This document shows, one piece after another, positions 1-64,000 of a stretch of DNA of 64,000 bases. The translations under genes and the position numbers were made by a program. The stretch spans positions 2,484 to 66,483 of the IMG/VR virus record IMGVR_UViG_3300032084_001411; one strand, given 5' to 3'. The stretch's first letter is position 1, and the number at the start of each line of letters is the position of its first letter. Under the pieces are notes generated by a model. The model worked only from the letters and a program-made list of their open reading frames with translations, had not been told where the DNA came from and searched no databases. The DNA comes from a virus.

Positions 1-175
1 TCATAACCTAGATAAAATATCGTGCAGACAGAAAACCATTTCTTTTTCTGGGTATAGATACGGGCTTTTATCAGGTTGTATGGTTTTACACAATGAAAGA
101 TGGTTGCCTTTAGACAACATACGCGCCTTTGACGATAAAAGGTAACACCGAGAGGCAAGAAAGGATTAAAGAGAT

Positions 176-424
176 ATGGACAATGATATAAAATTCCCTG
201 AACGTATAAATAAGCTGGATGTTGAGCATATAAACCCGCCGGATATTGAGCGCAGTGATTATGACAAAGCTCTCTCTCGTGTTTGTTTCGGCGTAGGGTT
301 AGGCGGTGCATTATGCATATTAGGGTTGATAAACGAAGAAAATATGTTTACAGGGGTGTTTTTGTTAGCTCTCTGCTTAGGGATAAGTTATTTAACGTTT
401 GACGACGTACGAAAGGATTATTAA
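176..424 (+). CDS. hypothetical membrane protein
   Basis: 82-aa ORF with upstream AAGGA; two hydrophobic segments. Confidence 0.6.
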   Translation: MDNDIKFPERINKLDVEHINPPDIERSDYDKALSRVCFGVGLGGALCILGLINEENMFTGVFLLALCLGISYLTFDDVRKDY

Positions 425-426
425 AG

Positions 427-699
427 ATGCAAGATTATTTGGATAAGCTGGAAGCGGCTATTAATCACGAAGGTTATGATGAGGGTGTTATATATCATCA
501 TAACCCCGATATTTACAAAGCCGCCCAACACCTTGCAACGCTCATACGCAAGGAACTGGCGGGGGAGTGTAAGAGCGCTCCTTGCGTATTTACCACACCG
601 GAAATGTTTCGAGCAGCAAGGAATTATATTGGTGAATGCGCTTATAAAGAAGCAATATCCGCAGCCCCTTCCACACTTAAAGAATTGGTAGGTGAGTGA
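427..699 (+). CDS. hypothetical protein
   Basis: 90-aa ORF tightly packed in the + strand operon. Confidence 0.6.
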   Translation: MQDYLDKLEAAINHEGYDEGVIYHHNPDIYKAAQHLATLIRKELAGECKSAPCVFTTPEMFRAARNYIGECAYKEAISAAPSTLKELVGE

Positions 700-929
700 T
701 GATATTGTTTTTGAAAAATATGCTTAACTTAATTATTTTTGGCCACATCCACGAATGGGAAGATTTTAACAAAAAGCACATACGGGACATGAGTTTTGGG
801 GGGCCGGGGCATCAAACACTTCTCACCCATATGTAACAGAGGATTGGGCCTGTGAAGAAAGACAAATAGCTTTAGATGTTCACGTACCTATAATTCGTGC
901 AGCACTTCTAGCTGAAGAAGGAGATTAAA

Positions 930-1520
930 ATGGCTGAAACATGGTTTACTGCCGACACACATTTTAACCACAGAAATATACTGAAGTACAATCCTAATCG
1001 CAAGGATAACTTCATCTGCCCCACTGATGATAGTGACGCAGTGGAAGCTATGAATCAAGCGATTGTTGATAACTGGAATAGCGTAGTAAGTGTTAAAGAT
1101 ACTGTTTATCATTTAGGGGATGTTGCTTTCGGGAAACCGAAAGATTCTAAAAAATGGGTAGCTCAATTAAATGGAGAGATTCATCTAATAAGAGGTAATC
1201 ACGACTATAGTAAATATATAGAAGAATATGGCCGAGAATTAGCTTCGGTGCAGGATTATTTATTCTTAAAGAATTTACACAACCGTAAAGTTGTGTTATT
1301 CCATTTCCCCATCGTTAATTGGGATACTAAGTTCCACGGTTCATATCATTTCTATGGACACGTACATGGAGCGCCTGTTAAAGAGCTAGAAGGTACTCGT
1401 TCAATGGATGTAGGTATTGATACCCATCCAGAGATGAGGCCATATAATTGGTGTGAACTTTGGCTCGAAATGGAACAAATACAAACACCTAAAGAATGTC
1501 ATCATGGAAGGAAAAGTTAA
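930..1520 (+). CDS. calcineurin-like metallophosphoesterase
   Basis: Motifs ADTHFNH, HLGDV, RGNHD, FHFP, YGHVH; SD AGGAG. Confidence 0.9.
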   Translation: MAETWFTADTHFNHRNILKYNPNRKDNFICPTDDSDAVEAMNQAIVDNWNSVVSVKDTVYHLGDVAFGKPKDSKKWVAQLNGEIHLIRGNHDYSKYIEEYGRELASVQDYLFLKNLHNRKVVLFHFPIVNWDTKFHGSYHFYGHVHGAPVKELEGTRSMDVGIDTHPEMRPYNWCELWLEMEQIQTPKECHHGRKS

Positions 1521-1804
1521 TGTTCGTATTAAAGAAACTTGAAATTGAAAAAGATGAAATCTCAATGGTTCCATCTGGGCACACTACACGCGCCCCTTTA
1601 CCTAAGCTTTTTCATTGGAAAAGACCTGAGGAGGGCCAGAAACAAATAAGTTCTGTTGGAGAGGTAAAAGTTGGCTACCAACTGATGTTAAGTTCCTTAA
1701 CAGCTTACCATGTAACTTCCGAGATTAAAGAAATTGTTTCTGTAGAACCGAAACGAGTTGTGTTTAAAACACAAACATCTTTGTATGAACTGAAGGAAGA
1801 GTAA
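1520..1804 (+). CDS. hypothetical protein
   Basis: ATG overlaps the upstream TAA (TAATG coupling). Confidence 0.6.
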   Translation: MFVLKKLEIEKDEISMVPSGHTTRAPLPKLFHWKRPEEGQKQISSVGEVKVGYQLMLSSLTAYHVTSEIKEIVSVEPKRVVFKTQTSLYELKEE

Positions 1805-1809
1805 AAACT

Positions 1810-2097
1810 ATGAAAATATCTAGTTTAATAAAAGAATATTTGAGTTTAATACGTTCAGACCACCATAAAGACAGGGATTGTCATTTCTATATAAATCATG
1901 TCTATTCTTACGGAGATAGTCCTTACTATAGGATAGAACATCATGGGTACATAAATGAGTTGCCAAGAGATTTGTTTGAGAAAAAATTTTGGTCCTATGA
2001 AGAAGCCAAATACCACTTAATTGACTGGTTACAAAAAATTATTAAAGAAGAGAAATACAGGTTAGAAAATTTAGGAGATAATGCACATGAACAATAA
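1810..2097 (+). CDS. hypothetical protein
   Basis: 95-aa ORF in operon. Confidence 0.6.
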   Translation: MKISSLIKEYLSLIRSDHHKDRDCHFYINHVYSYGDSPYYRIEHHGYINELPRDLFEKKFWSYEEAKYHLIDWLQKIIKEEKYRLENLGDNAHEQ

Positions 2098-2488
2098 CCT
2101 TAAAGAATCTATTAATATTCTAGTTAATGAATGTTATTTAAGTGCAGAAGCAGGGGGCTGGTGGAAAAACCCTGATGGGTCTAAAAGAAACCTAGACCCG
2201 ACAACATATGAAGGTAGTCTAGGAATTGCTTGGCCCCTTCTATTACAGATATCTGAGATTGTAGAAGCTGCTGAAGCAGTTAGAAAAGGCAATCTAAAGG
2301 ATGATAAACTACCACATCGTTCTGGCTTAGAAGTTGAGCTTGCTGACGCTGTTATTAGGATTGCTGACCTCTGTGGCGGTCTTGAGTTAGATTTAGCGGG
2401 TGCTATTGTGGATAAATTAGAGTATAATAAAACCCGTTCTGACCATAAACCGGAAAACAGAAAGAAGGCTGGCGGGAAAGTATTTTAA
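2081..2488 (+). CDS. MazG-like nucleotide pyrophosphohydrolase
   Basis: SEIVEAAEAVRK...EVELADAVIRIADL...KLEYNKTR pattern. Confidence 0.85.
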   Translation: MHMNNNLKESINILVNECYLSAEAGGWWKNPDGSKRNLDPTTYEGSLGIAWPLLLQISEIVEAAEAVRKGNLKDDKLPHRSGLEVELADAVIRIADLCGGLELDLAGAIVDKLEYNKTRSDHKPENRKKAGGKVF

Positions 2489-2692
2489 ATGTTCCAAGTA
2501 CTTAAAAATAGACGAGAACAATATATAGAGAAACGTTACCTTCTTTTAAAAGAAAAGTATGAAAAAGGGTGTTCTTTTAGCGATAAGATTTTTAATAAAT
2601 TTATTGACCTAGAGATTAAATATAATGACATCCAGAAAAAGAAAAGGAATAAATTAAATGTTGTCTCTATTAAAGGTACTGATTCTAGCTAG
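2489..2692 (+). CDS. hypothetical protein
   Basis: Abuts the upstream stop; basic 67-aa ORF. Confidence 0.45.
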   Translation: MFQVLKNRREQYIEKRYLLLKEKYEKGCSFSDKIFNKFIDLEIKYNDIQKKKRNKLNVVSIKGTDSS

Positions 2693-3119
2693 TCTACTTT
2701 CCATTTCTAGCCCCGTACAGGCCGATGAAAAACAATTAGAGTGTCTAGCTAAGGTAGTCTATCATGAAGCCCGTGGAGAGCCTTTAAAAGGGCAAGAAGC
2801 GGTAGCTCATGTTGTTATGAATCGGGTTAACTCCCCAAAATTCCCAAATACTATATGTGAAGTTGTTAAACAGAAACGCCAATTCACTGGATTTAACAAA
2901 AGAACCAATTACAATAATTTTGAAGGGAAATTATGGGATAACTCTATGACTTCGGCTGCTTTAGTATATCTAGGAAAAAGCAAAGACAACACTAAAGGGG
3001 CTTTATTCTACCTAAATCCTAATAAAGTTAGTAAAAAAACGTTGACTTCTTGGAAAAGAAAGTATATTGTACTTGTTAGAATACATAATCATAAATTCTT
3101 TGGTGTAAAGGAAGTTTAA
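2658..3119 (+). CDS. SleB-like cell wall hydrolase (Hydrolase_2) with signal peptide
   Basis: CLAKVVYHEARGEP..GQEAVAHVVMNRV..FPNTICEVV..QF; N-terminal signal peptide ending VQA. Confidence 0.9.
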   Translation: MLSLLKVLILASLLSISSPVQADEKQLECLAKVVYHEARGEPLKGQEAVAHVVMNRVNSPKFPNTICEVVKQKRQFTGFNKRTNYNNFEGKLWDNSMTSAALVYLGKSKDNTKGALFYLNPNKVSKKTLTSWKRKYIVLVRIHNHKFFGVKEV

Positions 3120-3122
3120 ACA

Positions 3123-3497
3123 TTGATAGATAATAAAGGTGTAAAACACGATGAGGGTAAGCCTCGAATGGATTTAATACCCCCGGAGGCTATGTTTGCT
3201 TTAGCTACTATCTTAACTCTGGGAGCTAAAAAATATGAAGAACGGAACTGGGAAAGAGGAATGGACTGGGGGAGGGTATTCGCTGCTAGTATGAGACATC
3301 TCTGGTGCTGGTGGGGTGGTAAAGGACCTACATCTAAATCCTTTCTTTTCGGGAGCTTAGATGAAGAATCCCAATACTCGCATCTATGGCATGGCCTAGC
3401 GTGTATAGTGTTCCTAGTAACGTATGAAGAAAGAAGTATCGGTATAGATACACGAACAACACAAATAAGTGAGGGCCAAAATGGAGTTAGTAACTAA
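3123..3497 (+). CDS. dATP/dGTP diphosphohydrolase domain protein (DUF5664-like)
   Basis: KHDEGKPRMDLIP..GAKKY..NWERG..RHL..DEES..HL.H signature. Confidence 0.85.
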   Translation: MIDNKGVKHDEGKPRMDLIPPEAMFALATILTLGAKKYEERNWERGMDWGRVFAASMRHLWCWWGGKGPTSKSFLFGSLDEESQYSHLWHGLACIVFLVTYEERSIGIDTRTTQISEGQNGVSN

Positions 3498-4605
3498 AAA
3501 AGTTAACCCACATCAATTATTCGACCAATCCCCTTTAAGTAAATCTTTAAACCTCTATATGAAGACGGAGGCTTCTCCTACAGACAATATAATAATTGCT
3601 GGTGGGGCGGCTAGACATTTATATAACGGGTCAAATTACGATGATATAGATGTATATGTTCTTGGGCAATCTGAGGATATTAAATGGGGTATAGCCCACC
3701 GAATATATAATTTTATAAAATCTGAAAATAGTAGAATCAGTGTAGAGTTTTCAACTCCTAGAAATGTTCCTACTATTTCATCGGAAGGGCAACCAGCTAT
3801 TCAAATTATTCCTTTTAATACAGCTTCTAGTTTAGATGAGTTATTTGGGGGTTTTGATTTTACATGTTGTTGTTTTGCTCTTATTAAAGACCTGTTAATT
3901 TACCCGAAAAATAGTGCTATACACCATGAAAAGAAGAAACTATTCTGGACTGAAGGGGTGTTGAACTCTGTAGAAGGTTCTAATTTAGAAAATAGATTTT
4001 GGAGAATACAAAAATATCTTAAAAAAGGGTATAAATTTGGTAAAGGACAAGGGGATTTATTCTTTGATATGCCTTGGAATCCTCAGTTAGAAGAAACTGT
4101 AGTAGGGGACCGCATTAGAAATCAAAGTAGTGGTTCGGACACGGCAAGCCCCCCAGTATCTAGTCAACCTATACTTTTTCCTACAACAGAGGAAATAACT
4201 TCTTCTGATTATCTTTCGAGCCTTATGCATCTTGATAATCTTGAAGACCCCCCTTCTGTCTCTGCAGCTTTAGATGATAACAGAATCGTATTCGCAGAAT
4301 TAAATGAGGATAGAGCGGCCCCTGTCTTTGTCCGTGGTTTTAATGTAGCTGCTATACATGAAGCTTTCAGAAATGCTCTTTCTGAAGAGGAGATTACCGA
4401 CCAAGATTCAAGACGTATTCTTAATGCGGATGGGTTGTCCGTAGAAAACGATTTAAATTCTTTTCTTGGCCGGGGCTTTACATGTCGCTACACAAAATTA
4501 GATGGGGCTGGCTATGAAATTTTCTTTTCTGAAGCGGAAGCTTTAAGGATTGAGCTTTTAGAGAACATTCACCAACTAGTTGATAGAGAAAGTGCTAATG
4601 GATAA
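3481..4605 (+). CDS. nucleotidyltransferase-fold protein (polyA polymerase/CCA-adding head-like) with acidic C-terminal domain
   Basis: IIAGGAARHLY..DDIDVY, IQII, FDFTCC, RIQKYLKKGY motifs. Confidence 0.7.
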   Translation: MELVTKKVNPHQLFDQSPLSKSLNLYMKTEASPTDNIIIAGGAARHLYNGSNYDDIDVYVLGQSEDIKWGIAHRIYNFIKSENSRISVEFSTPRNVPTISSEGQPAIQIIPFNTASSLDELFGGFDFTCCCFALIKDLLIYPKNSAIHHEKKKLFWTEGVLNSVEGSNLENRFWRIQKYLKKGYKFGKGQGDLFFDMPWNPQLEETVVGDRIRNQSSGSDTASPPVSSQPILFPTTEEITSSDYLSSLMHLDNLEDPPSVSAALDDNRIVFAELNEDRAAPVFVRGFNVAAIHEAFRNALSEEEITDQDSRRILNADGLSVENDLNSFLGRGFTCRYTKLDGAGYEIFFSEAEALRIELLENIHQLVDRESANG

Positions 4606-4795
4606 AAAATTTAAATTACCAAAAAGAATAAAAGAGAATACGAATAAACCTATAGAAATTGAGGCTATGCTCCTCGAACAAGAATATATGAAGTTACTCG
4701 AAAAAGGTACTCTAGATGAATACGAAGAGTTTCTTTTAGATTATTACCATAAGAGATGTAATAAATTGTGGACTAAAATAGCGAGGAAATCATAA
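4598..4795 (+). CDS. hypothetical protein
   Basis: Short ORF coupled to both neighbours. Confidence 0.5.
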   Translation: MDKKFKLPKRIKENTNKPIEIEAMLLEQEYMKLLEKGTLDEYEEFLLDYYHKRCNKLWTKIARKS

Positions 4796-7623
4796 TGCCA
4801 AGTAAATATACTAACCTATCCTGTCCTTTATGTGATAGTTCTGATGCGGGAGCTATCTATCAAAACATAGACGAGAAATCCGGGGAACCTTTTTTCATGT
4901 TTCGGTGTATGAGCGGTAATCACGCTGACCACCCCAATAATATAAGAATTGAAGACGCTGACAACTATGAAGAGGAAATTATGAACCCTAAAGGTATTCA
5001 AAAGCAACCTTCTGAACCTAGAATGGAGTCTATTGGCTTACTAAATACAGGTAAGTACGAGGACTTAGATAATTCTGATGACCCTTGGGGTTATAGAGGA
5101 TTAACTGCTGAAACTCTAGAATATTACGGAGTTAGTGTTGCTGAGGATGTTGCTTTAACCAGAAATAGGAAAGTTATTGAACAACGTATGGCCGACAACC
5201 TCTCTACTCGCGGGAAAGGACTGGTATTTCCTTATTATTCTAGCGTTGACAACACTTTAATATGTCAAAAAGTACGTACTGCTGTAGACCGTAAAGGAGC
5301 TTGGTATAAAGCTGATAGCACTAGTGTTAGCATGGCGGGTTTCTTTGGGCAGAATCTGTTTAACGCTAATGTTCTAAACGAGATTGCAGTGACTTTTGGA
5401 GAGATGGACGCTATGGCTGTTCACCAAATGGTAGGTGTGCCAACAGTCAGTGTTTCTAATGGGGACCAAGCCGCTCAAGGACAATTTAGGAACGAGTATT
5501 CTTGGCTGTCTAAATTTGATAGAATTATTCTCATACCTGACAATGATGAGTCTTGTCGGTCTATCGTCCCTCTTCTAGGCGCTGTATTTCCGCGTAAGAT
5601 TCGAGTAGTTGAATTAACTAAATATAAAGACCCATGTGAATATTTGATTAACAAGGAGAGGCAGTTATTTGCAGAAGAATTTTATGCTGCTCAACCGTAT
5701 TCCCCTGAAAAGATTATTAACTTATACTCACTTAAAAAGTTGATTTTTGAGGACCCGCCTGAACCTCTAGCGGACTACCCTTGGGAAGGTGTGAATAAAA
5801 AGACAGGTGGAATTTGGGCGGGGGACCTTGTGGTTTTAAAAGCCTTCCCAAAAGTAGGTAAATGCTTCGGCAAGGACACCCCTGTTCTTATGTGGGACGG
5901 TTCTGTTAAAAAGGTGCAAGATGTTAAGGAAGGCGATTTGTTGATGGGTGATGATTCTACCCCTAGAGAAGTAAAATCTTTAGCTAGAGGTAGAGAAAAT
6001 CTTTATAAAGTTAAACAGAATAAACGTATGGATTATGTAGTTAATGAGTCCCATATAATGTCTGTAATGAAAACAGGTTCGTATGAAACTAAAGATGTTC
6101 CGCTATTAGAATACTTAGAAATGCCTCAAAGAGAAAGATGGAAAGGATACGCGGCCCCTGTCTTCAAACAAGATATTGAGGATACTGAAAGACCCAATCT
6201 ATCTTGGGACGCGCAGGTATTGGGCTTGTGGTTGGGCGATGGTACGTCTTTAGAACCTAGCTTTACTACTACTGATGACGAGATAGTTGATTATCTACAA
6301 GAGTATGCGCAATCTCGGGGCATGGAATTCGGCTATAGAAACGGCCCTGACGATATTATATACCGTTTTAAATCAGGTGAGGCGGGAAATAACTACTTCT
6401 TAAACTTGCTTAAAAGACTTGAACTTTTGGGGGATAAACATATACCAGATGAAGTTTATTTCTGGCCTGATTCCGCTCGTTTAAGTTTACTAGCTGGCCT
6501 ATTAGACTCTGACGGACATTTAATTAAAAATATCGACGGGGATATAACTTGTGTAGAAATTGTTCAGAAAAACAAATACCTAGCAAAAGGTATAGTGAAG
6601 TTAGCACAGTTCTGTGGTTTTCGAGCTTCCATGTATCAAACTGAAAAATCATGCACATACAAAGGGGAAAAGCGCACTGGTACTTACTACCGTATATTTA
6701 TTAATGGAGACTTACACAAAATTAATGGCGTTCTACCTCATAAACAAACATACGGGTTTAGAAATAAACGTAACCCCCTTATAACTGGTATAGAAGTAGA
6801 GGCTATTGGTATCGGGGATTACTATGGGTTTGTTTTAGATGGTAACCACAGGTTTTTACTTTCTGACTGTACTGTAGTCCATAACACCACTGTTAGTTCT
6901 GAAATTGTTTATCATCTAAATAAGACAACAGACTACCCTATCGGTCTTATCTTTTTAGAAGAAACTCAAAGAGACTTGATTGTTAGATTTGCTACTATGG
7001 AACTTAATAAGAACTTACAGGTGAGTGGTATATTTAGGGATACTGACCCTTCTGAAATTGAAAAAGCTATTGATGTAACCCTTAGCAGTGAGAAAATTAC
7101 TTTACTAGACCATTTTGGGTCTTGCTCTTCTGATTTCCTAGAAGAGAAAATTAAAGAGTTTGTCTTAGCTAAAGGGTGCCAATTCATCTTTTTCGACCAC
7201 ATATCTATGGCCATTACCGACGATACTAACAAGGACGAGAGACTTGCTTTAGATAGACTTGTGGCCTCTATTAAAGCCTTAACAGTCGGGATAACAGACT
7301 CTATTACAATTCCAGATGAAGAGAACGGGGGCACTAAACAAGAGCAGATTACACGCCAACCTACAGTGTTCATGGTTACCCATGTTAACGACGATGGTAA
7401 GCCTAGAGGTTCCCGCGCTCCGATTCAAATGTGTAATACAATGATTTCTTTGGAAAGGGATAAGAACGCATCGGACGATAATAGCCGCAACACTCTGAAG
7501 CTTTTTGTGGAAGAGAATCGTAGGTTCGGGGATACGGGGTTGGCCAGTGTCCTATCTTATAGCCCCTCTACTGGCCGCTTAAATGAAGTCCCATTAGAAA
7601 ATGAAGGGGAAAGACATGACTAA
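4795..7623 (+). CDS. T7 gp4-like DNA primase-helicase, intein-containing
   Basis: Zn ribbon CPLCDSSDA, TOPRIM GEMDAMA/PDND/KDPCE, Walker A AFPKVGK|T split by intein, FLEE, FDHIS, VTH, RGS, NRRFGDTG. Confidence 0.95.
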   Translation: MPSKYTNLSCPLCDSSDAGAIYQNIDEKSGEPFFMFRCMSGNHADHPNNIRIEDADNYEEEIMNPKGIQKQPSEPRMESIGLLNTGKYEDLDNSDDPWGYRGLTAETLEYYGVSVAEDVALTRNRKVIEQRMADNLSTRGKGLVFPYYSSVDNTLICQKVRTAVDRKGAWYKADSTSVSMAGFFGQNLFNANVLNEIAVTFGEMDAMAVHQMVGVPTVSVSNGDQAAQGQFRNEYSWLSKFDRIILIPDNDESCRSIVPLLGAVFPRKIRVVELTKYKDPCEYLINKERQLFAEEFYAAQPYSPEKIINLYSLKKLIFEDPPEPLADYPWEGVNKKTGGIWAGDLVVLKAFPKVGKCFGKDTPVLMWDGSVKKVQDVKEGDLLMGDDSTPREVKSLARGRENLYKVKQNKRMDYVVNESHIMSVMKTGSYETKDVPLLEYLEMPQRERWKGYAAPVFKQDIEDTERPNLSWDAQVLGLWLGDGTSLEPSFTTTDDEIVDYLQEYAQSRGMEFGYRNGPDDIIYRFKSGEAGNNYFLNLLKRLELLGDKHIPDEVYFWPDSARLSLLAGLLDSDGHLIKNIDGDITCVEIVQKNKYLAKGIVKLAQFCGFRASMYQTEKSCTYKGEKRTGTYYRIFINGDLHKINGVLPHKQTYGFRNKRNPLITGIEVEAIGIGDYYGFVLDGNHRFLLSDCTVVHNTTVSSEIVYHLNKTTDYPIGLIFLEETQRDLIVRFATMELNKNLQVSGIFRDTDPSEIEKAIDVTLSSEKITLLDHFGSCSSDFLEEKIKEFVLAKGCQFIFFDHISMAITDDTNKDERLALDRLVASIKALTVGITDSITIPDEENGGTKQEQITRQPTVFMVTHVNDDGKPRGSRAPIQMCNTMISLERDKNASDDNSRNTLKLFVEENRRFGDTGLASVLSYSPSTGRLNEVPLENEGERHD
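5863..6885 (+). mobile_element. LAGLIDADG intein (341 aa) in helicase Walker A
   Basis: CFGKDTPVLMWDG start, VNESHIM block B, LGLWLGDG and LAGLLDSDG, ends TVVHN|T. Confidence 0.95.
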
Positions 7624-10600
7624 CACGATATTTATAGACTTTGAAACTAGAAGTAAATGTGATATTACAAAAGCAGGTGCTTGGCGGTATTCTCAAGACC
7701 CAACTACTGATGTGATGTGCATGGCGTACGCTATTGATGATGGGCCTGCGCAATTATGGGTTCCTTCTCATTTTGACCTACCCGCTGATTATGAAGAAAC
7801 TCGAACTAAAGACTTACACCATAAAATTAACCTAGCTGAAAAACGTAAAGAAAAATACAGTAAAGAACAGGGCAAAGATGAGTTATACGAGAAAGCTGTG
7901 GAGGAAATTAAATTCTTTAAATCTTTGTTAGACGATAATGGGGAATTTAAACTCTCTTTTACCTACCACACAGATGTCCCCGCTTTTATAACAGATAGAA
8001 AAGTATTTGAAGACGTTGGGGGGTTGTTAGAAGCCCATAACGCTTCATTCGAACAAGCTATATGGGCGAACGTACTCGTACCTAAATATGGAGCTTTTGA
8101 GGCCCCTCCTATTATTTGGAGAGACTCTATGGCTATGTGTGCCGCCCACAACATCCCTCTTTCTTTGGAGAAGGCTGGTGCGGCTTTGAATGTAGATAAA
8201 CAGAAAGACTTAGAAGGTAAGAGGGTTATGTTACAACTTTCTCAACCACGTAAACCTTCTGCGTCTAACCCAAAAGAATGGTGGGAACCAACTGAGGCTG
8301 CTGATAAATTTGAAACCGTATTTATGTATTGTATGGATGATGTGGAGACAGAGCGGGCTATTGGTAAGGCATTAAACCCGCTTACAAAGAAAGAACAGTG
8401 GGTTTGGCTACTAGACCAAATGGTTAACCAACGCGGTGTACAAATAGACGTAGACTTAGTATATCGTTGCCTAGACATTATTAAAGAGCATACAGAAGCG
8501 GGGAAGAGACGGATAACTGAACTTACTAACGGTGAAGTAACAAATGTTTCATTAGTAGCTAAATTAAAAGACTGGGTTATTAGTCAAGGTGTGAAAGTTG
8601 AGGATATGACAAAAGCTTCGGTAGAGGCTCTTTTAGCCGATAAAGACACTCCCGAAAATGTTCGAGAAGCTATGCTTATCCGGCAATCTCTTTCTAAAGC
8701 TAGTACTAAAAAACTAGACACAATGCTATTTGCCAAGGCTATAAACGATAATCGTATTCGGTACACTCTTTTATATCATGGAGCATCCACAGGAAGATGG
8801 GCTGGGAGGCTTATCCAAGTACAAAACTTTCCTAGAGGTTCTATAAAAGATATAGACCAAGCAGTTCAAGACTTATTTGATTTAAGTTTAGAAGAACTGC
8901 AAGATAAGTACGGAGATGTGATGGAAGTCATTTCTTCTTGTCTTAGAGCTATGATTGTACCCGACAAAGGACATGATTTTATTGTTGCTGACTACGGAGC
9001 TATTGAAGCTAGGGTCGTTATGTGGTATGCAGACGAGCAGGATGCTCTACAAAAGTTTCGAGATGGTGTCGATTTGTATAAAGATATGGCGGGCTATGTA
9101 TACGATAAACCTTTAGAGGAAGTCGATGATAGTGAAGAACGTCAATTAGGTAAAAGCATAATTCTCGGTTGTTTCGAAGAGGATACTCCAGTCTTGACAA
9201 ATAGCGGCGTGAAGCGTATTATAGACGTTCATGATACGGATTTGTTATGGGATGGAATTGAATGGGTAAAACACCAAGGACTACAATACCAAGGAATAAA
9301 AGAGACGAAGAGGACTTACGGAATAGGCGCAACTCTGGACCACGAGATTCTAGTGGACGGTACGTGGCAGGAGTGGAACGAGGTAACTACAAACCCTTCC
9401 CTTTTCCAGAAGGCGCTCAATTTGGAGAACTTACCGTCGAGCGCTGGGAACGAAAATACGATAAACGAGGACGCTCTCAAGGCTTCCACCCTCTCTGTTA
9501 TTGTTCCTGTGGCAGACGAACTCATATTGATAGGCACTCCCTTAAATCAGGAAGAACACGCAGATGCAATGTCTGCGCTAAGAAAAAGAGTTCAGCGACC
9601 CGGAAAAAATATATTGGATATGCATCGATTGTACCCGATGACCGACATAGGGAAAGACTGCTTAATAGAATCAGTGCTTGCATCAGCCGATGCCATGTCG
9701 AAAGTAACACCTATTACGAACATTATGGAGGGAGGGGAATTAGAGTCCAACCTGAATGGCGTAGAGACAGAAAATTATTCTTGGAGTATCTTATCACTTT
9801 GGAAGGATGGGACAAACCCTTCCTTGAACTGGACAGAATTGATGTCAACCGTGGATATGAGGAAGGAAATTTACGCTTCTGCACTCGTAGCGAAAACATG
9901 TCAAATCGAAGAAGGGTGTCTGACCTCCAAAAACAAATCAATGAACTCGAAGCAGAGGTCGAGCGTTTACGACATTATGAACGCCGGGCCAAGGAATAGA
10001 TTCACTATTATCACTAACCACGGCCCTATTATCGTTCATAATTGCGGGTTTGGAATGGGGGCTAATAAATTCCAGATGACAACTGAGAGCCAAGGGCTAC
10101 AACTCGATGAGAAGATGGCTGCTGCTGCGGTTAAAGCTTATAGAGAGAAATATTCTGGCGTACCCCAATTCTGGAGAAATACAGAGAAGGCGGCTATTGA
10201 CGCGGTTAAGACTAGAGAACCTCAAGAAACTAACAAAACTACGTGGGTTTTTAACGAAGAAACTAACTTTCTAGAATGTCTACTCCCTTCCGGGCGGTCT
10301 CTATATTATTATAACCCTAAGATTAAAATAGGTTGGGCAGTTAAGTGGATTGACAGTAAAAAGAAGTTTCATTACGATAAATACGATTCTAAAGATGAAG
10401 CTTTACTCGCTCTAAGTGGGCGTAAAGATGACCCACTTTGTACTCGCATAGTTGATAATGACATACATGAAGATGAATCTTTGACCCATATGGGGGTCAA
10501 CAGCGTTACTAAACAGTTTCAACGGCAGGAAACTTACGGCGGGAAGCTTGTGGAGAATGTCGTACAAGCTACTGCCAGAGATTGTATGGTCGAAGGTATG

Positions 10601-10783
10601 TTTAGAACAGAAAAAAATAAATACTTGACAATTATGACAATTCATGATGAAATAGTATCTGAAGTTCCAGAAGGACAAGGTTCTGTTGAGGAATTCGAGT
10701 CTTTATTAGCCCAAACCCCCGAATGGGCTGACGGTCTACCTTTGGTAGCCGAAGGATGGCGGGGAAAGAGATACCGTAAATAG
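7616..10783 (+). CDS. polA: family A DNA polymerase with 3'-5' exonuclease, intein-containing
   Basis: DFETRS, AHNASFE, YCMDDV exonuclease motifs; TGRWAG, QNFPR, ADYGAIEAR (A), RQLGKSIILG|CGFG (B), TIHDEIV (C). Confidence 0.95.
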   Translation: MTNTIFIDFETRSKCDITKAGAWRYSQDPTTDVMCMAYAIDDGPAQLWVPSHFDLPADYEETRTKDLHHKINLAEKRKEKYSKEQGKDELYEKAVEEIKFFKSLLDDNGEFKLSFTYHTDVPAFITDRKVFEDVGGLLEAHNASFEQAIWANVLVPKYGAFEAPPIIWRDSMAMCAAHNIPLSLEKAGAALNVDKQKDLEGKRVMLQLSQPRKPSASNPKEWWEPTEAADKFETVFMYCMDDVETERAIGKALNPLTKKEQWVWLLDQMVNQRGVQIDVDLVYRCLDIIKEHTEAGKRRITELTNGEVTNVSLVAKLKDWVISQGVKVEDMTKASVEALLADKDTPENVREAMLIRQSLSKASTKKLDTMLFAKAINDNRIRYTLLYHGASTGRWAGRLIQVQNFPRGSIKDIDQAVQDLFDLSLEELQDKYGDVMEVISSCLRAMIVPDKGHDFIVADYGAIEARVVMWYADEQDALQKFRDGVDLYKDMAGYVYDKPLEEVDDSEERQLGKSIILGCFEEDTPVLTNSGVKRIIDVHDTDLLWDGIEWVKHQGLQYQGIKETKRTYGIGATLDHEILVDGTWQEWNEVTTNPSLFQKALNLENLPSSAGNENTINEDALKASTLSVIVPVADELILIGTPLNQEEHADAMSALRKRVQRPGKNILDMHRLYPMTDIGKDCLIESVLASADAMSKVTPITNIMEGGELESNLNGVETENYSWSILSLWKDGTNPSLNWTELMSTVDMRKEIYASALVAKTCQIEEGCLTSKNKSMNSKQRSSVYDIMNAGPRNRFTIITNHGPIIVHNCGFGMGANKFQMTTESQGLQLDEKMAAAAVKAYREKYSGVPQFWRNTEKAAIDAVKTREPQETNKTTWVFNEETNFLECLLPSGRSLYYYNPKIKIGWAVKWIDSKKKFHYDKYDSKDEALLALSGRKDDPLCTRIVDNDIHEDESLTHMGVNSVTKQFQRQETYGGKLVENVVQATARDCMVEGMFRTEKNKYLTIMTIHDEIVSEVPEGQGSVEEFESLLAQTPEWADGLPLVAEGWRGKRYRK
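9170..10042 (+). mobile_element. intein (291 aa) in polymerase motif B, no in-frame endonuclease
   Basis: CFEEDTPVLT start, ATLDHEILV block B, VYDIMNAG..F block F, IIVHN|C end; removal restores KSIILGCGFGMG. Confidence 0.95.
9262..9999 (+). CDS. HNH homing endonuclease overprinted within the polymerase intein (alternative frame)
   Basis: GAQFGELTV..CYCSCG..LKSGRTRRC..RC..YEHYGGRGIRVQPEW..LELDRIDVNRGYEEGNLRFCTRSENMSNRR, typical phage HNH family. Confidence 0.9.
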   Translation: MGKTPRTTIPRNKRDEEDLRNRRNSGPRDSSGRYVAGVERGNYKPFPFPEGAQFGELTVERWERKYDKRGRSQGFHPLCYCSCGRRTHIDRHSLKSGRTRRCNVCAKKKSSATRKKYIGYASIVPDDRHRERLLNRISACISRCHVESNTYYEHYGGRGIRVQPEWRRDRKLFLEYLITLEGWDKPFLELDRIDVNRGYEEGNLRFCTRSENMSNRRRVSDLQKQINELEAEVERLRHYERRAKE

Positions 10784-10835
10784 CGGTGTCGAACAACTCA
10801 AATTAGAAGGACAATCCTGAAAGGAAACATTTAAT

Positions 10836-11504
10836 ATGACTACTTCTAATACTCAAAAGAAAGAGTACACCGGGGATAAACCGGACTTTTGTACTCTCCG
10901 TGGGGTTTCAATGTACGCTAAAGTATTTCAACCCTCTGCATATAATGAACAATATAACATCCCTGCTCGTTGGGAGGTGGATTTGTTGCTCACGAAAACA
11001 GAGGCAGAGAATGCTAAGAGTCGTGGATTGAACATCCGAGACGATAATGACCGTTACCGCGCTTTTCTAGAAGAAAACGACCTTGTATCTAAAGGTTTTG
11101 AAGGTGCGTTCATTAAAATTAAAAAGCCAACTACCCGTAAAAAATGGGATGCAGAGGCAGGTGCTACAGTCAAAGACGCATCTGGCCAACCAGTTCTGGA
11201 AGCTGCCCCACGCCCACGAGTAGTTGATTCTCAAGGGACTGAAATCCCTGAAGAAGCAGGTCTTTTGGTTGGTAATGGTTCTGAAGTCGAATTGACTTTC
11301 ATAATCACTAAACCGAAAGCTGGTGGCCGTGAACAGTTTGGTAAGTTTGGTGGCCGTTTGGTAGAGACCAAGATTCTTGAATTGGTCGAGTATCAACGCC
11401 CTCAAGGTTCTTTCACTTTTAATAGTGAGAGTACAACTGAAGCTGAGAGTTATCAAGCTGATATGGCAGAGGATGAAATTCCCTTTTTGCCAGATGAGGA
11501 ATAA
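10836..11504 (+). CDS. single-stranded DNA-binding protein (T7 gp2.5-like)
   Basis: YAKVFQP, PRVVDSQG, VGNGSEV, acidic tail EDEIPF; follows polymerase. Confidence 0.8.
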   Translation: MTTSNTQKKEYTGDKPDFCTLRGVSMYAKVFQPSAYNEQYNIPARWEVDLLLTKTEAENAKSRGLNIRDDNDRYRAFLEENDLVSKGFEGAFIKIKKPTTRKKWDAEAGATVKDASGQPVLEAAPRPRVVDSQGTEIPEEAGLLVGNGSEVELTFIITKPKAGGREQFGKFGGRLVETKILELVEYQRPQGSFTFNSESTTEAESYQADMAEDEIPFLPDEE

Positions 11505-11569
11505 CACCCACCTCTGTAGTGCGGAAGCTAACTGCACTTAAAACAAAAGAATGCTGAGTCCGTTATGGG

Positions 11570-11605
11570 GCGGGGTACTTGTAGTAAGAAACCCCCGCAT
11601 TTTTT
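11570..11605 (+). terminator. probable intrinsic terminator
   Basis: GCGGGG...CCCCGC stem then T6, downstream of SSB. Confidence 0.55.
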
Positions 11606-11624
11606 AAAGAAAGGAATCGATATA

Positions 11625-12590
11625 ATGAGTTTTACATACGACCCAGATACCGCTAAAAAGAAAGGTTCTTTTACCTTTCAACAAACAGGGATTGACACCT
11701 TAGTAGATGATATCTACGAGTACATGGGTGGTGGAGGCAAATTTCCTAAATTAGACGAAGATGCTGCTGAACAGCTTATGGAGATTCTCTCTCATATTGT
11801 CGTTGAAAGGCTTAAAGAACGAAGAAATGAAATTAAAAACTTTAATAACGACTCTAGTGGTTTTAAGCTTCGTATGTCCAATTACGGACAGCCTTCCAGA
11901 AAGCTTTGGTATGAGGCTAATGTCGGAACAGACCTTGGAGCGACTGACCCTAGAGCTTTTCTTAACTTTTTAATTGGGGATATCTGGGAAGGCGTTCTTC
12001 TTTTCATCGCTAAACAGACTGGGCATGATGTCTCAATGGAGCAAGAAGAGGTAGAGTTAGACGGTCTTGTAGGTCATATGGATGCTGTTATTGACGGGTA
12101 TCTCGTAGATGTAAAGTCTGCCTCTAAATATTCCTTTGAGCGCAAGTTCACCTCCGGGGCTATATTTGAGGGGGACGACCCTTTTGCCTATATACCTCAG
12201 ATTAAAGCTTATGGTAAAGCCACAAATATGGATAAACAAGCTTGGTTAGTGGGTAATAAAGAGAACGGGATGCTCGCTACGGTTAAAGTGCCTGAGCATA
12301 TTGAATTTGACGCTGTAGCTAAGTTACGAGAAGCACGTAAAGTTATTGCTATGTCTGCTCCACCAGAAGAGAAATGTTTCCAGCCTGTCCCACATAATAA
12401 AAGTGGAAATATGCAACTTAATGGTAATTGTAAGTTCTGCGCCTTCAAAGAAAGGTGTTGGAAAGATGACGGGCTTAGGGCCTTTAAATACGCTACTGGC
12501 CCCGTATATCTAACACATGTTGAGTCTGAACCTAAAGTTGAAGAAATTGATATCTACGGTACTTGGGAAGATAGTGAATATGCCGAATAG
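11625..12590 (+). CDS. PD-(D/E)XK exonuclease (Cas4/RecB-like)
   Basis: LRMSNYG..RKLWY, GHMDAVIDG..VDVKSAS, Y..Q..AY, CKFCAFKERC. Confidence 0.85.
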   Translation: MSFTYDPDTAKKKGSFTFQQTGIDTLVDDIYEYMGGGGKFPKLDEDAAEQLMEILSHIVVERLKERRNEIKNFNNDSSGFKLRMSNYGQPSRKLWYEANVGTDLGATDPRAFLNFLIGDIWEGVLLFIAKQTGHDVSMEQEEVELDGLVGHMDAVIDGYLVDVKSASKYSFERKFTSGAIFEGDDPFAYIPQIKAYGKATNMDKQAWLVGNKENGMLATVKVPEHIEFDAVAKLREARKVIAMSAPPEEKCFQPVPHNKSGNMQLNGNCKFCAFKERCWKDDGLRAFKYATGPVYLTHVESEPKVEEIDIYGTWEDSEYAE

Positions 12591-12918
12591 AAATAAACAA
12601 AGAGGGGACGAATTAGAAAGACAGGTTGTTAATTTCCTGAGAGACCAAGGGTACATCTGTGAAAGAACTCTTGAACGGGGGGCTAGGTCAGATGGTAGTC
12701 CTACTTGGGATATTGATTTAGACATAGCAGGTCATAAACTTAAAATTGAATGTAAAAGAAAGAAAAGAGGGTTTCAATTTATCTATGATAGTCTAGGAGA
12801 CAATGACATATTAATTCTTAAACAAGACCGAAATAATCCTTTATATGTTGTGTCAGAGACTTTGTTACTCGAACTTTTAGCTACATTTTATGAGGCGAAG
12901 AGATGGAGTGAATCATAA
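12580..12918 (+). CDS. Holliday junction resolvase (Hjc-like)
   Basis: NKQRGDELER..DIDL..KIECKRKK. Confidence 0.8.
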   Translation: MPNRNKQRGDELERQVVNFLRDQGYICERTLERGARSDGSPTWDIDLDIAGHKLKIECKRKKRGFQFIYDSLGDNDILILKQDRNNPLYVVSETLLLELLATFYEAKRWSES

Positions 12919-12921
12919 TAT

Positions 12922-13200
12922 ATGGAACATTATAAGTTCGTAGAAGGTGAAACAAAGCTTTGGAGAAGTCTAGTCGAGTTAATGCTCCACGACCTCGGTT
13001 CCAAAGACTTACAGATACGGGAAGAAGCTGAAGAATGGTTGTGCCCGTTAAATAGAGACTTTCTATTTGTGTGTGATTTAGCGAGTTTAGACCCAGAAAA
13101 AATCTTAGAGTTTATAGAATCTAATAAATCTATTTTACAAAGTACTGATAATTTAAAGAAAAAAGTAAGGAGTTTGAAGAAGAAATATGGGGAAGAATAG
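12922..13200 (+). CDS. hypothetical protein
   Basis: LW..EAEEWL..DFLFVCDLASLDP pattern seen in phage hypotheticals. Confidence 0.6.
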   Translation: MEHYKFVEGETKLWRSLVELMLHDLGSKDLQIREEAEEWLCPLNRDFLFVCDLASLDPEKILEFIESNKSILQSTDNLKKKVRSLKKKYGEE

Positions 13201-13417
13201 CCCTACTGACTATACAATGAACAAAGAAGCTGCTGAATCTCTCGCTAACGAGATACAAAAATTCTGGCATGACAAAGGCTGCAGCAGTGTTGAAGTGTGG
13301 GTAGAAACCATTCCTGTCTATAATAGAGGTGAAGAAAAACGAATTGCTACTCGATTTGAAATTAATTCAAACATCATTCAATCTTTGTCAAGTCTTGAAA
13401 ACGACAATTATATATAG
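13187..13417 (+). CDS. hypothetical protein
   Basis: 76-aa coupled ORF. Confidence 0.55.
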   Translation: MGKNSPTDYTMNKEAAESLANEIQKFWHDKGCSSVEVWVETIPVYNRGEEKRIATRFEINSNIIQSLSSLENDNYI

Positions 13418-13423
13418 TATATT
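13395..13423 (+). promoter_or_regulatory. sigma70-like promoter upstream of RNR operon
   Basis: TTGAAA-17bp-TATATT. Confidence 0.55.
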
Positions 13424-13430
13424 AAAATAT

Positions 13431-13503
13431 TCCAACTCTGGCTTTCCTGAATTTCCACTTAGGACCGTTACGACTCAAATTGGGCGGCTGGAGTTGGATT
13501 TTT
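13431..13503 (+). ncRNA. candidate structured leader/small RNA
   Basis: Closing stem TCCAACTCTGGC/GCTGGAGTTGGA enclosing two inner hairpins, followed by T5. Confidence 0.35.
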
Positions 13504-13548
13504 AACCCATAACCCACAGGACAATAAGAAGAAAGGACCGGGAGCGCA

Positions 13549-14601
13549 ATGCTTAAACCGAATGTACAAGTTTCACCTATAACTACAACAGAACCTCCTC
13601 AAACTAATGCACATCAAGAACCTAAAAAGAATATATTTGAAAAGAGAGTAAATTTAAAACCTTACGAATACCCAGAATTAGCCGGATATGTCGAGGACAT
13701 TAGAGACTGTTACTGGCGACACCAAGAATATAACTACGACCCAGACGTACAGGATATGCGAGTGAACATGGAGCCTCATGAAGTAGAGGCAGTTAACCGT
13801 ACTATGATGGCTATTTCTCAAATTGAAGTTGCTGTTAAAAGCTTTTGGTCTAAGATTGGTGACCATTTACCTAAACCTGAAATTGCTAAAGTAGGAGCTA
13901 CATTTGCTGACAGTGAAGCTAGACATGAAGACGCTTATTCTCATCTTTTAGAGAAGCTAGGTCTTAATAAGAGGTTTGAGGGTATATCTACTATACCTGC
14001 TATGTGGGATAGAATCGCTTACATCAATAAGATTAATGAGAGAACTAGACAGTCTACAGACCCTAGAGACTACTTCAAATCCATTATCTTCTTTTCTATG
14101 TTAATTGAGAACGTATCTCTATTTAGCCAATTCTACATTATTATGTCTTTTGATAAACATAAAAAGATGTTGAAGGGTATGTCTAACGCTATTGAAGCTA
14201 CAAGTAAAGAAGAAGACCTACACGCTAACTTCGGGTTTGACATTATCAATATTATGAAGAAAGAGCACCCTGAGTGGTGGTCTGCAGATTTAGTTGAGTA
14301 TATTAAGGAGAAGATGTTGAAAGCTTATAAGGCTGAACTGAAAGTTCTTGATTGGATATACGAACATGGGGATTTAGAAACAGCACCTAAAATAGTTGTA
14401 GAAGAGTTTATAAAACATAGACTTAATAAATCTATGGAAGCTATCGGTATTGAACCTTTATTTGATATTCACGACAACTATAAACAGTTTAATTGGTTTG
14501 AGGACGAGATTCTTGTAACTAAACAGAATGATTTCTTCCAAAAACGTTCAACTGCGTACACAAAAAGAAACAAGGCTATTACAGAAGAGGATTTATTTTA
14601 A
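13549..14601 (+). CDS. nrdB: ribonucleotide reductase beta subunit (class Id-like)
   Basis: IFEKRVNLKPYEYP, QIEVAVKSFW, SEARHEDAY, IENVSLFSQF, EEDLH, DFFQKRSTAY. Confidence 0.95.
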   Translation: MLKPNVQVSPITTTEPPQTNAHQEPKKNIFEKRVNLKPYEYPELAGYVEDIRDCYWRHQEYNYDPDVQDMRVNMEPHEVEAVNRTMMAISQIEVAVKSFWSKIGDHLPKPEIAKVGATFADSEARHEDAYSHLLEKLGLNKRFEGISTIPAMWDRIAYINKINERTRQSTDPRDYFKSIIFFSMLIENVSLFSQFYIIMSFDKHKKMLKGMSNAIEATSKEEDLHANFGFDIINIMKKEHPEWWSADLVEYIKEKMLKAYKAELKVLDWIYEHGDLETAPKIVVEEFIKHRLNKSMEAIGIEPLFDIHDNYKQFNWFEDEILVTKQNDFFQKRSTAYTKRNKAITEEDLF

Positions 14602-14602
14602 T

Positions 14603-16249
14603 ATGAATAAACCATTTTACTGGCTAACAGAGGAATCCCGCCAGTTCCTCGAAGCAGATTATTTACTGCCTAATCAAACTCCTGAAGAGCGTATAAAAAT
14701 TATTGCGGACCATGCAGAGAAATTGTCTGGCATTGAAGGGTTTAGTAATAAATTTTATGAATATATGGGGCGCGGTTGGTTCTCATTGTCTTCGCCTGTA
14801 TGGGCTAATTACGGAACAGAAAGAGGACTCCCTGTAAGTTGTTTTGGCTCTTATATTGAAGACAACATGGAATCCATTCTTGGTACACACGCTGAGGTAG
14901 GAATGCTCTCTAAGTTCGGCGGAGGTACAAGTGGCTTCTTCGGGGGTATACGCCCTCGTGGCGCACCTATACAAGATAAAGGTAGGTCTTCTGGCTCTGT
15001 ACATTTTATTGAACTCTTCGATAAATTATCTAATGTAGTTTCCCAAGGTTCTGTTAGGAGAGGGTTCTTCTCTGCCTACTTACCAATTGAACATGACGAT
15101 TTCGATGAATTTGTTGGTATTGGACATGACGGACATCCTATCCAAAATATTACCCACGGGGTAACTGTTACCGATAAGTTCATGCAAGAAATGATTGACG
15201 GCAATAAAGACTATCGTAAGAGATGGGCTAAAGTTATTGATATGCGAGGCCAAGTAGGGTATCCATATATTTTCTGGTCTGATACTGTTAATAATAATAA
15301 ACCGGACATATTTAAGAATAAAACTATTTATGCTTCAAACATGTGCTCCGAAATTGCGCTCCCTTCCAATAAAGACGAGACTTTTGTCTGCGTTCTTTCT
15401 TCTATGAGTCTTCTACATTATGATGATTGGAAAGATACAGACGCAGTAGAGACTCTTACAATCTTTCTCGATACTGTATGTACAGAGTTCATTAATGTAG
15501 CTGAGAAGATGCGTACAGAGCGCCCAGAAGCTATCCGTATGATTGATAGAGCGTTAAACTTCTGTAAGAAGTATCGCGCTTTAGGACTCGGAGTACTCGG
15601 GTTCCATTCTTACCTACAATCTAAACTAATTCCTTTTGAGTCTCGTGAGGCTGCTAAATGGAATTTAGAGATGATTAAATTGATACAAAGTAAAGCTCAA
15701 CAAGCTTCTTACCAACACAGGGAGAATACTACCTCCAATGCTACTTTATTGGCTATCGCTCCTACTAAATCCTCCTCTTTTATCCTTGGGGGTGTTTCTC
15801 AAGGCATTGAACCTGAATGGTCTAATTTCTATATTAAGGATTTAGCTAAAGCGAAAGTAACTGTTATGAATCCTTATTTAAAGAAACTTATTATGGATAA
15901 AGAACAAGATACTGATGAAACTTGGGACTCTATAAAAGCTACTGATGGGTCCGTACAACATTTAGATTTTCTTACCCAAAGAGAAAAAGATGTGTTTAAG
16001 ACTTTCCCTGAAATAAACCCGGAAACAATTATAGATTACGCTGCTGTTCGCCAGACATATATTGACCAGTCTCAAAGCGTTAATCTCATGATTGACCCAA
16101 CAATGTCTACTAAAGATATCAATGCTTTATATATTAAAGCTTGGCAAAGCGGTCTAAAGACGCTATACTACCAATATAGCCTCAATGCTGCGCAAGTTAT
16201 GAGACGAGAAAAGTATTTAAAAGAGGGGTGTGTTGCCTGTGAAGGATAG
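14603..16249 (+). CDS. nrdA: ribonucleotide reductase alpha subunit (no ATP cone)
   Basis: PVSCF, GGGTS, VSQGSVRRG, SNMCSEI, AIAPTKSSS, IDQSQS, KTLYY, C-terminal CVACEG. Confidence 0.95.
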   Translation: MNKPFYWLTEESRQFLEADYLLPNQTPEERIKIIADHAEKLSGIEGFSNKFYEYMGRGWFSLSSPVWANYGTERGLPVSCFGSYIEDNMESILGTHAEVGMLSKFGGGTSGFFGGIRPRGAPIQDKGRSSGSVHFIELFDKLSNVVSQGSVRRGFFSAYLPIEHDDFDEFVGIGHDGHPIQNITHGVTVTDKFMQEMIDGNKDYRKRWAKVIDMRGQVGYPYIFWSDTVNNNKPDIFKNKTIYASNMCSEIALPSNKDETFVCVLSSMSLLHYDDWKDTDAVETLTIFLDTVCTEFINVAEKMRTERPEAIRMIDRALNFCKKYRALGLGVLGFHSYLQSKLIPFESREAAKWNLEMIKLIQSKAQQASYQHRENTTSNATLLAIAPTKSSSFILGGVSQGIEPEWSNFYIKDLAKAKVTVMNPYLKKLIMDKEQDTDETWDSIKATDGSVQHLDFLTQREKDVFKTFPEINPETIIDYAAVRQTYIDQSQSVNLMIDPTMSTKDINALYIKAWQSGLKTLYYQYSLNAAQVMRREKYLKEGCVACEG

Positions 16250-16402
16250 GGAGATTACGAAAATGGGAGAAAAAGCAGAGGAGTTAGAGGTTATGATGTA
16301 CGGGAAATATCTAGAGGATTACCCAGTTAAGAAACCAGAAAAAGAGAGTGATTATGACGATTACCCTCCACATAAATAGACCGTTTACGAGGAACAAATA
16401 TT

Positions 16403-16609
16403 ATGGCTGATAAGCCTAGAAAAGCCGGGAAAGGTGAGATTCTCAGTGACCAAATAAGTGAGAATTTTGTCCAGTACAACAAACTAAACAAGCAGATACG
16501 GGAAATTTATATTATTTCCTATGCTATCGCATTTATAGGAGTGCTTGGAGCATTAACTTTAGGAGTTAGTTTATATGAACACGTTTTTAAACCCCTGTGT
16601 CATCTTTGA
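16403..16609 (+). CDS. hypothetical membrane protein
   Basis: SD GAGG; one TM segment. Confidence 0.55.
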   Translation: MADKPRKAGKGEILSDQISENFVQYNKLNKQIREIYIISYAIAFIGVLGALTLGVSLYEHVFKPLCHL

Positions 16610-17129
16610 TTTAGACGACACTTTATTCGAAACCCCCGACATTAATTGGTCGGAACCGGAAGATGATTGGTACGAACAGATTGAGAAAGCTATTCCAATT
16701 GAATCAAATGCTTTTCTGTATCAATCCATTGACTATATGATTAATGACCCGCCTGACTGGGCTGCTGGTAACCCTGATTGGCCGCAAGATATATTCTTTT
16801 GTACGGCAAGACCAGATTTCTTTAGAGAGCCTACATTAAAGTCTTTGAGTAAGTTAACTAAAGAGAGTACTTCTTTCTTAAACCGTAGGCTTATAATGAG
16901 ACCATATACTAATGATAGTGACCTAACTCATAGTACAATTAACACTACTAAAGAGTCTAAGACTTGGACTCTAACTCAAGTACTTAATAAAGGTTTCCGT
17001 CCAGTCTTAGTCTTTGATAACTGTCCTGAATCTGTTTCAGTCTATATAGAAGGGGACGCAGATGTGGTCCACCAATCTTTCGCATCTTTCCACGATAAGG
17101 CAAAAGCAATAACTTTATATGCCGTATAA
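16575..17129 (+). CDS. HAD-superfamily phosphatase (PNK phosphatase-like)
   Basis: IFDLDDTL, CTARP, LIMRP, VFDN. Confidence 0.75.
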   Translation: MNTFLNPCVIFDLDDTLFETPDINWSEPEDDWYEQIEKAIPIESNAFLYQSIDYMINDPPDWAAGNPDWPQDIFFCTARPDFFREPTLKSLSKLTKESTSFLNRRLIMRPYTNDSDLTHSTINTTKESKTWTLTQVLNKGFRPVLVFDNCPESVSVYIEGDADVVHQSFASFHDKAKAITLYAV

Positions 17130-17523
17130 AGACCTTGAGGCTTTAAAACAATATAAAAGAGAATATTACCAGAAGAACAAAGAGTCCTACAAGAGGAGTA
17201 GTGCTAAGAGTAAAAAGAAGCGCCGCCCAAAGAAAAGGGAGTTCTCAAAACGTTATAAACTCTTTTGTGGATGTAGGAGATGCGGGTATGACAAAGCTGC
17301 TAATGCCTTAGAGTACCATCATATAGACCCCTCTGAAAAAGACAGCACTGTATCTAGACTTATAGCAGGTAACTGGGGGTTAGAAACAATAAAAAAAGAA
17401 ATAAGGAAATGTGTAGTTCTATGCGCTAACTGCCATAGAGAAGTACACGAGGAGATTGAACAAGGAGTAGAACATGAGTGGTTTTTGGATACCAGTACTA
17501 GTATTAATTCTAAACAGCGCTAA
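17119..17523 (+). CDS. free-standing HNH endonuclease
   Basis: CRRCGY..LEYHHIDPSEK..EIRKCVVLCANCHREVH. Confidence 0.85.
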   Translation: MPYKDLEALKQYKREYYQKNKESYKRSSAKSKKKRRPKKREFSKRYKLFCGCRRCGYDKAANALEYHHIDPSEKDSTVSRLIAGNWGLETIKKEIRKCVVLCANCHREVHEEIEQGVEHEWFLDTSTSINSKQR

Positions 17524-17683
17524 TCCACAACTTCTATATGACTCAACAGTTGTATATGATTCAGAACGAGAGTGTTTGCGAGAAGCTAGAGACAGAACAA
17601 GTGCTATACCCGAGGAAGTATTAGACGAAGCAAACTCATTACACTTTGCTTGCTTTTACATACCTGACATTAGAGGTATATAA
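17474..17683 (+). CDS. hypothetical exported protein
   Basis: Hydrophobic N-terminus, two Cys; last gene of + arm. Confidence 0.5.
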   Translation: MSGFWIPVLVLILNSANPQLLYDSTVVYDSERECLREARDRTSAIPEEVLDEANSLHFACFYIPDIRGI

Positions 17684-17692
17684 TGATAAGAA

Positions 17693-17953
17693 TTATTTGG
17701 TCGTGCCCTGACCACGCTCTCTATGAGGATTTAGGGCATCTACCTTGGCATAACAAGCTTTTAAATCGTTTTCATACTCGAATATCTTATTTCTGGTATC
17801 GCGTTGTGTCTCTATCCCCGTTAAAGTAGGGAGAGGTTTATTTTCATAGAACTCTTTATCAAACTTCTTATCGTGTACTGTGCAAGCGCTCAAAGCCACG
17901 AGAGAGACAAATAGAAATAGGGTCGTCGCAAGATGGTAATCCTTCATTATCAA
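17693..17953 (-). CDS. putative o-spanin (Rz1-like lipoprotein)
   Basis: Lipobox LSAC after hydrophobic stretch; overlaps i-spanin 3' end. Confidence 0.6.
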   Translation of the reverse strand: MIMKDYHLATTLFLFVSLVALSACTVHDKKFDKEFYENKPLPTLTGIETQRDTRNKIFEYENDLKACYAKVDALNPHRERGQGTTK

Positions 17954-18170
17954 GTTCCTCTTTAATCCTTTCTAATTCTTCAGTATCGAATCTTACTCGG
18001 TTCTGGTACTCCACTAAAGCAGTATTACTCGCTTCTAATTGAGCTTTTAACCGTTTCAACTCTTTATTCTCGACTAGCACCCCCTTCGAGTACCAACCAA
18101 GTCCAAAAATAAGCAAAATGCCCCCTAACCGTAAGGCAGGGAGCATTGCTTTTAGTAATACAGGGGGCAT
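17868..18170 (-). CDS. putative i-spanin (Rz-like)
   Basis: N-terminal TM plus coiled coil, in lysis cassette. Confidence 0.6.
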   Translation of the reverse strand: MPPVLLKAMLPALRLGGILLIFGLGWYSKGVLVENKELKRLKAQLEASNTALVEYQNRVRFDTEELERIKEELDNEGLPSCDDPISICLSRGFERLHSTR

Positions 18171-18362
18171 TTACTCTTCCTGTGTAGGCTTGAAAAGTGA
18201 GGTGTTTGTAATGGCGCGAAGGGCGAACATTACGATACCGATACCAGTAATGATAAGTCCAGCGGTATCTTCGTTAACAAGAGATGTAAAATCAAATGTT
18301 TCAAGAGCACCGAGAACAGTAATCACCAAACTAACAATAGCTGTTTTATATCCTGATAGCAT
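18171..18362 (-). CDS. putative holin
   Basis: 63 aa, two TM segments, GYKT start and ALRAIT motif, next to lysozyme. Confidence 0.65.
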   Translation of the reverse strand: MLSGYKTAIVSLVITVLGALETFDFTSLVNEDTAGLIITGIGIVMFALRAITNTSLFKPTQEE

Positions 18363-18384
18363 AGTTACGTTCCTTTCTTTTTCC

Positions 18385-19014
18385 TTAAAGTTTTGCTAAA
18401 GCGTCTATGAAATCGTTGACTCGTACTGGAGTCTGCTTAAACCATAGACTTCTCCGCAAATTTCTTATAGCACTATTATACTTCTTATTTTTAATATGTG
18501 CATATGTATTCTTAAATTTTCGTACCCAACCAGTCCCTAATTGGTAGTTCACAGAGGCTAAAGCTACTATAAAATCAACGTTATTTGAGTGCCCCAACTC
18601 TTCAGCTTGTCCGTAAGCGGCATCTAAAGCTTCTTTACTGTCTACTTTGAAAAACCCTTCAACTCGTTTTTCTGTAATTAATCCCCCCACTTTCAAATTA
18701 TCTTCTGGTCTAACTAGATGCCCCCACCCAACTGTAGGCTTACCTAGACTGTCTTTATACACTTTATGTTTACCAGTTTTCTTATCTTTTACCTCGCCCT
18801 CACGAAGCTTAATATGCTTTTTAAACTTTAGGTAAACTTCGTCTTCTAGGTTAACTTCTGTATCTTGGTTTTTGGAGTTTTGGGGGATTGTCATTCCCTG
18901 CGGGAAACTGGACTCCACTTTCAAATATAGCCCCTCCGTACCGGAGAGCCTCCCAATAAGTGTAGCCCATCGTTCTACTAACTTTTTCCAAATATTCATA
19001 ACCTTCGTCTCCAT
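18385..19014 (-). CDS. endolysin, T4-like lysozyme (GH24); true start may be downstream (e.g. 18894)
   Basis: IKLREG..VYKDSLGKPTVGWGHL..YQLG..SLWFKQTPVR. Confidence 0.9.
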   Translation of the reverse strand: METKVMNIWKKLVERWATLIGRLSGTEGLYLKVESSFPQGMTIPQNSKNQDTEVNLEDEVYLKFKKHIKLREGEVKDKKTGKHKVYKDSLGKPTVGWGHLVRPEDNLKVGGLITEKRVEGFFKVDSKEALDAAYGQAEELGHSNNVDFIVALASVNYQLGTGWVRKFKNTYAHIKNKKYNSAIRNLRRSLWFKQTPVRVNDFIDALAKL

Positions 19015-19075
19015 ATAATAATCTAAATGCGCTTTCCTCTGGGCTTAGTATTCGTATAATATCGGCCATTACCAT
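18851..19075 (-). CDS. hypothetical protein
   Basis: AGGA upstream; overlaps the non-catalytic N-terminal extension of the lysozyme ORF. Confidence 0.4.
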   Translation of the reverse strand: MVMADIIRILSPEESAFRLLYGDEGYEYLEKVSRTMGYTYWEALRYGGAIFESGVQFPAGNDNPPKLQKPRYRS

Positions 19076-19233
19076 TCATCCTTAAAACCTCTTCTAATTA
19101 TATCTTTCTTTTTATTTGGTATAACTTTTGGTTTATACTGAGCTTCTTGGAATAGGGCGCGTTTCAACTCTCGGCTCTTAGCGTGAAGCTCTTCCGATAT
19201 TTTACTTTTTGCCTTTCTTGACTTTCCCGCCAC
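19069..19233 (-). CDS. small basic protein (not in ORF track)
   Basis: GTG-start 54 aa ..LKRALFQEAQYKPKVIPNKRK.. filling the intergenic gap. Confidence 0.4.
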   Translation of the reverse strand: MAGKSRKAKSKISEELHAKSRELKRALFQEAQYKPKVIPNKKKDIIRRGFKDEW

Positions 19234-19471
19234 AACGGTACCCTTTCGTCTTTTTTAATTTTTTAGCTGCTTCTGCTTCTTCTTTAGACGTTCGATTACC
19301 AGACTTAATAACTTCTCCTTCTGCAGGTGTTACAGGTTTTCTTTTAGGTTTAGGAGGGGATTTTTTCTTCTTAACGGCCCCGCCTTTAGCGTAACCTTTA
19401 ATCATACCGCCCTTACCATATCCTGCTGGTTTATCGAAGTTCTCTTTACTTCTACCATATTTATCAACCAT
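19202..19471 (-). CDS. small basic protein with three YxxGGx[IV] motifs
   Basis: GYGKGGMI, GYAKGGAV, GYRCGGKV; N-terminus paralogous to 19951-20313. Confidence 0.7.
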   Translation of the reverse strand: MVDKYGRSKENFDKPAGYGKGGMIKGYAKGGAVKKKKSPPKPKRKPVTPAEGEVIKSGNRTSKEEAEAAKKLKKTKGYRCGGKVKKGKK

Positions 19472-19579
19472 AATCAACTTAATTCCTTATCTAATCCTTC
19501 AAAAGTAAAGTTATAAAAACTTTTTATATTATTAACACTCGCTACACTTGACCTACTAAACTCATAGGTCAGCCTATAA

Positions 19580-19948
19580 TTAAGCTTGGTAGAAGAGAAT
19601 GTCTGTAGCAAACGTGTACGCCCCGGTATTTGCATCTCTAGAAATAGAAGGGGTTCTATAAGAGAAACTATCTGGAGTAGTGGCCGCAGCTTCAGCTTCT
19701 TCAATCTCGCGGCCAAAAGCAACTAGCGCTTCAACCAAAAAGTCAAACACATCAGACCCGCTAGCATAACTAAAATGAACAGTATTAGCATCTGCGTCAA
19801 TATCAGTTCCTACCGCTTCTCCATCGTCCAAAGCCGCTGTTACCGTATATTCAGTATCCACAACTGTATCTACCCATGTACCTGCAGTGAATATTTCTGC
19901 GATTTTTTCGTTTACATAACCTACTAGGTCATTTTGTGGGTTAGCCAT
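19580..19948 (-). CDS. hypothetical acidic (virion?) protein
   Basis: 122 aa, in late operon. Confidence 0.65.
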   Translation of the reverse strand: MANPQNDLVGYVNEKIAEIFTAGTWVDTVVDTEYTVTAALDDGEAVGTDIDADANTVHFSYASGSDVFDFLVEALVAFGREIEEAEAAATTPDSFSYRTPSISRDANTGAYTFATDILFYQA

Positions 19949-19950
19949 AT

Positions 19951-20313
19951 CTATTTCTTCCTTTTCTTAATAGTGCCTTTTTTACGGCCCGGAGCAGTCA
20001 TACCATGACCCCTATTTGCCGATTTACTCTGTATTTTTGTATTACCTTTAGAATTATCTCTAGGGTTGTTATTTTTATGGGCAATGTCTTTCCCGTCACC
20101 CTTTTTAGCTCGTCCAGATTTTTCCGCCTCACGTCTAGCTTTATTTCTCGAAGCTCTATCTTTCTTCGCTTTGGCAGATGATTGGAATTTCTTGTACTCA
20201 TCTTTATAATCTCGTACAGCACCACCATTCTTATACCCTTTAATCATACCGCCTTTGCCGTATCCTTCAGGTTTTTCGTAGTTCTCAGTGCTTTTTCCGT
20301 ATTTATCTACCAT
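19951..20313 (-). CDS. basic HNH-like protein with GG-motif N-terminus
   Basis: RDYKDEY..RASRNKARR..GDGKDIAHKNNNPRDN..N..SANR. Confidence 0.7.
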   Translation of the reverse strand: MVDKYGKSTENYEKPEGYGKGGMIKGYKNGGAVRDYKDEYKKFQSSAKAKKDRASRNKARREAEKSGRAKKGDGKDIAHKNNNPRDNSKGNTKIQSKSANRGHGMTAPGRKKGTIKKRKK

Positions 20314-20322
20314 AGTGTGTTC

Positions 20323-20334
20323 TATTATACCATA
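20323..20334 (-). promoter_or_regulatory. extended -10 promoter TATGGTATAATA
   Basis: Intergenic; identical 12-mer at 37383-37394. Confidence 0.55.
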
Positions 20335-20349
20335 ATATCTTTTAAATTA

Positions 20350-20589
20350 CTAACCTAATATCTCTTTTATCAAGCTGAATACGGCAGAGCCAGAAACTCC
20401 CCCACCCATTGAACCACCTAATAAAATCAAACGATTAATCCATTTTTGGTTTATATTCTGTTCTTCTAAACGGCGAATAGTATCTTCAATAGCTTTAAAT
20501 TTCTCATCATTCTTATCAAATTCGCTCTTATATTCTTTAAGAACCTGTAAAATATGATACCTAAGTTCATCCCATGAAGGCTGTGACAC
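20350..20589 (-). CDS. coiled-coil plus TM protein (holin-like architecture)
   Basis: SD AGGAG, GTG start, C-terminal Gly-rich hydrophobic segment. Confidence 0.55.
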   Translation of the reverse strand: MSQPSWDELRYHILQVLKEYKSEFDKNDEKFKAIEDTIRRLEEQNINQKWINRLILLGGSMGGGVSGSAVFSLIKEILG

Positions 20590-20610
20590 AACAATTCTCC
20601 TGTAGTTTAT

Positions 20611-21105
20611 CTATCCTGCTAATGGAAATATAGCGATTATTATCCCGCCTACAGCTATTATATTAGGTCCTTCATATATAGGGAACTTCGCTAAAATAGC
20701 ATGACTAGCGTCTGCTTGAGGGTTTACCCGATTCGGGACTAACTCTACTGTATATTCAATAGTATTTCCGTCAATAACTTTTGTGTCATTCTCCCTAAAT
20801 TGGTCAGCAACTTCTTCCCCCCAAACATCTACATCTCTTTTCCCTACATAATCACGAATTCTAACATCATAGAGCTTTTGATACGCAGGGCTTATAAACA
20901 TCATTGTACCGTCTACCGCCTTAATCCAGCAAGGAAAAGGTAGGTTTTGAACAAAATTAACCATATAGTCTTGTGATTGGGACTTCGTTCCATCAATAAA
21001 ATCTAAATGGTCTATAACATCTTCTAAACGCTGTAAACTACGGTTTAAATCAACTTTAGAATCTCCTATAGTTATATGAATAGGGTTTGAACTACTTGCT
21101 GGCAT
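20611..21105 (-). CDS. PAS-domain protein
   Basis: NLPFPCWIKAVDG..ISPAYQKLY..YVGKRDVDVWGEEVADQFRENDTKVI..KFPI..AVGGI (PAS_4 pattern); SD AGGAG before ATG 21105. Confidence 0.8.
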   Translation of the reverse strand: MPASSSNPIHITIGDSKVDLNRSLQRLEDVIDHLDFIDGTKSQSQDYMVNFVQNLPFPCWIKAVDGTMMFISPAYQKLYDVRIRDYVGKRDVDVWGEEVADQFRENDTKVIDGNTIEYTVELVPNRVNPQADASHAILAKFPIYEGPNIIAVGGIIIAIFPLAG

Positions 21106-21112
21106 ACTCTCT

Positions 21113-24100
21113 TTACTCCTTATTCTGAACCTGCCCTTGTATTCTTGGAAGACCAAATCTTGTAACGTCTTCACTAATTCTTCTGTCTTTACTAATAGGT
21201 CGTCTCTGTTTAAGAGGTTGTATCTCCGATTCCATTCTACCACGAACAGATTGTTTAAGTGCTCTTACAAACTCTTTCCTAGATTTCGGGGTGTCTGAAT
21301 TCTTATTATATTTCCATGCCTCATGTAAAGCTTTAGCCAATTCCTTACTGGCATTTGGTTCGCCGTTCCTCTTCGCCGCTAAAGCCTTTGCAACTTTAGA
21401 GTAGGTTTTAGTCCTACCCGTTCTATCTGAACCCTGTTCTACGGATTGATAATAGTGTGCTCTAGTCGCTTCACTTACAACTGAAGGTCTAAGCCCCATA
21501 AGCTGCCGGATATACTCATCTGATGCTGAACCGCCATAAAGTTCTGGATTAGATTCAGGGCCTTCTATAATTTTCTTCCCTCTTATATTTCTCAACTCAC
21601 CTTTACGTAAATCCTCCGCTTTCTTAATATTACGGAACCAAATAGGGGCCAAAGAGTCAACAAAAGCTTCACCAGCATTATCCCCGCCCTCAATACGATT
21701 CAGCATGTTCATCGCGCCTGTAGGTATAGTAGCTAAAGGTCCTAAAAACTGTAAAGCTTGAGATTGAGAGGTCATACCATTACTTTCTGGAGATAAGAAT
21801 ACATCTAAAAAGGGTTGTAATGGAAACTGAACCGAGATACGAGTAGAAGCATCTACATCAGCCCCTGCACTTAAAATAGAGCCTTTCATAACAGCGTCTT
21901 TCATTGTAGGATTCCAACCAAGTTCATCCATACCATTAACTAATAATAAATCGAGATTAGTCGGCCCCCCGCCTTCCCCAAGAAGTCTTTGTAGCCACTT
22001 AGTCATCCAATCCCAAGTTTCATAGCCGGGTATCGCAGTCATACCCCCGAAAAGAATAGGATAGACAAGTATCATATTAAGAGCCGCTTTTTTACCTGCT
22101 ACACCACGAGTTGTAAGCAATCGAACCATTTGTTCTAGGACAGAAATAGGATATTGTAAGAAAGCAAAAAGACCAGCGCCAGCACGAGACCTTAACCCAG
22201 AAGGTCTAGGATTTTTCCCAAATATAGCATGGTTCTCATCAATAGCATGTTCAAGAACTGCTTCTTTTGTTATTCTTCCTTCATATTTACTTTTGACTAA
22301 CTCTCTAAATAAAGGGTCGTTATTATGTAACAACTTTCCAATTTGTTGGAACTTTCTAGGTTTTTTTATAGAATCAAGAACCAATAACGCTGTATTTAAA
22401 CGAGCTACGTCTTCTGTAACCTGAATCATACCTTGGCCTACGTTCCGAACAGTTTCTAGCCCCGCCGGAAGACCATCCTGCCCCCTCAGTATCTTTCTTT
22501 GTTTCTCTTGGTTTCTAGAATAGTTAACTGCATCAATAGCGTAACCGGGGTCGAGAACTCCTCTTTCGTATAAACTAAGAAGTGCCTTAGAGTCAGTCTC
22601 AGATAAGCCTACTTTCTTAGAGAACTCAGGAATAGTTCTAGAAGTCAGTAAAGCTTTATTGGCTTGAATCTTACCTGCTTTATATAAAGAAGTGGTAAAA
22701 GATTTAACATTAGATTGAATAAAACCAACTGGGCCTTGGTATTGAGCAAGCCAAGGCAATGTATTCATGTAAGTAGACATAAGCTGTAGTAGGGACGTTG
22801 AAGGGTTACCAGCCAAGAAATACCAGAAAGTAATCTCCCTAATCTTAGCAGCGTCATCAGCAGGAGTACTCATATAGTTATAATAGTCATCTAATTGACG
22901 TAAAGATTTCCTACCTGCTTTTCCTAGTTTCTGCAAATCTTGAGTTGCCTGAGCATATAACTTAGTCATAGGTTGTTGATATTGAAAACGAGTAAGCATA
23001 GCCGACCTAGCATTTAAAGAATCCAACATAGAAGAAATAGGGTCATCTATATCATACCCATAATAATTTTTCTTATCTCTATAATTAAGGAAGAAACGTT
23101 CTGTTTCAGAATCAAAACTAACCTCATCAAAAACTTTATTTAAAACTTCAGGGTCTATGTTTTTATTAGTAAGAAGATTGGACAAGGCTTCATAAGCTAT
23201 ATTAGGGTTTTTAGCGTCTCTCATAATATTCTTACGTAAATCTTCATAAGTCATTAAGAAGGGTTGCGCACCCGTAACAGCTTCTCCTTTAGAAGTAACA
23301 AATACTTCCCCATACTTTTCTTGGTCATCTTGAATACGTTGCCTGACTTCAGATTCATCAGTACGGTCTATATTGCCGAATTTATCTGATTTAATAGAGT
23401 AAAGACCCGCTAACTCGAACTTTTCAGCGTCATCGCCAGTACGTCTATATGTAGCAATTGCATATGGGCCTCTATTACGGGTGTGAGGGAAGTAGGCTTT
23501 TTTACTTCGATAAAGTTTCTCCATCTTATCGAAAATCTCAACCAATTCTTCGAGTTTCTTAGCTTTATTATCTTCGCCTAAAGCACGAAGTTCTTCTATT
23601 GTATCTAAAAGTTCATCTCTTTGTGCTTCTTTTCCAAATCCATAAGTATCAGCAGCTTTATTTTTAAAAGTCTGCATCTCTATTAACAGTTGTTGTTTGA
23701 ATAATTTCTGTAAGTCTTGGATAGCTTGACTAGTTGATAAATCAACCAACTTCTTTGTACCGTCTACATCGGTAAACCTAACTTGACCAGCTTCATTTGT
23801 TTCTATAAACTGAGCACCATTTTTATTATGGGGGCCAGCTAATATATCTAGAACAGCCGAGGCCCCTTCTAAACGCTTAATGCCGTGTTGTTCTTTTAAA
23901 AGAATAAAATCGTTTAGATGCTGTCTAAAAAGCTGCTCTCTAAAAGCATCTTTAGCTCTATATAGCTGAAAGAACGGAGCAAAAATAGGTTCGCTCCTAG
24001 CTTTCGCCCCCATAGTTTTCAAGAAATCAAATGACCTCAACATTGACTTATACGTGCTGCCAATCCCAGACTTCTTATACGAGTTCCTGTCTAAATCATA

Positions 24101-26188
24101 AGTCTCTTTCTCGAAGATTGCATTGGGCACTTCAGCGTTATTTTTCATAACCTTAATAGCTTTTACAGCTTCGTACTCACTAATCTCTTCAGCAGCTTTT
24201 TGGTTTTCTTTTTGCTGCTGCTCGGGGGCAACATCTGGGTCCCTAGCGAGTCTTTGAGGAGGGACTTCTACATCTCTATTAATAAGTTTAGCGTATTTCT
24301 TCCCTAACCTATTTAAAGAAGGAGTATCTGTTTTAACCTGTCTATCTTCTTTAAAATCATTAAATATCTCACCCACTAAAGCATCACGAGTTCTAGGGTT
24401 AGATAAAAGTTGATTAATGACCTCTTTAACGCCATCCTCAATACCAGCATCTAATCTTTTCTGTAAGTGATTAACTAGTTCAGGATTCTTCCCTTCTAAA
24501 GTTGCTACTTCATCGGGAGCAAAAAATCCTGTTTCCTTTAAATTACGCACTAAATCTGCAGTAGCTTTAGCTTTAGTTTCTTTTTTAGTGTGAGGTGATT
24601 TAATTTTCTTAATAGCTTGATTGGCTTGCTCTACACTTTTCCCAGTAAAGTTTAATTTATTTTTATTTCTACTAATTTTAGTTAAAGTATTACCAAGCTC
24701 CTGATTATCTGGTAACTGAGATAACCAATTGTCTGCTTGCTCTATAACTTCTTTTTGTCTAAGCACTTCAGCAATAGGGGTATTTTTATCAGATTTAATC
24801 TTACGCTTAGCAATTTTAAGAAGCTCGGCTCTAGAAGGCTCGTTAATCTTCGTTAACTCCGCAGGAATAGGTTTTGCTTCTGCTTTAGTTTCTGCAGTTA
24901 AAGAAGGTGTCTTTTCAGTTGGGCTTTGAACAGTTTCTTCTTTAGTCCGGTCTATATTGTACCTATCAAGAATTTGATTCGCTATATCACGTTTTGTTTT
25001 ACCTTCAATAGCTACCGGGTCAATACCGGCATTTTCTACAGCACGAGTAACCAGTTCTGCTTTAGGAAGTCTTAATAACCTATTGGTCATCTGCTTAGGA
25101 GTGCCTCTAGCTACTTCTTCAGGGTAAGTAATTTTCTGGGCAGTTCTAACTTTAGATTCGAGTTTTCGGTCTTTTTCCGGCTCTTCTGGGTCTTTTATAG
25201 GTGAATTAGGGCCACTTTCAGGGTCAATAGCTGTAATTTCGCTTAAAATAGCCTCGGGGTCAGTACCAGTACCCTCTATTAGGCCCATAGAAGCCTCAGG
25301 AGAGCCTTGAACGATATTCTCTAGGGCGGGCTGCACGATAGCCTGTGGAGCGCCTGTAAGAGCTTCTAAACCGATTTCCACCCCTATCGAGGCTGGGTCG
25401 GTTATTTCCCCTTCTGATACAAGTTGGGCAGAAGCCTCTCCAGAACCACCTAAAGCAGCTTGTGCAGCTACCTCAGCAGCAAGACCGCCTTTTCCTAACT
25501 GTAATAGTCTTCCTGCAATACCAAAGGATACTGAGTCAAACATACCAATAGGCACACCGCGTTCTAAACCTTTTTGTTTAAGTTTAGGGCCTATTTCAGG
25601 ATGTGTTATAACTAATTCTATCTGTTCCGGGTCAGTTATATCTACTCCGTTCTCAGCCATAGTTTGTAGAATAGTAGAACCGTATTCTGCTGCGCCTGTA
25701 ATACCGCCAAAAACAGCAGAACCAATAGCTCTAGCAGCTTCTTTTTTAATAGGTTTCTTAATAGGCGCAGTTAAAACCCCTCCAGTACCAATAGCAGTAG
25801 CTCCGGCAGCGATGGATGTAGGTAAAGATTCTCCTAAAAGAGAGACTGCAGCTTTAGGGTCTTTTACTAAATTAAGAAGGGTGTCAGGAATACTTTCAGA
25901 CTCCATGATAGCGTTGATTCTATTTTGGAGTTCCGGGTCCTCAGAACGAAGCTCATTGGCTCGTTTAATATTTTCGGTAGCGCCTTCGATGTCCCCAACT
26001 AAAAGTTGGCCACTAGCAAGAGCAGACTTTGCACCTGCTTTTGTACGGTTATAGATATCACCTACAGCGCCAGTTTTTTTTGATTGGTATTTAGAATAGA
26101 AATCGTTAAATTTGTCGTCATCAAAAGCTACCCCCCGTTTAGTGAGATAGTCTTTTAAAATTAACTGTTCTTTAACTGTATCATCCAT
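21113..26188 (-). CDS. large internal virion (ejection) protein
   Basis: 1691 aa, Ala/Gly-rich N-terminus and helical C-terminus; last of the internal virion gene block. Confidence 0.7.
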   Translation of the reverse strand: MDDTVKEQLILKDYLTKRGVAFDDDKFNDFYSKYQSKKTGAVGDIYNRTKAGAKSALASGQLLVGDIEGATENIKRANELRSEDPELQNRINAIMESESIPDTLLNLVKDPKAAVSLLGESLPTSIAAGATAIGTGGVLTAPIKKPIKKEAARAIGSAVFGGITGAAEYGSTILQTMAENGVDITDPEQIELVITHPEIGPKLKQKGLERGVPIGMFDSVSFGIAGRLLQLGKGGLAAEVAAQAALGGSGEASAQLVSEGEITDPASIGVEIGLEALTGAPQAIVQPALENIVQGSPEASMGLIEGTGTDPEAILSEITAIDPESGPNSPIKDPEEPEKDRKLESKVRTAQKITYPEEVARGTPKQMTNRLLRLPKAELVTRAVENAGIDPVAIEGKTKRDIANQILDRYNIDRTKEETVQSPTEKTPSLTAETKAEAKPIPAELTKINEPSRAELLKIAKRKIKSDKNTPIAEVLRQKEVIEQADNWLSQLPDNQELGNTLTKISRNKNKLNFTGKSVEQANQAIKKIKSPHTKKETKAKATADLVRNLKETGFFAPDEVATLEGKNPELVNHLQKRLDAGIEDGVKEVINQLLSNPRTRDALVGEIFNDFKEDRQVKTDTPSLNRLGKKYAKLINRDVEVPPQRLARDPDVAPEQQQKENQKAAEEISEYEAVKAIKVMKNNAEVPNAIFEKETYDLDRNSYKKSGIGSTYKSMLRSFDFLKTMGAKARSEPIFAPFFQLYRAKDAFREQLFRQHLNDFILLKEQHGIKRLEGASAVLDILAGPHNKNGAQFIETNEAGQVRFTDVDGTKKLVDLSTSQAIQDLQKLFKQQLLIEMQTFKNKAADTYGFGKEAQRDELLDTIEELRALGEDNKAKKLEELVEIFDKMEKLYRSKKAYFPHTRNRGPYAIATYRRTGDDAEKFELAGLYSIKSDKFGNIDRTDESEVRQRIQDDQEKYGEVFVTSKGEAVTGAQPFLMTYEDLRKNIMRDAKNPNIAYEALSNLLTNKNIDPEVLNKVFDEVSFDSETERFFLNYRDKKNYYGYDIDDPISSMLDSLNARSAMLTRFQYQQPMTKLYAQATQDLQKLGKAGRKSLRQLDDYYNYMSTPADDAAKIREITFWYFLAGNPSTSLLQLMSTYMNTLPWLAQYQGPVGFIQSNVKSFTTSLYKAGKIQANKALLTSRTIPEFSKKVGLSETDSKALLSLYERGVLDPGYAIDAVNYSRNQEKQRKILRGQDGLPAGLETVRNVGQGMIQVTEDVARLNTALLVLDSIKKPRKFQQIGKLLHNNDPLFRELVKSKYEGRITKEAVLEHAIDENHAIFGKNPRPSGLRSRAGAGLFAFLQYPISVLEQMVRLLTTRGVAGKKAALNMILVYPILFGGMTAIPGYETWDWMTKWLQRLLGEGGGPTNLDLLLVNGMDELGWNPTMKDAVMKGSILSAGADVDASTRISVQFPLQPFLDVFLSPESNGMTSQSQALQFLGPLATIPTGAMNMLNRIEGGDNAGEAFVDSLAPIWFRNIKKAEDLRKGELRNIRGKKIIEGPESNPELYGGSASDEYIRQLMGLRPSVVSEATRAHYYQSVEQGSDRTGRTKTYSKVAKALAAKRNGEPNASKELAKALHEAWKYNKNSDTPKSRKEFVRALKQSVRGRMESEIQPLKQRRPISKDRRISEDVTRFGLPRIQGQVQNKE

Positions 26189-26199
26189 TAAAGCTCTTT

Positions 26200-28677
26200 T
26201 TATTCTGCAAGCTCTCGAAGTAAGTCTTCAACAGCGTCTACGTCCAAATCAGCAGTGGGGTCAAAATCTAAACCACCATCACTACCGCCTTTAATTTTCT
26301 CTTCAAGTTTTCTTTCTTCTAGTTTAAGTTTTTCTTCTTGAATTCTTAACCTTCCTGCTTGATAAGGAGTCAGCCCATTTCCTTTTTCTGCATTCTGTCG
26401 GACTTGTTCTATGTATGCTTGTGCTTTTATATAAGCAATGTAATCTTGGAATTGCTGCCGTTTTAAATCTGCAGCTACTTTAGCTTCTTCGAGTTTTCTA
26501 CGTTTTGCATCTCCAGCAGCCCTAGTACCTGTACTAAGACCTGCCATCAATTTATCACCTGAATCTCCTTCAGTCGCTAACATAGTTAGCCCGGCTATCA
26601 ATAAAGGCATATTAATTCCTTTAGAGTTTGGCTCTTCTTTAGGCTGCTGAGGGGCAGTAGGAGTTAGCCAAGGCGGGAGATTGGGGTATTGGAGGGTATT
26701 TCTACGTTGCGTATTCGAGGGTCTCGGTTCGTCTTGCAAAAGAGACTCTTCTACAGGGGCCAGCCCCGGAACATTATTTCGGTCAAAATTCCTTAAATCA
26801 GCTTCAGTGAGAGGGCGGTTCTCTAAATCTTCAGGGGTTAGAGGTTGGTCTTTCCCTAAAAGAGCGCCTATATCATCTTTCAATGATGCTTCTTTCTTAA
26901 CCTTTTCAAAAGAGGTTTTAGCTTGTTCCGCTGCCGCTGCTTCTTCTGCTAAATTACGAGTTTTAACTTCCTTTTCTGGGCGCAAGAATGCGTCTACCAT
27001 TTTAGGATGCACCCACTCACCAAAATTCTCAAGCCCTTCAACAGGAGCTAAAAGTGTGTCAGCTAGAGCAGCAGGGGTTGACGCAATAGAATTGACAATA
27101 TGTCTACCAACATTACCCATTTTAGAATTCTCGTCAGAAATACCCGCTTCTTGAGTATAATCTCTTAACTCTCGAAGCTTCTTTCTAAAATCGGTAACTG
27201 CCCCGCCATCTTTAAATCCAAAAGAACTTAGGAAGCTGCCGAAATTAATGGGAGGACTAACTTGACTATCTAACCCATAGAACCCTTCTGGGTTAGGAAT
27301 TCTTGTAGGGCCGATAGGAGAAGTATAATTATCCTCATCAATACCATCTAAACCACCTTTAAATAAGCGGCTAAGCATATTCCCGTCACCTTTAGTGAAA
27401 CTATAATCTGAATCATTAAATTGAGATAAAAGCTCCTCTAACCCTAATGCATCAATTTCAGGAGTAGAAGAAGTAGTAAGAGGTAATGACGGGAGGCCGG
27501 GGAAACTAGGGCGACCTGTAGGGGATACTGGAGCTAAGCGAGCTTTTGAAGCTAGGTTACTAGAAACTGGACCCCCGTCCCTCATCTCTACAGCTTGTCC
27601 GTAATCAACAGTTTTAATACCTTCGACTTCCCCAACTGCTTCTGGTTTAACCTGTTCGACATCTTGAGCAATCAAACCTATTTGAGGAGTATCGTCACCC
27701 ACATAATTATAAGAATACACAGGAAGACCGTTATCTAACTCACCTACTTGTTCTATATTTTCTTTTACTCTTTCATCTGAAAAGAGACCTGCTATAGAAG
27801 CTACAGAAGAGGCAATACCTGCAATATTGCCAAGGGTACTCGAACCGCCGCTACCTCCAGTTTGTTGGGTTTGGGTTGTTTGCCCTCCTGCATAAGCGCC
27901 AGTTAACGGGTTCAAGATATTGGCTAGGAAATTTACATTTTCATAAGGGAAAGCTTGTTCTCTATCGAATTCTTGGTAATCAAAGTCAAGTTCGTCTTGC
28001 TCTCGTAGGCGTTGAAGCTCTCCTTGTCTAAGAAGCTGGCCAATATCTGCTTGGTCGTAAGCTTGGCCTTGTGTAGCAGTATTTAGCCCTTGGGAGATTC
28101 CAGTACTTAAAGCTTCCGTACCTACATTAAATTGATTTTGTGCGTTATTAAATGCATCAAAACGACCACGATAATCTAAATCTTGTATATCTTCTGCTAA
28201 TTGTTCATCTGCTAGAGCTTGTCTAATTGCTACACGAGAACCGCCAAAAGCATTAATAAGACCTGCTTCTTGGTCTCTAGCAGCTTGTTGGCGATTAAAT
28301 TCATCTATAGTGCCTCTCTTAGAAATGTCGAGAACATTATCTAGATAGGGATTCATATATTGCTGAATATCAGAAGTAGTGGGACCTTGAGCGCGTCTAA
28401 TTAAGTCATACACACTGTTAGAAGTAGAAGTTAGTAGGTCTTGATAGCGGCCAGTGGCGTTTCTAGATAAATCAAAGGCAGTTTGTGTATCTGGGGTAAA
28501 TTCAGCAACACGTTGACCAGTATAGGGAGTAAACTCTGCTTTTGAAGCTGTTTCCGCTCTTTTAGCAAGACCTTTATTTCTTGAATCTAGCCAAGAAGGA
28601 ACTTGAACTGTGTTAATAGCCGTTGCTTGAGGCTGGTCTTCGCCCCCACCTAACAATCCGCCAACTAAACCACTCAT
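26200..28677 (-). CDS. internal virion/DNA transfer protein with embedded peptidase S74 (intramolecular chaperone) domain
   Basis: YTGQRVAEFT, QYMNPY, AFGGSR, DFDYQEF motifs; FSDERVKENI..VYSYNY..QIGLIAQDVE..VDY. Confidence 0.8.
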   Translation of the reverse strand: MSGLVGGLLGGGEDQPQATAINTVQVPSWLDSRNKGLAKRAETASKAEFTPYTGQRVAEFTPDTQTAFDLSRNATGRYQDLLTSTSNSVYDLIRRAQGPTTSDIQQYMNPYLDNVLDISKRGTIDEFNRQQAARDQEAGLINAFGGSRVAIRQALADEQLAEDIQDLDYRGRFDAFNNAQNQFNVGTEALSTGISQGLNTATQGQAYDQADIGQLLRQGELQRLREQDELDFDYQEFDREQAFPYENVNFLANILNPLTGAYAGGQTTQTQQTGGSGGSSTLGNIAGIASSVASIAGLFSDERVKENIEQVGELDNGLPVYSYNYVGDDTPQIGLIAQDVEQVKPEAVGEVEGIKTVDYGQAVEMRDGGPVSSNLASKARLAPVSPTGRPSFPGLPSLPLTTSSTPEIDALGLEELLSQFNDSDYSFTKGDGNMLSRLFKGGLDGIDEDNYTSPIGPTRIPNPEGFYGLDSQVSPPINFGSFLSSFGFKDGGAVTDFRKKLRELRDYTQEAGISDENSKMGNVGRHIVNSIASTPAALADTLLAPVEGLENFGEWVHPKMVDAFLRPEKEVKTRNLAEEAAAAEQAKTSFEKVKKEASLKDDIGALLGKDQPLTPEDLENRPLTEADLRNFDRNNVPGLAPVEESLLQDEPRPSNTQRRNTLQYPNLPPWLTPTAPQQPKEEPNSKGINMPLLIAGLTMLATEGDSGDKLMAGLSTGTRAAGDAKRRKLEEAKVAADLKRQQFQDYIAYIKAQAYIEQVRQNAEKGNGLTPYQAGRLRIQEEKLKLEERKLEEKIKGGSDGGLDFDPTADLDVDAVEDLLRELAE

Positions 28678-28692
28678 AATGTATCCTTCTTC

Positions 28693-29172
28693 CTATTGTC
28701 TTTTCTTTGTTACCCAAAAACCTATGGGTTGATAATCCCGTTTTCTTAGCATCTTATATTTACGCTCTACATCTTTCGTTGTAAAGAACAGTAAACTTAA
28801 AGGTAACCCATTAATTTTAGCAAATTCTTCAGCTACAGACAACATCCGAGAAAATGCTTTATAAGACCGGAACTCTTTCTTTATATAAAAAAGCACATCT
28901 AACATAGTCTCTTCTTCTGTCCACCAAAAAGAATCAATTATTAAACCTAGAACTCCCACGATAATATCGTTATTAACATATACTAAAAGAGTTCTATCCT
29001 CTATTAAACTACTTAATCGTGCGTGTACTTTCTTTCTAGATGGTTTTGGGAAGTAATCCCACTCATTTTCTTTTGGTATCTGGAGAGCCAGTTCTACACA
29101 GGCATCTAAATCTTCTTCACCCGCCAGTCGTACATTGAAAGGCGATTGTCTTGGTTTTTCCTCACTTGGCAT
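28693..29172 (-). CDS. GNAT-family acetyltransferase-like protein
   Basis: VRLAGEEDL, VGVLGL, FYIKKEFRS, AEEFAK; position typical of podoviral morphogenesis GNATs. Confidence 0.75.
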   Translation of the reverse strand: MPSEEKPRQSPFNVRLAGEEDLDACVELALQIPKENEWDYFPKPSRKKVHARLSSLIEDRTLLVYVNNDIIVGVLGLIIDSFWWTEEETMLDVLFYIKKEFRSYKAFSRMLSVAEEFAKINGLPLSLLFFTTKDVERKYKMLRKRDYQPIGFWVTKKRQ

Positions 29173-29176
29173 TAAA

Positions 29177-29485
29177 TTATTCCTTTTCTATCCGGGGTTG
29201 CTCCTCTAATAACAATTCTCCTGTTATTAAAATATTTTCGGCAAATGATGCTGCAGTCTCTCTATCCATAGCATCAATTAAACCAAAAATCTCTTCTAGA
29301 AAGTTAAGACCGGGGTCAGTTGCACCTCCTCCTAACTTAGAAACCTGCTCAGCATTTACAACAAACTCTCCTTCAGACAACATAGCAGGTATATCATCAG
29401 ATACACCTGTACTCTCACCCGTATTAACAGGCTGCTGTTGGGTTTTCATTGTATTTAGATATGATAAAAGCGGGTTTTGTTCCAT
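29177..29485 (-). CDS. small virion-associated protein with SDDIPAMLSEGEFVV motif
   Basis: TGVSDDIPAMLSEGEFVVNAEQV. Confidence 0.7.
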   Translation of the reverse strand: MEQNPLLSYLNTMKTQQQPVNTGESTGVSDDIPAMLSEGEFVVNAEQVSKLGGGATDPGLNFLEEIFGLIDAMDRETAASFAENILITGELLLEEQPRIEKE

Positions 29486-29516
29486 AATTATCTATTTTAC
29501 CTTATTTTCCTGTGTT

Positions 29517-30689
29517 CTAGCCATCAACATCTCGAACTAACTTACCACTAAATCTACATCTAACACTAGTATCGTTTGCACTTGTATCTGCAGTAAACCA
29601 TAATATAGATTTTTCACCTATTGGGAAAGGCTCAGGCGGGTGTACTATTAAATGCTCAGATACTGCCGTATCTGTACCATCCCGGTATACCTCTTGAATC
29701 GCATTATTAACGGCAGAATATACCATTCCTTTAAAAGTAACTTCAGGGCTTCCCCCGCCAGAAGATTTAAGCGCGTTAAACCAGAGCCATGTCCCTAAAA
29801 ACTGATAATTTCTAGGAATATAAAAAATAGCTTGTTGCGTAACCCCGCCTCCAGCAGGCATTTCTGCCATAATCGCAGAACTAGTAGTACTAGATATAGT
29901 AATAGTTCCTGCATTAGTCTGGCCTGTACCAGCAAGAAATATAGCTATGCGATTAATACCTATCCACTGAGAAGAAGTAGTAACTGTAGTAGTACCATCC
30001 ATCGTAACTACTTCAGTTTGCTCGTCCCAATTCTCATCAACACCATAAACAACAATACTGTTGACTCCTGTGCTGCCATCATCATCGGCAACGTTATCTG
30101 ACACTATATCTATAGTCTCTCCAGTAGTTAAAAAAGTAAATACGCCGCTAGTACTAGGCCCCCAAGAAGCAATGACTGCATCTCCGTCTGCAGTATCAAT
30201 ATCCTCGTTATACCCAAACTTATTCCAAGTACTTACCCCTTGCCTTCTATTTAAAGCCACTTCTGTTGTAAAATCTGTTGGCCTAACTGAAATGGCATCG
30301 TAGTCTTGGGACATAGTTGCGTCTACAGGAATATTTAAATCAGCTTTATCCCCGTAAATAGTTTGTAGCCTAAAATAAGTCTGATTTGTACCGCTATTAT
30401 TATAAAAAACAACCCTAAAATACCTTCTGGTGATAGTGAACCTGTGCGGAACATTTATTTGACTTGTTCGATAGTACCTTGTAAGAGTGCTATCTACATT
30501 TGTACCATCCGGGGAAAATTGAATTTCATAATAACCGTTTTGGTCTGTAGCAACAGATACAACAACACAATTATAAGTGCCGACATCTTCCCATTGACCA
30601 GTAAAATTACTCCCTGTATTTATAGCTGCTGTTGAACTATTATCAGAAGAAAGCATAGAATTTCGGAAACTTCTACTCATTAGTACCAC
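29517..30689 (-). CDS. putative virion structural protein
   Basis: Ser/Thr-rich beta protein, NKFGYNEDID motif. Confidence 0.7.
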   Translation of the reverse strand: MVLMSRSFRNSMLSSDNSSTAAINTGSNFTGQWEDVGTYNCVVVSVATDQNGYYEIQFSPDGTNVDSTLTRYYRTSQINVPHRFTITRRYFRVVFYNNSGTNQTYFRLQTIYGDKADLNIPVDATMSQDYDAISVRPTDFTTEVALNRRQGVSTWNKFGYNEDIDTADGDAVIASWGPSTSGVFTFLTTGETIDIVSDNVADDDGSTGVNSIVVYGVDENWDEQTEVVTMDGTTTVTTSSQWIGINRIAIFLAGTGQTNAGTITISSTTSSAIMAEMPAGGGVTQQAIFYIPRNYQFLGTWLWFNALKSSGGGSPEVTFKGMVYSAVNNAIQEVYRDGTDTAVSEHLIVHPPEPFPIGEKSILWFTADTSANDTSVRCRFSGKLVRDVDG

Positions 30690-31114
30690 CCTTCCGTTTC
30701 ATCATAAGCAACAACTAAAGCTTCCCCATCTGCTACATTAAAAGTAGAATTAACTCCTAAAAGTAACTCAGCCCCATTAGGGGTAACCACAATATTATTA
30801 CCGGAAGTACCTGTGTTAACTAATCGGAACTGCCCACCTGCAACTCCAACAGGTAAAGTAACAGTTACGTCCCCAGAATCCGTATCTACAAAAATATGAT
30901 AACTATTATAACTAAGTGTAACATCAGCGCTTACAGAAATTGTCGTATTAGTGGTTCCACCTAATCCAGTATCTACTACAGATTGAAACATAGAAAGTTG
31001 TTGTTCAATATCTCTGTGCAAATCACGTATGTACCGATTAGCATCCTCTATATCTGTAAAAGACTCAGGAGGAGATACAATAGTAATAATAGGGGGTTTT
31101 ACTAAAGTTGGCAT
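30680..31114 (-). CDS. putative tail protein
   Basis: Coiled coil plus VDTDSGDVTVTLP fibre-type domain. Confidence 0.6.
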   Translation of the reverse strand: MPTLVKPPIITIVSPPESFTDIEDANRYIRDLHRDIEQQLSMFQSVVDTGLGGTTNTTISVSADVTLSYNSYHIFVDTDSGDVTVTLPVGVAGGQFRLVNTGTSGNNIVVTPNGAELLLGVNSTFNVADGEALVVAYDETEGWY

Positions 31115-32916
31115 TATCTTTTCCCGCTTTCTTGTACTGAAGCTAATACTTCACCTAAACGAAAATCACCGTTAAAAGTATCACTAGTCACTGTATATTT
31201 CATATATCTACCTCTAGCCCTAGTAAATATTTGATTAGTTGTCGGGGTAAAAGAATAGTTCTTTGTGAAGATTTCAGTAGAATTAGGAAACTTCTTATAA
31301 GATAAATCAAAAGATAGCGGGCCAGAGAAAGTTCCATCCATAATAAAACGGTCTACAAACAACATTTGGTTACCTTCTTGAACTTTGAAAAACCCGGTAG
31401 TAATGTAAGAATTCATATTACTGCCATCATCATTCTTCCCTGTCTCATGAGAATAAAGAGTACCTGTAATACTAAAAGCGTAAGGAGTATCGTAAACAAA
31501 AGCATCCTGCCAAGCAGTACGTTCCATTAAACCATCAGAAAAAACATTGTCTTTATAATTATAGATTATATACCTATTAATTTCAGTATTATCTTTATCA
31601 GGCAAGAAGAACCAAATTTCATCGAACTCACGATTCCTACCTGCAAAACACTTTACTCGTTGTTCTGAGTTAAAATACCCGTCATTATTACTGTCAAAAT
31701 AGAATAAATCCAGTGTAGAAGGTAGGATACGAACTACCCCATCATAAACACGAAGCCCCTCCTCACTCATCCAAAAGACCCGGCCATCAACTTCTACAAC
31801 TGCTTTAGGGCTAACAATACCAGAAGTATCGGAGACCAATGTAACTTCATACACAAGGTCATCATTACGGGGGCGCATTCTATATACCGCTTTATCTGTA
31901 AATACTAAAATCTCACCGTTACGGGTTTCTACCGCACTTATGATTCGTGTACCTTTAGTTAATCTAAACTCTCCAGCGATAGAACCTGCTACTGTAGCAT
32001 CAAAATCTGTAAAATCTTCTCTATCAGACCAACGAATAAGCAAAGGGTCGAAAACACTAGATACAGTCTCTGTACCAAATAGAATACACTGCCTAAAGAA
32101 CCCACTTACAATCATCCAATTAGATTGACTAGGCGCTGTAGCTACTACAGAAGCTCTGGTTCCTGTTCCTACAGATGTATCCCAAAAATATAATTTCCCG
32201 CCCGTTGGGAGAGCCAGTAAATCTTCCCCCCAGTTTTGAGTAGACCAAACACGAGCCTCTGAGGTTACTCCAGAAGTACGGGGTGAACCCCACGTACTCG
32301 TACCCCATGTACTTGTGCCCCAGCCCAGCCCTGCTGACCCAGAATCACAGAGACCAGATTCTAATAGGTATTCAATATCAAAACTACCGCCACCCGTACC
32401 AGTACCAGTAGCATTCGTCCCCGCATCGATAACATAGTTATCCGCATCAGTTACTTCAGTAACTTCATATTCCCCAGAAAAAGTGATGCCATTATAAGTT
32501 ACATCGGCTGGGAAGTTAATAAAATCCCCAACTAAAGCACTGTGAAGCGTATCGTTTATAGAAACTTCGCTAGACCCGCTAGAGGTAGTCAAAGGGTCAA
32601 CTAAAGATTCAGTATCTCGAATAGGAGTTATATCATAATATGTACCATCTTCTCGAATATATAAATGGTTATGCGTCCCTACTGCCATTAAAAGAGTAGC
32701 GTCCAACGTTTGCCACGTTTGGATAGAACGAGCGCACCCTACAATACTATTAGAAGAAATCTCAGAGGACCAACCCCCTAACTTCTGGGGTCGTCTTTCT
32801 CTGAACCGAACATGGTTACAGTCAACATAAAAACTCTCCGATTCAACCGGAGTATAGTTCCGAACGATACCTGCTGGTATATCAACGGGTACTAATGTTG
32901 ATTTCTTAGCTGTCAT
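31114..32916 (-). CDS. tail tubular/nozzle protein (P22 gp10 / T7 gp12-like)
   Basis: 600 aa, WGTSTWG repeats, WGEDLL, IRWSD, ERTAW, ARGR motifs. Confidence 0.75.
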   Translation of the reverse strand: MTAKKSTLVPVDIPAGIVRNYTPVESESFYVDCNHVRFRERRPQKLGGWSSEISSNSIVGCARSIQTWQTLDATLLMAVGTHNHLYIREDGTYYDITPIRDTESLVDPLTTSSGSSEVSINDTLHSALVGDFINFPADVTYNGITFSGEYEVTEVTDADNYVIDAGTNATGTGTGGGSFDIEYLLESGLCDSGSAGLGWGTSTWGTSTWGSPRTSGVTSEARVWSTQNWGEDLLALPTGGKLYFWDTSVGTGTRASVVATAPSQSNWMIVSGFFRQCILFGTETVSSVFDPLLIRWSDREDFTDFDATVAGSIAGEFRLTKGTRIISAVETRNGEILVFTDKAVYRMRPRNDDLVYEVTLVSDTSGIVSPKAVVEVDGRVFWMSEEGLRVYDGVVRILPSTLDLFYFDSNNDGYFNSEQRVKCFAGRNREFDEIWFFLPDKDNTEINRYIIYNYKDNVFSDGLMERTAWQDAFVYDTPYAFSITGTLYSHETGKNDDGSNMNSYITTGFFKVQEGNQMLFVDRFIMDGTFSGPLSFDLSYKKFPNSTEIFTKNYSFTPTTNQIFTRARGRYMKYTVTSDTFNGDFRLGEVLASVQESGKR

Positions 32917-32917
32917 G

Positions 32918-33889
32918 TTACACTCCTGCGTAAATTATGAATTTAACGGCAATAAAAGGATGCATATTGTTGTGGGGGTCATCCCCACCAGTAGAGCCAC
33001 TTTGAACAGAAGTTCCCGCCGCGTTCAATCGCGTTCCGGGGCCGCCAGTGACACTTGCAGCATCAAAACCGTGTGTGTGAGAAGGCATTTCGTCTTCAAT
33101 TAGCGTATGTGTTTCATACCCACCTGTATCGGCTAATGAACGATTAGTTCCAGTTACATCCCCCTCTCCGGTAGTTCCTTGGCCTACACCAAGAGGAGAC
33201 CTACCGTTAAAGTTAGGTACGTTAAATGTAGTAGACCCGTCTCCAGCACCGTAAGTTGTGCCGAGAGCAGAGAATAGAGCGCTGTATGTAGTGCGAGAAA
33301 TAGCCGAACCATCACAAGCTACCCATAAAGATGGAGTAGATGATAACGCGGTCATTTTAATATCGCCAACGTCATGAGTAGAAATAGCCCCAACAGCAGC
33401 ATCTACTTCTGACGTACTGTACACATCAAGATTTGTACGGGCCGTTGAAGCACTAGCCACATCTGACAAATCGTTACTCGAATCTAGGAAAGGTAGAGAC
33501 ACCACTTGAGTCCCGTCACAAAATAGTATAGATACTTTACCAGAGGCGAGTGTCAAAGTATCTCCGCTACCTGTACTTACAATAACAGAACTACTATCAG
33601 AAGTTTGATTGCTCACAAAGTATATTTTTGTAGCAGTAGGGATAGTCACAGTACGTGTCGTTCCCGGAGAACCCGTAAACTCTAAGATAGCGGCGCGAGA
33701 TTCATCTGTTGAACCGTTATTGGTAGATAAAGTTACATTACCTGCAGTAACAGATATAGATGATTTAGCTGCTATAGCATCCTCAAGCAGTTCAAGGGTG
33801 TTAGCATTAAAAATATCACCCCAAGTATTATTATTTTCACCTGTAGCTTGTTTCGCTAATCTCAATAAATCTGAATATGTAGTTGGCAA
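32918..33889 (-). CDS. tail fibre protein with tail-collar domain
   Basis: GENNNTWG N-terminus; WVACDGSAISRTTYSALF..YGAGDGSTTFNVPN. Confidence 0.85.
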   Translation of the reverse strand: MPTTYSDLLRLAKQATGENNNTWGDIFNANTLELLEDAIAAKSSISVTAGNVTLSTNNGSTDESRAAILEFTGSPGTTRTVTIPTATKIYFVSNQTSDSSSVIVSTGSGDTLTLASGKVSILFCDGTQVVSLPFLDSSNDLSDVASASTARTNLDVYSTSEVDAAVGAISTHDVGDIKMTALSSTPSLWVACDGSAISRTTYSALFSALGTTYGAGDGSTTFNVPNFNGRSPLGVGQGTTGEGDVTGTNRSLADTGGYETHTLIEDEMPSHTHGFDAASVTGGPGTRLNAAGTSVQSGSTGGDDPHNNMHPFIAVKFIIYAGV

Positions 33890-33900
33890 TTTAGCTCTCC

Positions 33901-34560
33901 TTACCCTTTAACGTTCAGGCCACCTTCGGGGTTGTATACGTGGGCGTTATCATCTCTACGAGACCGCACACCTTCAATATTAGTAGATTGTAGGGCCTCT
34001 GCGAGTTTATTTTCCCATTCTGCTTTAAATTCTGTATCTCTCATCCATTCTGCTGCTGCGCTTAAAGACGCATATAGTAAAAGGTCTGGAAACTTTGTTA
34101 TAAAAACATTAGTCTCATTACCTGTACTTAAAACATCTGGTTGAGCCTCATAATCAATAGTAACATTATAGGCTCCATCAGAGGTCGGGGCAATCGCCCA
34201 TGTAGAATCATCTTTATTAGCATAGTATTTAGGCTCATCTGTATCTATTGTACTGGGCCAATAATCTTTAACAAAAGACTCACTTTTTAAAATTAATCTT
34301 TTCAACTCATTATTCACTGTAATATAAACATTATGAGAAACCCGTAAATCGGTAGGTTTAGTCAAGGTCTTCGCATTTGTGGTTAACGCTTTGGAAGTAT
34401 CTTCTTTAGAAAAATCATGGTCAACTAAACGAAATAGCCTTTCTTCTGCTAGATATATAGCAGTAGGAATATAATCAATAAATTCTTGAGAATCATCTTC
34501 AGCAATTTCTTGGATAATAGTTTTTAAATTTGAGAACGATGTAGGTAATGTAGTCGCCAT
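33901..34560 (-). CDS. head-tail adaptor / tail tubular protein A-like
   Basis: IYLAEERL, PKYY, APT.D..Y, PDLLLYASL. Confidence 0.65.
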   Translation of the reverse strand: MATTLPTSFSNLKTIIQEIAEDDSQEFIDYIPTAIYLAEERLFRLVDHDFSKEDTSKALTTNAKTLTKPTDLRVSHNVYITVNNELKRLILKSESFVKDYWPSTIDTDEPKYYANKDDSTWAIAPTSDGAYNVTIDYEAQPDVLSTGNETNVFITKFPDLLLYASLSAAAEWMRDTEFKAEWENKLAEALQSTNIEGVRSRRDDNAHVYNPEGGLNVKG

Positions 34561-34566
34561 TATATC

Positions 34567-36330
34567 TTATGCCCCCTCATAAATAATATTCATTTCACCG
34601 CCATCAAAAGTATCGGTTGTTACAAGTGAAAGTCTATCTAATGTTCCTGTAAGTGTTTTTTCACCAGCCACAACACTTGTTCTTGTGGAATCAGACTGGC
34701 CAAACCACCCTGTACACGTCCATTTATCTGCGGAAGTATCAAGGCGCTCTAGAACCATGCGCCCGTAAATAACATCTGCCGCTACAATACTGTCAAACAA
34801 ATCAAAACCGGAAGAAAGATTGCCCCCTCCTGTACCGGAACCACCAGCATTACCTGTCACAGAACCGAGATACCCACTTGTTTCCAATCCACCACTATCG
34901 CCTATTTGTACTCGTATAGCCGCCGTTCCATTCGCTGAAACAGCGCTTAAGATGATAGTGATTTTATTTGTACCGGAGGGAATAGATGTGAAGTTGATGC
35001 TAGAACCAGAAGTAGTAGCTTGTTTCGTAGCGTATGTTCCGGTTGCTTGGTTTTGGAATGTCGGGAGAGCACCTGCCCCATTAGAGGTAAGTACTTGCCC
35101 ACTAGTGCCTACAGACGCAACAGATTGTTGAGCCGCTGTTGTAGTTGTGCCTCCACATATAACTGCGTAAGCAGTATGGGAAGAACGTCCTGAACCACCA
35201 TTATCAACTGCTAAATCAGTTCCAGACCAATCATCATTATTGATAGTATTTTGCGTAGATATAGAGCCGAGGCCCAAGTTAGTTCTTGCTGTAGCTGCAT
35301 CACTGGCTCCGGTCCCGCCATGTACAACTGCCAAATCAGTCCCGGACCAGTCACCATTATTAATAGTGTCTTGAACAGCCATATCTCCAAGACCCAAATT
35401 ACTACGAGCAGTTGCAGTATTAGCTGCGCCTGTACCGCCATTCGTAATAGATAGAACAGTTCCTGACCAGTCACCGTTATTAATAGTATTTTGAATAGCT
35501 AAGGCCCCAAGCCCTAAATTTGAACGAGCAGTAGTCGCATCACTGGCCCCCGTACCGCCATTCGCAACTGCTAAATCAGTTCCAGACCAATTACTGTCGT
35601 TTATCGTACTTAAAGTAGACAAAGACCCTAGACCTAAAGTAGTCCTTTGGGCAGAGGCGCTCGCATCATCAAGTAGCGCACGACCAGCAGCGGTACATGA
35701 AATTTCTTCTACAGTTCCCGCCCCAGCAGTAGAACGGCCCAAAATAACATCTGTCCCGGTTGTATCTTGCATCTTATCATAAGTAACTGCATCAGAATCA
35801 ATAGTCCAAACCGAACCAGAACCAGAAGTAACAATATCACCTTTATCCCCGTCAGGAATAGAGGCTCCGCCAGTAGCTGCAATATAAGCAACAATACTTT
35901 CAGCAGAGGCCACATTAGTAGCGGTAGCGCTAACCATAGTATCGTCATCAATAAACGTTAACCCGCTAAAAGTATCTAAATTAACGTTATATGCTTGAAC
36001 AGAGGAACCTATATCCCCGTTCAATAAAATAGTTCCACTAGCATCAGGAATCGTTAATGTGCGTGTTGTACCTGTAGTAATACCGGAAAGTTGGAAATTA
36101 AGTTCTTTTGTATCATCAACTTCATCTTGAAGAGCAAAAGTACTGTCTGGTATAGTAATTGAACCGCCAGTAATAGAAACTGAATCGGCATCCTGTGTAG
36201 CAATAGTGCCAAGAGTATCGGTAATAATTTCAGATATAGGGACTTGATAAAGCGCCCCACCAATATTAACGATAGCTTTATGCGAGCTACTTACTTCATT
36301 TGATGTGGGTAAATCATTAGGTGCGGTCAT
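34567..36330 (-). CDS. tail fibre protein with 40-aa repeats
   Basis: [16 protein letters not shown] repeats, GQVLTSNG. Confidence 0.85.
35190..35640 (-). repeat. about four imperfect 120-nt coding tandem repeats
   Basis: [14 protein letters not shown] unit; AACTGCTAAATCAGTTCCAGACCA recurs 360 nt apart. Confidence 0.85.
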
Positions 36331-36681
36331 TAACTAATCTCCAACGCATTTTGTTCTAAATTATCCGTATGTAGTTTATCTGCAGTAGTAGTACCACTAA
36401 TCTCTAAATAGAGACTTAGTACAGTAGATACAGCGCCAGAAGGAACATCTCGGCCATTCTGCAGCTTCTGAGGCTCTGCAGGAACCAAGGGGTCTTTATA
36501 AGCTTCTGTTAAGTTCCATTTACCATCATCTTCTGATTTATGAATCCAACGGCCTGTTCCTTGTTCAAGTTTCATTTGAGAATAACGATAAGGCATACCT
36601 GAACGGTCACTAAAACCAGTAACCCCTTTAGGACTAGCCCATTTTTTACGACCTAAAATTCTACCTCTTTTTATTCTCATT
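36330..36681 (-). CDS. hypothetical virion-module protein
   Basis: [14 protein letters not shown] motif; coupled to neighbours. Confidence 0.6.
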
Positions 36682-37363
36682 ATCCACTCACATCTGGATA
36701 GACCCAAAAATCTACCCGCTCTCTATCTTCCAAAAATGCTCTATCTAATCGCATTTCATATTCTTCATAAATTCTTTGTACTTTATCTGCTTCAATGCCT
36801 TCTTTCTTAAAAGACATGAAGTAGGCCAGCCCCATTGATAAGGCTGGAAGGTATCTATAATTTACATCTGCCAATTGATAAGATTTAGTAATATCTTTAT
36901 GTCTACGCATTCCCCAATATTCTAAAGTCCCTGCCGCTGCACTGGAATCCGGGACGGGCCAAATAGATAGTTTTGCCGGAGAAGTAGTTCTATCAAAAGC
37001 ATAAGTAGTAGGACTACCTTCAGTAGTTTTAGTGGGTATGTTAAAGTAGTCGAAAAGAGAAGTGGGTAAGAGTTGGATTTCCACGTTATCGGAAGTTTTA
37101 AAATTAACGTCTAAAACCCCAATAATATCTGAATCTAGAGTATAATCAGCTTGGTCTTCTACTAAAGTAACAGAGTTCTTCTCTAAATGGGCTAAAGGGT
37201 ACTCACGATTAACTAAATCAATTAGCAATAAGTTAAGAGAACGTCTCGCCGAGCGCATATCGTAGCCATTAGTATACTCGCCTTTCAAAATATCAAAAGC
37301 TTCTTCTAATATCTCATCAACTGGTAAATTGAAACTAGTTGTACTAGCTAATGCCTCTGGCAC
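36680..37363 (-). CDS. head-tail connector/adaptor protein
   Basis: ILEEAF..GYDMRSARRSLNLL..IWPVPD..GLAY. Confidence 0.7.
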   Translation of the reverse strand: MPEALASTTSFNLPVDEILEEAFDILKGEYTNGYDMRSARRSLNLLLIDLVNREYPLAHLEKNSVTLVEDQADYTLDSDIIGVLDVNFKTSDNVEIQLLPTSLFDYFNIPTKTTEGSPTTYAFDRTTSPAKLSIWPVPDSSAAAGTLEYWGMRRHKDITKSYQLADVNYRYLPALSMGLAYFMSFKKEGIEADKVQRIYEEYEMRLDRAFLEDRERVDFWVYPDVSG

Positions 37364-37382
37364 GATAATTCTCCTTAACGTG

Positions 37383-37394
37383 TATTATACCATA
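37383..37394 (-). promoter_or_regulatory. extended -10 promoter TATGGTATAATA
   Basis: Intergenic, upstream of SD AAGGAG of adaptor gene. Confidence 0.55.
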
Positions 37395-37417
37395 GAGTTA
37401 AATGGGGCAGAAAGCTA

Positions 37418-38998
37418 CTAAGCTGTTATAAATCCGTAGCTTGTTAAAGGGCTAGGCGCTATGGTTACCCAAGTCGCACCTTTTCTATCCCCAAATATCC
37501 GCGCTCCCGGTGGGTCAAGATGTAGCCCATCCCCGGTAACATAGCTCTCACCTAAGTCATCCAAGCTCGTTACTCCGATATTCGAAAGCCTGTTTGGTGT
37601 ATCGTTGATAACCCCGTTGATTGTGTCGCTATTCACGCTGTCATTGTCAAAGAACCCGCCAAGCGTTCCAAGCTCAATCGGAGTGCTTGCCGTTGTGCCG
37701 TTCAACCCTGCCCCCCTGAACGCAGCAAAAAGCGCATCAAGAGCGGTTTCATATGCAGCCTCGCTTGTCCCGTCCGAAGCATCCGCATAGCCCTGATGCC
37801 AGCTTATTAGCGCTTGCTGATAATGCGGTAAAAGCGCCTTCATTGCGTTTGAGCGGGTAAAGAAATCATCATAAATCGGGTCAGTTGCTACCCAGTAATC
37901 CCGCAAGCCTGTACTATCTACCAAGCCCGAACCGCCCTTTGCTCCGGGCTGCACAACAATCCTGATACGGTCTGCGTATAAAGGATTATCCAGATACGCA
38001 AGATACGCCTTACAGGCATTCAGGTGCGGCCCTACATCATCATTTGCCGATTTGTCCCAGTGGTCAAAAGTTTGACACCCAAGGATAATTTCGCCATCAT
38101 CACCGCCACGGCCATATTGTAAAATACGGAAATCATGCTCATCTGCCCCGCTTCCGGTCCCATATTCAGGGTCATTCGGAAATTGTGCGTTTACCGTGTT
38201 CCCCTGTTCCTGAGACTGCCCGCCGCTATCTATCACAACAAAGATAAGGTCACGCCGCCATTGCCGCTCATAATAGCGCTGTAGCTGCAATCGCTCCGTT
38301 TCGCTTAAAATCTTCTCATAACCTAAAATCGTTCCGATAGGGATGTTATTGCAAAAATCCGTTGTGGCCCCGTTATTATCCCGCGCAAAGAACAGCAAAG
38401 GATTATCACAGTCCGCAGTGGGGATTGTGTATGATGCTGATGTCAACGTTAAGGCAGAGCCGTTCAGGTAAGCCGTGAGTGTCCCGGTGCTATTTTCCCA
38501 AGAAACCACAAGAAAATAATATGTGCTTGTTGATAGAACAGCGCTGCTTGTGGACGGGAAAGCATCACCAGCGCCGAAAAGGATTGTTCCGTCATTCCGC
38601 AAGCTTATATACATTCGCCGCCCTGTAGCGTCCTGAGCGCCGAAAAGAGCGTCCGTTCCCAAAGTGGCGGGCGTTTCAAAGCAGAATACCCACGTATAAT
38701 CTTTTTGGTATTCGTTCACGATTGTTGAACTCATCGCCTTTGTGGATGCGGTGTTGTAAAAACAATGGCGAAAATTCGAGAACTTTGGCGCATGACCTAC
38801 ACCGTTCCCGCTGGATATCTCCGTAAGATTATTCCCTTGCCCGGATTGGTCAGGAACAGCGGAGCAAAAACGTGATGCTCCAGCCGCCGCAATTTCATAC
38901 GTCAAATCAAATGTTTTCGTAACCGGGGAAGTGGATAGCGTTGTATAGGCTTGTGGGTCATACTCCGCAATAAGATTAGATATATCAGAGGGTATCAT
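37418..38998 (-). CDS. LamG-like domain plus SGNH/sialate O-acetylesterase-type (SASA/CE6) esterase
   Basis: GGQSQ, AKGGSGL, WHQGYADA, DGLHL motifs; N-terminal concanavalin-like beta sandwich. Confidence 0.75.
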   Translation of the reverse strand: MIPSDISNLIAEYDPQAYTTLSTSPVTKTFDLTYEIAAAGASRFCSAVPDQSGQGNNLTEISSGNGVGHAPKFSNFRHCFYNTASTKAMSSTIVNEYQKDYTWVFCFETPATLGTDALFGAQDATGRRMYISLRNDGTILFGAGDAFPSTSSAVLSTSTYYFLVVSWENSTGTLTAYLNGSALTLTSASYTIPTADCDNPLLFFARDNNGATTDFCNNIPIGTILGYEKILSETERLQLQRYYERQWRRDLIFVVIDSGGQSQEQGNTVNAQFPNDPEYGTGSGADEHDFRILQYGRGGDDGEIILGCQTFDHWDKSANDDVGPHLNACKAYLAYLDNPLYADRIRIVVQPGAKGGSGLVDSTGLRDYWVATDPIYDDFFTRSNAMKALLPHYQQALISWHQGYADASDGTSEAAYETALDALFAAFRGAGLNGTTASTPIELGTLGGFFDNDSVNSDTINGVINDTPNRLSNIGVTSLDDLGESYVTGDGLHLDPPGARIFGDRKGATWVTIAPSPLTSYGFITA

Positions 38999-39002
38999 AT
39001 TA

Positions 39003-39854
39003 TTACGTCCAAAACACCTCAATCGCATCAACAAGGTTCTGCAATTGAACGGCGCTAGGAGCAAGCGGCGCGGCAACAAAGGCGTGAACCTCTATATTAG
39101 CATAAGTAGTGTTTGAGCGGCCAAGCTTCATTGTTCCATCTGCCGCCCGCATATCAACGCCGCCAAGAGAACGCGCTGAACCGTCCGTTGTGAAGGTTGC
39201 CGCACTAACAATATTTGAATACGGCCTAAAGGATTGTGATGCTAAAAGTACGCCAATTTGATAATCAACGCCCGTACTGTATGCCGCCGTGTTATCCCTT
39301 AAATCCGTTCCCGCGTCCGTTCCTGTGATTGTTGAGCGAAATTTATTCCCCGTACTTGAACGCTGTATCATGTCGAAAGAATTTGTTGTCGCGTCCTTAT
39401 CGGACATAAGACCGTCATTCGATGTGAATGCTACGTGATTGCAAAACAGTATCCAAAACCCATCCGGCGTCTGTATATTTGTATACCCGCTATCGATACT
39501 TTGGTTTGTTCCGTTGAGCGTATAACCACTAGCTTGTGCAAATGTCGGGCTGTTTGCTGGGGTTGCCGTGGTGTTCCCTGTTACGTCTGGAATCGTAGCG
39601 CCACCCGCAGTTAAACCCCGGTAAAGCTGTATAGTTCCCCCCGCCGCCTTGATATCGGCAAAAGCATTTGAGCTTGTGAAAGATACCGCCTTGAGAGCTT
39701 GCAATAAACTATCTGCATTAGCGCTTGGTGCGCTCGCTCCAGCATCAATCCAAGCTTGTGCATCTGCATCTATACTACCACCGCCTTCTGCGGTGTACAT
39801 AGATTCCTGCATACTATTTAAAAAACTGTCAATAGCGGAAGAGGCTACACTCAT
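39003..39854 (-). CDS. putative virion protein, concanavalin/LamG-like
   Basis: DADAQAWI, GYTLNGTNQSIDSGY motifs. Confidence 0.6.
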   Translation of the reverse strand: MSVASSAIDSFLNSMQESMYTAEGGGSIDADAQAWIDAGASAPSANADSLLQALKAVSFTSSNAFADIKAAGGTIQLYRGLTAGGATIPDVTGNTTATPANSPTFAQASGYTLNGTNQSIDSGYTNIQTPDGFWILFCNHVAFTSNDGLMSDKDATTNSFDMIQRSSTGNKFRSTITGTDAGTDLRDNTAAYSTGVDYQIGVLLASQSFRPYSNIVSAATFTTDGSARSLGGVDMRAADGTMKLGRSNTTYANIEVHAFVAAPLAPSAVQLQNLVDAIEVFWT

Positions 39855-39866
39855 GAATAACCCCTT

Positions 39867-40196
39867 CTAAATTTGACCTTGAACTTTGGCTGTCCCGTTT
39901 GTGCCTGTCTTAGTTACTCGAACAAATGTGAAAGAGCCTAGAAGTGCATCATTTTCATCAGTATTTCCAGTATAAGATTTAATTACAGTAATGTCTTCTG
40001 CTGCTACAGTACCGAGGTCTGTAGCATCTTTAGCTTCAATAGTTGTACCTTCGATATCAACTGTATCGGAAGCATTCATATTAACTTGAATTGTTCGGTT
40101 TTGGTCACCTCCAGCGTACTTAGTGTAGAGAGGAATCCAATTACCACTTCCAGCCGCCGAATCATTATAAAGGACTACGTGTCTTTTTATGCTCAT
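39867..40196 (-). CDS. hypothetical virion protein
   Basis: 109-aa beta-rich protein, FTFVRV. Confidence 0.6.
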   Translation of the reverse strand: MSIKRHVVLYNDSAAGSGNWIPLYTKYAGGDQNRTIQVNMNASDTVDIEGTTIEAKDATDLGTVAAEDITVIKSYTGNTDENDALLGSFTFVRVTKTGTNGTAKVQGQI

Positions 40197-40254
40197 TATT
40201 TTACCTTTTTTGGAGCCTTAAAGTTTTTGATTGTTACTAATTATATCACATAGA

Positions 40255-40289
40255 AGAGAAAACAAGAAAGCCCCGCTAGGGGGCTTTCT
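40255..40289 (-). terminator. intrinsic terminator after major capsid gene
   Basis: AGAAAGCCCC-CTAGC-GGGGCTTTCT followed by T-rich tract on - strand. Confidence 0.8.
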
Positions 40290-40329
40290 GCTTAGTGTCA
40301 AGTGAGGAACAACACCAAAATCTTAGTTA

Positions 40330-41265
40330 TTAGGATGCACCTGCTGAACCGTAAACTTTACGCCAGTTACCAACCATGAACGCGTAACGCTCAGTAGCAG
40401 TGGTAATGATGTTACCAGTATAGGGGTCAGTGTACTCCATGTCGATTTCGAGAGGTCTACGCTGCCAATGTACAAGACCGTAGTCTACATCAGTCAGAAT
40501 GAACCAAGCATTTGTATCTGTAAGATAATCATATACCATAATGTCGTTGAAGAAACCTTTAGATTTCAAACTATTGACATTGTTAGTATTAGAAATCCCG
40601 TCTGTACCGAAAGACACTGTAGTAGTGCTCAGGTCAGATTTAAGAATTTCAAATGCATCGAACGCATCGTCAGGGTGAACAATCAGCTTTTGAGGTGATA
40701 CCTTGATTTTAAGCTGACGGTCGTCAACAAAGTCTGTACGGATAGACGTGATAGCGTTCTTAATAGACGTATCAGCAATATCTGCACTTACAGTGTTAGA
40801 AACCGTTCCACCAAACTGGAGTGGGTGGGAAGCATTACACAAACTTACACCGTCACCAATAGTAGTACCTGCATCAAAAGCTAGGTTAAGTACAGAAGCT
40901 CCGCGAAGTTCTTTGGTTTCACCCATAGAACGTGAGAGGTTCTGACCCATAAGCTCAGATTTAGATTCATACAAGTTATCTTCGATAGCTTCACGAGTAA
41001 TCGCAAAACCAAGTCCAATAACTGAGTGCTCAGCACGAGCTGTGTAACCATCGCTCATTGTATCCAAGAAGATTTGGTCGCCTTCTGGCTTAACAGGAGC
41101 GAGTCCTGTACCAACACTCATTACCATTTCTTCATAGGCTTTTTCAGAGTTCTTAGTTTCAAAAACCTGCTTACACTGTTCGGTGAATCGGGCATAGTTT
41201 TTACCCATTAGCCCCGCAAGTCCGGGACGAAGGCGTTTTACAATATCTGCTCTACTTAGTGGCAT
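40330..41265 (-). CDS. major capsid protein (Mu gpT-like family)
   Basis: LRPGL, SEKAYEE, GFAITREAIEDNLY, GDGVSLCNASHP, YLTDTNAWF, ERYAF..NWR..YGS.G. Confidence 0.9.
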   Translation of the reverse strand: MPLSRADIVKRLRPGLAGLMGKNYARFTEQCKQVFETKNSEKAYEEMVMSVGTGLAPVKPEGDQIFLDTMSDGYTARAEHSVIGLGFAITREAIEDNLYESKSELMGQNLSRSMGETKELRGASVLNLAFDAGTTIGDGVSLCNASHPLQFGGTVSNTVSADIADTSIKNAITSIRTDFVDDRQLKIKVSPQKLIVHPDDAFDAFEILKSDLSTTTVSFGTDGISNTNNVNSLKSKGFFNDIMVYDYLTDTNAWFILTDVDYGLVHWQRRPLEIDMEYTDPYTGNIITTATERYAFMVGNWRKVYGSAGAS

Positions 41266-41283
41266 AATCTATATTCCCTTCCT

Positions 41284-41829
41284 TTAGACGAACTTAACGA
41301 GAACAGTTGCACCTGTATCGCCAAAATCATTTCCTTGTGTTTCATCAATCGCTACGATTTCTACCAGACGGTTTTCTGAAGTAACAGAAGCGTCCAAATC
41401 AACAACCGCTTGAGAACGACCAAGGGTTACTGTACCCGCGTCCTTAAGTCGGAACTGTTGGCCGATATGTGTTTGAGCCAAAGCTGCGTCTGCCGTATCG
41501 ATTCTAAAAAGGCGGTCGGCAACTGGTTCCAGAATAGCAACAACATCTGTGAATTGTCCAATTTTACCGCTGTTTGTAGTACCCGCTGGGAAGTTATTCA
41601 GCATTTGCCATTGTCCGTTAGCATCGATATACTCGATTCCACGGAGAATATAGGTGGCTTGTACTGTTTCTGCTGCGAGAATCACGTAACCGTCCGTATG
41701 GATAACAACTGGGTCGCCGTAGCCAATAGCCGTACCATAACCATCATCAATGGTTGCACGAACTAGACCAACAGCACCAGTGATACCATTAGAACTTTTA
41801 CCTGTAGAATTAAGACCTGTATTAGCCAT
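41284..41829 (-). CDS. capsid decoration/minor head protein
   Basis: GYGTAIGYGDPV motif; directly upstream of MCP. Confidence 0.6.
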   Translation of the reverse strand: MANTGLNSTGKSSNGITGAVGLVRATIDDGYGTAIGYGDPVVIHTDGYVILAAETVQATYILRGIEYIDANGQWQMLNNFPAGTTNSGKIGQFTDVVAILEPVADRLFRIDTADAALAQTHIGQQFRLKDAGTVTLGRSQAVVDLDASVTSENRLVEIVAIDETQGNDFGDTGATVLVKFV

Positions 41830-41897
41830 ACAAAAAGTCTCCTTCTCTAGTTAGCCCCCATTTGGTTAGCATAAGATTAAAGAAGGAGGGAGCACCG

Positions 41898-42512
41898 TTA
41901 GTCTTTAAAAAATCCTTCTTTAACTTTTAAATGTGAGGAACCGTGTTTAAAATCTTTCACAAACGCATCATCATTCTTTTTATATTCTTGTTGCGCGGTA
42001 GAAAGTTGGTCTGAGACCAAACTACGATTCTCTTCTTGTCTATAATCTCGATACTCTACTGGAATCTTCATAAGAACCAAATGTTCTTTACGAATACCTT
42101 CCTGTGAATTTCTATCATCTTCAATATCTGCCCATTCTTCTTGATAAGAATATTTCGTCATACCAGACAAAAAGGTAGGGTCAGTATTTTTAATGTCTTG
42201 TGCTGTAACTAAATCGCCACCAAGACTCATATAAAAATTTATACGAGAATTACTGAACGCTTTTGTTTTAGCGTCAACTACAGCTACCCAACGTAGAAAA
42301 TATCCTTCTTTCTCAAAATAGTCCTTCATTTCTTCAGGAAAACTTAGGTCGTTTGGGCGACGAAAACTATCGCGGTCAAACTTTTTCCGTGATTCAGAAC
42401 GAGATGCTCTGGGGGCACGAGAAACAGTTTCCTTTTCTTCTTGAGGGGAAGCTTCTTGTTGAACTTCTGTATCTGTAGTATCTGTATCTTTATCTTTTTT
42501 CTTAAAAGCCAT
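41898..42512 (-). CDS. hypothetical head-module protein
   Basis: GYFLRWV..LVLMKIP motif. Confidence 0.6.
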   Translation of the reverse strand: MAFKKKDKDTDTTDTEVQQEASPQEEKETVSRAPRASRSESRKKFDRDSFRRPNDLSFPEEMKDYFEKEGYFLRWVAVVDAKTKAFSNSRINFYMSLGGDLVTAQDIKNTDPTFLSGMTKYSYQEEWADIEDDRNSQEGIRKEHLVLMKIPVEYRDYRQEENRSLVSDQLSTAQQEYKKNDDAFVKDFKHGSSHLKVKEGFFKD

Positions 42513-42527
42513 TATATATTTCCTTTC

Positions 42528-43703
42528 CTAGAACTTAGTCCGTTGTTGGTCTTTTTTAACCTCAAGAGCATATTCTTCGAGAGTCATATGCCTTTGCAAA
42601 TGATTCTTCCAGTAGTTATGCATCTCTTTGGTAATTACAACTTTATTTGATTTAGTGGAGTTGTTTAGATTAGGAGAAGACGAACGGGAAGCGCCCTTGG
42701 CAGGAACTTTTTTGGCTTTATTAGCTTTTTGTGGTTTTTCCGTCTCACCAGACGTGTCGTCAGGATTACTCCCTTTATCGCTATTAATATATTCTAACGC
42801 ATCTACCCCATCATTTGCAAGTGCTTCATAATAATCAAATTTACTAGTTAGTCTAATATCCATTTCTTCGTAAAAGATAGGGTCAGTATTTGAAAAACCT
42901 TCTTGCAATAATTGACGCGCTACATTAGCCATTTCCTGCCTAACAGGAGAGACAAGTTTCCTCTGGTCTACTGTTAGCTCCCGGTACTCATCATTGTTAA
43001 TAATAAACTCTTTACCCAGAGTCCAATCTTCAGCAGCCTCACTTAGGCTGGAAGATTGTGGCTCTCGGGTATTAGGCTGCGGGTTCTGTGCCTGAGCGGA
43101 ATTATTACCTGTTTTCTTATCTGCATTGACCATTGATTGCAGATTTCTAATATGTGTTTGTGAATCAATAAGCTGTTTCGTAACAGAAGCAATAGCTTCC
43201 CCATCATTATCTTCGGCGGCTCGTTTAAGTTGGGCTTCAAGTCTAGCTACATCAGCGGTAAGCCGTTCTAGCTCTACTTTAGCATAAGTAGATGTTGTTT
43301 CATCGTATTCGGATTGAAGCTTTTCCATTTGAGCATTTTGTTGCTCCAAAACCATTTCCAACTGACGATTCTTTTCATTTAAGTCTTGAATTCGTTGTTT
43401 AGCACGAGACTTTCTTTTCTTCTCAGTCGCTTCAGCCTTTTTTCTCTTCTCTTCATCTTCTCGGTTATCTTCTTCGGCAACTGGGGCGGGGTCTTCTTCA
43501 ATAGGCTCTTCCTCGATAATAACATCGCCAGTTTCTGTTACTTCTAGCTCTAAATCACCTTCATCTTCTTGGATAGTATTTCCATCAACATCAATTTGGA
43601 AAGAAACTTTATTTGAAGTCTCGTTCCCACCATCATCGTCACTGAGAAAGTCGTCTAGACCATCTCCATCTTGAATCTCAATTTCCATTTTTTCTTTTGG
43701 CAT
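42528..43703 (-). CDS. putative capsid scaffolding protein
   Basis: Acidic N-terminus, coiled coil, C-terminal MTLEEYA. Confidence 0.65.
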   Translation of the reverse strand: MPKEKMEIEIQDGDGLDDFLSDDDGGNETSNKVSFQIDVDGNTIQEDEGDLELEVTETGDVIIEEEPIEEDPAPVAEEDNREDEEKRKKAEATEKKRKSRAKQRIQDLNEKNRQLEMVLEQQNAQMEKLQSEYDETTSTYAKVELERLTADVARLEAQLKRAAEDNDGEAIASVTKQLIDSQTHIRNLQSMVNADKKTGNNSAQAQNPQPNTREPQSSSLSEAAEDWTLGKEFIINNDEYRELTVDQRKLVSPVRQEMANVARQLLQEGFSNTDPIFYEEMDIRLTSKFDYYEALANDGVDALEYINSDKGSNPDDTSGETEKPQKANKAKKVPAKGASRSSSPNLNNSTKSNKVVITKEMHNYWKNHLQRHMTLEEYALEVKKDQQRTKF

Positions 43704-43720
43704 AAAGTACGTTCCCTTTC

Positions 43721-44209
43721 TTAACCGTTAACCTCTTGTATCTGTTTTTGTAGTTCTTGCAATAGTGAAGCATCGTAATCATAATAAGGATTAATGTCTC
43801 GAATATCATCTACTGTATATAAAAGCGCTTCGTCTGGCATTAGATAGAATTTCCGTCCACCATGAATAATCGTTTGAGAGAAGGATGCTCTAGAAAATAC
43901 AGCATAGTCTCCCGGTTGACACCAAGGTATAAATTCATCTGTTTCTGGATTTTTAAATTTATTATGTTTATAGGCTAATTCACCTAATTTTACCACTACA
44001 CCTGCGGTAATCATATTCTCATGGGTTTCCGCTACATCCTCGGGTAAATCAATAGTAAAACCAGTATTGCTATCTTTTATAGAAGGTTTGAGAGCAATAG
44101 GGTATACTAAAACATACCACGAACCTTTAAGATTTGGCAAGGTTTTAGGTAATTTTAATTCCTCGTTATCGAAAGTCATTAAATCATCAAGTTTTTGAAT
44201 CTGTGTCAT
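43721..44209 (-). CDS. groES: GroES-like co-chaperonin
   Basis: YVLVYP, GVVVKLGELAY, PWCQPGDYAVF, FYLMPDE; adjacent to GroEL. Confidence 0.75.
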   Translation of the reverse strand: MTQIQKLDDLMTFDNEELKLPKTLPNLKGSWYVLVYPIALKPSIKDSNTGFTIDLPEDVAETHENMITAGVVVKLGELAYKHNKFKNPETDEFIPWCQPGDYAVFSRASFSQTIIHGGRKFYLMPDEALLYTVDDIRDINPYYDYDASLLQELQKQIQEVNG

Positions 44210-45864
44210 TATTCTTCTTCCTTATTAACAATACTTACTTCTGTTGTTACCAATAAGCCAACTACATTAGCGGCATCAATAACAGCGTTTTTAACTACTT
44301 TAGCTGGGTCTATAATTCCTTGAGTAAAAAAGTCACAAAACTCCTCTTTATCAACATCATAACCCTCATTGTCTTCTTTTAATGTACGTAACATAATAGA
44401 AGTAGCGGCTTCCCCTTCAATACCAGCGTTCGATAGAATCGTATAAAAAGGTGATTGGAGGGCAGCAACTACAATATCGCTGCCATCAGTAGCAGGGAGG
44501 TTCCTAGAAAGGTAGTCTGACGCTCGTAGAAGCGCTGTGCCCCCACCTGTCACGACTCCTTGTTCTACAGCAGCTTTTGTGGCGTTAATAGCATCTTCAA
44601 TACGGTCTTTTCTTTCCCCCATATCAATTTCAGAAGAGCCACCTACTCGAATAACCGCAATACCTCCATTTAACTTAGCTAAACGGTGTTTAGTTAGCTC
44701 GTAAGATTTATCTGCCTTGTCCATAGAATCTACTTTAGATTTAACTTGCGTGATTCTTTCCTCTAACGTAGTTTTATCTGCTTCTCCGTCAATAAACTCA
44801 GTAATATCGCTATTTGCCCGCACTCTCGTACATTTACCGAAATGTTTCTCAGTTACGCTCCCTAAAGAAAGGCCAGAAGTTGCAGAAATAACGGTTCCTC
44901 CAGTAATAACTGCTAAATCTTCAATAAAATCAGAGCGAGAAGGGACATATTCCGGTACTTTTAACACAAGGACCTTGAATCCGTTCTGAACTTTGTTATA
45001 AACAAGAGTAGAAAGTACATCTTCAGCCATATCAGAACAAACAATTACTAAAGTTTTTTCCTGAGTATGGGCAAGCTGCATAATACCTACGATTTCTTTG
45101 ATATCATTAATCTTAGAATCAGTGAAGAGGACCCAACAATCCTTATAATCAGCAATCCCTTTATCTGGGTGGGTAATAAAATGAGGAGTAGCGAAACCAG
45201 CAGGAAACTCCATACCCTCAACAACATCCATAGTCATCTCAGTCTGTGGGGCGGGTTCCACCGTAACAACACCATCTGAACCAACTTCTTGAACTGCGCG
45301 ACTAACAATATCGCCAACTTCTTTATCTCCATTGGCAGAAATAGTGGCAATAGACTTCAAATCCTCAAAATCAACCACTTCTCTAGCTTTAGAAGTGATA
45401 AAATCAGTTACCTGTTTTACTGCAATATCGATTTCCTTTTTTATAGTAACGGGGTTTTTCCCCTCACTAATAGCTTCAACAGCTTTAGTAGCGATAGTTT
45501 GGGCAAGCACAGTAGCGGTAGTAGTACCGTCCCCAGCTTGCTCATTTTGCCTCATAGCTACTTCTTTTATAATTTGTACGCCAAGATTTTGAAACTTATC
45601 TTCTACATTAATCTCTTTAGCTACAGATACTCCATCCTTGGTAATTCTGGGCATTAAACCAATTTGAGTTTGCATCAACCCAACAGTTCTAGCTTGCTCA
45701 ATAACTACATTTCGACCACGAGGGCCAAGTGTAGCTTTAACAGCATTTGCGATTAAGTCGATACCTTCTAGTAACTTGGTCCGAGACTCGGCCCCAAATT
45801 TTAGTTCTTTATTTTTATGGCTAGTTTGTAAATCTTGTCGGTTCAGTTGTTCTTGCATCACCAT
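44209..45864 (-). CDS. groEL: chaperonin GroEL
   Basis: TLGPRGRNVV, ITKDGVSVAKEI, AGDGTTTATVLA, KDRIEDA, GIIDPAKV. Confidence 0.95.
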   Translation of the reverse strand: MVMQEQLNRQDLQTSHKNKELKFGAESRTKLLEGIDLIANAVKATLGPRGRNVVIEQARTVGLMQTQIGLMPRITKDGVSVAKEINVEDKFQNLGVQIIKEVAMRQNEQAGDGTTTATVLAQTIATKAVEAISEGKNPVTIKKEIDIAVKQVTDFITSKAREVVDFEDLKSIATISANGDKEVGDIVSRAVQEVGSDGVVTVEPAPQTEMTMDVVEGMEFPAGFATPHFITHPDKGIADYKDCWVLFTDSKINDIKEIVGIMQLAHTQEKTLVIVCSDMAEDVLSTLVYNKVQNGFKVLVLKVPEYVPSRSDFIEDLAVITGGTVISATSGLSLGSVTEKHFGKCTRVRANSDITEFIDGEADKTTLEERITQVKSKVDSMDKADKSYELTKHRLAKLNGGIAVIRVGGSSEIDMGERKDRIEDAINATKAAVEQGVVTGGGTALLRASDYLSRNLPATDGSDIVVAALQSPFYTILSNAGIEGEAATSIMLRTLKEDNEGYDVDKEEFCDFFTQGIIDPAKVVKNAVIDAANVVGLLVTTEVSIVNKEEE

Positions 45865-46084
45865 TATTTTCTCTTTGTTCCTCAATTGCCTCACGTAAAA
45901 CATCTACAACTTCATCAAGTTGGAATAGTCTAGCTGCGGCAACTACTGCGTTTCTGTCTTCATCTGATAAAAGGGAGTTGCCCATTACTTGAATAAGTTG
46001 GGCCTTCTGCTTCGTTATATAATCCATTAAAGGGGTTATAACGGAATCGTCATCTGCTCGTATAACAATTTGATTATCTGACAT
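45821..46084 (-). CDS. hypothetical protein
   Basis: SD GAGG, 87 aa helical. Confidence 0.55.
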   Translation of the reverse strand: MSDNQIVIRADDDSVITPLMDYITKQKAQLIQVMGNSLLSDEDRNAVVAAARLFQLDEVVDVLREAIEEQRENNGDARTTEPTRFTN

Positions 46085-46116
46085 TTTTCCTCACTTTTAT
46101 AGTACTTCTTATAATA

Positions 46117-48561
46117 CTACTTTTTATTAGTTATGTCAACTTTATTAGGTGTTCCTAAACCAGATAAAGCATCTTTAATCATATCGGCACTTTTCATAAA
46201 TCTAGTTTTAGCCATATCCGCTTTAATCTTATCGGCAACATCAGAAGAGTCTTGGAGCATTTCAACAGCTTTCAAGTCAAGCTTACGCCCTTCAATTGCA
46301 AGTTTAGCGAAATCTTTCTCTTTATCATGCGCTAATTCTTCTCTACGTGTCTGAGCGTTCTCAAGTTCTGATTGAGCGAGCATCGCTGCGGGGTCTTTAG
46401 AAGCAAGAGCCTCTTCAAATGCCTGTGATTCATGGAACTGCTTAATTTGAATAGCTGCATCAGCTAAAGCTTTCTCTCCAGTCTGGCCGCCATTTAACTG
46501 TAATTGACCGCCAATATCTCGTACATAGGCAAACATAGCATGTTCAGCTATATTAGCTTGTAAAAGAGGGATAATAGAGGCCGCGAGGGGCTGTGCGCCG
46601 CCTTTAGGGTCCTCTAAAAACGCTTGTTTAAATGAAATATGAGCCTCATGGTCTTGACCCTCAAATGCTTTAACTGGTTTGCCTTGAGATAGGGCAACAA
46701 TATCTGATAATGGGTCAAGAGGCTGAGCTTCTGCAGGAGGGGGTAGAAGTCTATCAATTTCTTCCGGTTCCATCCCAATTTGTGAATAAAATTCTGTATA
46801 GGCTGCTCGTAAATTATGAATGTCTGGTGCTTGTTGTGCAGCAGCAAGTTTTGTCTGTGCTACAGCAATTCTATGTGCAGAAGAAGAGAGGTTAGGGTCT
46901 GCCGCTGGCATTAAATCTACCTTCCCGCTAAAGTCTTCTTTACGGACACTGAAACTTTGTCCTTTTAAGAAGAAGTCTTGTGTTTCATCAAGCACATCAA
47001 AATTCAAATCATGAAGAATTTGGAATTCTTGTTTAAGACCATTATAGAACCGTTTAAGAATACCTGAAGTAAACTTAGTAGAAGCTTCTAGGAGCGCTAC
47101 AGTTGTCCCTACGGGGCCATAATTAGTAGAATCAGCAAGAACCTGCTCTGTAGTATCCGCAAACTTCTGAGCGCGGCCATCTAAGAATTGCGCTATTCTC
47201 TCTAACACCTGTGAAGGCTCTTTAAAATCGAGAGGCATAAGAACATCTTTAATATTCTTTGTACCTGTATCAATCTCCCGGAACTCTCCAAAACGAATTG
47301 GCATTTGAGAGTCTCGCGTGAATCGAACTCCTTTAGCTCTGAACCCGCCTTGCAGGTTGGAGAACTGGCCTGAGTCAATGAGACTGCGTAAAATAGAAGT
47401 AAGAGCAAACTGAAAGTTTCCTAAAATATGGATATAACCCATACCATGAAACCCGAGACCGGGTATAAGTTGATAATGCGCGTACCACGTTCTTTTCAAC
47501 TTCTTATTGTCAGTTTCTTTCCAATTACGGCGGATACTTAAAATTTTATTACGTGAATCTTCAATAGCAACAATATACGGTAAAGCTCTAGATAGCCCTT
47601 CGTCATACGGGGCGGGTAATTTAAGATAGCAGTGATGTTCTCGAATCTGGAACTTACTAAAAGTAGAAGAGTGCCCCATAGCGTCCCCAGTACCTTCTAT
47701 AACTATCTCAGAATCTACTTTAGTCGGGGAAGCATTACCTACATTAGCAACACTGGAAACTATATCATTATCTAAAGAAAAACCCTCACCATACTCATAC
47801 TCGTCTACGTTTACATACTCGCCAAGTTCGCCTAAATGCTCGAACTCGTGCCTGTCTAACGTAAATAACTCTGTGTGGAAATCAGTGTCCGCAACTGTAG
47901 AAGCATCGGAATTGATAATAAATTTATCTTCTGTTAGGTATTTTGTTCGAGGTCTGTTTTGAATAGGGTCGAAATAATATTTACGATAAGCATTACCTGT
48001 TAGCGCATATCTAAAAGATAGTTTTTCTGTGTCGGGAACAAATTCATTCATTTGATAAAGATATTGGTAATCCATATAATTACGGACACGATTAGAAGAT
48101 TGAATAGTTTCTTCATTTGTCTCTGTTATGAGATACGTGTCTACAAGACCTTTACCTGAGAAAATTTCCCCCATAATTTTTGCCTGAGTTTTTAGGGCTG
48201 ACTCCAAAATCAAAGGATGGGTGATGGGGGACGCACCCGGAAAAGGTTCATCGAGTTCCTCTATCGTTAAACCTAATTTTTCTAATCCTAAATTGATACC
48301 GTCGAAGAACTCGCCGTTAGAAGATAAATCATCATTATATCTATCTTGGCAAAATTGACTAATGCGCCCTAAAGTCTCTTCTTCTAAAAAGACAGCTAGG
48401 TTCGCGTCATGCTCGTTTGAATCGATGTTTGGTTCGAGGTCTTCTTCCTCGTCTGGGTTTGAGAATACTACTTCAATATTCCCTTCATCGTCTGTTGGGA
48501 GTAGTTGAATTTCTAGTTCATCTTCGGGGAGTTCAAAATCTTTAATAAAATCGTCAGCCAT
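46117..48561 (-). CDS. portal protein
   Basis: 814 aa after terminase; PFPGAS..HP, LSIRRNW, PGLGF.G.G, PVGTTVALLE, GQDHEAHI. Confidence 0.85.
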   Translation of the reverse strand: MADDFIKDFELPEDELEIQLLPTDDEGNIEVVFSNPDEEEDLEPNIDSNEHDANLAVFLEEETLGRISQFCQDRYNDDLSSNGEFFDGINLGLEKLGLTIEELDEPFPGASPITHPLILESALKTQAKIMGEIFSGKGLVDTYLITETNEETIQSSNRVRNYMDYQYLYQMNEFVPDTEKLSFRYALTGNAYRKYYFDPIQNRPRTKYLTEDKFIINSDASTVADTDFHTELFTLDRHEFEHLGELGEYVNVDEYEYGEGFSLDNDIVSSVANVGNASPTKVDSEIVIEGTGDAMGHSSTFSKFQIREHHCYLKLPAPYDEGLSRALPYIVAIEDSRNKILSIRRNWKETDNKKLKRTWYAHYQLIPGLGFHGMGYIHILGNFQFALTSILRSLIDSGQFSNLQGGFRAKGVRFTRDSQMPIRFGEFREIDTGTKNIKDVLMPLDFKEPSQVLERIAQFLDGRAQKFADTTEQVLADSTNYGPVGTTVALLEASTKFTSGILKRFYNGLKQEFQILHDLNFDVLDETQDFFLKGQSFSVRKEDFSGKVDLMPAADPNLSSSAHRIAVAQTKLAAAQQAPDIHNLRAAYTEFYSQIGMEPEEIDRLLPPPAEAQPLDPLSDIVALSQGKPVKAFEGQDHEAHISFKQAFLEDPKGGAQPLAASIIPLLQANIAEHAMFAYVRDIGGQLQLNGGQTGEKALADAAIQIKQFHESQAFEEALASKDPAAMLAQSELENAQTRREELAHDKEKDFAKLAIEGRKLDLKAVEMLQDSSDVADKIKADMAKTRFMKSADMIKDALSGLGTPNKVDITNKK

Positions 48562-48597
48562 AAATAAATCCTTTCATCAAGTATATAGATTAATTGC

Positions 48598-51234
48598 CTA
48601 ATGGCGCAAGTATCCAGAGGTGTAAGACCCACCTACAAAAAAGTCCTCTTCCTCTTCCATTTCTTCTACTTCTTGATAGGTATAAGATTGGTCAGTAAGA
48701 ACATTATTATCTCTGCAAAAGAGAAGAAATTGGGAGAAAGCATCGGGAACATCATCATGGTTACCGCCGGGGAAAGTACATATCTCTGTTACAAAATCTG
48801 TTGATTTAGTACAGGCATTAGCATCATCTTCTGGCATAGGAACCCAAATAATACCGCTCTTCACTAATGGCGCTGCTGCTTGCATACGCATAATCTTATC
48901 TTTTTCTGTCTTCCAAGCATATATAGGCAGCCCTCTTTTAATCAAATCGGGTACAAGAGCTAATCCAGAACTTCTTTCTTCTAAAATGAAATAATCTATT
49001 TGCTCTTCCCTATACATTTTCATAAATAAATCTACTAACTCCGGGTAGTCCCATTTCCCCTTCTTAGCATTAATGAGAATTGCATGTGTTTTATATATAG
49101 AATTTGGTATTGAATGGTCTTGATAATTAAAAAGCCCCCATAATTGAAACGCAGTAAAGTCACTTTGAGTATTTTTTGTATAGGCTGTGTCAGCAGTAAC
49201 AATAAAAGTGTGGCATTGAGGGGGTGTATCTTCTTTCCAATGTTTAAAATCTTTAGGGTTAATCATTTGCCCTGTTTCTGGAGTAGGATTTTGCATATAT
49301 ACCGCATTCCATCTAGGCATGTTATTTACATACGAGTTTCTAAGCATCTCTAAACGATTAGTTGGATGGAACTCGGGCCAAAAAGAAGTGTCTTCGACTA
49401 AATACCCTTCTGGGTCGCCCTCTTCTCGAAGAAAGTCACTCGCCTCTTCATCTAAAAGAGCAGGTATTCTTATTATTTTCCAAGGAGACCCAGACTTTCT
49501 ATCTTCTTTTTCAAGATAATCAAATAAATCTCCTTGGGTCCACCTTGTATTATGAGTAACCAATCCTTCTGCTATAAAATTATGGTTATCTGCTACTTCT
49601 AAATCATATATATCATCAACATAACCAGTATCAACTATCTTTTTAACTTTAGTCGTTACAAATTCATCTATGTGTTTAGTTTTCGATATATGTATCGAAT
49701 AGCTGTGACTTACAAAAGGTTCTGGGGAATTAGGGGGTTGAGAAACCCTTGACCTATATCTAATTTTACCTACAGAATGTCCTAAACTTTGAGCTAATTT
49801 TTTTATATCCTTAACTAAATCTTTATTACATAGTTCTGTACAAAAAGCTCCACTATTTTCTTTCACTTCCCAGCCATCTGCTTCCAAAAACCCTTCAAGA
49901 AATTTTTCTCTAGTAGTTATGCAAGCAGAATAAACCCATTTAGGGATTCTTTTAGTACGAGCAGAACCTTTTAGCCCTAAGTCATTAAAAAACTCCCATG
50001 CCCGTTTTGTATCTGAACGATAATACCCAGAATCAGTTTCGCGTAAATCAACATCTATTAGTTTCTTAAAAGCGTTAATAACTCTTTCATTAACTGATTG
50101 ATGCTCTCCTTTAGCTACACAGGTAACATATCTATTAGTAGCTCTACCCTTTTTAGGAGTATTTATTAACCAACCATCTCCGTACATAAAACCTAATAGC
50201 CATGCCTTCTCATCTTCAATAGCCGGGCCATCTCGTTTATCTAATGCCCTCATAACTATTTCATCGCCGGGATTTAAATCTATTAATCTACAATATTGAT
50301 TATTCTTTAAAAGAAAAGGGTGTTTCCAGTTACCTTTAACTACGTCTCCATTTTGGGTATGCACTTCATATATCTTATCTTCCCCTGCCTTCCACTGCTT
50401 GACCACAGGTTTAACTTCCATCTTAAAAGTTTTATGGTTTAAAGTTTGTATTAAATCTCCTTCATTTAAATTAATTATATCTTCGTATACACCATCAGCT
50501 TTGAGTATCTGCGTATCTTTAGTTAGACACCCCACCTGCAATTCTGCACAATCGGGACTCATTAAAAGACGGGAACGAACGTTTGGCATATATTGACCTA
50601 CCATTCTCATTCTAATAGGTTTAGATAAAGCATCTTCTTCAACCAAAGCGTCATCACAGATAACAATATGGCCACGGCGACCAGCTATCTTTGCTTCTAA
50701 AGAGGTACAAACCATTTCCCCGCCAGATTTAGTCAAGAAACGACCTGCTGTTTGTTTATCTTCTCTTAACTCTGTATTTGGGAAAATAGTCTTAAACTCA
50801 TCACTTCTAACAATATCCCGAATCTTAGCCCCGAACTCGTCTCTAGCAAATTCAATACCGTGACCTACAAGAATCATTCTAATTTTAGGCCACCTACCTA
50901 GTAACCATGAAGGGAAAAGACGAGAACAAAGCTCTGACTTCATACCGCCGGGAGGAAGAGAAATCATTTTACGGGGGGTTAATCCTGTTTTTAACCATAT
51001 AGCCTCCCCCAGTTCTTGTAGCTCTTCACAAATCTTTTTAATATGTCGTCCTGTTTGGAACCCATCAATCCTTGTAGGTCCTAAAAGAAGAACATAATGA
51101 TAAAAAGATTCTCTAGCCATATTAATGGCTTCTTTTTCTAAGAATTTAGATATTTCGTCCACTGCCTCTTTAGGCAGCTTATTTAATTCAGCACTAGTAA
51201 TATACTCTAGATATTCTTCTTTATTTTTAAACAA
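48598..51234 (-). CDS. terL: terminase large subunit, intein-containing
   Basis: ISLPPGGMKS, AGRRGHIVICDD, VG|TRW, YMQNP, ADTAY..SDFTA, HDDVPDA. Confidence 0.95.
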   Translation of the reverse strand: MFKNKEEYLEYITSAELNKLPKEAVDEISKFLEKEAINMARESFYHYVLLLGPTRIDGFQTGRHIKKICEELQELGEAIWLKTGLTPRKMISLPPGGMKSELCSRLFPSWLLGRWPKIRMILVGHGIEFARDEFGAKIRDIVRSDEFKTIFPNTELREDKQTAGRFLTKSGGEMVCTSLEAKIAGRRGHIVICDDALVEEDALSKPIRMRMVGQYMPNVRSRLLMSPDCAELQVGCLTKDTQILKADGVYEDIINLNEGDLIQTLNHKTFKMEVKPVVKQWKAGEDKIYEVHTQNGDVVKGNWKHPFLLKNNQYCRLIDLNPGDEIVMRALDKRDGPAIEDEKAWLLGFMYGDGWLINTPKKGRATNRYVTCVAKGEHQSVNERVINAFKKLIDVDLRETDSGYYRSDTKRAWEFFNDLGLKGSARTKRIPKWVYSACITTREKFLEGFLEADGWEVKENSGAFCTELCNKDLVKDIKKLAQSLGHSVGKIRYRSRVSQPPNSPEPFVSHSYSIHISKTKHIDEFVTTKVKKIVDTGYVDDIYDLEVADNHNFIAEGLVTHNTRWTQGDLFDYLEKEDRKSGSPWKIIRIPALLDEEASDFLREEGDPEGYLVEDTSFWPEFHPTNRLEMLRNSYVNNMPRWNAVYMQNPTPETGQMINPKDFKHWKEDTPPQCHTFIVTADTAYTKNTQSDFTAFQLWGLFNYQDHSIPNSIYKTHAILINAKKGKWDYPELVDLFMKMYREEQIDYFILEERSSGLALVPDLIKRGLPIYAWKTEKDKIMRMQAAAPLVKSGIIWVPMPEDDANACTKSTDFVTEICTFPGGNHDDVPDAFSQFLLFCRDNNVLTDQSYTYQEVEEMEEEEDFFVGGSYTSGYLRH
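49549..50529 (-). mobile_element. LAGLIDADG intein (327 aa) in terminase
   Basis: CLTKDTQI start, NWKHPF, LGFMYGDG and LEGFLEADG, IYDLEVADNHNF, VTHN|T. Confidence 0.95.
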
Positions 51235-51544
51235 GACATTTTTTCTCTAAACGTTCCTTCACTAACTGTTGACGTAAAAGATAAGCCTCCTTTTTAGAAA
51301 GAGGTTTAGGTTTCTGTTTGGGTTTGGGTTTCTCTGGTTTAGGCTTTAATTTTCTTTTTTGCTGTCTATACAGCTTTTGTTTTCTTTGAATCTCTTCTTT
51401 ATTTTCTTGGAACCATCTAGCTTTATATTTTTTAATAGATTCCTTATTACGTTCATAATAATCTTTATTAAGTTTAGAGATTTTTTCAGGATTATTTTCC
51501 CTATATCGTTTATTCTGTTCTCTTTGAGCTTTAGTAGTTTTCAT
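51227..51544 (-). CDS. highly basic hypothetical protein
   Basis: YRENNPEKI/YYERNKESI repeats like HNH-associated helical domains. Confidence 0.6.
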   Translation of the reverse strand: MKTTKAQREQNKRYRENNPEKISKLNKDYYERNKESIKKYKARWFQENKEEIQRKQKLYRQQKRKLKPKPEKPKPKQKPKPLSKKEAYLLRQQLVKERLEKKCLV

Positions 51545-51550
51545 ACGGCC

Positions 51551-51579
51551 ATTATATTACCTAGTAACAATCTTGTCAA
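51551..51579 (-). promoter_or_regulatory. consensus sigma70 promoter
   Basis: TTGACA-17bp-TATAAT, 6 nt before ATG at 51544. Confidence 0.8.
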
Positions 51580-51797
51580 GAAATTAAATTCTTTAATTTT
51601 AAAAGATAAGAGAAAGGTTTAAAAAGATAAAAGAAAGAAAATATAATTTATGTATATATAATATCATTAACAGACTACTGATGGAACCGACTAATGCGTA
51701 AGCATGTGTAAAGTTAATCAGAGAGTAGGTAATTTGATTTAGTTTAAGGTCGTATAACTATATCTATATCAAAAGTTATTTATGAGAGATTTTAAAT

Positions 51798-51878
51798 GAC
51801 TGTGAAGTTTCTTAGCGCAACGTTATTGAAGGTAGTAAAGAAATTAGAAGTTGTTTAAGAGACTGTGAAGTTTCTTAG
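51798..51878. repeat. 18-bp direct repeat x2
   Basis: GACTGTGAAGTTTCTTAG at 51798-51815 and 51861-51878. Confidence 0.85.
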
Positions 51879-52063
51879 TAGCTAAAGTAGATTCAGGTTA
51901 TTCAGAGACTATCCTTTTCTTGTACTCGCCTACTTCATAGTTAGGGCTATATATACTATAACACATGGTTTTGAGATTAGGTACTCGCATCTATAAAAAA
52001 GGTAACAAAATCAACGATAAAAAAATGCTTGACAAACTTTTGACAGAATAGTGTTTTTTGAAT

Positions 52064-52093
52064 AAAAAAGACCCTTTTTCTATAAAGGGCCTT
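52064..52093 (-). terminator. intrinsic terminator after small terminase
   Basis: AGGCCCTTT-loop-AAAGGGTCT then T run on - strand. Confidence 0.6.
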
Positions 52094-52117
52094 CTCTAAT
52101 AAGACAATAATTAATAC

Positions 52118-52696
52118 TTATTCTTTTTTAGGAATCTCAATTAAAGTTGCTAGTCTTTTAGCAGACTTTTCCCATTCTTCTTCATCTTCTCCACGGAACA
52201 TCCCTTTAACTTCTAACTGTTGTTTAACAATATAGGCTTCAGCCCCATTAATCTTATCTATTTGCTTTTGAGCTTCAATGGCAACTTTAATCTCACCCTT
52301 CTCCATAGCATTATTATAGATTTCATTCCATCTAATCAAAGATTCTTGTGGGTCTACTAACTGAGCAGCGTAAGCCCTCTCTTGTTTTAACTGTTTAATC
52401 CTTTCTTGAATATGAGGCATCTTCCCTAATTCACTCCCTCTTTGAGTAGGATGTGTATCGTTGGGGTAAGCAATACGAGCAGCATCTGTTTGATTACGTC
52501 CATCCGCCCTTAACTTACAAAAGAGTTCTTGTTCATCAGAATTAACTATAGCTCTACCCTTTTTATCTGGTTTCTTCATAGAAGCCTTCAGAGTGGCTTT
52601 AGTTTTTTCTAGGTCCCCGACCCTAGAACTGAAATCAACCACCTCAGTGGCCTTTATTTCGTCTTTACGGGGTGTTTTATCATCGTCCTTATCCAT
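52118..52696 (-). CDS. terS: terminase small subunit
   Basis: QELFC..GRNQTDAARIAY..L.KMPHIQERI HTH pattern, AIEAQKQIDKING. Confidence 0.75.
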   Translation of the reverse strand: MDKDDDKTPRKDEIKATEVVDFSSRVGDLEKTKATLKASMKKPDKKGRAIVNSDEQELFCKLRADGRNQTDAARIAYPNDTHPTQRGSELGKMPHIQERIKQLKQERAYAAQLVDPQESLIRWNEIYNNAMEKGEIKVAIEAQKQIDKINGAEAYIVKQQLEVKGMFRGEDEEEWEKSAKRLATLIEIPKKE

Positions 52697-52893
52697 GTCT
52701 ATTATTATATAGGACCATAAGGTGTTTAAGCAATTAAAATATTAACCTTTCCTAAACTCAAAAAATGGGCCGATTGTGGGGGTGGCTACATATACTATAA
52801 CAACCCACCCCCCTCTTTTTCTCCCCTCCCCCTCCCCTTTTACATATATATGAGAATGATTCGCAATTGGATTGACATTGACATAATCTAGAT

Positions 52894-52954
52894 AAGAAAC
52901 TTTACATAGTAAAGGTTTCTGCCCAGAAAGATTATGGTAATAATCTATTCTGAA
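52894..52954. repeat. 61-bp double-hairpin repeat, copy 1
   Basis: Matches 54900-54960 with one mismatch. Confidence 0.9.
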
Positions 52955-53080
52955 TTGACAGACAATGTGTTATGACAATAGGACTATATGCCTACATGCC
53001 TGTGATAGTGTTCTCCTATAGTTATGGTAATGATGTAGCTGACAGCGACATAGATAGAGTGTTGCATAAATGTCACACTG

Positions 53081-53151
53081 ATTATGGATAAGGGCGAGGG
53101 TTTTGTGTTGTGTCATCTATATCACCCCCTAAACCCCCTCTTATCCATAAT
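53081..53151. repeat. inverted repeat
   Basis: ATTATGGATAAG ... CTTATCCATAAT perfect 12-bp arms. Confidence 0.8.
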
Positions 53152-53560
53152 ACATATACATAACAACTATGCTATTGATAGTCATTCTCATTACCAATAT
53201 ATACATAATAATAACTAGGATTATACTCCTAAAATGCAGTGTTCTACTTTCTATAGGTAAACATACCGCACCACAATAAACCCTCTGTACAAGCTTCTAT
53301 GGGCGATTAAACGCTATTCTACACTATGACAATAACTAATCAATTAAGTTAGTCATAACCCTATAATATTACTGCTAAAATAATATAAACAAAGCAATAA
53401 AGTTACTATTCTTTTGCTAAGTCATTGATATATAAAGGATAGGAATCTATTCAGGTAGTAATAACAATAACTTAGCCTGATTTACAATGTAATTCGAATG
53501 TGAGACTATACAGACATAGAGAGCAACACGGGGTTGCTTGTAAAAGAAAGAGAAAGAGCT

Positions 53561-53722
53561 ATGCCAAAGCATCTACAAATGAAGAAACAAGAGTTTCTTA
53601 CAAATGCAGGTAAACAAGATAAAACCTTAAACGATTATTTCGACATGCCTAAACAGGTTATGAGAAATGGGAAGTTGATTAATATTGAAGAGAATAATAA
53701 AAGAGTGTTTAGAAAAAAGTAA
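53561..53722 (+). CDS. small hypothetical protein
   Basis: MPKHLQ.. ORF after purine-rich leader. Confidence 0.4.
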   Translation: MPKHLQMKKQEFLTNAGKQDKTLNDYFDMPKQVMRNGKLINIEENNKRVFRKK

Positions 53723-54054
53723 TTGACATTATAACCTAGCTACTATAAAAAAGTAGCTACATTATGAAGTCACTAGCTTTAATATAAAGCATAGCACTGC
53801 ATACGTGATGCATACGTAAGTTGCATGAAGGTGTACTGGCAAGAGTACCGTAATAAAAACCCTTGCCCGATAAGCTGCACGACCAGCTAAGCGAATGAAC
53901 AGGACTCTATGCGATAGCCTTATGCTATATGCGCGAGTGTCAAAGGGGGTTAAATACATACATACCCGCAAGCGTTTGAAGACTATCTTGTCTCTTTTAA
54001 TGAGAAACCTTTACATAACAAAGGTTTTTGATTAGAAAAGAAAGGAAAACTATT

Positions 54055-54234
54055 ATGCATAAACTAACCTTATGGGAATTCGTCAACAATAACTTTGACG
54101 AATTAGTTACCTTAGTGAGTGATGCTTACGGGGTAGTATGTGAAACAAATGGAGAGCTTAGAGAATGGGTGTTAAACGATGAAACCCTCTATGAATGGGC
54201 AAAGTTTGAGGGAGTGCGGGCTGATGAATTGTAA
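54055..54234 (+). CDS. hypothetical early protein
   Basis: SD AAGGA; REWVLNDETLYEWA motif. Confidence 0.6.
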   Translation: MHKLTLWEFVNNNFDELVTLVSDAYGVVCETNGELREWVLNDETLYEWAKFEGVRADEL

Positions 54235-54296
54235 TAATGGTTTTAAGCGGGCTATTAACACTTAACATTTAACCTTTTTAATAGGAGAATTATATT

Positions 54297-54806
54297 ATGC
54301 GAGACACTACAAATGTACATGACTTAACAATCTGGAATCCCCACACTCATATCAATAATACTTACATTATCTTTGCGAGTGATAAATCAGATGATGAAAC
54401 ACATAAGTTTCTCGAAGATATGGCCATTGGGTATAAACAACTAAGAGGCTCTTACACTTCTATCAACACTGGAGAAGTTATCGAAGAAACTAGTTTTATA
54501 ATCAATGAGAAACACTGGCCTTATATAGAAGCTAGTGAATTTATAGCTAATCAAGAGACGGTTCTACACTTAGCTGAACCTTTAGCTCATAAACAAGGGC
54601 GTAGACCCGCAAGCCTTATTGCGCTGCATGATGGCTCTAGTATTGAATTAGGTTTACTAACTCCAGTATCTAAAGAGGTGGCGGTTACCAAGCAGGATTG
54701 GACATATGACCCCGCCCTAGCTACATATTTCATAACCGAAGAGCAAGAAGAAAAAGAAACACAAGAACAAAAGGGTAAAAAAAAGCCATGCCAGTGTCAT
54801 TGCTAA
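54297..54806 (+). CDS. putative S-adenosylmethionine lyase (T3 SAMase-like)
   Basis: GSY..EETSFII..NQETVL..WTYD pattern resembling T3 GCY..EEKTV..EQDCVL..FTID; early position. Confidence 0.55.
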   Translation: MRDTTNVHDLTIWNPHTHINNTYIIFASDKSDDETHKFLEDMAIGYKQLRGSYTSINTGEVIEETSFIINEKHWPYIEASEFIANQETVLHLAEPLAHKQGRRPASLIALHDGSSIELGLLTPVSKEVAVTKQDWTYDPALATYFITEEQEEKETQEQKGKKKPCQCHC

Positions 54807-54899
54807 CCAATAAACTAAGCCATCAATTCCTGATTGATATGGTAAAGCAAGACCCAGTATGGGCTGCTGAGAAAATACTGTGCTTAGAACAATTAATTA

Positions 54900-54960
54900 A
54901 AGAAACTTTACATAGTAAAGGTTTCTGCCCAGAAAGATTATGTTAATAATCTATTCTGAA
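54900..54960. repeat. 61-bp double-hairpin repeat, copy 2
   Basis: Matches 52894-52954. Confidence 0.9.
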
Positions 54961-54972
54961 AAGAGAGGTAAT

Positions 54973-55173
54973 ATGTCTTTATCACGTAAACATTTTACTG
55001 AGTTAGCTGCTATTGTAAAAGAAATTAGAGAGTTATCGGAAAGCGATAGCGGGTATAGCCCTACATATACGATTGATATGTTGGAGAACCGTTTAGTTTC
55101 TTTTTGCCATAAACACTCCGCTAACTTTAATGGGGGTATATTTAGAGAGGCTTGTAAAAGTGACAAGGATTAA
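54973..55173 (+). CDS. hypothetical early protein
   Basis: SD GAGG; SRKHF..LA..NFN..F.EAC phage motif. Confidence 0.65.
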   Translation: MSLSRKHFTELAAIVKEIRELSESDSGYSPTYTIDMLENRLVSFCHKHSANFNGGIFREACKSDKD

Positions 55174-55546
55174 TTGTATCCCGGTTAGGGAATTAACTAA
55201 CTCGCATTTACTAGCGGAGTATAAAGAATTACCGCGAGTATTTAATCTTTCTTTTAACTCTTATAAGAAACATAACGGTTTTGTTAATGGGACTATCCCC
55301 CCTAGTTATAGGATGGGTAAAGGCCACGTTACTTTCTTTTACGATAAACTAGGTTATGCTTTGCAACGATATAAAGAGTTAATTAAAGAATTAGAAACCC
55401 GTGGTTATAATCTTAACTATGACATGATTAACAGTATCTTCCGCGCTGCTGAAATGTTGCCTAACCCTATTATGAGGCAATGGCAACCTACACAAGAAGC
55501 TATGGAAATTAATCGTAAACGTATTCAAGAAAGATTGTCCGGTTAG
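55160..55546 (+). CDS. denV: pyrimidine-dimer DNA glycosylase (T4 endonuclease V-like)
   Basis: TRIN..V.EL...HLLAEYKELPRVF..Y.MGKGHVTFFYDKLGY..RGY. Confidence 0.9.
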   Translation: MTRINCIPVRELTNSHLLAEYKELPRVFNLSFNSYKKHNGFVNGTIPPSYRMGKGHVTFFYDKLGYALQRYKELIKELETRGYNLNYDMINSIFRAAEMLPNPIMRQWQPTQEAMEINRKRIQERLSG

Positions 55547-55587
55547 TTAATTCTTTCTGATTTAAAACTGAAAAGGATGATAGTGAT

Positions 55588-55761
55588 ATGACCTGTAGAC
55601 CGAAAGTAGAGACTATTTGTTCTCAAGAACAATTTGAAAATATTCACTCAACTGTAAGTAAATCTAGAGCTAATTCTAAGCAAGTTAAAGTAGATAAACA
55701 GGCTCTTATTAATCTTCTAATTGACCACAGTACAATCTTAGGAGAAATTGATTATGAATAA
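55588..55761 (+). CDS. small hypothetical protein (not in ORF track)
   Basis: 57-aa ORF ..VKVDKQALINLLIDH.. Confidence 0.5.
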   Translation: MTCRPKVETICSQEQFENIHSTVSKSRANSKQVKVDKQALINLLIDHSTILGEIDYE

Positions 55762-56014
55762 TGTGAAACAATTCCCTACTGATTTAGTGAGGGCAGAAGT
55801 TGAGATTGATAGAGCGCATAAACGCTGGCTATCTATAGCGGAGAAAAGACGGGCGAATATTGATTATGATATTACTATTCAATACAACGCCTTTAACCAT
55901 GAGCCTGTAAATTGTAGTTATTACAATATGCAGCTAACTAACGGAAAAGGCCACATTCTTTTACATAGCCTTTCTATTGAAAACGAAATGTTAGAGTTAT
56001 TGCTGGGGGAATGA
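55754..56014 (+). CDS. hypothetical protein
   Basis: SD AGGAG. Confidence 0.55.
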   Translation: MNNVKQFPTDLVRAEVEIDRAHKRWLSIAEKRRANIDYDITIQYNAFNHEPVNCSYYNMQLTNGKGHILLHSLSIENEMLELLLGE

Positions 56015-56166
56015 TGGATAATTTTTATAAACGACAAACACAAGCACAAGTTAGTGTTAACGAAAAAGAAAACAAAATCTTTAAAAAATCTCTTGTAAAA
56101 GGGGGCATTGTGTGTTTAGGTATTATAGTAATTATTACTGCACTTATAGGTTAAGGAGAAAATATC

Positions 56167-57753
56167 ATGACCAATGCAGCATTAAATAAAGCGTTAGATA
56201 AAAAGGAAATTGATGTATATAATTTAAAAGAGGCAGAAATTCATGCTTTACAAATGGCCTATGAGTTTGCTAAAGGTCCTACGTTATTCCCTTATGAAAG
56301 TAGACAAACGGCTCGTGGGCAAGAAATTCGTGACCAACTTACGGGTAAATGGTATTCCCCTAGCTTTGCCACGTCTTGTAAACGTGACGTGCTGCTAAGT
56401 TCTATCTATTATCATACGTCTAATAGTGAAAAATTTGATAAGTTATTTTCTGACTCTAACTTTGTTTTTAACGGGATAGTAACTCGTGTCCCTCGTGCAT
56501 GGCTGGATTCCACAGAGGAAAAACCTACTAAATTTGTTGTAGATGGGGTCGAATATGAACTAACTGAAGTTCGATGGGCCTATAATACTAAATTCATATT
56601 AAAAAGTGAGTTTGAATATTTAAAAACTATGAAGCAGGTGGTTCGCCCTTCAGATAATGCAGCAATATGGACGCATATTAGTGAATGTGTTTTCTTTGAA
56701 GATACTGAAGAATATATATTAAATGTTAATGAGAGTTACCCAGATTTTATTTATATAGAAAATGACAATGAATATTATACGGATGAGTTAGCTGTTCCTT
56801 ATGATATTGTTTATGTAAATGATTATGGTTGGTATTGTCTTGATTATGCAATAGATAATTTTTATCAGCATTCTTATAATGGTGATTGGTATGACTATCC
56901 TGAAGAGGATGAATACGGTTTGGATGATTATAGCTTTGACCCCGCTAGTTATTGGGGGTATGAAACTAAAAAGTCTGGTAATAAACGGAGGCCCATTAAA
57001 GGACAACTTTACTACGGTCTTGAATTAGAATATGAGCTAGATGACCCGTATGACAGTAGTGTAACGTCTGAACTAGTCAATGATGCTCATGAGTTACATT
57101 TCGGAGCATGTGAAGATAGCTCATTAGATGAAGGCGTAGAATTTAAGAGTAAACCTTTATGTATTGAGTTAGTTAAAAAACGTACTGAGAAACTACTTAA
57201 CGAAATTCGAGGACGTGTAAGCTCTGCGTCTACTTGCGGTTTACATATACATGTATCTAAATCAGCATTATCTCTTATGCAAATAGGTTTGATACAAGAA
57301 TTTATTTATAACCCAGAAAATAAAGAGTTTATTAATAAGATATCCGGGCGCAGTCCAAATACATATTGTCAACGGAATTTCTCTTACAAAAAAACTAGTC
57401 GATTAGCGGAAGGGTGTGGACAAGGAGGCGATGAAAAGAAAAAAGACTTTTACTGTAATGAGAAATATGAAGCTCTTAACTTTCAACATACCCACACAAT
57501 AGAGTTTAGAATGTTCCGGTCTTCTATGCGAAAACACAGAGTTATCGGGCGCATTGAGTTTATTCAAGCTCTTATACAATGGTGCGGTGTATCATGCAGA
57601 CAAACGTCTCTTGATGTAATTGACCATAAAAACTTTATTGAATTTGTAAAAACTTCTGGACGAAAACGCTTTCCTATGCTATTAGAATTAATGTATGAGA
57701 AAGATATTCTTCAAAAGAAAACTAAACCTATTACCATTACTAAGGAGGCTTAA
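56167..57753 (+). CDS. putative amidoligase (COOH-NH2 ligase) 1
   Basis: YGLELEYE, DSSL..GVEFKSKP, CGLHIHVS, KYEALN, TIEFRMF. Confidence 0.85.
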   Translation: MTNAALNKALDKKEIDVYNLKEAEIHALQMAYEFAKGPTLFPYESRQTARGQEIRDQLTGKWYSPSFATSCKRDVLLSSIYYHTSNSEKFDKLFSDSNFVFNGIVTRVPRAWLDSTEEKPTKFVVDGVEYELTEVRWAYNTKFILKSEFEYLKTMKQVVRPSDNAAIWTHISECVFFEDTEEYILNVNESYPDFIYIENDNEYYTDELAVPYDIVYVNDYGWYCLDYAIDNFYQHSYNGDWYDYPEEDEYGLDDYSFDPASYWGYETKKSGNKRRPIKGQLYYGLELEYELDDPYDSSVTSELVNDAHELHFGACEDSSLDEGVEFKSKPLCIELVKKRTEKLLNEIRGRVSSASTCGLHIHVSKSALSLMQIGLIQEFIYNPENKEFINKISGRSPNTYCQRNFSYKKTSRLAEGCGQGGDEKKKDFYCNEKYEALNFQHTHTIEFRMFRSSMRKHRVIGRIEFIQALIQWCGVSCRQTSLDVIDHKNFIEFVKTSGRKRFPMLLELMYEKDILQKKTKPITITKEA

Positions 57754-57894
57754 CAATGATAATGGCAGTAACACCCGCACAATATTTTTCTATTCTAGGC
57801 GATATATTTATAGGAAGCGTTTTCATTCTATTACCGCTTTTAATCGCCTACGGCATTACGCATTTAATTACTAACAAGAAAGGTAACAAGTAAC

Positions 57895-58959
57895 ATGTGC
57901 TTAATTATCCACCGAGAAAAGGATTCGGACATTTCAAAAGAGTTTCTTGAGAATGTGCGAGAAAAAAACCCTGATGGCTGGGGTATCTTGTACCATGACC
58001 GAGAAGGTAATGCTAGAGTTGCCAAAGGTCTTTCTATGGAAACCTTTTGGCAAAAATACAACAGATTCTTGAAATATAATTCTGAGTGTATCATTCATTT
58101 TCGCTATGCTACTCGCGGAAAAGTCAATAAAGATAATGCTCATCCGTATCTTGTATTGGGGGGAGATAACCCTATCTATCTTATGCACAATGGCACAATT
58201 TCTATTGATGGTGCGGAAAAAGAGGGGAAACTATCTGATACTCGCGTCTTTATTAAGGATGTGCTAACTCCTATGCTAGAGCATATTAAAAACCCCCACG
58301 AATTTATCCGCACTAAACACTTTGAGTTTATGATGGAAAGTGTTGCCGGGGATAACTCTTCAAGATTCGTTTTGTTTGACCATGAAGGCTCTCTATTTTA
58401 TGGGGGCTGGTATAAAACCACTAAAGGGGTATGGGTTTCTAATACATACGCTTATACTGTGGACAATGCCTATAAGAAGAAAACTGATTATTCTAATACT
58501 AATGGCGGGTATTGGTCTAATGGAGTTTACACTTCCCCTTCAACTTCAAACGGCAAAGCTATTCCTTTTATTTCTGATAAAGGAAAAGATGATAGTGTTG
58601 ATATGAGCCGGGCTAATGCTTATAGCGCGGGTTATTATGAGGGTACGTATGACCATTATGGTTATGAAGACGATGATTATGGAGAAGAGCAAGATGCTTG
58701 GATTCAATCAATTCAGGACGTAGCTGATAATTTTGAAGTAGTAGCTGAAGAATATTGGTATTTAACTAGCGCAGAAATCGAATATGCTATTCAGCAATTC
58801 TATGAAGGTAATTGGGAGTTTATTCTTAATGAAAACCTTCCCCAAAACTCGGTTATCCGGGATATTGACGGTAATGTTATTGACCCTGATGAAATTCAAA
58901 TTGCTCTTAGTCTTCTAAAAGCAGATTTAATACAATACGCAAAGAAAGGCGCGGCATAG
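57895..58959 (+). CDS. class II (Ntn) glutamine amidotransferase 1
   Basis: MCLI, NPDGWG, HFRYATRG, NAHPY, MHNG, SDT. Confidence 0.9.
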   Translation: MCLIIHREKDSDISKEFLENVREKNPDGWGILYHDREGNARVAKGLSMETFWQKYNRFLKYNSECIIHFRYATRGKVNKDNAHPYLVLGGDNPIYLMHNGTISIDGAEKEGKLSDTRVFIKDVLTPMLEHIKNPHEFIRTKHFEFMMESVAGDNSSRFVLFDHEGSLFYGGWYKTTKGVWVSNTYAYTVDNAYKKKTDYSNTNGGYWSNGVYTSPSTSNGKAIPFISDKGKDDSVDMSRANAYSAGYYEGTYDHYGYEDDDYGEEQDAWIQSIQDVADNFEVVAEEYWYLTSAEIEYAIQQFYEGNWEFILNENLPQNSVIRDIDGNVIDPDEIQIALSLLKADLIQYAKKGAA

Positions 58960-59154
58960 ATGACAGATATTATGAAAATACTCCCTAATGAATCCATTGA
59001 ATTGGCTGAAAAACTTTTAGTGCTGGCTGATAAAAGACTCGCTGATATTCCTGAAAGGTATCAGAACGCTGATATCTTAGAAATTCAAAAGCTAGTTAAA
59101 CAAGCTAATTCGCTTTTAAAAACTAATGATTATGAATATAAAGGTTTGAGGTAA
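58960..59154 (+). CDS. hypothetical protein
   Basis: Coupled 64-aa ORF. Confidence 0.5.
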   Translation: MTDIMKILPNESIELAEKLLVLADKRLADIPERYQNADILEIQKLVKQANSLLKTNDYEYKGLR

Positions 59155-59157
59155 ATT

Positions 59158-61500
59158 ATGACAACAATTCCAAGAAATAATTTTGAACGGGAACACACAC
59201 ATTTCCATTTAAGAAACGACATGGACAGCTATTGTGTTGCTTACAGACCGACCTCTCGGGGGTTTGTTCGAGAAGTGACTACTGTTCCGCAAAAAGTAGC
59301 TCTTTCGGTTCACTTTCCATATGGTTTGAAGTCTTGCTTTTCTAACTCCAATGCAGTTGCCGCCCAATTTAACCTACATATTGGGTTTCGAGATGCAGTC
59401 AATAAATTAGTTAAAGATGAATTGCGGGATTATATGCCCCCTACTAAATGGAGAGAGTTTGAAAGACGCTATGAACAAATGCTGGATAGCATAAGTGATT
59501 TTGGATTTCGGTATGCTACTCCAAGTGGAGCTAGTAGTTACAATCCTGCCCACCCCCGGCATAAAACTTCTTTTACACATTTATATATGGAAACAAACTT
59601 TCCTTGGATTACCCGTTCTTTTGAAAGAAGAGATACTAACCCCGCCGATAGGGCTTTTTGGAATAGAGTTGAATATAAAATAGAGTTATTGGCGATAGAG
59701 TTTAAGCAACGTTTGAAAGGGATAAAAAAGACCATAAAAAGTAATACTTTGTTTGGAGATGACATGACTACATTTGATAAAAATATACATATTATTTCAG
59801 GGTATCGTTCCTTAAATTATGAACCTTTACCTAATATGTTTGCTGATAGTTACTTAGAAATTTTAAATTTGCCACCAAATAATGTTGCGGTTGACCCTAA
59901 ATTCTTTAAAACTCATAAAGAGTTAAAAGCTTTAAATGTAGCTCTCCCGTTTAAAGAAGCAGATAAACACTTTAGGGAATCAATGGGGCAAGACGGACAT
60001 ATAACGGAAGGCTCTGAATTAGGTATATGTTGGTTGACAGGCCATACAGGTTTTTGTAAGAAAATTAGATATTATGGCCAGCGTGTATCTGTGAATAAAG
60101 ATATTCTTAAACGAGATAATATTCCTTTGACATGGTTATCTTGTGTAGAAAGTTATGTTTATTCATATGACCCACGAATTGAAATTGGTAAATTAAAAAT
60201 CACTGAAGATAATAAACATAAACTCGGAGTGGAGTTACTTGATGACAGTTTAGGGGTGTACGGTATTCGTTCAATACAACACGGATATTTTAAATCTAAA
60301 GGGTTTCAATATTGTGAAGGTTCTGAGGATTGGTGCGATAAACCTGTAACACTTTATAAAGACCCTAAACAGACTTTGTATTCTTATTCTTTTGCTTGCA
60401 GTAATTTTCGTATGCAAACTAATCCTGATAGTTTTGAAGCTCTTTGGTTTGACCATTCAGACCCATGTGTTAGGTTATCTAATAATTATCTTAGCTCTGA
60501 CCCTATTGAAAAATGGGGGCATAATCGAGGCGCTCAATGCGGTATCCCTTTTGGGGGTAATAGTCCAGAAAAATTCTATGGGTATATGCGCCATAACAAA
60601 GTAGATGAATTAGAAATAACAAAATACGCTAAACCCGGAGAAAGATATTATGGTATTGAAATTGAATTAGAACGTAAAGACCGGAATACTGATGCATTCA
60701 TTATGTTGTCTGAGGTTATACCTAAGTTAAAAGAAATTGGGTTTGTTTCAGGTACAGATATGTCTTTAAATAATGGGGTAGAATTTAGGTCCTGCCCCCA
60801 AACATTTACTGTGTTGAAGGAGAATGTTAAAAGGTTTTACGAAATCGTTAGTCCTTACTTTGTAGCCAAGGAGACGTGTGGAGTCCATATCCATGTATCT
60901 CGCTCTAGTCTGACGAATTATCAGATAGGTAAACTAATCGGTTTTGTTTATAATCCTAGTAACGCTAACTTCATACGTGACGTGTCGGGACGAGAATCTG
61001 GCCGCTGGCAAGAGTTTAGTAGTGGCTCTACATTTACTCGGTTAGAAGATATCTTTGACCCGACACAACCACGTATCACTTTAAATAAAAGAAAAATACG
61101 ATTAAGTAGAGAAAGTAAGATAGTTGAAAATAAGAAACGAAAGCGTCTCTATGAATTTGATAATGGAGAGGAGAAATATACAGCGGTCAATACTTTAAAT
61201 AGACATACTGTAGAGTTTAGGTTATTTAAAGGGACACATAACGTATCAGAATGCCTCTCTTATTTAGAGTTTGTTGATAGTGTATGTAAGTATACTGAGA
61301 CAGGTAAAGTAGATTTACCTCTTAAAAAACTTATGTCCTACAAAGAGTTTAAAAATTGGCTGACATATAACGGACAACGTTACGCGAACCTATGTAAAAG
61401 GCTCTTAGTTACAAATAAAAATTCGGCAGATACGAGTAACTTTAGTTTCACCGAATGGGTAAACAGAAAGAAAAAGAAAGGAAAAATTTCATGTGCTTAA
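59158..61500 (+). CDS. putative amidoligase 2 with long N-terminal extension
   Basis: YGIEIELE, DMSL..GVEFRSCP, CGVHIHVS, KYTAVN, TVEFRLF. Confidence 0.85.
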   Translation: MTTIPRNNFEREHTHFHLRNDMDSYCVAYRPTSRGFVREVTTVPQKVALSVHFPYGLKSCFSNSNAVAAQFNLHIGFRDAVNKLVKDELRDYMPPTKWREFERRYEQMLDSISDFGFRYATPSGASSYNPAHPRHKTSFTHLYMETNFPWITRSFERRDTNPADRAFWNRVEYKIELLAIEFKQRLKGIKKTIKSNTLFGDDMTTFDKNIHIISGYRSLNYEPLPNMFADSYLEILNLPPNNVAVDPKFFKTHKELKALNVALPFKEADKHFRESMGQDGHITEGSELGICWLTGHTGFCKKIRYYGQRVSVNKDILKRDNIPLTWLSCVESYVYSYDPRIEIGKLKITEDNKHKLGVELLDDSLGVYGIRSIQHGYFKSKGFQYCEGSEDWCDKPVTLYKDPKQTLYSYSFACSNFRMQTNPDSFEALWFDHSDPCVRLSNNYLSSDPIEKWGHNRGAQCGIPFGGNSPEKFYGYMRHNKVDELEITKYAKPGERYYGIEIELERKDRNTDAFIMLSEVIPKLKEIGFVSGTDMSLNNGVEFRSCPQTFTVLKENVKRFYEIVSPYFVAKETCGVHIHVSRSSLTNYQIGKLIGFVYNPSNANFIRDVSGRESGRWQEFSSGSTFTRLEDIFDPTQPRITLNKRKIRLSRESKIVENKKRKRLYEFDNGEEKYTAVNTLNRHTVEFRLFKGTHNVSECLSYLEFVDSVCKYTETGKVDLPLKKLMSYKEFKNWLTYNGQRYANLCKRLLVTNKNSADTSNFSFTEWVNRKKKKGKISCA

Positions 61501-62225
61501 TATTCCAAAAAGAAAAAGATGCTGACTTAATTTCTCGTGCTTGGTGCGAGAATGTATGGTCTAGAAACAATGACGGATGGGGTTTAGCTTACCATCGCCC
61601 ATCTAATAATCGTTTAATGATTAAAACCGGGATGACCTTTGACAGTTTTTGGAATGCTTTTGCGTCCCTTCAACGGTTACCTATTGATGTAATTGTTCAT
61701 ATGCGAATGGCTACACAAGGAGAAATCAGCCATGCTAATAATCACCCTTTTCTTATTAGTGAACGTCATAATATATGGTTTATGCATAATGGGTGTGTTG
61801 ATTATCCTGAAGAAGGAGAAGTGACCGGGGATAATTTTGTATCTATGGAAGACCTTGAAAACCTCCCTGCAATGGAAGCTTATGGCGGGGCAGGGTTTTG
61901 TGATTATTGGGGGTACAGTAATAGTTATATGGAAGGACCTAGCGATACATATCTCTTAGCTGAACGACTATTTAAACCTATGCTCAATAATATGGTTAAT
62001 GCGAATGACTTTATTCGTTCAGAAGGGTTTGCCTATATTGTGGATAAAGTAGCAGGTGGCCCATCTAATAAATTTACTTTCCATGACGATAGGGGTCACA
62101 TTTTATTTAACCGTCATCAGTGGCACGAGACAAGTACAGGTATCCCGGTTAGTAATACTTATGCTTTTTCTCTTGACTCTAAACCTTCTTTAGGGTATAC
62201 AAGTAATGTAAAGAAAGTAGGTTAG
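61491..62225 (+). CDS. class II (Ntn) glutamine amidotransferase 2
   Basis: MCLI, NNDGWG, HMRMATQG, NNHPF, MHNG, SDT. Confidence 0.9.
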   Translation: MCLIFQKEKDADLISRAWCENVWSRNNDGWGLAYHRPSNNRLMIKTGMTFDSFWNAFASLQRLPIDVIVHMRMATQGEISHANNHPFLISERHNIWFMHNGCVDYPEEGEVTGDNFVSMEDLENLPAMEAYGGAGFCDYWGYSNSYMEGPSDTYLLAERLFKPMLNNMVNANDFIRSEGFAYIVDKVAGGPSNKFTFHDDRGHILFNRHQWHETSTGIPVSNTYAFSLDSKPSLGYTSNVKKVG

Positions 62226-62305
62226 TGTGAAAAACGCTAATGCTATTGTTTTGGGGGTACTAATAATACTTATATTGTTTATAGTTCTTACTTAAAGGAG
62301 ATGAC

Positions 62306-62590
62306 ATGGAAACTTTTTTTACTTTTGAATATGATGGCGATATGTTCGACTTAGAATGTATTAATAGAGTTGATGCTGAGCGATATGCTGATACATGGTG
62401 GGAAGATGACGTTCTTAGTAATCACAGTCCTATCTCTAATGGCGAGACTTTCGAGGATTATGGTTTCATTATTGAGTTTTACTTTAATGAGGACGGAGAT
62501 TCAGTGGAGATAGGTCGGGATAAGTACCCACTTTATTATGAGTATTATCATGGCGATTTTGTAGAGCACAATGTTTGGTGGGGGGTATAG
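62306..62590 (+). CDS. acidic hypothetical protein
   Basis: SD AAGGAG. Confidence 0.6.
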   Translation: METFFTFEYDGDMFDLECINRVDAERYADTWWEDDVLSNHSPISNGETFEDYGFIIEFYFNEDGDSVEIGRDKYPLYYEYYHGDFVEHNVWWGV

Positions 62591-62743
62591 TGATGACTTT
62601 CTTAGAAGAGTTGGATGAAGCTATTGAGAACACTAAATATCTTAAAAATCCAGATATCAGTGAATATGATGAGGCGATATTAAGAGCAGCGGCTTGCCTG
62701 TACAGAGAAATTTTACATGCTAAAGAAAACGGGGAAAATGAAG

Positions 62744-63268
62744 ATGGATAAAATTTTACTCAATGAAAAACCAATAGCTAATGCTGATTATAAGTTAGTT
62801 CATTGGGATAAAAATTCTGAGGCTCTTAATTTTGCTATTGTGGAAGAACAATATAAAGCTAAATATATAGGTGAATTTACAGTAAAAGCAGTTGGTGGCG
62901 GGTGGGTGAATATGCCTTGCTCTCTTTTCTATACTGAAAAGGCGCACCCAGAGGGTTCTAATTACTTTGCTTTGGTATATAAATATGACCCATTCACAGA
63001 GAAATCTAATTGGGTAATAACTGATGGTATATCTGCGGCAGAAAATACGTGGAACGGGATTTTAAACCCAAAGACAGGTCAGATTCTTTACAGCGCTTAT
63101 CGGCATGACTACCAAACTTTAGATAGTTATATGGCTGATGGGGGTGCGGACTATATGAGATTTTCTGGAGACCCCGGAAACGTTGTAAGTTTTAAGATTG
63201 TAGATGGTGAAATTGTTTTATTGAAGGACGAAGAGAATGGCGAAGCCGAAAAAAGCCTTAATCACTAA
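62744..63268 (+). CDS. hypothetical protein
   Basis: HPEGSNYF..YS..RHDY..DGG.DY motif pattern; start uncertain. Confidence 0.65.
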   Translation: MDKILLNEKPIANADYKLVHWDKNSEALNFAIVEEQYKAKYIGEFTVKAVGGGWVNMPCSLFYTEKAHPEGSNYFALVYKYDPFTEKSNWVITDGISAAENTWNGILNPKTGQILYSAYRHDYQTLDSYMADGGADYMRFSGDPGNVVSFKIVDGEIVLLKDEENGEAEKSLNH

Positions 63269-63302
63269 TGTTATTTACATTGATAAATACAAGGAGAATG
63301 AT

Positions 63303-63515
63303 ATGATTAATTCTATTCTAATAGCTAGACCTAAACAGGCTAGTCGTAGTGAATTTCATGATGCAATTAATGTTGCTCTTGGACGCGCAAGGAACTCGAA
63401 GAGAAATGTAGGTGTATTTGAAGACCGTAAAGGGAAACTTCATGTACAGAATATTCAACCTAATTCAATTCAGTATTTTGGCCGCTCTGGTATCCTCTAT
63501 TCAACAGGTGTTTAA
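63303..63515 (+). CDS. hypothetical protein
   Basis: SD AAGGAG before ATG; alternative start 63237. Confidence 0.5.
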   Translation: MINSILIARPKQASRSEFHDAINVALGRARNSKRNVGVFEDRKGKLHVQNIQPNSIQYFGRSGILYSTGV

Positions 63516-63517
63516 TT

Positions 63518-64000
63518 ATGTCAAATAAATTGTTTATTATCCGGGGCTTACCCGGTTCAGGGAAATCTACTTATGCAGTACAGCAAAACTTTATGAGTAA
63601 TAATAACTCAAATATTTTTGAAGCTGACCATTTCTTTGACAACCCCGCTAATCTTGTAGACTATCGTTTTGATGCTAGTCTTTTACAATATGCTCATACG
63701 AAATGTCTAGGGGATACAGCTTACCACTTACGGTGGAAAGGTGATGCTTATGTTGCGAATACCTTTACCCAATGGTGGGAGATAGAAAAATATTTGTTAA
63801 TGGCTAAAGCATTAGGTTGTGATACAGAAATTGTACTATGTACAGGCGGGTACGATAGCATACATGGTGTACCTGATGATGTCCTAACTAAAATGGCTAA
63901 GCGTATGCATACCAATCAATACATCTTTGATAAACTAAAAGATGATAGTGGTGTAACAGATATTGCAGTTTCTCTCTATATCTATACGCCGGAAGTTGAT
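63518..64000 (+). CDS. P-loop kinase/ATPase (AAA_33-like), runs off window end
   Basis: IIRGLPGSGKST, EADHFF, AH, ANTF, HGVP; open to 64000. Confidence 0.85.
   Translation, partial: MSNKLFIIRGLPGSGKSTYAVQQNFMSNNNSNIFEADHFFDNPANLVDYRFDASLLQYAHTKCLGDTAYHLRWKGDAYVANTFTQWWEIEKYLLMAKALGCDTEIVLCTGGYDSIHGVPDDVLTKMAKRMHTNQYIFDKLKDDSGVTDIAVSLYIYTPEVD

Follow-up and report, generated by a model that had tools for sequence, protein, structure and literature searches.

The region from 9170 to 10042 of the window, by which we mean the whole stretch of marine phage DNA analysed (64,000 nucleotides), raises the question whether an intein in a DNA polymerase gene can carry its homing endonuclease as a separate gene in another reading frame, as a preliminary description of this DNA had proposed, and whether such an arrangement is new. 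We consider it quite probable that the locus holds, in motif B of a family-A phage DNA polymerase, a mobile intein of class 1 whose homing endonuclease is a separate overprinted gene (the non-canonical kind of intein). The coordinates first given for the polymerase gene, the intein and the nested ORF all held in our ORF calls and translations.

The polymerase precursor is encoded by one ORF of 1060 aa without internal stop. It matched DNA_pol_A in Pfam (E=4.5e-21) and phrog_17, DNA polymerase, in PHROG (E=2.1e-96), and its N-extein was aligned with DNA polymerase I (PDB 8jrb) as far as motif B, at ...EERQLAKAINFG. The features in the polymerase frame, in positions of the window, are as follows.

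7601..10783, plus strand: PolA precursor, with a 3'-5' exonuclease-type N-terminal part and then the polymerase domain, interrupted by the intein
7601..9169, plus strand: N-extein, ending in ...ERQLGKSIILG, the start of motif B (Lys and five residues)
9170..10042, plus strand: class-1 intein of 291 aa (Cys1 ... His-Asn) in the polymerase frame, within motif B
9170..9439, plus strand: Hint N-lobe, intein residues 1-90, blocks A and B, delimited by pLDDT; wobble in the polymerase frame to about 9364
9443..9940, plus strand: intein linker, residues 92-257, a stop-free shadow of the nested gene, predicted to be disordered and missing from a mini-intein relative (P0107)
9941..10042, plus strand: Hint C-lobe, residues 258-291, blocks F and G (VYDI ... 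VHN), pLDDT 90-96; wobble in the polymerase frame resumes at about 9950
10043..10783, plus strand: C-extein, with the +1 Cys first (CGFGMG...) and the remainder of motif B

The splice residues of the window are C at 9170-9172, HN at 10037-10042 and the +1 C at 10043-10045. Among 81 non-redundant related polymerase ORFs, Cys1 was found in all 78 with a residue at that column, the penultimate His in 79 and the terminal Asn in 80, and the +1 residue was Cys in 78 and Ser in 3. In 60 aligned inteins, T55 and H58 of block B, D268 of block F and N291 were invariant, and H290 was nearly so. AlphaFold prediction of the intein in the polymerase frame gave pLDDT values of 96-98 for residues 1-80, 79 for residues 81-90 and 90-96 for residues 258-291, with values below 50 across the 166 residues from 92 to 257. 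This model suggests a Hint fold with a disordered linker. The middle part noticed earlier does exist, but its length, put at about 190 aa, is better given as these 166 low-confidence residues. A Foldseek search of the PDB with the intein returned inteins or Hint-type domains in all the best rows (6frg, E=1.9e-3, prob 1.00), with Ssp DnaB, DnaX, gp41-1, Npu DnaE and Mtu RecA among the leading ones and prob 0.97-1.00 in the top ten; these E values (at least 1.9e-3) lie slightly above the tool's 1e-3 line, and the alignment covers the N-lobe only, in 74-88 columns. No intein or Hint sequence model of Pfam or NCBIfam matched 9170-10042 at E<=1. Elsewhere in the same window there is a helicase intein that does match Hom_end_hint. 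Given an essential host gene and the conserved catalytic residues, the precursor would be expected to splice out the intein and restore motif B.

Within this intein lies the second ORF.

9262..9999, plus strand: nested gene of 245 aa for a putative PacI-like, HNH-family, homing-endonuclease-like protein, in the -1 frame, with ATG at 9262 and TAG at 9997-9999

It is on the same strand as PolA at an offset of +2 (= -1), begins 92 nt past the first intein base and stops 43 nt short of the last. Across the nested ORF region, the polymerase frame has 0 stops and the third frame 25. When the nested protein was fixed and its synonymous codons were redrawn from the usage of the window, a mean of 10.6 polymerase-frame stops arose; when the ORF's own codons were permuted, the mean was 6.1. 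Stop-free outcomes numbered 0/20,000 in both cases. The longest shifted-frame open run in the other ORFs of the window of at least 250 aa (42 frame/ORF combinations) was 95 codons. Both frames are open over the nested ORF, as had been claimed, and this is not chance, the redraws placing it far beyond chance. We also looked for the split-intein (fractured gene) layout and found that the host gene is not broken but runs on as one continuous ORF. The intein is contiguous and apparently functional, and its linker is the sequence that a separately encoded nuclease-like gene yields when read out of frame.

Related loci (n=85) comprised four named phages (Jerseyvirus Ent1, EBPR siphovirus 2, Pseudomonas MR14 and Vibrio 97.13) and 81 IMG/VR loci, namely 3 and a further 78 that came from taking the best 80 of 461 matching stretches in an IMG/VR scan. 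Whether homologues at the site keep both frames open had been raised as a check. They do: identical nesting and offset were found in 83 of the 85 loci, a set drawn largely from the best 80 of 461, and the remaining 2 are cut by contig ends. The third frame was open across the nested ORF in none of the 85. As for nested-frame stops in homologues, named in advance as a point against the proposal, the nested ORF is truncated in L037 (160 aa) and L076 (143 aa), where the polymerase frame is still open; of the 83 loci that no contig end interrupts, 81 keep it whole, at a core identity that averages only about 53%.

The window is a metagenome assembly, and two compensating indel errors might have shifted an in-frame HNH domain into the position of the nested ORF. 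We regard this as a practically negligible possibility. The polymerase frame would then carry about 10 stops, and the same offset recurs in the 83 independent loci, four isolated phages among them. An indel check came out in favour of the sequence as assembled, since the contigs that an independent assembler built from run X1, which may be the source sample, span 8900-10300 and nowhere depart from it (0 differences, 0 gaps). In a second run, a 295-nt contig is identical to the window over 8997-9291. As weak evidence in the same direction, no in-frame polymerase-nuclease fusion was seen among the 10 longer relatives found.

Analysis of codon positions in 81 sequences showed that polymerase position 3 is the most variable one in the exteins and the Hint lobes. 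Between 9410 and 9949 this role passed to polymerase position 2 (= nested position 3), which led in each 45-nt bin (0.54-0.70 vs 0.21-0.60 for the others), and from 9950 it returned to polymerase position 3. Selection had been expected to favour the nuclease frame in the linker, and codon-position diversity does switch to the nested frame at about 9410-9950. Judged from this switch, purifying selection maintains the nested gene as read in its own frame over about 540 nt.

9409..9949, plus strand: part of the overlap under nested-frame purifying selection as indicated by the codon-position switch, nested residues about 50-229

In view of this switch it is extremely improbable that selection acts on the polymerase frame alone and that the nested ORF is left over, silent, from a nuclease that was once in-frame or free-standing. 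The two truncated ORFs among the 85 loci would fit a relic, and the mini-intein relative without a nested ORF indicates that loss does happen; against it stand the intact ORFs of nearly all uncut loci despite their divergence. Moreover, when the polymerase-frame protein was kept and codons were redrawn, 24.3 stops arose in the nested frame, which was open in 0/20,000 redraws.

Our analysis also revealed a candidate promoter and a possible ribosome-binding tract upstream of the nested ORF, inside Hint codons.

9194..9222, plus strand: candidate sigma-70-like promoter with -35 TTGACA, 17-nt spacer and -10 TATTAT, in intein codons 9-18
9248..9264, plus strand: purine-rich tract TGGGATGGA (W-D-G codons) and nested start codon, weakly Shine-Dalgarno-like

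The promoter-like site scores 11/12 against the sigma-70 consensus, which may not be that of the host. Its -35 is formed by the Leu9-Thr10 codons, and the nested ATG follows 40 nt downstream of the site. Only 5 sites of at least 11/12 exist in the 128 kb of the window (both strands). A match of at least 10/12 with the -35 exactly on intein codons 9-10 was found in 29 of 55 non-redundant loci against a background of 5 per 151,432 positions in the same ORFs, a conservation that is partly forced by the conserved amino acids V-L-T and I-V and for which binomial statistics ignore the relatedness of the loci. The Leu9 codon is TTG in 41 of 51 loci (vs 12.3% of extein Leu codons), and in 44 of 55 the third base of the residue-16 codon is T although different loci encode different residues there (P, A, R, D, S), the background of third-position T being 15.9%. 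In 16 of 78 loci there is no promoter match of at least 9/12.

The nested ATG consists of the last base of a Glu codon and the TG of a conserved Trp codon. Its column held 54 ATG, 19 GTG, 5 TTG, 1 GTT and 2 gaps in 81 rows, that is, a start codon in 78 of 79, and A is present at 9262 in 41 of 55 loci. Of 70 loci, 46 had nested-frame stops within the first ~30 intein codons, and only 5 had any across the ~49 codons from start to core; an ATG precedes the nested core in each of the 70. As these alignments indicate, synonymous codon choice preserves the promoter-like hexamers and the start codon in related loci. Expression of the nested gene is most likely independent, from a putative promoter activity of this site. 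The suggested decoupling of nuclease expression from the polymerase is likely, given the conserved embedded promoter-like site and start codons.

Alternatively, the nested ORF might be reached by a -1 ribosomal frameshift near 9391-9406, which would give an extein-HintN-nuclease fusion. The nested frame is indeed the -1 frame of the polymerase, and a C/T-rich run lies at the Hint/nuclease boundary, but no X_XXY_YYZ heptamer was found in the polymerase frame at 9391-9409. Over the ~49 codons that precede the core, 65 of 70 loci keep the nested frame open, and all 70 have an ATG there; both facts speak against a frameshift, because one at the boundary would need neither. The fixed column of the start codon and the conserved promoter-like site upstream also argue against it, as does a Streptococcus phage, whose homologous intein has the same nuclease family in the +1 frame. 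This makes a frameshift very improbable, and we retain the view that the nested gene has its own start.

PHROG HNH families matched the nested ORF (phrog_374, E=7.5e-33; phrog_3377, 2.9e-18; phrog_2081, 6.4e-18), with a weak match to phrog_1035 'endonuclease VII' (E=1.3e-5), and no HNH model of Pfam or of NCBIfam matched it at E<=1. A search of both frames with profiles, as had been advised, was therefore divided in its outcome: the PHROG families match the nested frame, but the HNH and the intein/Hint models of Pfam and NCBIfam match neither frame. AlphaFold predicted the nested protein with a mean pLDDT of 84, above 90 from about residue 45, including strands at 189-192 and 204-207 and a helix at 209-214 (pLDDT >90). 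Two features of the protein are placed as follows.

9826..9906, plus strand: predicted beta-beta-alpha motif, residues 189-215, L-D191-R192-I-D ... G-Y199 ... N203-L-R ... N212 .. N215
9502..9576, plus strand: four Cys (C81, C83, C102, C105), invariant or nearly so, a presumed zinc site

From the model, the four-Cys site is presumed to sit in an SH3/Tudor-like (CapR-homology-like) N-terminal domain. Residues 42-101 gave CarD/Tudor-like structural matches (Z 4-5), and a relative of the nested protein (P0205) matches the Pfam CapR domain (E=6.3e-6). In the beta-beta-alpha motif, D191, R192, Y199, N203 and N215 are invariant in 40 sequences, distant free-standing relatives included, and N212 is kept in at least 90%. 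The position of the canonical HNH general-base His is taken by the invariant Arg192, after the invariant Asp191.

Foldseek found nothing in the PDB with the nested protein. In a structure comparison with 48,161 chains, PacI came top with a Z of 5.5, in the range the tool calls 'middling' (rmsd 3.6, 88 aligned, nested residues 114-218), and DraIII (4L0K; PMC3996161) matched with a Z of 4.0. Profile alignment to PacI 82-111 (VDRSD..GYSPQNARL) had D-R-x-D...G-Y-x-P-x-N-x-R in common at E values of 0.43-1.4, which are not significant, and the nested profile met I-HmuI in the PDB at E=0.27, above 0.1. PacI (PDB 3M7K/3LDY; PMC4081073) resembles the nested protein in the motif V/L-D-R-x-D ... G-Y-x-P-x-N-x-R and in its Cys4 zinc sites; it differs in being a 142-aa restriction enzyme and not a mobile-element protein, and by these E values and Z the likeness is modest. 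In the cited accounts, PacI is an active HNH enzyme that binds metal via Asp and Asn and uses Tyr as base (PMC4081073), with N113 as a metal ligand (PMC3996161); in a gap-free alignment N113 would fall on nested N212. The nested protein thus appears to be PacI-like, with a D-R...GY...N...N motif without the canonical His, and would probably be a nuclease. The earlier wording, 'intact HNH endonuclease', is not supported: an invariant Arg stands in place of the canonical His, and the putative activity would be that of PacI's motif.

An unlikely alternative is that the nested protein is not a nuclease but a sequence-specific DNA-binding protein, targeting or regulatory, on a degenerate HNH scaffold, and that any mobility of the intein depends on another nuclease. 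The replacement of the general-base His by Arg192 and the lack of a Pfam HNH match would fit this. The PHROG names may also stem from fused members, the nested protein matching only 198-355 of the 617 positions of phrog_374. A finding against our own explanation is that two longer relatives have a homologous module fused, on its C-terminal side, to another domain that is itself recognised as a nuclease, Pfam HNH_3 in P0247 (390-416, E=1.6e-7) and DUF559 in P0249 (E=6.9e-15), which would fit a DNA-binding rather than a catalytic role. However, the active restriction enzyme PacI has the same D-R...G-Y...N...N motif, also without the His (PMC4081073), and the residues of this motif are invariant, or for N212 nearly so, even in distant free-standing relatives. 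Hundreds of free-standing relatives of ~200 aa consist of the module alone and are annotated as HNH endonuclease in phage records, and one of them splits polA in phage U1G, like free-standing homing endonuclease genes. We therefore keep to the reading of the nested gene as a homing endonuclease.

On this reading, translation in the polymerase frame would give Hint-N (~90 aa), Hint-C (34 aa) and, between them, a disordered linker (~166 aa) that would serve no purpose beyond staying stop-free; the whole would be excised and motif B restored. The DNA read one base upstream would give the 245-aa protein, made up of a Cys4 SH3-like domain, a helical/'YGGRGI' part, the PacI-type beta-beta-alpha motif and a C-terminal helix. 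Transcription may start from the sigma-70-like site in the Leu9-Thr10 and residue 16-18 codons, and translation from the Trp-overlapping ATG, and such expression would uncouple nuclease supply from polymerase synthesis. In a co-infection, the nuclease would cut an intein-less polA near motif B, and repair would copy the intein in.

The allele states were compared in relatives. Between Ent1 and SETP7 the joined flanks align gap-free, and SETP7 and Xp12 have 0 residues in the intein columns; intein-bearing and intein-less alleles are both present in Jerseyvirus. In twelve IMG/VR alleles without the intein the sequence is ...SALLG-CGYGLGW, identical to what splicing is predicted to leave in their intein-bearing relatives. 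The 'RQSAKSALLG' lineage contains 17 intein-bearing loci (counted by eye), 12 empty alleles and one mini-intein, and the mini-intein relative P0107 has 140 aa, with nested ORF and linker absent. Relative to the empty alleles, the insertion is precise and in-frame at a conserved site, as read from these sequences. Distribution among related exteins is sporadic, with empty, mini-intein and decayed alleles coexisting. The intein family uses three insertion sites in motif B (Lys+5, Lys+1 and Lys+2). A search for recent horizontal transfer found 0 locus pairs with nested core identity >80% and extein identity <50%. The family is broad, with the 461 matching IMG/VR stretches and about 150 Salmonella phage records.

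The overprinted arrangement looks like a stable state and not a passing one, because it persists to a mean nested-core identity of ~53% in >80 loci; the idea of an intermediate between a mini-intein and a split intein does not sit well with this. The other-frame nuclease of the Streptococcus phage intein may mean that the overprinted state arose or was re-framed more than once. A wider reading, which we offer tentatively and rate as slightly less likely than not, is that the nested gene is an autonomous transcription unit (host-type promoter TTGAC-N17-TATnnT in the Val-Leu-Thr and residue 16-18 codons of block A, start codon from the conserved Trp codon), that the intein family moved at least three times between three adjacent motif-B codon positions, and that the overprinted state, with its repeated origin or re-framing, is a stable design. 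If this is true, ~100 nt of the intein hold three superimposed codes (Hint protein, promoter and translation start), and the published question how 'hidden' intein endonucleases are expressed gets an answer.

As to novelty, out-of-frame intein endonucleases were reportedly described in 1998 by Gorbalenya ('Non-canonical inteins'). The kind of layout is already known from other exteins, from 1998 and 2025-26. Gosselin et al. and Phillips et al. both cite Gorbalenya 1998 (10.1101/2025.01.02.630785; 10.64898/2026.09.14.751524), and the suggestion of a third, undescribed architecture has to be given up, same-strand out-of-frame and antisense intein endonucleases being published in these two reports.

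In actinobacteriophage inteins, an endonuclease VII-like homing endonuclease lies 'in reading frame 3 relative to the intein' (Gosselin, Arsenault, Gogarten; 10.1101/2025.01.02.630785). As here, these inteins are contiguous and hold, between their splicing blocks, a nuclease ORF on the same strand with the same frame offset; the host frame is open, the in-frame middle is predicted to be unstructured, and the nuclease is of the beta-beta-alpha-metal superfamily, with free-standing relatives. Our locus differs in being in motif B of a family-A polymerase in non-actinobacterial phages and in marine or other metagenomes, whereas the polymerase extein in that report is the Pol III alpha subunit, and in its PacI-like D-R...GY...N nuclease with only a weak phrog_1035 match. 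The family here is much larger and older, and has a conserved embedded promoter-like site and several insertion sites; expression was left open in the cited part of that report.

The cyanobacterial dnaX intein has an out-of-frame LAGLIDADG endonuclease in a +2 ORF (Phillips, DeSimone, Gogarten; 10.64898/2026.09.14.751524). Common to both are an overlapping second frame, where selection over the overlap is purifying for the nuclease and relaxed for the host reading, coexisting mini-intein and empty alleles, and, as the proposed origin, a mini-intein that was invaded secondarily. That endonuclease is LAGLIDADG in a cellular host gene, with no promoter analysis in the portion cited, while ours is HNH-type in a phage gene. 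The ShiLan-domain insertion in a mycobacteriophage DNA methylase also has a hidden out-of-frame HNH endonuclease with the host frame open, and the question of its translation was raised explicitly (Arsenault et al. 2025, PMC11855218). It has no splicing domains, and the insert is thought to stay in the protein, whereas the intein here would remove the shadow; leaderless GTG initiation was proposed there, in contrast to the conserved sigma-70-like promoter and ATG here. In fractured genes, a homing endonuclease gene stands free between the halves of a split intein (Dassa et al. 2009, PMC2677866). They resemble our locus in that the intein goes with a nuclease which is translated separately and related to free-standing ones, in promoter elements upstream of the nuclease in or next to host coding sequence, and in short coding overlaps; but the host gene there is in two ORFs and must trans-splice, while here it is continuous and the whole nuclease is overprinted.

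So far, overprinted intein endonucleases comprise a few dozen actinophage inteins and one cyanobacterial gene, and the authors of these reports state that the expression route of the hidden gene is not known to them (10.1101/2025.01.02.630785; 10.64898/2026.09.14.751524). Added here are the embedded promoter-like site, the three insertion sites, and the empty, mini and decayed alleles. The site and the start codon inside Hint codons offer a concrete, testable answer on expression. The PolA intein family is large, old and present in easily handled Salmonella, Escherichia, Pseudomonas and Vibrio phages, and it is a clean natural experiment on dual coding, in which selection changes frame sharply at two points. 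It may also point to a PacI-like HNH subfamily as homing enzymes. The predicted tolerance of the Hint domain for a 166-residue unstructured linker is of practical interest for intein engineering. The nested protein of the window was missing from the protein collection searched, and records label the region just 'DNA polymerase', so that the nested gene has been overlooked by gene callers.

Re-derivation of the ORFs confirmed every coordinate that the preliminary description had assigned to the intein of the polymerase gene (PolA) and to the ORF nested within the intein. The three features are:

7601-10783, plus strand: PolA ORF, 1060 aa, family-A DNA polymerase (Pfam DNA_pol_A, E = 4.5e-21; phrog_17, E = 2.1e-96)
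9170-10042, plus strand: intein of 291 residues, the first being Cys and the last two His-Asn
9262-9999, plus strand: nested ORF of 245 codons, from ATG 9262 to TAG 9999, one base upstream in frame of PolA

Measured from the outermost bases of the intein, the nested ORF begins 92 nt after the first and ends 43 nt before the last. The alignment of a solved DNA polymerase I to PolA ends at ...EERQLGKSIILG, facing ...EERQLAKAINFG. This end point is the beginning of motif B, which is completed by the Cys-Gly-Phe-Gly found directly after the intein. PolA is adjoined upstream by a primase-helicase gene (4795-7623, plus strand) with a Toprim-like N-terminal part, and the two ORFs overlap by 23 nt (7601-7623). 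The primase-helicase bears a second intein, which is canonical and has its LAGLIDADG endonuclease in-frame (Hom_end_hint, E = 2.2e-21 at residues 357-425; Hom_end/LAGLIDADG_3 at 562-639). The same pair, a helicase with an intein adjoining a polymerase with an intein, was found in Jerseyvirus Ent1.

The splice residues were counted in 81 non-redundant polymerase ORFs, five duplicate ORFs having been dropped beforehand. The first intein residue was Cys in all 78 rows with a residue there, the penultimate residue was His in 79 of 81, and the last was Asn in 80 of 81. Residue +1 was Cys in 78 ORFs and Ser in the other 3. T55 and H58 of block B, D268 of block F, and N291 were invariant across 60 aligned inteins. 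An AlphaFold2 model of the intein, built on the 60-intein alignment, had a pLDDT of 96-98 at residues 1-80, 79 at 81-90, below 50 at 92-257, and 90-96 at 261-291. The top Foldseek rows for this model were inteins or Hint-type domains, inteins first (led by the Ssp DnaB mini-intein, DnaX, gp41-1, Npu DnaE, and Mtu RecA; probability 0.97-1.00 in the top ten), with E values of at least 1.9e-3, slightly above the tool's line. No meaningful match was obtained by phmmer against PDB sequences with either the intein or the nested protein as query.

SETP7 and Xp12 have no residues in the intein columns, and the joined flanks of Ent1 aligned with SETP7 without gaps. Twelve empty alleles from IMG/VR read ...RQSAKSALLG-CGYGLGW, identical to the predicted spliced product of intein-bearing relatives; they were drawn from other polymerase lineages, because an IMG/VR search for close relatives of the window's own extein (the flanking polymerase part) returned one distant locus only. 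Judged from these alignments, the insertion of the predicted intein is precise relative to intein-less alleles. A related protein, P0107, has a mini-intein of 140 aa in which the equivalent of about 9452-9949 is missing. A scan with P0107 as query returned full-intein or empty alleles only, and no mini-intein DNA.

Within 9262-9996 there are no stops in the polymerase frame and 25 in the third frame. When the nested protein was held fixed and its synonymous codons were redrawn from the window's own codon usage (GC 38.9%), a mean of 10.6 polymerase-frame stops arose, and none of 20,000 draws was stop-free. Permutation of the nested ORF's own codons among synonymous sites gave a mean of 6.1 stops (stop-free 0/20,000), and fixing the polymerase-frame protein instead gave a mean of 24.3 nested-frame stops (open 0/20,000). 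Elsewhere in the window, shifted-frame open runs in long ORFs reach 95 codons at most. Contigs made by an independent assembler from a run that is possibly the source sample showed no differences and no gaps over 8900-10300, and a contig of a second run was identical to the window across 8997-9291. The double-open arrangement is neither chance nor artefact.

A tblastn search with the nested protein gave matches in 677 phage records. The top matches sit under genes named DNA polymerase in EBPR siphovirus 2, Vibrio phage 97.13, Pseudomonas phage MR14, and about 150 Salmonella phages; in the Jerseyvirus Ent1 record, the depositors annotated only an intein "encoding splicing domains". At the DNA level, a search of phage records with 9000-10200 gave no match. 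With 40 aligned nested proteins as query, a scan of IMG/VR yielded 461 stretches that matched; the best 80 of these were retained. Across 85 related loci from named phages and IMG/VR, the frame one base downstream of the nested frame was open across the whole nested open stretch in 83; the remaining two were cut by contig ends. Set against the nested open stretch, the third frame never spanned it in the 85 loci (4-166 codons). The nested ORF is shortened to 160 and 143 aa in two loci (L037 and L076), where the polymerase frame is still open; these two were excluded from the identity and tree analyses. Loci missing the needed columns were also dropped, leaving 78 for ORF-end offsets, 68 for identity, and 70 for upstream stops.

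Mean pairwise nucleotide diversity per codon position was computed in 45-nt bins of a codon alignment of 81 sequences. In the exteins and in the intein up to 9364, polymerase position 3 was the most variable (0.49-0.71). Across 9410-9949, in 12 of 12 bins, it was polymerase position 2, equivalent to position 3 of the nested frame (0.54-0.70 vs 0.21-0.60 for the others), and from 9950 onward it was polymerase position 3 again. Therefore, selection reads the polymerase frame in the two splicing lobes (Hint-N and Hint-C) and the nested frame between them. The structure predictions agree with this pattern: the modelled nested protein has a pLDDT above 90 from about residue 45 and is poor at residues 1-44, which overlap Hint-N, and the polymerase-frame linker is unstructured in its predicted model. 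The invariant G197 of the linker is presumably a shadow of nested-frame constraint.

The central inference of the preliminary description was right: the splicing domain is predicted to excise what is only the frame-shifted shadow of a putative nuclease with a coding frame of its own. Its claim of novelty did not stand, since the general architecture is already in print. Gosselin et al. (bioRxiv 10.1101/2025.01.02.630785) describe actinophage inteins in which an endonuclease VII-like gene lies "in reading frame 3", and also report antisense genes of LAGLIDADG or VSR-like type. Phillips et al. (bioRxiv 10.64898/2026.09.14.751524) report a dnaX intein under frame-specific selection, and both papers credit Gorbalenya 1998. 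The hidden HNH of Arsenault et al. 2025 (PMC11855218) is not accompanied by splicing domains, and these authors raise the question of how such genes get translated. Our literature search found the general architecture and no description of the polymerase/PacI-like HNH family, of which a mention in Gorbalenya 1998, the PacI structure paper or supplements is possible. Three points would, if they hold, be additions of specialist interest: a promoter embedded in the intein, shifts of the insertion site, and an active site of PacI type.

In PHROG, the nested protein matched families that bear the name HNH endonuclease (lowest E, 7.5e-33); no intein, Hint or HNH model of Pfam or NCBIfam matched the polymerase frame or the nested frame. 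Residues C81, C83, C102, C105, R143, C144, Y155, G156-G159, and W166 are invariant or nearly so in 40 relatives, as are D191, R192, Y199, N203, R205, N212, and N215 in the C-terminal part. The predicted model has the following parts:

SH3/Tudor-like domain: holds the four Cys C81, C83, C102, and C105; CarD/Tudor-like matches (Z 4-5) fall on residues 42-101
other parts: a helical part, a beta-beta-alpha unit (189-214), and a long C-terminal helix

A relative of the nested protein matches the Pfam CapR domain. A comparison of the model with 48,161 solved chains ranked PacI, a restriction enzyme of the HNH type, first (Z 5.5, rmsd 3.6, 88 aligned, residues 114-218); another HNH enzyme, DraIII, gave Z 4.0. 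Foldseek against PDB returned nothing for the nested protein at E<=1e-3. Its C-terminal half, searched as a profile, matched PacI 82-111 below significance (E = 1.4), with the common motif L/V-D-R-x-D...G-Y-x-P-x-N-x-R, and the whole-protein profile against PDB gave I-HmuI at E = 0.27 and PacI at E = 0.43. The general-base His of canonical HNH is absent from the nested protein, its position being taken by the invariant Arg192. PacI likewise has no canonical His; its metal is held by Asp and Asn, and a Tyr is the base (PMC4081073). In the ESM Atlas, the neighbours of the nested protein are viral clusters without names and one whose automatic name is "Homing endonuclease family protein" (0.91), which is a lead only.

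A DNA-binding or targeting unit instead of a catalytic one would also fit the nested module. In two longer relatives, P0247 and P0249, the nuclease-like module (Cys4 domain, YGGRGI, and LDRID...N) occurs once or twice and precedes a separate nuclease domain, HNH_3 in P0247 and DUF559 (Vsr-like) in P0249. From its sequence motifs and predicted fold, we read the nested protein as a putative PacI-type HNH nuclease. Our search for longer relatives joining the nuclease in-frame to a polymerase found 10 proteins, none with DNA_pol_A, which is weak evidence. Distant relatives (27-35% identity) are free-standing genes in many phages, annotated as HNH endonuclease or hypothetical. One of them, of 219 aa and 31.7% identity, lies between two polA ORFs in Escherichia phage U1G (1223-4642 of that locus), overlapping them by 4 and 20 nt. 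The U1G polA is split between the NLQTIP motif and motif A, unlike at the window's site, and no intein halves are visible.

The ATG at 9262 straddles two polymerase-frame codons of the motif W-D-G-x-E-W: its A is the final base of the Glu codon, and its TG comes from the conserved Trp that follows. The start column of 81 rows holds ATG in 54, GTG in 19, TTG in 5, GTT in 1, and gaps in 2, a count that alone is weak evidence because the Trp fixes T-G; the synonymous position of the start codon is A in 41 of 55 non-redundant loci. Nested-frame stops occur in the first 30 or so intein codons in 46 of 70 loci, and across the approximately 49 codons between the start and the conserved core in 5 of 70 only. 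All 70 have an ATG within the open stretch upstream of the core. This argues for initiation there and against a frameshift at the Hint/nuclease boundary as the route to the nested ORF; inspection of 9391-9409 also revealed no canonical slippery heptamer in the polymerase frame. Upstream of the start, a consensus scan identified one candidate element:

9194-9222, plus strand: sigma-70-like promoter match TTGACA-17-TATTAT, 11/12, 40 nt upstream of the ATG

Its -35 hexamer is the block A Leu9-Thr10 codon pair, and its -10 hexamer runs from the last base of codon 16 to the second base of codon 18. Conservation was assessed in 55 non-redundant loci, after 23 of 78 near-duplicates (>88% nucleotide identity) had been dropped. 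Of the 55, 29 have a match of at least 10/12 whose -35 falls exactly on codons 9-10 and whose spacer is 17 nt; the background in these ORFs was 5 among 151,432 positions. The P values overstate this contrast, the sequences being related, and the match is partly forced by conserved amino acids. Leu9 is TTG in 41 of 51 loci (28 of 39 with GC >=0.55), vs 12.3% of extein Leu codons. The third base of codon 16 is T in 44 of 55, with a varying residue (Pro, Ala, Arg, Asp, Ser) and a background third-position T of 15.9%; Pro16 is CCT in 22 of 24. On this codon usage, the hexamer biases are nucleotide-level constraints beyond what the Hint protein explains. No match of at least 9/12 was found in 16 of 78 loci. 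The nested gene is probably expressed from its own embedded candidate promoter and start codon.

The window has five sites of at least 11/12 on both strands in all. The other four, at 46111-46139 (minus), 48052-48080 (plus), 51551-51579 (minus; a perfect TTGACA-17-TATAAT), and 17655-17684 (plus), are probably real early promoters. These sites suggest a host using standard sigma-70. The RNA of 9222-9302, which includes the nested start, gave no structure signal on folding (z = -0.03), and terminator-like sites in 8800-10300 are on the minus strand only. The splice junction itself provides the stop of the nested gene in about 15 of 78 loci: the stop codon is made across the conserved His-Asn codons (CAT-AAY, giving ..T-AA) and ends 1 nt short of the last intein base.

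Counted from the Lys of motif B and written as the site before Cys, the insertion site is Lys+5 in 65 of 78 loci, the window among them, Lys+1 in 11, including Jerseyvirus Ent1 and Pseudomonas MR14, and Lys+2 in 2. Each of the three sites has Cys or Ser at +1 (the flanks are 9149-9169 and 10043-10060 in the window), and the +1 Cys is already present in empty alleles (SETP7, ...GKACELGLGY; IMG/VR, ...SALLGCGYGLGW). In a FastTree tree of the Hint and nuclease core, well-supported branches force at least three site changes. Mean identity over 2278 pairs was 54% for Hint, 53% for the nuclease core, and 33% for the extein; that inteins are on average more alike than exteins suggests transfer. No pair had a nested core above 80% and an extein below 50%, as looked for in recent horizontal transfer.

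A homologous PolA intein at the Lys+5 site was also found in Streptococcus phage PhiSdyV1524-fexAoptrA (2239-3165 of that locus). Its nested ORF (2378-2968) belongs to the same nuclease family, with 29% identity to the window's, and lies in the +1 frame, not -1; the relative frame of the nested nuclease is therefore not universal. The polymerase frame there has no stops and the third frame has eight, and a strong GAGAGG-type ribosome-binding site precedes ATG 2384. The overprinted state thus seems either to have arisen a second time or to have changed frame.
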